DNA of 16,294 nt, taken from positions 1 through 16,294 of the forward strand of contig JBLIRP010000083.1 in assembly GCA_049472355.1 (NCBI GenBank). Direction: 5' to 3'. Shown piece by piece: positions 1-16,294 of the stretch (the stretch's first letter is position 1; every line of letters begins with the position of its first letter). Under the pieces are notes generated by a model. The model worked only from the letters and a program-made list of their open reading frames with translations, was not told the DNA's origin and made no database searches. This DNA comes from a bacterium (lineage in GTDB: Bacteria; SZUA-182; DTGQ01; JAFGSM01). A program made the translations under genes and the position numbers.

Positions 1-228
1 CCCGCACTTCCCCTGGGGTGGGCATCCCTGGCCATCATGATAATCATCTTCTCCGGGATGCAGCTTTTCATCCTCGGTCTTTTGGGTGAATACCTGGGCC
101 GCATGTTTTTGAGCAACAACCAGACCCCTCAATTCATCATCCGCGAGATTCACCAGGGGTCACTATGGGGCGAGGCGAAATGGAAAAACAGGGATATACG
201 GAGCAGTTACGTGATAAGGATATCCTGA
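1..228 (+). CDS. Glycosyltransferase family 2 (ArnC/GtrB-like polyprenyl-phosphate transferase), C-terminal part; 5' end outside window
   Basis: The frame is open from base 1: PALPLGWASLAIMIIIFSGMQLFILGLLGEYLGRMF...PQFIIRE. This matches the typical C-terminal TM tail (GWxSL...GEYxGR...P.[YF]IIRE) of ArnC/GtrB-type GT2 enzymes. Confidence 0.8.
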   Translation, partial: PALPLGWASLAIMIIIFSGMQLFILGLLGEYLGRMFLSNNQTPQFIIREIHQGSLWGEAKWKNRDIRSSYVIRIS

Positions 229-1208
229 TCACCGGCGGATTGGGATTCATCGGAAGCAACCTGGCGATACGGCTCGTGGAACTCGGCGCCAGGGTAACGC
301 TTCTGGACGCCATGGTTGAAGACCACGGGGGGAACCTCTTCAACATCAAGCCCATCAGGAAAAGGGTATGCATCAACTTCAGCGACGTCAGGGATGAAAC
401 CAGCGTCAAGTACCTTGTGCGCAACAGGGACTACATCTTCCACCTGGCAGGGCAGAACGATCATGTCCTGAGCCTGTCGAATCCCTTTCCCGACATTGAC
501 ATAAATATCAAGGGAACGGCGATTCTCCTGGAGGCCTGCAGGCGATACAATCCCGGGGTCAGGCTCATCTTCAGCGGCACGCGTGGGGAATACGGCCCTT
601 CCACCAGGCTTCCGGTGAGCGAGGAGGCCCCCATCAACCCGAAGGGGATCTATGAATTGTCCAGCCTCACCGCCCAGAAGCTCTTCAAGATCTATCATGA
701 CAACCATTCCCTGAGGTCGATAACCCTGCGTCTGACCAACATCTACGGTGAAAGGGCGCAGATGAGGCACAGCAGGTTCGGCGTTGCCAACTGGTTCATC
801 AGGCTGGCCATCGACAATGAAACGATCAAGGTCTTCGGTGACGGCTCACTGAAGAGGGACTTCCTCTATATCGACGATACGATCGAGGCCGTGCTCATGT
901 GCGCGGCAACCGAAGAGGCGTACGGCGAGGTGTTCAATGTGGGTAATGACGCGCCATCGAGCTTCCTGGAACTGGCAACAACGATCATCCGGGTCGCCCG
1001 AAGCGGCAGGTGGGAATTCGCCCCTTTCACCCCGGAGCGTGCAGCGCAGGAACCGGGTGACTTTTATTCGGACATCTCCAAGATACGGAGGATCGTCGGA
1101 TGGGAGCCCCGGTATACCCTGGAGGAAGGGCTCAGGAAGACCATCGACTATTATCGCAAATACAAGTCGCACTACTGGCAGGACGGCCATGACAATACCG
1201 TTTTTTGA
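180..1208 (+). CDS. NAD-dependent epimerase/dehydratase (extended SDR family)
   Basis: Rossmann motif ILITGGLGFIG, plus IFHLAG, LRLTNIYG, GDGSLKRDFLYIDD and EVFNVG. ATG 180 follows GAGG (172-175); the alternative start is 165. Confidence 0.9.
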   Translation: MEKQGYTEQLRDKDILITGGLGFIGSNLAIRLVELGARVTLLDAMVEDHGGNLFNIKPIRKRVCINFSDVRDETSVKYLVRNRDYIFHLAGQNDHVLSLSNPFPDIDINIKGTAILLEACRRYNPGVRLIFSGTRGEYGPSTRLPVSEEAPINPKGIYELSSLTAQKLFKIYHDNHSLRSITLRLTNIYGERAQMRHSRFGVANWFIRLAIDNETIKVFGDGSLKRDFLYIDDTIEAVLMCAATEEAYGEVFNVGNDAPSSFLELATTIIRVARSGRWEFAPFTPERAAQEPGDFYSDISKIRRIVGWEPRYTLEEGLRKTIDYYRKYKSHYWQDGHDNTVF

Positions 1209-2304
1209 TTTGCAGGGACAATACCTGACCATCAAGGAGGAGATCGACGAGGCCATGGCCGGGGTCCTCGCTCGGGGGTGGTACGTGCTCGGTGACGAGG
1301 TGAGGTCCTTCGAGCATGAGTTTGCCGCCTATTGTGGGGCCGGATACGCAGTGGGGGTCGGCTCGGGCACCGATGCCATCATGCTTGCCTTGCTTGCATG
1401 TGGAATTGCGCCGGGGGACGAGGTGATCACCGTGCCGAATACCGCCGTGCCCACGGTGGCGGCGATCATTGCAGCGCAGGCGCGGCCGGTTTTCGTGGAC
1501 GTGGACCCGGATACCCGCACCATGGACCCCATGAAGCTCGAAATCTGCCTGGCTACACGGCGATCATCGAAGGTCAGGGCGGTCATCCCCGTGCATTTAT
1601 ACGGGCATCCCGCGGATATGACCCCGATCCTCGACATTGCACGGCGCTATGGCCTCAGGGTGATCGAGGATGCCTGTCAGGCCCACGGGGCGGAATACCG
1701 CAGCGTCAAGGCAGGGACCCTGGGCGATGCGGGCTGTTTCAGCTTCTATCCCACCAAGAACCTTGGTGCATACGGGGACGGAGGGATGGTGACGGTGCAT
1801 GACGAAAACCTGGCCGAACGCCTGCGGATGCTCAGAAACTACGGGGAAAGGGAGAAATATCGAAACGCGATCCACGGATATAACAGCAGGCTCGATGAGG
1901 TGCAGGCGGCGGTGCTGCGCGTGAAGCTTCGCCACCTGGACGTGTGGAACCGCAGACGTCGCAACATTGCGGATCTTTATAACAGCCTCCTTCTTCCGTG
2001 CACGGAGATCTCCCTTCCAGGGAACGCCCAATATGCGCGCCATGTCTTTCACCTGTACGTAATAAGGACACGAAGGCGGGATATGCTCCGGGAGCGATTG
2101 AAGCGCCATGGCATCCACACCCTCATCCATTACCCGCTCCCTGTCCACTTCCAGGAGGCCTATCAATCGCTCGGATACGCCCAAGGGGATTTCCCGGTAT
2201 CGGAGCGCCTTGCGTCCGAGATCCTCTCCCTTCCCCTGTACCCCGAGCTCGACGAGGACACGGTCAGCTCCGTCTGCTCCGTTATCCGGGAAGGGGCCCA
2301 TTGA
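1189..2304 (+). CDS. DegT/DnrJ/EryC1/StrS-family PLP-dependent nucleotide-sugar aminotransferase
   Basis: Starts MTIPFFDL at ATG 1189, in frame with ORF 937..2304. Motifs GSGTDA, IEDACQAHGA, FSFYPTKNLGAYGDGG (PLP lysine), GYNSRLDEVQAA and ILSLPLYP. Confidence 0.93.
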   Translation: MTIPFFDLQGQYLTIKEEIDEAMAGVLARGWYVLGDEVRSFEHEFAAYCGAGYAVGVGSGTDAIMLALLACGIAPGDEVITVPNTAVPTVAAIIAAQARPVFVDVDPDTRTMDPMKLEICLATRRSSKVRAVIPVHLYGHPADMTPILDIARRYGLRVIEDACQAHGAEYRSVKAGTLGDAGCFSFYPTKNLGAYGDGGMVTVHDENLAERLRMLRNYGEREKYRNAIHGYNSRLDEVQAAVLRVKLRHLDVWNRRRRNIADLYNSLLLPCTEISLPGNAQYARHVFHLYVIRTRRRDMLRERLKRHGIHTLIHYPLPVHFQEAYQSLGYAQGDFPVSERLASEILSLPLYPELDEDTVSSVCSVIREGAH

Positions 2305-3063
2305 ATGGAGCGGCACGAATATGCGGTCATGTTCAAGATGGAGGAGGACTACTGGTGGTATCGTGGATTGCACGATATGGTCATGCGCTGCATTTCCCGG
2401 TTCGCCCGGCACTCTCAACGTGCGCGTCTCCTCGATGCAGGATGCGGCACCGGGAGGCTCCTCCAGATGTTCGGGGGCAGTGACTCCTACGGCATCGATT
2501 GTTCCCCCGAGGCATTCAAATTCCTGAAGGTGCGCGGTCTCGCCAATGCAGCCAGGGCATCGGTATGCGGCATCCCCTTCAAAGACAAAGTATTTACCCT
2601 GGTGGTTTCCCTGGATGTCCTTTACCACTGCGGAGTGCGGGATGATGTGAAGGCAATTGCGGAGTTCCACCGGGTGCTCGAACCGGGCGGTGTGTTGATC
2701 CTGAACCTTCCGGCATTTGAGCTTTTCCGGGGTGCGCATGACGCGGCCGTGCACACACAACGGAGATATCGCATAAAGGATGTGCGCGGAAAACTGGAGA
2801 AGGCCGGTTTTGACATCGCATTGATAACCTATCGGAATACCCTCCTGCTCCCTGCGGCAATGGCGGTGAGGCTGATGAGAAGGAGCGGATCCCGGCATGG
2901 GCATGGCGTCAGGTCTGACCTCATGTCCCTGCCCGGATGGGTAAACCGGCTCTTCTACCTGATCCTGATGTTCGAAAACAGGCTTTTATTGCAGGGGTTG
3001 ACATTTCCCTTGGGGCTCTCTGTTTTCTGCGTCGCAAAGAAGGATAAGGAGGAGACCGCATGA
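2305..3063 (+). CDS. Class I SAM-dependent methyltransferase
   Basis: SAM-binding motif I LLDAGCGTG, plus GIDCS and RVLEPGGVL. The N-terminus EEDYWWY and the HD..VH..RRY motif are typical of methyltransferases in sugar clusters. It abuts the upstream stop codon. Confidence 0.9.
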   Translation: MERHEYAVMFKMEEDYWWYRGLHDMVMRCISRFARHSQRARLLDAGCGTGRLLQMFGGSDSYGIDCSPEAFKFLKVRGLANAARASVCGIPFKDKVFTLVVSLDVLYHCGVRDDVKAIAEFHRVLEPGGVLILNLPAFELFRGAHDAAVHTQRRYRIKDVRGKLEKAGFDIALITYRNTLLLPAAMAVRLMRRSGSRHGHGVRSDLMSLPGWVNRLFYLILMFENRLLLQGLTFPLGLSVFCVAKKDKEETA

Positions 3064-4964
3064 GAATGTCCAACGGCACTATCACCCCGACTCACCAGGT
3101 AAGGAAGGGCGCCGGACAAGGGCACCTGAGAGGGGAAAAACGTTTGAAGATGTATACAGGCACCAGCACAAAGAATCAAAAGGAGGGAAGCGCATGCGCA
3201 GCAAAGGGGATCATGCAGGGAAAATGGTGGCCTATAGGAATCATCCTGTGCCTTCTCATCCTTTCATTCCTCATTATTCCGTCCGATTATAATCACGCCC
3301 ACGGAGACGGGGGCATCTATGCACGATGCGCCAAGGTCTTATACGAGACGAACCGGATCGACATCACCTATTCCGCAGCCTCTTTCATCGGCCAACTCCT
3401 TTTCAGCAACATCCTCTGCCACATCTTCGGGTTTCATCTCAGGGTCCTCAACATATCCGTCTATGTCGCCAATCTCCTGCTGCTTACCGGGATGTACCTG
3501 CTGCTCATGGAGATGGGGCTGAATCCCTTTTTGGCGCTGTTCGGCTCCCTGGCCCTCCTGGTCAGCCCGATCTCTCTGAAGATGATAGACTGGTACATGA
3601 CAGAGCCCTTCTTCATGTTCTATTCCGTATTTTCCCTGCTCTTCTTTATCAAGGGCCTGCGCAGGGAACGATATCTCTTCCTCTATATAGGGAGCATCTT
3701 CGCTGCGCTCGCCGTATTGACCAGGCAGCATGCCGTTTCCCTGTCGATGGCATTGGCGGCATTGTGCCTTCTCTATAGAAGGCAGATGAAAAGGGAAACA
3801 ATGCTCCATTGCATGATTACAGCGGCAATCCCGATGCTCGCCATCGGATTATTCTATGTTTTCCTTTTTAAATTCAACATCTTACATACGGACGTGCCCC
3901 ACGTTCAAACCATATCCAAATATCTTATAATTCTCAAAGACATCCGGAGCCCTGTCAATCTTTTGATAAAATTCTACTATGATGCCCTCTTTTTTCTCCA
4001 CTACGTCCCCCTCTACCTTGCGCCCCTCTTCATCACCCTCTTTGCCGTGCTCATCATGAGACCGAAAAGGATACGGGAATTGTGTACGAATTGCACCTTC
4101 CTGGGGATGTCCCTCATCTTTGTTTCGATCGGTACGGTCAGCCTGTTCCTGCAAGGTGATCACCTGATGCCCTATCTTCCCAGCATATTCAGCATCGGCT
4201 CATTGACCCGGGTTTTTACCGTCACGGTGCTAAAACCGGAACAGGCATCATGGCTTTTGAGCATCTTTACCGGGACGGGTGCGATCCTCATCCTGACAAC
4301 GATGTCGGAACATGCCTTCCGAAACCGGACACATACAGATCACGCAGCCGGCCGAAAATTGTCACGAAGCAAGGACAGGCAGCCCCAAAAAGAGATGGCA
4401 AGAACACGTGACCTCGGCAGCATGTTTTTCTATTTATGGGGGGTATTCTTCATTGTAACAACCATAATCATCGGACTGCACTACGATCGGTATATTTATC
4501 CCATCTCCATTCTGATGATCTATGTATTTTTGAGTCATTTCTCCTTTATTAATGAGCACAAAATAGTCTTAATAACGGCATTTATATTGATCTATGCGGT
4601 ATTCATTTTTCAGGTTTCAAGCTCCAGGCTGTTTATAGATCTTCAGTGGAGAGAAAGCTATGCCCTTGTTCAAGAAGGCATTCCCTCATCCAAAATAAAC
4701 GGGGGATTGGGATTTAATCAATATGAGAGTTTTGATTATATAACCGATCTTTATAAAAATGTCACCTCTAACAGGCCCATCAACTGGTATAAATTTCATC
4801 CCCTTGCTGATTTCTTTGTTACGGGGAGTACGGGATTGGAACAAAAGGACAAGGGGCTTGTTCTTTACAGAAGCGCAACCCAGAAGAGACTCTTCGGCGC
4901 ACTTGAAGGACGATGCTTTATCTACAAGAGAAAAAAAGGCCATAAGGGGCCAATCTGGACATAA
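3060..4964 (+). CDS. Multi-pass membrane glycosyltransferase, GT-C fold (ArnT/PMT-like)
   Basis: Many hydrophobic segments, an acidic first-loop motif (HGDGGIYA), MTEPFF, ALAVLTRQ, YDRYIYP and a soluble C-terminal domain. ATGA overlap with the previous gene, although the true start could be a later Met (3150 or 3213). Confidence 0.7.
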   Translation: MRMSNGTITPTHQVRKGAGQGHLRGEKRLKMYTGTSTKNQKEGSACAAKGIMQGKWWPIGIILCLLILSFLIIPSDYNHAHGDGGIYARCAKVLYETNRIDITYSAASFIGQLLFSNILCHIFGFHLRVLNISVYVANLLLLTGMYLLLMEMGLNPFLALFGSLALLVSPISLKMIDWYMTEPFFMFYSVFSLLFFIKGLRRERYLFLYIGSIFAALAVLTRQHAVSLSMALAALCLLYRRQMKRETMLHCMITAAIPMLAIGLFYVFLFKFNILHTDVPHVQTISKYLIILKDIRSPVNLLIKFYYDALFFLHYVPLYLAPLFITLFAVLIMRPKRIRELCTNCTFLGMSLIFVSIGTVSLFLQGDHLMPYLPSIFSIGSLTRVFTVTVLKPEQASWLLSIFTGTGAILILTTMSEHAFRNRTHTDHAAGRKLSRSKDRQPQKEMARTRDLGSMFFYLWGVFFIVTTIIIGLHYDRYIYPISILMIYVFLSHFSFINEHKIVLITAFILIYAVFIFQVSSSRLFIDLQWRESYALVQEGIPSSKINGGLGFNQYESFDYITDLYKNVTSNRPINWYKFHPLADFFVTGSTGLEQKDKGLVLYRSATQKRLFGALEGRCFIYKRKKGHKGPIWT

Positions 4965-4999
4965 TTCCCTCGGCTTGATGGCGTGGTGGAGAATAACCT

Positions 5000-6496
5000 G
5001 TGAAATTACGCATTCGCCCGCAAATGATCATCAGCTTTCTGATGATGAGCGCATTGCTCTTTGTGGTGGTGGTCTGTTCAATTTTCTACACGAGCCGTAT
5101 GCAGGAGAACACCGCCCGAATACTGGTGGAAAACGTCTCCAGCCTGAAATCGGCAGAGGAACTGGAGATCGCCCTCCTGGACATGAAGGGATTGACCGCC
5201 AATTACCTCCTGGACGGGGATGAGAAATGGCTGGAGATATTCCATGAAAAGCAATTGTCATTCATAAACTGGTTCAGCAGCGCGCGGGAGAGGACCCATT
5301 CCGATGAAGAAGACGGGGTCATTGATGAAATAGAAGTGCTCTACGAAAGGTATACGGCACATCAGGGAAATGTCGTGGTCTCATACCAGGAGGGGGATTC
5401 CGGCAGGGCACATGCCCTGCTTATCAGTGATATGCGAGACACATTCAATCTCGTCTATGAGAAGTGCGAGGAGTTGCTCTCCATTAACGAATATATGATG
5501 CATCAAACCAGCATGTCGATTGAACGGGACAAGCGCTCTATCAAGAAGATCACCTTCGGAATCGGCATCATGGGAATCCTATTGGGAACGGCCCTGGGAC
5601 TGGGTGTGTCCCGGAGTATCACCCATCCGATCTACGAGCTGGTATTGAAGGTAAAGGGTGCAACCAGCGAGGAGCTTGTCGAGAAGGTTGACATATCGGA
5701 AGAGACCGAATTGGAGCACCTGAGCAAATATGTCCGGAGGTTGATTGAACGGGTGCATGAGGTGAATAAGGACCTGGAGCAGAGTCAAAGGATGCTGATC
5801 CGGTCGGAAAAACTCGCAACCATCGGACAGATGGCCGCTGGTCTGGCACATGAGATACGCAACCCCCTGACTGCCATCAAGATGCTTATCTTTACCCTTC
5901 AGCAAGAGGCAAAGGGCAATTTCGGGATGGAGAGGGATTTTGAGGTCATGCTCAAGGAGATTGAACGTCTGGAACGTTTTCTGGGAAATTTTTTGACCTT
6001 CGCCCGGCCCCCGGAGCCCAACCTCAGCCATATGGACATCAATGAAACAGTAAGGCATACCTTGGACCTGCTCTCACCGCAAACAAAGGCCAAGGGAATA
6101 GCGGTGATGGCAATGCTCTGCGACGAATCAGCACCCGTGTACGGGGACAGGGAACAGCTCCAGATCGTCTTGGTGAATGTCATATTGAATGCGATACAAT
6201 CCATCACCACGACGGGGATGATCACTGTGGCGAGCCGTATTACAAAGGAAACCAATGGACAATGCCCCCATGTATACATCAGCGTAAGCGATAACGGGAA
6301 GGGAATCCCTCCGGGGATACTACATTCGATTTTTGACCCCTTCGTAACCGGCAACGAGAAAGGAACCGGGCTCGGTCTTTTCATTGCACATCAGATCATC
6401 ACCAACCATGAGGGCGGGATCGAGGCATACAACAATCCCGATCAAGGTGCAACGTTTGTCATACATCTACCCATGAAGGAAGCACAGACATGCTGA
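5000..6496 (+). CDS. Membrane sensor histidine kinase (two TM helices around a helical periplasmic sensor, HisKA, HATPase_c)
   Basis: H-box AAGLAHEIRNPL, N-box NVILNAIQ, G1 DNGKGI, F-box IFDPFVT, G2 GTGLGL. GTG start preceded by GGAG. Confidence 0.93.
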   Translation: MKLRIRPQMIISFLMMSALLFVVVVCSIFYTSRMQENTARILVENVSSLKSAEELEIALLDMKGLTANYLLDGDEKWLEIFHEKQLSFINWFSSARERTHSDEEDGVIDEIEVLYERYTAHQGNVVVSYQEGDSGRAHALLISDMRDTFNLVYEKCEELLSINEYMMHQTSMSIERDKRSIKKITFGIGIMGILLGTALGLGVSRSITHPIYELVLKVKGATSEELVEKVDISEETELEHLSKYVRRLIERVHEVNKDLEQSQRMLIRSEKLATIGQMAAGLAHEIRNPLTAIKMLIFTLQQEAKGNFGMERDFEVMLKEIERLERFLGNFLTFARPPEPNLSHMDINETVRHTLDLLSPQTKAKGIAVMAMLCDESAPVYGDREQLQIVLVNVILNAIQSITTTGMITVASRITKETNGQCPHVYISVSDNGKGIPPGILHSIFDPFVTGNEKGTGLGLFIAHQIITNHEGGIEAYNNPDQGATFVIHLPMKEAQTC

Positions 6497-7914
6497 AAAG
6501 GATTCTGGTCGTTGATGACGAAGAAAGCGTGCGTTATTCATTCGAACGGTTCCTGGATGAGCCGGGATACAGGGTCAGCACCGCCGGAACCGGCTCCGAG
6601 GCACTTTCCCGATATGCAAAGGAACCGTTTGATCTGGTGGTGCTCGACGTGCGCCTTCCGGACATGTCGGGGATCGAGGTCCTTCACCGGATAAAGGATC
6701 TTGACCCCAAGGCCGTGGTGCTGATCATCACTGCATATGGGACAACGAATATCGCAATTGAGGCCACCAAGAAGGGCGCCTACGATTACATCCTGAAGCC
6801 CTTTGACATGCCCGACATGAAGCGGATCATTCATGAAGCGCTCACCTGCAGCCGTTTGATGCGCACCCAGGTCGTCATCCAGGAAACCCAGGCGGAACAA
6901 CCGTCAGGGGATCGAATAATCGGCAGCAGCCCTGTCATGCAGGAGGTATACAAGCTGATCGGAAGGGTGGCGGCGAGCGATATCAATATCCTTATACGGG
7001 GAGAAACCGGGACCGGCAAGGAGCTGGTGGCGCGGGCAATATATCACCACAGCAATCGATCCGAAAACACCTTCCTTGCAGTTAACTGCGCGGCCATCCC
7101 TGAAACGCTCCTGGAGAGTGAGCTTTTCGGTTATGAACGGGGGGCGTTCACCGGCGCCCTCCGCAGAAAGGTAGGCAAATTCGAACAGGCGAATGGCGGG
7201 ACGATCTTTCTTGACGAGATTGGTGATATGAGCCTCCCCACCCAATCAAAGATCCTGCGTATCGTGCAGGAGGGCTGCTTTGAACGCCTGGGCGGGGAGC
7301 AGAGAATCCATGTGGACGTGAGGGTGATCGCCGCCACGAATGCAAATCTCGAGAAATCAATTGAGGAGGGAAGATTCCGTGAGGACCTTTACTATCGCCT
7401 CAATGTCGTGACTATCGCATTGCCTCCCCTCCGGAGCCGACAACAGGACATCCCTGCGCTTGTTGACTATTTTCTGACCAGGCACTGCACCATGCTCAAA
7501 AAGGACAGGATCCCCATATCGAATAAGGCCATGGCGCAACTAATCGGATATCATTGGCCCGGAAACATCCGGGAGTTGGAAAATGTGATAAAACGCGCCA
7601 TAGTGCTGTGCAAGGGGAACGTCATTACCGAGGACTATATAGCGGAAGGGATTAAGCCTTCCGGGGAGAATCCCGATCCTTCGTGCCCTTCCCCTGGTGA
7701 GTACCCTGATCTGAAAAGGGATATGGAGATCTACAACGGGGCCCTCCACGGCAGGGTCATGTCGGAGACCGAACGGATACTCATTGAGAAGGTACTCGAC
7801 GAAACAGGCGGCAACCAGGTTCGGACGGCAAGGATTCTGGGCATATCCAGGTTCATGCTGAGGGACCGCCTTGCCAGGTACAACCTGAAAAAGAGATACC
7901 CTCACGATCATTGA
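6490..7914 (+). CDS. Sigma54-dependent response regulator (NtrC family: REC, AAA+, Fis-HTH)
   Basis: Receiver VVDDE and LDVRLPDMSG, Walker A GETGTGKE, GAFTGA loop, Walker B IFLDEIGD, WPGNIRELEN, HTH GGNQVRTARILGISR. Overlaps the kinase stop. Confidence 0.95.
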   Translation: MLKRILVVDDEESVRYSFERFLDEPGYRVSTAGTGSEALSRYAKEPFDLVVLDVRLPDMSGIEVLHRIKDLDPKAVVLIITAYGTTNIAIEATKKGAYDYILKPFDMPDMKRIIHEALTCSRLMRTQVVIQETQAEQPSGDRIIGSSPVMQEVYKLIGRVAASDINILIRGETGTGKELVARAIYHHSNRSENTFLAVNCAAIPETLLESELFGYERGAFTGALRRKVGKFEQANGGTIFLDEIGDMSLPTQSKILRIVQEGCFERLGGEQRIHVDVRVIAATNANLEKSIEEGRFREDLYYRLNVVTIALPPLRSRQQDIPALVDYFLTRHCTMLKKDRIPISNKAMAQLIGYHWPGNIRELENVIKRAIVLCKGNVITEDYIAEGIKPSGENPDPSCPSPGEYPDLKRDMEIYNGALHGRVMSETERILIEKVLDETGGNQVRTARILGISRFMLRDRLARYNLKKRYPHDH

Positions 7915-7948
7915 TCGAAATTCAACCAGTTTGGAAGAAATTCAGTCA
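7912..7948. promoter_or_regulatory. Candidate upstream activating sequences (two tandem imperfect palindromes)
   Basis: TGATCGAAATTCAACCA (7912-7928) and TGGAAGAAATTCAGTCA (7932-7948). Both fit TG-N3-GAAATTC-N3-CA, start 20 bp apart and lie about 165-200 bp upstream of the sigma54 box. Confidence 0.6.
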
Positions 7949-8093
7949 CCAATTTCATTGAAACCTGTAGAAAATCCCTGTCCGTACATTGCCGTTTCGT
8001 GGATCTCTCCAGCACCCTGATGTCTGAAAACCATCACCCCTCCTTCGGTTACGGACACATATGCCTCCATATTGCCTCGAAATCGCATTCATT

Positions 8094-8106
8094 TTTCAAT
8101 CCATTG
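8094..8106 (+). promoter_or_regulatory. Possible IHF binding site
   Basis: TTTCAATCCATTG has one mismatch to WATCAANNNNTTR and lies between the UAS candidates and the sigma54 box. Confidence 0.35.
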
Positions 8107-8110
8107 AGCA

Positions 8111-8126
8111 TGGCATCCCGATTGCT
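8111..8126 (+). promoter_or_regulatory. Sigma54 (-24/-12) promoter
   Basis: TGGCATCCCGATTGCT, with GG at 8112-8113, exactly 10 nt, then GC at 8124-8125. It lies directly downstream of a sigma54 activator gene and upstream of an ORF with a strong RBS. Confidence 0.85.
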
Positions 8127-8214
8127 CTCTATAAAGATAGAAAGGGTACAGCAAGCTTGCCGTAAAAGATGAGCAACGACATCAATTGACAATAGAACCG
8201 TGGAGGAAACGAAC

Positions 8215-8544
8215 ATGTCAATCACACGATATACACGATATAAATGGTATCTCTGTATCCTATGTATCGAAGTGGTCCTATTTCTTGTTACAGCCGCATG
8301 CCATGCCGAGGTATCGACCGAGGCCACCGCCATGGATGAAAAGATGGAAGAGGTGATGAGAAATTGCAGGGTTGTCGAGATTGGCGGGAAATTCTTCAAT
8401 GTTTACATCAACCAGCATGACAAGATTATCACCATTAAAGGAATCATAGAAACCTGGGATGAGATGGACAAGGTTGAGCGCTATTTCAAACACAGGGGGC
8501 CCTCCGATTATATCGTTAACTGCATGCTGGATTTCGAGGATTGA
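8215..8544 (+). CDS. Small exported protein, possibly BON-domain-like
   Basis: GGAGG RBS at 8202-8206. Basic-then-hydrophobic N-terminus ending ..TAACHA (signal peptide-like). The segment NVYINQHDKIITIKGIIETWDEMDKVE...IVNCM resembles the BON strand-G-helix pattern. Confidence 0.6.
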   Translation: MSITRYTRYKWYLCILCIEVVLFLVTAACHAEVSTEATAMDEKMEEVMRNCRVVEIGGKFFNVYINQHDKIITIKGIIETWDEMDKVERYFKHRGPSDYIVNCMLDFED

Positions 8545-8591
8545 TAACCAGGAAAACGGCACATAACAACGAAGCCAATAAGGAGCATCAC

Positions 8592-8855
8592 ATGTTGAGA
8601 AATTGTATAGTGTCATGGAAAAACCTCGGAAATTGTCTTACCCCGATAGGAGATATAGGTAATTGTCTGGTCCCAATAAGGGAGATCAAGGAGTATTATA
8701 CCGGATTGGAATCGCGCCGCAGTGAGCAGACGAATCCCTTCAAGAGGCTCGCACTCGAGTTGGAGGGCAAGGGTCTGAGGCAATCATTGAAAGGTGAGAT
8801 AAAAAATGAGGGCTCCGGTGCCCTGTTGCTGGAGCCCCGTCCTCTCACGACATGA
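8592..8855 (+). CDS. Hypothetical protein (87 aa) with three 10-aa Asn-Cys repeats
   Basis: AAGGAG RBS at 8580-8585 before ATG 8592. RNCIVSWKNL / GNCLTPIGDI / GNCLVPIREI. No family recognised. Confidence 0.45.
   Translation: MLRNCIVSWKNLGNCLTPIGDIGNCLVPIREIKEYYTGLESRRSEQTNPFKRLALELEGKGLRQSLKGEIKNEGSGALLLEPRPLTT
8598..8687 (+). repeat. Degenerate 3 x 30-bp tandem repeat
   Basis: AATTGT recurs at 8601, 8631 and 8661. Units 2 and 3 are clearly similar (GGAAATTGTCTTACCCCGATAGGAGATATA vs GGTAATTGTCTGGTCCCAATAAGGGAGATC). Confidence 0.65.
8800..8837 (-). terminator. Possible intrinsic terminator for nifU-nifS
   Basis: The minus strand reads GGGCTCCAG-(10 nt)-CCGGAGCCC followed by TCATTTTTTA, about 80 nt after the nifS stop. 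Confidence 0.45.
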
Positions 8856-8913
8856 ATGGCGCCCCATGGCATTGTCAGGTACGCCCATATACGCAAGGGG
8901 GGCCGGAGAACCC

Positions 8914-10086
8914 CTATGAGGAGGGGCCTTCCTTGCCGAAGGGTGAGAGTTCCCTGAGCCCCTGTATGATTCCCGGCATCACTTCGATGACATGATCGAT
9001 CTCGGCCTCATCGGTATACCTGCTCAGGGAAAAGCGTATGGACCCGTGGATTGCCGTGAAGGGCACCCCCATGGCCCTGAGCACATGACTCGGCTCCAGG
9101 GAACCCGAGGAGCAGGCCGAGCCTGAGGACGCACAGATATTGTGTTCATCGAGCCTGAGAAGAATCGCCTCGCCTTCCACGAACTCGAAGCTTATATTGG
9201 TCGTGTTGGGCAGGCGATGCTCGGTATCCCCGTTCACCCTTGCGTCCGGACAGCAGCGGAGCAATGCCCCCTCGAGCCTGTCCCTGAGCCTCCCCACCGA
9301 TTCGGCCTCCTTTTGGGGTTTCCTGTGTGCAAGGACACATGCCCTTCCCAGGCCGATAATGGAGGCCACGTTTTCGGTGCCCGCCCTTCTCCCCTGCTCC
9401 TGGTGCCCGCCGATCATATAGGGATAGAACCGGGTCCCCTTTCTCACGTACAGCGCACCAATCCCCTTCGGCGCGTGCAGCTTATGGCCGGAGAGGGAGA
9501 GCATATCCACGGGGAGATCCTTCATATCGATGGGAACCTTCCCCACAGCCTGCACCGCATCCGTATGAAACAGGATCTTCCGCTCCCGAAGGTACGCTCC
9601 TATCTCACGGATGGGGAAGATCACCCCGGTCTCATTGTTGGCATACATGACGGAGACGATTGCGGTATCCTCATCAACGGCCTTGGTGAAGGCATCCATA
9701 TCGAGCCTCCCCTTTGAATCCACGGGGAGGGAGGTGACGCGAAGGCCCTTCCTCGCAAGGTGCTTGCAGAAATTCAGGACTGCGGGGTGCTCCACCTTCG
9801 TGGTGATGATATGCCTTTTTTGAGGATACGATTCGATGGCGCTCATGATGGCGGTGTTGTCACTCTCGGTGCCGCAGCTCGTGAAAATGATCTCTTCCGG
9901 GTCCGCGCCGATAAGGGATGCAACACGCACCCTCGCCTTTTCTATCGTCCCGTGAAGCTGGCCACCGAAGGTGTGCATGCTGGAGGGATTCCCGTAAAAA
10001 TTCTCGAGAAAGGGGAGCATCTCGGTGAGAACCTCGGGCGCCACCGCCGTTGTCGCATTGTTGTCAAGATATATGATCCTATTCAT
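8914..10086 (-). CDS. nifS: Cysteine desulfurase NifS (group I)
   Basis: IYLDNNATT, YGNPSS, ANNETG, HTDAVQ, SGHK (PLP lysine), RAGTEN and SSGSACSS (catalytic Cys). Overlaps the nifU stop by 4 bp. Confidence 0.95.
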   Translation of the reverse strand: MNRIIYLDNNATTAVAPEVLTEMLPFLENFYGNPSSMHTFGGQLHGTIEKARVRVASLIGADPEEIIFTSCGTESDNTAIMSAIESYPQKRHIITTKVEHPAVLNFCKHLARKGLRVTSLPVDSKGRLDMDAFTKAVDEDTAIVSVMYANNETGVIFPIREIGAYLRERKILFHTDAVQAVGKVPIDMKDLPVDMLSLSGHKLHAPKGIGALYVRKGTRFYPYMIGGHQEQGRRAGTENVASIIGLGRACVLAHRKPQKEAESVGRLRDRLEGALLRCCPDARVNGDTEHRLPNTTNISFEFVEGEAILLRLDEHNICASSGSACSSGSLEPSHVLRAMGVPFTAIHGSIRFSLSRYTDEAEIDHVIEVMPGIIQGLRELSPFGKEGPSS

Positions 10087-10916
10087 TCACCCTCCACGAG
10101 GATATCCTCGCTCACCAACTCCCTTAATTTTTCTTCGATACCCTTTATGGTCACGCTACCCATCGGGCATTCGATACACATCCCCCTCAGGGAGACGATG
10201 ACCCTGTTCCCTTCCACATCGATAAGATCGAGGTCCCCGCCATCCGCCTGAAGACGTGGCCGGATCTCCTTTTCAATGACATCCTGGATGAGCGCTATCC
10301 TCTGGAGGTTGGTCATCTTCCTGGGGGTCTTCGGCGCCTCGACCGCCGTTTTCCCGGACCAGATATCCTTCAGGATCGCCTCTATGGCCGGGATACAGGT
10401 GCCGCATCCCCCTCCTGCCTTGGTGTAATTGGTGATCTCCTCGATGCTGGTGAGGTGATTTTCCATGGCCACCTTCCGTATCTTTTCCTCGGATACGTCA
10501 AAACATGTACAGATGATCCTCTCTCCCGTTTCCTCCGGTGTTTTCTCACCCCTGTAGTTTGCAATGGCAGCCTCCAGTGCCTCCCTCCCCATGACCGAGC
10601 AATGCATCTTCTCCTTGGGGAGCCCGCCGAGATAGTCGGCAATGTCCTGATTGGTGATTTTCAGGGCCTCGTCCACGGTCTTTCCCTTGACGAGCTCGGT
10701 GAGCACCGAGGAGCTTGCGATGGCAGAGGCGCAGCCGAAGGTCTTGAACTTTGCATTGGTGATCCTTCCCGTGTCCTTGTCGATCCTCAGGTAAAGCTTG
10801 AGCGCATCGCCGCAGACCATGCTTCCCACCTCTCCCACCGCATCCGGGTTCTCTATCTCACCCACATTCTTCGGGTGGAGGAAGAATTCCTTTACCTTTT
10901 TGGTATAGTCCCACAT
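10083..10916 (-). CDS. nifU: Fe-S cluster scaffold NifU (IscU-like domain, BFD-like [2Fe-2S] domain, Nfu domain)
   Basis: Starts MWDYTKKV at 10916. IscU cysteines VCGD, FGCASAIASSS and KMHCS; middle domain ICTCF...GGGCGTC; Nfu domain RPRLQADGGD...GMCIEC. Confidence 0.95.
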   Translation of the reverse strand: MWDYTKKVKEFFLHPKNVGEIENPDAVGEVGSMVCGDALKLYLRIDKDTGRITNAKFKTFGCASAIASSSVLTELVKGKTVDEALKITNQDIADYLGGLPKEKMHCSVMGREALEAAIANYRGEKTPEETGERIICTCFDVSEEKIRKVAMENHLTSIEEITNYTKAGGGCGTCIPAIEAILKDIWSGKTAVEAPKTPRKMTNLQRIALIQDVIEKEIRPRLQADGGDLDLIDVEGNRVIVSLRGMCIECPMGSVTIKGIEEKLRELVSEDILVEGE

Positions 10917-10923
10917 AATACGA

Positions 10924-10952
10924 TTTCTATCAGAAACGTCAAAACGTGTCAA
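10924..10952 (-). promoter_or_regulatory. Possible sigma70-type promoter of nifU
   Basis: The minus strand reads TTGACA-17 nt-TAGAAA with a TG extended -10 element, ending 7 nt before the ATG. Confidence 0.4.
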
Positions 10953-11042
10953 TGCGCATTTTTCCACAGGTCCTGATTGCGACGGGGTGTTCTCAGGGTA
11001 GTGCCCGCCGCGTCCCCGATCTCTCTGTCCGGGTCTTCCTTG

Positions 11043-11131
11043 CCGGGGCCATCTATCCCACCTGCCTTCTTCGGGCGAGGAGGAATTTCTTTACCTTTTT
11101 CGTATAATCCCGCATAATGTAACCTCTATCA
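11043..11131 (-). pseudogene. Degenerate duplicate of the nifU 5' end (frameshifted; 20-aa ORF at 11115..11053)
   Basis: 11068-11118 aligns with 10868-10919 at 45/52 positions by hand count (6 mismatches, 1 gap). It encodes MRDYTKKVKKFLL versus MWDYTKKVKEFFL in nifU. Confidence 0.8.
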
Positions 11132-11179
11132 TAGTCATCAAATACGACCCAATCGGTACCCGATGAAGGTATTTCACGT

Positions 11180-11563
11180 ATGTTGAAGGGTTTCTATCTC
11201 CCGGGGAACAGGGGGAGCACACTCGTGCAATCACTTGAATTTCACCATATCATCCGGAGATTGAGGGACAGGGTGAACGCCCTATCGCTCACTTACTGCG
11301 GGAGGCCGATCAATGCGGACTTCAAGGGCCTGGCAGACAGGGCCGCAAAGGTGAAGACAAAGGCATCCAGCCTGAGGTGGCTTGAGATAAGGAGGAAAAG
11401 CAGGACCCATGGCGTCATGCACGATCAGAGTGGCTTTGTCGGCAGTATCACCTTTGAGGGGGATCTCAGAGAGTTCCTCCCCCTGATCCTCGCCGGCGAA
11501 TACGTCCATGTGGGGGAGGATGCTGTCCTCGGGAATGGGTGGTACAGGGTCGAACAGATATGA
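11180..11563 (+). pseudogene. cas6: Cas6 (RAMP pre-crRNA endoribonuclease), C-terminal half only
   Basis: EFHHIIRRLRDRVNALSLTYCG...LRW...GFVGSITFEGDLREFLPLILAGEYVHVGEDAVLGNGWYRV ends in the Cas6 Gly-rich loop. Only 127 aa, with an in-frame stop upstream at 11132, so the N-terminal RRM domain is absent. Recognisable similarity starts near 11210. Confidence 0.8.
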
Positions 11564-11573
11564 AATATCGCTT

Positions 11574-12434
11574 TTATACAACCTCGATAATACCTTCTCT
11601 CAGTTTTTCAACCTGAAGCAATATTTCGTCAAAATAATCATCGGACATGGGCAATCCTCTGATCATATCAGTCACCAACCTGTATTGGGATCGTTCCCGT
11701 GTTTCGTCATCCAATATTTTTCGGACTGCGTGTAATGTGTCAGGATGAGATATCTTGCCCATATCCTTGCCAAGCAGTCTGATACTGGCGAGTCTTGTAT
11801 CGAAATTTTCTTCTTCGAGCAGCTCATGCTCTTCCCTGTAAAGTCTTTCAAAGTTGCCGGCTTCTTCATAGCTATGCATAATGAGCATCAAATCCTCAGC
11901 ATCTTTCTTGCGCTCAGGATATGCGTCTTTCCAGGAGATAATCTTCATGAGCGCCAATCCAGGCAGGGTTGGTAATCTGATATCGAGTAAAGGATCTGAA
12001 CTTAGTCTGACTATAATCGAATATTCAAAAGCATCCTTGAATCCAAGCATGCTCATGAATATCTCATGCTCCGGCGGCCAACTAATTCTCTTGTTTTCAT
12101 CGGTAATAGAGCCGAAGGGAACTATATCGATAAGAATAGAATTGAATCGAAACCTGTGTCGTTCCGCTGTAGAGGTAATTCTTCCTGTTTCCATTAATGA
12201 TTTCGTCAATTGATTGAACTGCGCCCAATTTTTAAGTTCAACACCCAGGTCGATATCCCTGGTCATTCTGGGTGGTTCTCTGCCGTAACAATGTTTGAGA
12301 ATGAGGTCTCTTGCTGAAGCCCCAACAATAAAAAAGGGGATGTGCAAGGAATCCGCAACCTCCTTCACGATGGAAAGAGCATCTACTGTCTGTTGATCAA
12401 TCTTCTCTGATAAGTTGAAGGATATGTTGCTCAT
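11574..12434 (-). CDS. Nucleotidyltransferase toxin, AbiEii/AbiGii-like (type IV TA)
   Basis: FFIVGASARDL...RMTRDIDLGV (Pol-beta NTase DxD motif), IDIVPFG, LMKIISW and KDAEDL. Its start overlaps the antitoxin 3' end. Confidence 0.85.
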   Translation of the reverse strand: MSNISFNLSEKIDQQTVDALSIVKEVADSLHIPFFIVGASARDLILKHCYGREPPRMTRDIDLGVELKNWAQFNQLTKSLMETGRITSTAERHRFRFNSILIDIVPFGSITDENKRISWPPEHEIFMSMLGFKDAFEYSIIVRLSSDPLLDIRLPTLPGLALMKIISWKDAYPERKKDAEDLMLIMHSYEEAGNFERLYREEHELLEEENFDTRLASIRLLGKDMGKISHPDTLHAVRKILDDETRERSQYRLVTDMIRGLPMSDDYFDEILLQVEKLREGIIEVV

Positions 12435-13437
12435 AGACTATCTTTGCTGTCTCGATGTTTCTCTGATTGCCTGTTGCCAGGAGATCCGCATAAATAAGGA
12501 TGGGATGCACCATGTCCTCATAGCGCCATACCTCATTTTGCTTCCAAAACCTTTCAAGTATTTCAACTTCGCCCGTTTGATCCTTCTTAAGCCTGTTCTC
12601 AATCAGGAGCGGATTAAGCTCCTGAGTCGTTGTATAGATCGTTATCATCTCGGGTTCCAGATATTGAGTGAGTCTTGCAGCGGCAATCTCTCCACCCCAC
12701 TGTGCCTTTAAAGGGTGCAGTTTCTTCTGTTTCCACCAGCCATATTCGCCTCCGAAGCGTCCCATAATCAGTTTTGGTCTCAATTGTTCCGGATAGGCAG
12801 TCACCCATCGCTGCAATAAATTCTCCCTCTGGGTCAGCCTCTGCCCTCGCTTTCCCATATCCAGGAGAAAGCCCAGCCCCTTTAGTTCTTTCATGATCCA
12901 GTCAACGGTGCCAAGGGCCACATTTGCCACAGCAGCAATCTCCCGGTAGGTCTTGTTCTCTAAACCAGGATTGCATAAGAAAGCATAAATCATTCTGAGG
13001 CCTGCCGGCTTGAACGCCCTGGTGAGTTTGGCCTGTTTAGCGATCTCCGGGGGTTTGTTTCCCTTTACAAAGAGGTACAGCGGTGGCTGATTGATAAGTG
13101 CATTGCCTGCCGTGTCGATAAATTCTACGCCATCCTGTCGTAACTGCTCCGCCATCTGTGCATTAATATATTTTGTAATCAATAAAAGCGGATATTGTAG
13201 CTTCTCCCGGTGCATGAATAATAAAAGCTTGTGGGTTTTTGTCACGGCAGTCTTGATTTCAGCATAGTAACGCAGCTCTTTGCCCTGCGCCACAATCCGA
13301 AGCAAACGGTCTGCCTGCACCTGGCCAGGCTCCGGCGCCAACGTCTCAATCTCTATGTGTGCCGGCACATTCTTCCCTAATGCCTCCAGGGCAAGCCGGA
13401 AGATCTCATCTTCTGTATCTTTGTTAATTTTGTGCAT
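12397..13437 (-). CDS. AbiEi-family antitoxin / transcriptional regulator (type IV TA)
   Basis: FIDTAGNA, winged-HTH TYREIAAVANVALGTVDWIMKEL, WGGEIAA and VHPILIYADLL. It lies directly upstream of an NTase gene. Confidence 0.85.
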   Translation of the reverse strand: MHKINKDTEDEIFRLALEALGKNVPAHIEIETLAPEPGQVQADRLLRIVAQGKELRYYAEIKTAVTKTHKLLLFMHREKLQYPLLLITKYINAQMAEQLRQDGVEFIDTAGNALINQPPLYLFVKGNKPPEIAKQAKLTRAFKPAGLRMIYAFLCNPGLENKTYREIAAVANVALGTVDWIMKELKGLGFLLDMGKRGQRLTQRENLLQRWVTAYPEQLRPKLIMGRFGGEYGWWKQKKLHPLKAQWGGEIAAARLTQYLEPEMITIYTTTQELNPLLIENRLKKDQTGEVEILERFWKQNEVWRYEDMVHPILIYADLLATGNQRNIETAKIVYEQHILQLIRED

Positions 13438-13442
13438 ACGTC

Positions 13443-13497
13443 TTGTTCACTTTTTTGCTATGTTCATTAATTATGAACATAGCAAAACTATGAACAA
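13443..13497. promoter_or_regulatory. Long inverted repeat, candidate antitoxin operator
   Basis: Perfect 15-bp arms TTTTGCTATGTTCAT (13453-13467) and ATGAACATAGCAAAA (13473-13487) around 5 nt. After 3 mismatches the arms extend with TTGTTCA/TGAACAA. Confidence 0.85.
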
Positions 13498-13504
13498 AAG
13501 TCAA
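13476..13504 (-). promoter_or_regulatory. Sigma70-type promoter of the TA operon
   Basis: The minus strand reads TTGACT (13504-13499), 17 nt, TATGTT (13481-13476) with a TG extended -10 element. The -10 box and spacer are covered by one arm of the inverted repeat. Confidence 0.65.
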
Positions 13505-13514
13505 GTCCCCCGGA

Positions 13515-13720
13515 TCCTCATAGTGCTTGAGAATGGAAATGGCTCTCGAAACAAGGTCGGCATCATAAACCATCTCATCATCGATTGAATGAGTAAGCAC
13601 ATGCACAGGGACGACACCCGTTCTCCCACGCCTGTTCACCCTGCCGAATCGCTGAACAAGGGCCTCAAGGGGGGCAGGCTCCGTGATGATCGTGTCAAAA
13701 TCAAGATCGAGGCTTACCTG
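13515..13720 (-). pseudogene. cas3: Cas3 helicase internal fragment (motifs V-VI, about 70 aa)
   Basis: QVSLDLDFDTIITEPAPLEALVQRFGRVNRRG...VHV...VYDADLVSRAISIL matches the Cas3 signature (E)VSLDID.D..ITE.AP.D.L.QR.GRVNR.G. There is no HD domain, Walker A or DEAH box upstream and no C-terminal domain downstream. Confidence 0.85.
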
Positions 13721-15343
13721 GCCTATGATGCGGCGGTTGCCACGATAGAGGCCGGCCTTCAACTGGCAAGCGCTGCATATACCCCCCTGAGTCTGGATTT
13801 CACCTGCTACCGAACGCCCTTCTCCCTGCTTACTATGGGGGAGATACACATGGACGCGCAAGCCGGGCGGGACCCCTTTCATGAGTACTTTACAGGGGTA
13901 TTGTGCGAGCGTCTTGCAACCGAAGGGATCAACCTGGTGGGGATCTCGGTGGCCTTCCCCGGGCAGGTACAGCCTGCTTACTCCCTTGCCTTCATCCTGC
14001 GCAGGAAGCTCCCCCACGTTTACCTCACCGTCGGCGGTCCGGCCATCACACAGTTCCTGGTGAGACTCAAGGGAGAGCGCCTGCGCTCCGCACTTGGCCC
14101 CTTCCATTCGGCGGTGCTCTTCGAAGGCGAAGATGCGCTCCTTGATCTCATACAGGGCCTTGAGAAGGGGGAAAGACCCTCGGGCGTCATCCGGGGCGGC
14201 CTTGTTTCAAACCTGGGGAGACTTCCAGCCCCCGATTTTGATGGATTGCCCATTGATCAGTACCTTGCGCCCAGTCTGGTGCTCCCCTATGACCCGAGCC
14301 GCGGCTGCTACTGGGGGAGATGTGCCTTCTGCCACTACGGCCTTGCCGAGTCAGGGACCGTCTGCTACCGTGAGCGTCCGGTCGAGCAGGTCGTCGAGCA
14401 CCTGGATCGCCTCTCGAAACGGTATAACTGCGGGGTCTTCTATTTTTCGGAGGATTCCCTGGCCCCTGCCACAGCCCTTCGCCTTGCCCGTGCATTTCGC
14501 AACTCCGGCCATTCCTGGCGCTGGAGCACGGACATGCGGCCTGAGCCGGTGATCACCCCGGAATACGCGAGCGAGCTTGCCGAAGGGGGGGCACTCAGCA
14601 TCGCCGTGGGTGTGGAGTCCGCGTCGCGCAGGATACTCCGCCTGATCAACAAAGGTATCAGCATAGCGGAGTCAAAGACCGCGATCCGGAACCTTGCCTC
14701 CGCAGATATCGCGGTCGAGGTCATGTGTTTTACCGACTTTCCCACGGAAACCGCTGGGGAGGCATTCGCTACCCTCCGCTTTCTTGACGAATATCACACG
14801 AGGATAGCGCTCTTCATGTGCGGTCGGTTTCATCTCACCCACGGGGCACCCGTGGCAATGAATCCGCGGGCCTTCGGAATTCGCGACATCTGGGAGGTCT
14901 CCGGGGACGAACTCGGCACCGGCATCTTTTACGAAGAGAAGTCCCAAGCGAAGACACGGATGGATCATCAGAGGATCGGGGATGCCATCCGTGCGCTTTC
15001 AGCCGGATGGTGGCTTCACAGATACCCATGGGCAGGGTCCCTCTCGACCGCCCATACCCTTCTCTGGTTTGATCAGCACGGCCCGGATGTATTCCGGCGG
15101 TATGCGGGAGTCCGGTCGCCTTCCGGCGGTTCGGGCGAGGGCCGCGGCATCACCAAAAGGCTCTTCGATGTGAGGGCGATCTCGGAAAAGGCATCGGAGC
15201 ACGAGGCGCGCATCTGGCACACCCTTGTATACAGACGGCGCTCGGTAACAAGGCGCGACTACGAGGAGCTTGCCCGCACCTTTCCTCCGGCGGGGAGAAT
15301 CTCACGGGGGCCTTCAGGAAAAAGGGGCAAAAAACGTATATGA
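13589..15343 (+). CDS. B12-binding-domain radical SAM protein, probably 5'-truncated (family-like sequence starts near 13720)
   Basis: LVGISVAFPGQV...TVGGP...FEGE (cobalamin-binding-like domain), PAPDFDGLP, SRGCYWGRCAFCHY (Fe-S motif), FYFSEDS and GVESASRRILRLINKG. The first ~44 codons are antisense cas3 sequence. Confidence 0.8.
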   Translation: MSKHMHRDDTRSPTPVHPAESLNKGLKGGRLRDDRVKIKIEAYLAYDAAVATIEAGLQLASAAYTPLSLDFTCYRTPFSLLTMGEIHMDAQAGRDPFHEYFTGVLCERLATEGINLVGISVAFPGQVQPAYSLAFILRRKLPHVYLTVGGPAITQFLVRLKGERLRSALGPFHSAVLFEGEDALLDLIQGLEKGERPSGVIRGGLVSNLGRLPAPDFDGLPIDQYLAPSLVLPYDPSRGCYWGRCAFCHYGLAESGTVCYRERPVEQVVEHLDRLSKRYNCGVFYFSEDSLAPATALRLARAFRNSGHSWRWSTDMRPEPVITPEYASELAEGGALSIAVGVESASRRILRLINKGISIAESKTAIRNLASADIAVEVMCFTDFPTETAGEAFATLRFLDEYHTRIALFMCGRFHLTHGAPVAMNPRAFGIRDIWEVSGDELGTGIFYEEKSQAKTRMDHQRIGDAIRALSAGWWLHRYPWAGSLSTAHTLLWFDQHGPDVFRRYAGVRSPSGGSGEGRGITKRLFDVRAISEKASEHEARIWHTLVYRRRSVTRRDYEELARTFPPAGRISRGPSGKRGKKRI

Positions 15344-15487
15344 CTGAATATCGTCATCTGGTTCCGCATGGTGACGGCAATAATCACTCCTCATGCATGT
15401 GCTTCAGCGTGCACAGGAGGAGGGGAATACCCCTGCCTTCCTCCCGGATGGAGAATCGGCCAGAATAGATAAGCGGATGATACATCA

Positions 15488-16294
15488 ATGAAACCCCTGT
15501 CACGCATATTCTCGCCCAGGCATACGTCACGCCACCACATCACCTGGAACGATACGGTGGTGCTCATCGGTATGGGCATCCTCCTCTATGTGGGTCTGTA
15601 TGTTGCCCGGAGGGCCCCGGCGTTCGCGGAGGCCCCGGAGATCTCCCTTTCTCCGCTGGCCATCCCCTGGTATGCCCTCCTCTCCGTCAGGAGGATGGCG
15701 GCCGCCTATTGCCTGACCATGCTCTTCGCCATGGTATACGGCTGCTTTGCCGCCTCGGACCGCCGGATCGAACAGGTCCTGATACCCCTCCTGGATGTGC
15801 TCCAGAGCGTGCCCATCCTCTCGTTTCTTCCGGTGGCCCTTTTGATCCTGAGCGCCGTCCTGCCCCAAAAAAGGGCGGTGGAGCTTGCCTCGGTGGTCCT
15901 GATCTTCACCAGCCAGGTCTGGCACCTCACGTTCGCCTGGTATCAATCCCTGATCACGGTCCCCAGGGAGTTGCGCGAGGCAGCCACGGTCTTCCGGTTC
16001 AACCGGTGGATGCGTTTCAAGACACTGGAGCTTCCCTTTGCCGCCGTCAGCATGATTTGGAACAGCATGATGAGTTGGGCAGGGGGATGGTTCTTCCTGA
16101 TGGCAGCCGAAATCTTTACGGTGGGGAACCGCGACTTCCGCCTTCCAGGGCTTGGCGCGTATCTCCACGAGGCGGCAGGCAGCGGCGATATCCGTGCGAT
16201 TTTATGGGGGGTAGGCGCCCTTATACTGGTCATTGTCTCCCTGGATCAGTTTGTATGGTGCCCGCTCCTTGCATGGTCCGAGCGATTCAAGCTG
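15488..16294 (+). CDS. ABC transporter permease subunit, NitT/TauT-type (anion transport); runs off the 3' end of the window
   Basis: Not in the ORF track because there is no stop in the window. Hand translation gives MKPLSRIF...IPLLDVLQSVPILSFLP...IFTSQVW...VPRELREAATVFR (EAA loop)...WNSMMSWAGGWFFLMAAE...LPGLGAY. Confidence 0.9.
   Translation, partial: MKPLSRIFSPRHTSRHHITWNDTVVLIGMGILLYVGLYVARRAPAFAEAPEISLSPLAIPWYALLSVRRMAAAYCLTMLFAMVYGCFAASDRRIEQVLIPLLDVLQSVPILSFLPVALLILSAVLPQKRAVELASVVLIFTSQVWHLTFAWYQSLITVPRELREAATVFRFNRWMRFKTLELPFAAVSMIWNSMMSWAGGWFFLMAAEIFTVGNRDFRLPGLGAYLHEAAGSGDIRAILWGVGALILVIVSLDQFVWCPLLAWSERFKL

Follow-up and report, generated by a model that had tools for sequence, protein, structure and literature searches.

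Decaying defence islands and hotspots that carry pseudogenised cas genes are known. Among toxin-antitoxin (TA) modules, the AbiE systems (AbiEi/AbiEii) of Streptococcus agalactiae and Lactococcus are described as bicistronic operons with the antitoxin gene first (PMC3985639; bioRxiv 10.64898/2026.01.19.700257), and the motifs I and II of their pol-beta nucleotidyltransferases are defined as hG[GS]...DhD, together with the family motifs III and IV (PMC3985639). MenT1 (Rv0078A, MenAT) of Mycobacterium tuberculosis, which has been placed in COG4849 (bioRxiv 10.64898/2026.01.19.700257), is reported to attach nucleotides at the 3' end of tRNA and to be neutralised by an auto-phosphorylation that its antitoxin induces (PMC11375011). 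CreTA, which guards type I-B CRISPR-Cas, is described as an RNA toxin whose crRNA-like antitoxin depends on Cascade and Cas6, so that cas loss frees the toxin (PMC12737573).

The window analysed here (16,294 nt) is one entire contig of a metagenome-assembled genome (MAG) of 148 contigs that is 87.5% complete. It harbors an AbiE-class TA pair between pieces of cas6 and cas3 (Table 1). The TA module is the sole intact unit, and the cas pieces are genuine remnants. The reading that we favor, with moderate confidence, is that the scraps around this intact cassette remain from a type I locus that was acquired horizontally, entered by the cassette and then reduced in place by successive deletions; the lost CRISPR-Cas locus was probably I-B-like, and in the worn-down defence locus the TA pair is likely the one part that still works. 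It is a tidy yet ordinary case of defence-island decay.

Table 1. Features of the variable island, with positions counted from the first letter of the window.
Feature	Position	Strand	Evidence or remarks
Variable island	10969..15487	.	4.5 kb; nifU on one side, ABC-permease gene on the other
Degenerate nifU 5'-end copy	11052..11142	-	Upstream region and ~25 codons; 1-bp deletion
cas6 remnant with internal deletion	11180..11563	+	Pfam and PADLOC Cas6 matches; alignment to full-length Cas6
Toxin, DUF1814/AbiEii-class nucleotidyltransferase, 286 aa, full length	11574..12434	-	PF08843
Antitoxin, AbiEi_2 family, 346 aa	12397..13437	-	PF09952
TA promoter and operator	13443..13504	-	-35 box, extended -10, inverted repeat
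Internal cas3 piece, type I, 68 codons	13514..13717	-	PF22590, TIGR01587, PADLOC Cas3b
Radical-SAM gene (B12-binding class), 5'-truncated	13718..15343	+	Pfam and NCBIfam matches

By DNA comparison, synteny with the sister species G001 ends at 10968 and is back at 15488, with identities of ~90% (DNA) before the former position and of 88.6% (DNA) and 83% (protein) from the latter. At this site the cargo of G001 is different, a Phd/PIN pair of toxin and antitoxin genes plus a HEAT-repeat gene (1,890 bp); the first-pass annotation had envisaged either a full cas locus or an empty site in sister genomes, and G001 shows neither. G001-like contigs from runs X5 and X7 also diverge behind 10968. The degenerate nifU copy shares 78% identity with 10852-10943 and 80% with nifU of G001, and had no match in 29 other relatives. 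The radical-SAM gene lacks ~120 N-terminal codons and its homology begins at 13719; a 661-aa homologue from genome G005 (53% identical) aligns with it from residue ~121, and the frame extends upstream of 13719 in a contig of run X2. The ORF as listed starts at the ATG at 13589, running through the antisense of the cas3 scrap. The search for this gene in G001 and G002 was negative.

The cas6 remnant matched CRISPR_Cas6 (PF10040, E 8.5e-13) and the PADLOC profile PDLC01477 (E 7e-34, profile positions 183-295 of 296), and no NCBIfam family. It had been annotated as a cas6 3' half ending 10 bp from the toxin stop. The remnant is genuine and the distance is correct (stops at 11561-11563 and 11574-11576), but the gene was shortened by an internal deletion that spared the start codon: this codon plus 7 codons are followed by the last ~116 codons, and ~200 codons are gone. 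The first seven residues (MLKGFYL) are the same as residues 1-7 of P0121, a 320-aa full-length Cas6 among the metagenome proteins, and residues 12-125 align with its residues 207-320 at 91% identity; thus, residues ~8-206 of the full-length relative, the N-terminal two-thirds, are missing. Identity to L053, a 335-aa full-length Cas6, is 69%, and in a metagenome search with the Cas6 piece all relatives were at most 69% identical. The break maps to the interval from 11200 to 11211. Variant contigs from runs X1, X2 and X8 diverge before 11211 and have loose ends there, and their diverging sequence encodes, in frame, the IKYNPTGEK of P0121.

The cas3 fragment, first estimated at ~70 aa, is likewise genuine and comprises 68 of ~765 codons, without a start codon of its own. 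It spans helicase motifs V-VI (VSLDLDFD...QRFGRVNRRG...ILKHYED), matched PF22590 (E 1.2e-10), TIGR01587 (positions 288-357 of 358) and PADLOC Cas3b (E 1.2e-23), and is 80-84% identical to the metagenome proteins P0201-P0203. Its homology ceases at 13514, at the distance from the -35 box that was originally noted (10 bp), and behind 13514/13515 the variant contigs of the TA cassette depart from the window sequence. Each of the two cas pieces remains an open frame uninterrupted by stops. Each of the four segments matched the profile expected of it (Cas6, the Cas3 helicase region, AbiEi_2 and AbiEii).

None of the other window ORFs submitted to Pfam matched a Cas family, so the window has no cas5, cas7 or cas8, and in the 87.5%-complete MAG Cas1 was absent and no second cas3 or cas6 was found, either there or in the window. 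A crude scan of window and MAG revealed no CRISPR array; such arrays frequently fail to assemble. Positions 10800-14000 contained no Rfam match or repeat array, and a "CRISPR-like" match at the end of contig C9 was a 75-bp tandem repeat without spacers. The claim that array and further cas genes are lacking holds for the window and, as far as Cas1, cas3, cas6 and arrays are concerned, for the MAG. An incomplete Cas6 and Cas3, with no Cascade genes in the window and neither Cas1 nor an array found in the MAG, do not make up a type I CRISPR-Cas system.

The match of the toxin to PF08843 was weak (28.4 bits, cut-off 22.5; E 2e-6), no NCBIfam family was matched and PADLOC gave only a weak match, to the candidate PDC-M21B. 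In all, 961 homologues were retrieved (E <= 1e-5), named AbiEii/AbiGii toxin family by NCBI, and most of them carry a precomputed PF08843. Wherever an alignment of 32 sequences is invariant, the toxin has the shared residue, and the residues of its nucleotidyltransferase motifs (V37-G38-A39, D60-I-D62, K164-I-I-S167-W168, R175 and D181, full-protein numbering) are each either invariant in this set or conserved to at least 90%, with a spacer of 20 residues between motifs I and II. Its sequence matched none of the solved structures. An AF2 model of moderate quality (pLDDT 73, pTM 0.73) had MenT1 (8an5_B) as top Foldseek match in the PDB (E 8.9e-5, TM by target 0.53); further MenT1 structures (8an4, 8rr5; E 9e-5 to 6e-4 overall) were matched, as were ANT(2'')-Ia and LnuA, and then CCA-adding enzymes and TglT/MenT3 (E 2e-3 to 1e-2). 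The model lends moderate support to a nucleotidyltransferase fold of the MenT/AbiEii kind.

Residues 200-339 of the antitoxin matched AbiEi_2 (PF09952, E 1.2e-42), which we take to be COG4861, the partner of COG4849 toxins. No NCBIfam family or PADLOC profile was matched, and sequence comparison with solved structures gave nothing meaningful. The structure model is poor (pLDDT 51); its helices, together with the conserved residues 160-190, point to a putative helix-turn-helix. In this same pLDDT-51 model the N-terminal domain gave weak PD-(D/E)xK-type nuclease matches (best E 5e-3), a lead only. Full-length relatives of the antitoxin, 61-79% identical, were found at 15 loci. The antitoxin gene is upstream in the two-gene operon and overlaps the toxin start by 38 nt, an overlap that is identical in L020, the closest cassette relative. 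The promoter has a -35 box TTGACT (13499-13504) and an extended -10 TATGTT (13476-13481), and the operator is a 25-nt inverted repeat (arms 13443-13467 and 13473-13497, 88% complementary) that holds four GTTCA/TGAAC half-sites and overlaps the -10 region and start site. Promoter and half-sites were conserved throughout the 16 upstream regions that were aligned. Operon order, a PF08843 toxin with nucleotidyltransferase motifs and fold, an AbiEi-type antitoxin and promoter inverted repeats all place the pair in the AbiE class. We found no experimental studies of an AbiEi_2/COG4849-type pair.

These results confirm the earlier impression that TA genes, promoter and operator are intact and more AT-rich than their flanks. 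The GC content is 42.3% for the toxin, 47.9% for the antitoxin and 35.1% for the promoter, against 56.4% for the cas6 piece, 51.6% for the cas3 piece and 60.8% for the radical-SAM gene; hence the cas scraps (52-56%) resemble the genome (54.0%) and the cassette (42-48%) is lower. By analogy with characterized modules, the antitoxin, through its helix-turn-helix region and AbiEi_2 C-terminal domain, is predicted to bind the four GTTCA half-sites, which would overlap the -35 and -10 boxes, and to repress its own operon. The toxin, as a predicted DUF1814 nucleotidyltransferase, would add nucleotides to tRNA 3' ends and stop translation, and the antitoxin is expected to neutralise it, possibly via induced auto-phosphorylation as in MenT1, MenT3 and AbiEii.

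Related sequences show the arrangement in less eroded form. The P0121 Cas6 is full-length, and P0201 (84% identical) has a longer cas3 remnant, reaching ~105 residues further past HYED, the end of whose ORF (LLFIVLLCS-LIVNITIK) runs into the TA promoter/operator sequence of the window; LLFIVLLCS equals the frame-0 translation of the -35/operator region in nine of nine residues. The non-Cas3 head and mid-tail of P0201 had no match in the genome or the compared loci. A 164-nt record of run X1 (15 mismatches and one gap, ~91% identical), covering 11476-11638, bridges the identical junction of cas6 and toxin stops in a lineage diverged by ~9%; this joint, common to the variant lineage, is probably the original insertion point. 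P0121 and P0201 each list 47,741 nt as longest contig, and this equal figure is the one hint that they are co-located; such a contig was not listed by any of the best 120 of the 961 toxin matches. These less-eroded versions favor erosion in place, although they may belong to the donor lineage and not to kin of the window genome. Position 13514 had been considered a natural edge shared by cassettes, an idea dropped after P0201; it is now read as a deletion breakpoint specific to the window lineage.

From these comparisons we infer that the cassette entered the cas locus beside cas6 and within the 3' part of cas3. Deletions that came later would have taken out ~200 cas6 codons, ~105 more cas3 codons along with ~200 bp ahead of the TA promoter, and the whole stretch from cas3 motif V to radical-SAM codon ~120. 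A horizontal origin of the cas genes is suggested because Cas6 kin are sparse in the phylum (no match in five genomes of the same family; best match in 20 genomes of the phylum 46% identical) and closer among metagenome proteins (69-91%), which NCBI names mostly Nitrospirota and Thermodesulfovibrionia. The first-pass annotation proposed that a type I locus had been deleted from both sides of an addictive core. The remnants and their less-eroded relatives support the loss itself; however, cas6 and cas3 are convergent in the window, while cas6, cas8b and cas7b are colinear in L054, the closest type I-B example found, and therefore two simple flanking deletions of one operon cannot produce the order seen. 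Either an inversion has to be postulated, or an origin of the two genes from separate loci. As to whether cas8b is the gene that comes after the cassette in the variant contigs, the translated cas8b start of L054 did not resemble their loose ends.

More tentatively, the locus could be one member of a natural deletion series, in which an autonomous AbiE-class cassette landed in a type I-B cas operon and outlived it, the relatives being successive erosion states and the window the one trimmed to a minimal self-sufficient unit. That unit would begin 10 bp ahead of the -35 box and end 10 bp after the toxin stop; the single endpoint upstream of the -35 box is what suggests that deletions stop at functional edges. 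Under the favored reading, the cassette would have persisted because it has its own promoter and a predicted penalty for its own loss, and the neighbors beyond its protection would have decayed. Cassettes of the same family do decay: in G006 only toxin residues 1-178 (in two frames) and antitoxin residues 275-346 are left, and in G004 the antitoxin has an in-frame stop and no toxin was matched.

Alternatively, the block of cas6 remnant, TA pair and cas3 scrap, perhaps along with the nifU scrap and the shortened radical-SAM gene, could have arrived already broken, by one illegitimate recombination into a hotspot, with no cas locus ever functional in the window lineage. We regard this as rather unlikely. 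The island stands in place of unrelated G001 genes, the radical-SAM gene was found in neither G001 nor G002, the 20 genomes of the phylum hold no Cas6 relative above 46% identity and the cassette is clearly mobile across phyla, all of which fit such an import. Yet related sequences, 84-91% identical, display one arrangement in at least three states of erosion, and therefore erosion went on after the arrangement had formed. This degree of divergence resembles that between window and G001 nifSU (~90%), compatible with congeners, and the nifU scrap is matched by nifU of the window's genus only.

Elsewhere the cassette is found near conjugation, integrase and transposase genes and is spread across phyla (15 loci in at least five phyla, by record title). 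L020, 79% identical, adjoins TrbC/TraU conjugation genes. This location would suit a cassette that was itself the destroyer, brought into cas3 by a mobile element, ending interference and leaving useless cas genes to decay; the window and P0201 agree in having the cassette promoter placed after a 3'-clipped cas3 of the same orientation. Still, we consider this improbable: the cas3 remnants are 5'-truncated too, the data fit more than one order of events, and neither target duplication nor terminal repeats were seen at the cassette edges. Neither P0121 nor the antitoxin had a relative among viral contigs.

No real Cas6 or Cas3 match was found at any of the 15 other cassette loci (antitoxin 61-79% identical), and none of their 117 flanking ORFs matched a Cas Pfam family. 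These counts do not support two earlier suggestions, that the cassette moves with captured cas fragments and that cas3, AbiE and cas6 form a conserved coupled unit. That the small cas pieces are working parts of such a unit is very improbable: both are open frames and the mini-cas6 retains its start codon, but Cas6 residues ~8-206 and all but 68 codons of Cas3 are missing, the cas3 piece is startless, and remnant lengths differ among related lineages, a pattern of decay and not of constraint.

The junctions are real and the island arrangement is not a chimera: although the window is an entire 16.3-kb contig of a 148-contig MAG, an assembly artifact is practically negligible, since exact-match contigs from independent Logan assemblies, drawn from runs of three studies (one run possibly the source sample), bridge every junction that the first-pass annotation had flagged for checking (10932-11254 and 11476-11682 in run X1, 13054-13631 in X5, 13455-13752 in X8).

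Our results show the manner in which a defence locus dies, with a self-sufficient TA cassette staying while the adjoining cas genes are deleted piecemeal, and leave current concepts unchanged. For annotation, they caution that short open cas6 and cas3 ORFs beside a TA pair should not be taken for CRISPR-Cas or a new coupled system. The AbiEi_2/COG4849-type pair represents a large clade, with 961 toxin homologues at E <= 1e-5, and would be easy to test because its four-half-site operator is clearly defined. If the deletion series were true, it would be evidence from the field that the protection given by an addiction module extends to that module alone, and the module would mark the former place of a lost CRISPR-Cas locus.

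Compared with known systems, the pair shares with AbiE the antitoxin-first operon, a DUF1814 pol-beta-type toxin with motifs I-IV, an antitoxin that combines a DNA-binding region with a C-terminal neutralising domain (predicted here), the promoter inverted repeats, and the occurrence described for such modules in defence islands and on mobile elements. In contrast to AbiE, its antitoxin is AbiEi_2 (PF09952) and not COG5340 AbiEi and carries an extra N-terminal domain of ~125 residues, the motif I-II spacer has 20 residues instead of the 15 of AbiEii, and the toxin reaches no more than a low 28 bits with the Pfam AbiEii profile. MenT1 is the best solved-structure match of the toxin model, with a sequence identity of only 17-19%; MenA1 is described as a 7.4-kDa protein without a helix-turn-helix, whereas the antitoxin of the window has a putative one. 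As with CreTA, a TA element sits within a cas locus and addiction logic applies; the precedent drawn from it does not carry over, however, for the window pair is autonomous, with its own promoter and protein antitoxin, no crRNA-like repeat was found at 10800-14000, and the pair outlived the cas genes, the opposite of CreTA, which enforces their retention. The closest likeness is to decaying defence islands: a variable site amid conserved genes, TA or defence cargo that differs in the sister species, and scraps of several genes. What distinguishes the present locus from them is solely that three erosion states are documented by related sequences.

Four segments of the island, the two genes of the AbiE-class cassette and the cas pieces beside them, all matched their profiles (Cas6, AbiEii, AbiEi_2 and Cas3 helicase), in agreement with the first-pass annotation. 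Its 10-bp gaps, between the cas6 and toxin stops and between the cas3 end and the -35 box, were exact, and the profile matches confirmed its cas3 fragment of about 70 aa, which is 80-84% identical to the same part of HD-helicase Cas3 proteins of 763-768 aa. The cas6 fragment also held in its profile match and place, but not as a 3' half. The ORF starts with MLKGFYL, as does P0121, a full-length Cas6 of 320 aa from a metagenome, and its residues 12-125 correspond to residues 207-320 of P0121 (91% identity). Contigs about 91% identical to the window in three public metagenome runs (X1, X2 and X8) part from it just before position 11211, where, in frame, they encode IKYNPTGEK, as P0121 does at the corresponding place. 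Because of this alignment and these in-frame contigs, the ORF is best described as an internally deleted cas6, which retained its start codon and lost about 200 codons between 11200 and 11211.

Features of the window, contigs bridging its junctions and compared loci
Feature	Position	Strand	Description
634-aa ORF	3060-4964		no Pfam family; GC 37-45%; inside sugar-modification gene cluster
Two ORFs (114 + 104 aa)	8200-8855		family-less; ~45% GC; directly before nifS
nifU scrap	11052-11142	as nifU	91 bp; degenerate copy, 78-80% identical, 1-bp deletion
cas6 remnant	11180-11563	+	PF10040, E 8.5e-13; PADLOC PDLC01477, E 7e-34, profile 183-295 of 296
Toxin	11574-12434	-	AbiEii PF08843, weak (28.4 vs cut-off 22.5 bits)
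Antitoxin	12397-13437	-	AbiEi_2 PF09952, E 1.2e-42
cas3 scrap	13717 down to 13514	-	68 codons, VSLDLDFD to ILKHYED
Cas3 helicase C-terminal match	~13514-13723	-	PF22590; TIGR01587 288-357/358; PADLOC Cas3b, E 1.2e-23
584-aa ORF	13589-15343	+	ATG at 13589; first ~43 codons antisense of cas3 scrap
X1 contig	10932-11254		exact
X1 contig	11476-11682		exact
X5 contig	13054-13631		exact
X8 contig	13455-13752		exact
X1 contig	13240-14058		6 mismatches
Sister-species insert, L016 (G001:C40)	264-2153		1,890 bp; Phd-type antitoxin (83 aa), PIN toxin (121 aa), HEAT-repeat protein (290 aa)
Decayed cassette, L018 (G006:C38)	3447-4163		toxin residues 1-178 (two frames), last 72 antitoxin residues
Decayed cassette, L019 (G004:C146)	4124-5212 (locus coordinates)		antitoxin with in-frame stop

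Three lines of evidence show, on comparative grounds, that the cas6/cassette/cas3 arrangement is older than the deletions in the window. A 164-nt X1 contig, about 91% identical, bridges the same joint between cas6 stop and toxin stop, and the lineage group of such contigs also has an undeleted cas6. P0201, a metagenome cas3 remnant of 281 aa (84% identical), runs about 105 residues past HYED and then about 65 more; its end (...W-LLFIVLLCS-LIVNITIK) resembles frame 0 of the window's -35/operator region (T*LLFIVLLCS*LMNIAKK*), and thus this relative's cas3 remnant also lies just upstream of the same toxin-antitoxin promoter. P0121 and P0201, for both of which the longest contig given is 47,741 nt (JGI), are probably on one contig. 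Of 961 toxin matches, none of the best 120 gives that contig as its source; the toxin-antitoxin genes there may be damaged, missed in gene calling or lower in the ranking. P0002, a toxin 88% identical, is encoded on a contig of 4,196 nt. Variant cassette contigs in X1, X2, X7 and X8 leave the window sequence behind 13514/13515; in our reading, a deletion peculiar to the window has its breakpoint here and also took extra upstream GTTCA repeats present in 10 of 15 relatives.

The best-supported reading, which we consider fairly probable, is that the cassette survived while the cas locus around it eroded. This is one of the two readings offered in the first-pass annotation. In the window cas6 (+) and cas3 (-) are convergent, an orientation that presupposes either an inversion or two distinct loci. 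Set beside the less-deleted contigs, the main rival, in which the mosaic was imported ready-made, appears improbable.

Judging from their metagenome relatives, the genes next to these and the best match to Cas3b, the cas pieces point to a type I locus, probably I-B-like, gained by horizontal transfer. Metagenome proteins reach 69-91% identity to the cas6 piece; where NCBI names them, most come from MAGs of Nitrospirota or Thermodesulfovibrionia. Next to one relative at 69% come cas8b and cas7b (type I-B), and another is followed, after small genes, by cas10. The best Cas6 match in the phylum (20 species genomes in the searched collection) was 46% identical, and none was found in the five genomes of the window's family. 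The window's MAG (87.5% complete) yielded no Cas1, other cas3 or other cas6, and no array in a crude scan. A candidate array at a contig end (G000:C9, 11137-11491) was discarded, being at least five copies of a 75-bp tandem repeat without spacers.

Antitoxins closely related to that of the window (61-79% identity) were carried by 15 loci in genomes recorded as Nitrospirota, Thermodesulfovibrionia, Syntrophales/Thermodesulfobacteriota, Acidobacteriota and Nitrospinota. Homology to the window at the DNA level covers about 11564-13509 alone, that is, from promoter to toxin stop. Homologues were not flanked by cas genes: tblastn detected no real Cas6 or Cas3 match at any of the 15 loci, and none of the 117 flanking ORFs (>=90 aa, within 6 kb) belonged to a Cas Pfam family; the few apparent cas3 hits were the operator region translated. 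A conserved cas3-AbiE-cas6 linkage, which at first pass was named as a possible sign of a coupled defence system, is therefore unsupported. The closest relative neighbours TrbC/TraU conjugation genes; elsewhere we found a phage-type integrase with a rolling-circle replication protein, IS66 and rve transposases, a TOTE primase-helicase, Fic and PIN genes, a Schlafen-type helicase and otherwise housekeeping genes. Two other genomes of the phylum, G006 and G004, hold decayed copies, the latter with no toxin match beside its antitoxin. Together, these neighbours and decayed copies indicate that the cassette is mobile, often on or near mobile elements, not cas-linked and not immune to decay.

An assembly chimera, a doubt raised at first pass, can be dismissed, since matching Logan contigs from three studies (one run possibly the source sample) bridge every junction. 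The window makes up the whole of contig C131 (16,294 bp); its MAG comprises 148 contigs and has 54.0% GC. Part of the window is present in 19 public runs from 10 studies, and the Logan contigs of four runs were compared with it. The cassette is indeed more AT-rich than its surroundings (42-48% vs 52-61% GC). Upstream lie genes of housekeeping or surface-polysaccharide type (epimerase, DegT aminotransferase, methyltransferase, histidine kinase, sigma-54 activator, nifS and nifU), among which the 634-aa ORF and the two small ORFs may be further foreign patches.

In the sister species G001, DNA about 90% identical to the window through nifS and nifU loses synteny at 10968 and regains it at 15488, the ABC-permease start (88.6% DNA and 83% protein identity). 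The corresponding 4,519 bp of the window consist of gene scraps and the AbiE-class pair. At this site G001 shows neither a cas locus nor an empty site, the two states that the first pass had proposed to look for; its Phd/PIN cargo suggests a recurrent landing place of toxin-antitoxin cargo. The listed 584-aa ORF is, by comparison, a chimera containing a B12-binding radical-SAM gene that lacks about 120 N-terminal codons: a 661-aa G005 homologue (53% identical) matches it only from its residue ~121, and an X2 contig extends the frame upstream of 13719. It is probably a pseudogene, although there is an internal Met at ~13838. The nifU scrap, comprising the promoter-proximal region and about 25 codons, lies 84 bp upstream of intact nifU and matches nifU of the window's genus only; an old partial duplication and an allele-replacement remnant are candidate origins.

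By its Pfam match, the antitoxin is of the AbiEi_2 branch, whose family PF09952 presumably corresponds to COG4861. COG4861 proteins are described as partners of COG4849 toxins (Dy et al., PMC3985639), and MenT1 is assigned to COG4849 (bioRxiv 10.64898/2026.01.19.700257); our limited literature search turned up no experiments with a COG4861-COG4849 pair. Residues 1-125 match no Pfam family and form alpha-beta-beta-beta-alpha-beta in a low-confidence model, with weak Foldseek matches of PD-(D/E)xK (restriction-endonuclease-like) type (AF1548, MspJI, AspBHI, VRR_NUC and NucS; E 5e-3 to 0.1). The ESM Atlas places this domain in other AbiEi_2 clusters as well (TM 0.78-0.90 by query), and D43 ... 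E60-x-K62, not invariant, may be its motif.

Overlapping the promoter (TTGACT, 17 nt, TG-n-TATGTT) is an inverted repeat of 25 nt, which contains four GTTCA/TGAAC half-sites and is kept in 16 of 16 sequences. As AbiEi represses its operon by binding promoter repeats (PMC3985639), the antitoxin would bind this operator and repress its own operon. A second cluster of half-sites (GTTCAT, ATGAACA, TGAACA), about 100-150 bp before the -35 box in ten relatives (L023, L024, L025, L027, L028, L029, L031, L032, L033 and L034), may act as an auxiliary operator; its absence from the window is due to the cas3 scrap, which adjoins the -35 box there. The toxin retains motifs I-IV, and its predicted structure (pLDDT 73) is nearest to MenT1, then ANT(2'')-Ia, LnuA, CCA-adding enzymes and MenT3. 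MenT toxins and AbiEii are described as adding nucleotides to tRNA 3' ends, and MenT1, MenT3 and AbiEii as being switched off by antitoxin-induced auto-phosphorylation (PMC11375011; bioRxiv 10.64898/2026.01.19.700257); by analogy, the same activity and shut-off are predicted here, and S40 in the loop G38-A39-S40 of the toxin would be a candidate phosphorylation site.

In summary, the island offers a clean illustration of decay, and possibly a natural deletion series if less-eroded contigs are obtained. It does not qualify as a CRISPR-Cas system, whose defining parts are missing; the pair is a member of the AbiE/MenT class of toxin-antitoxin systems lying amid the debris of a cas locus of type I. 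Unlike CreTA, it is protein-based and autonomous, and it outlived the cas genes.
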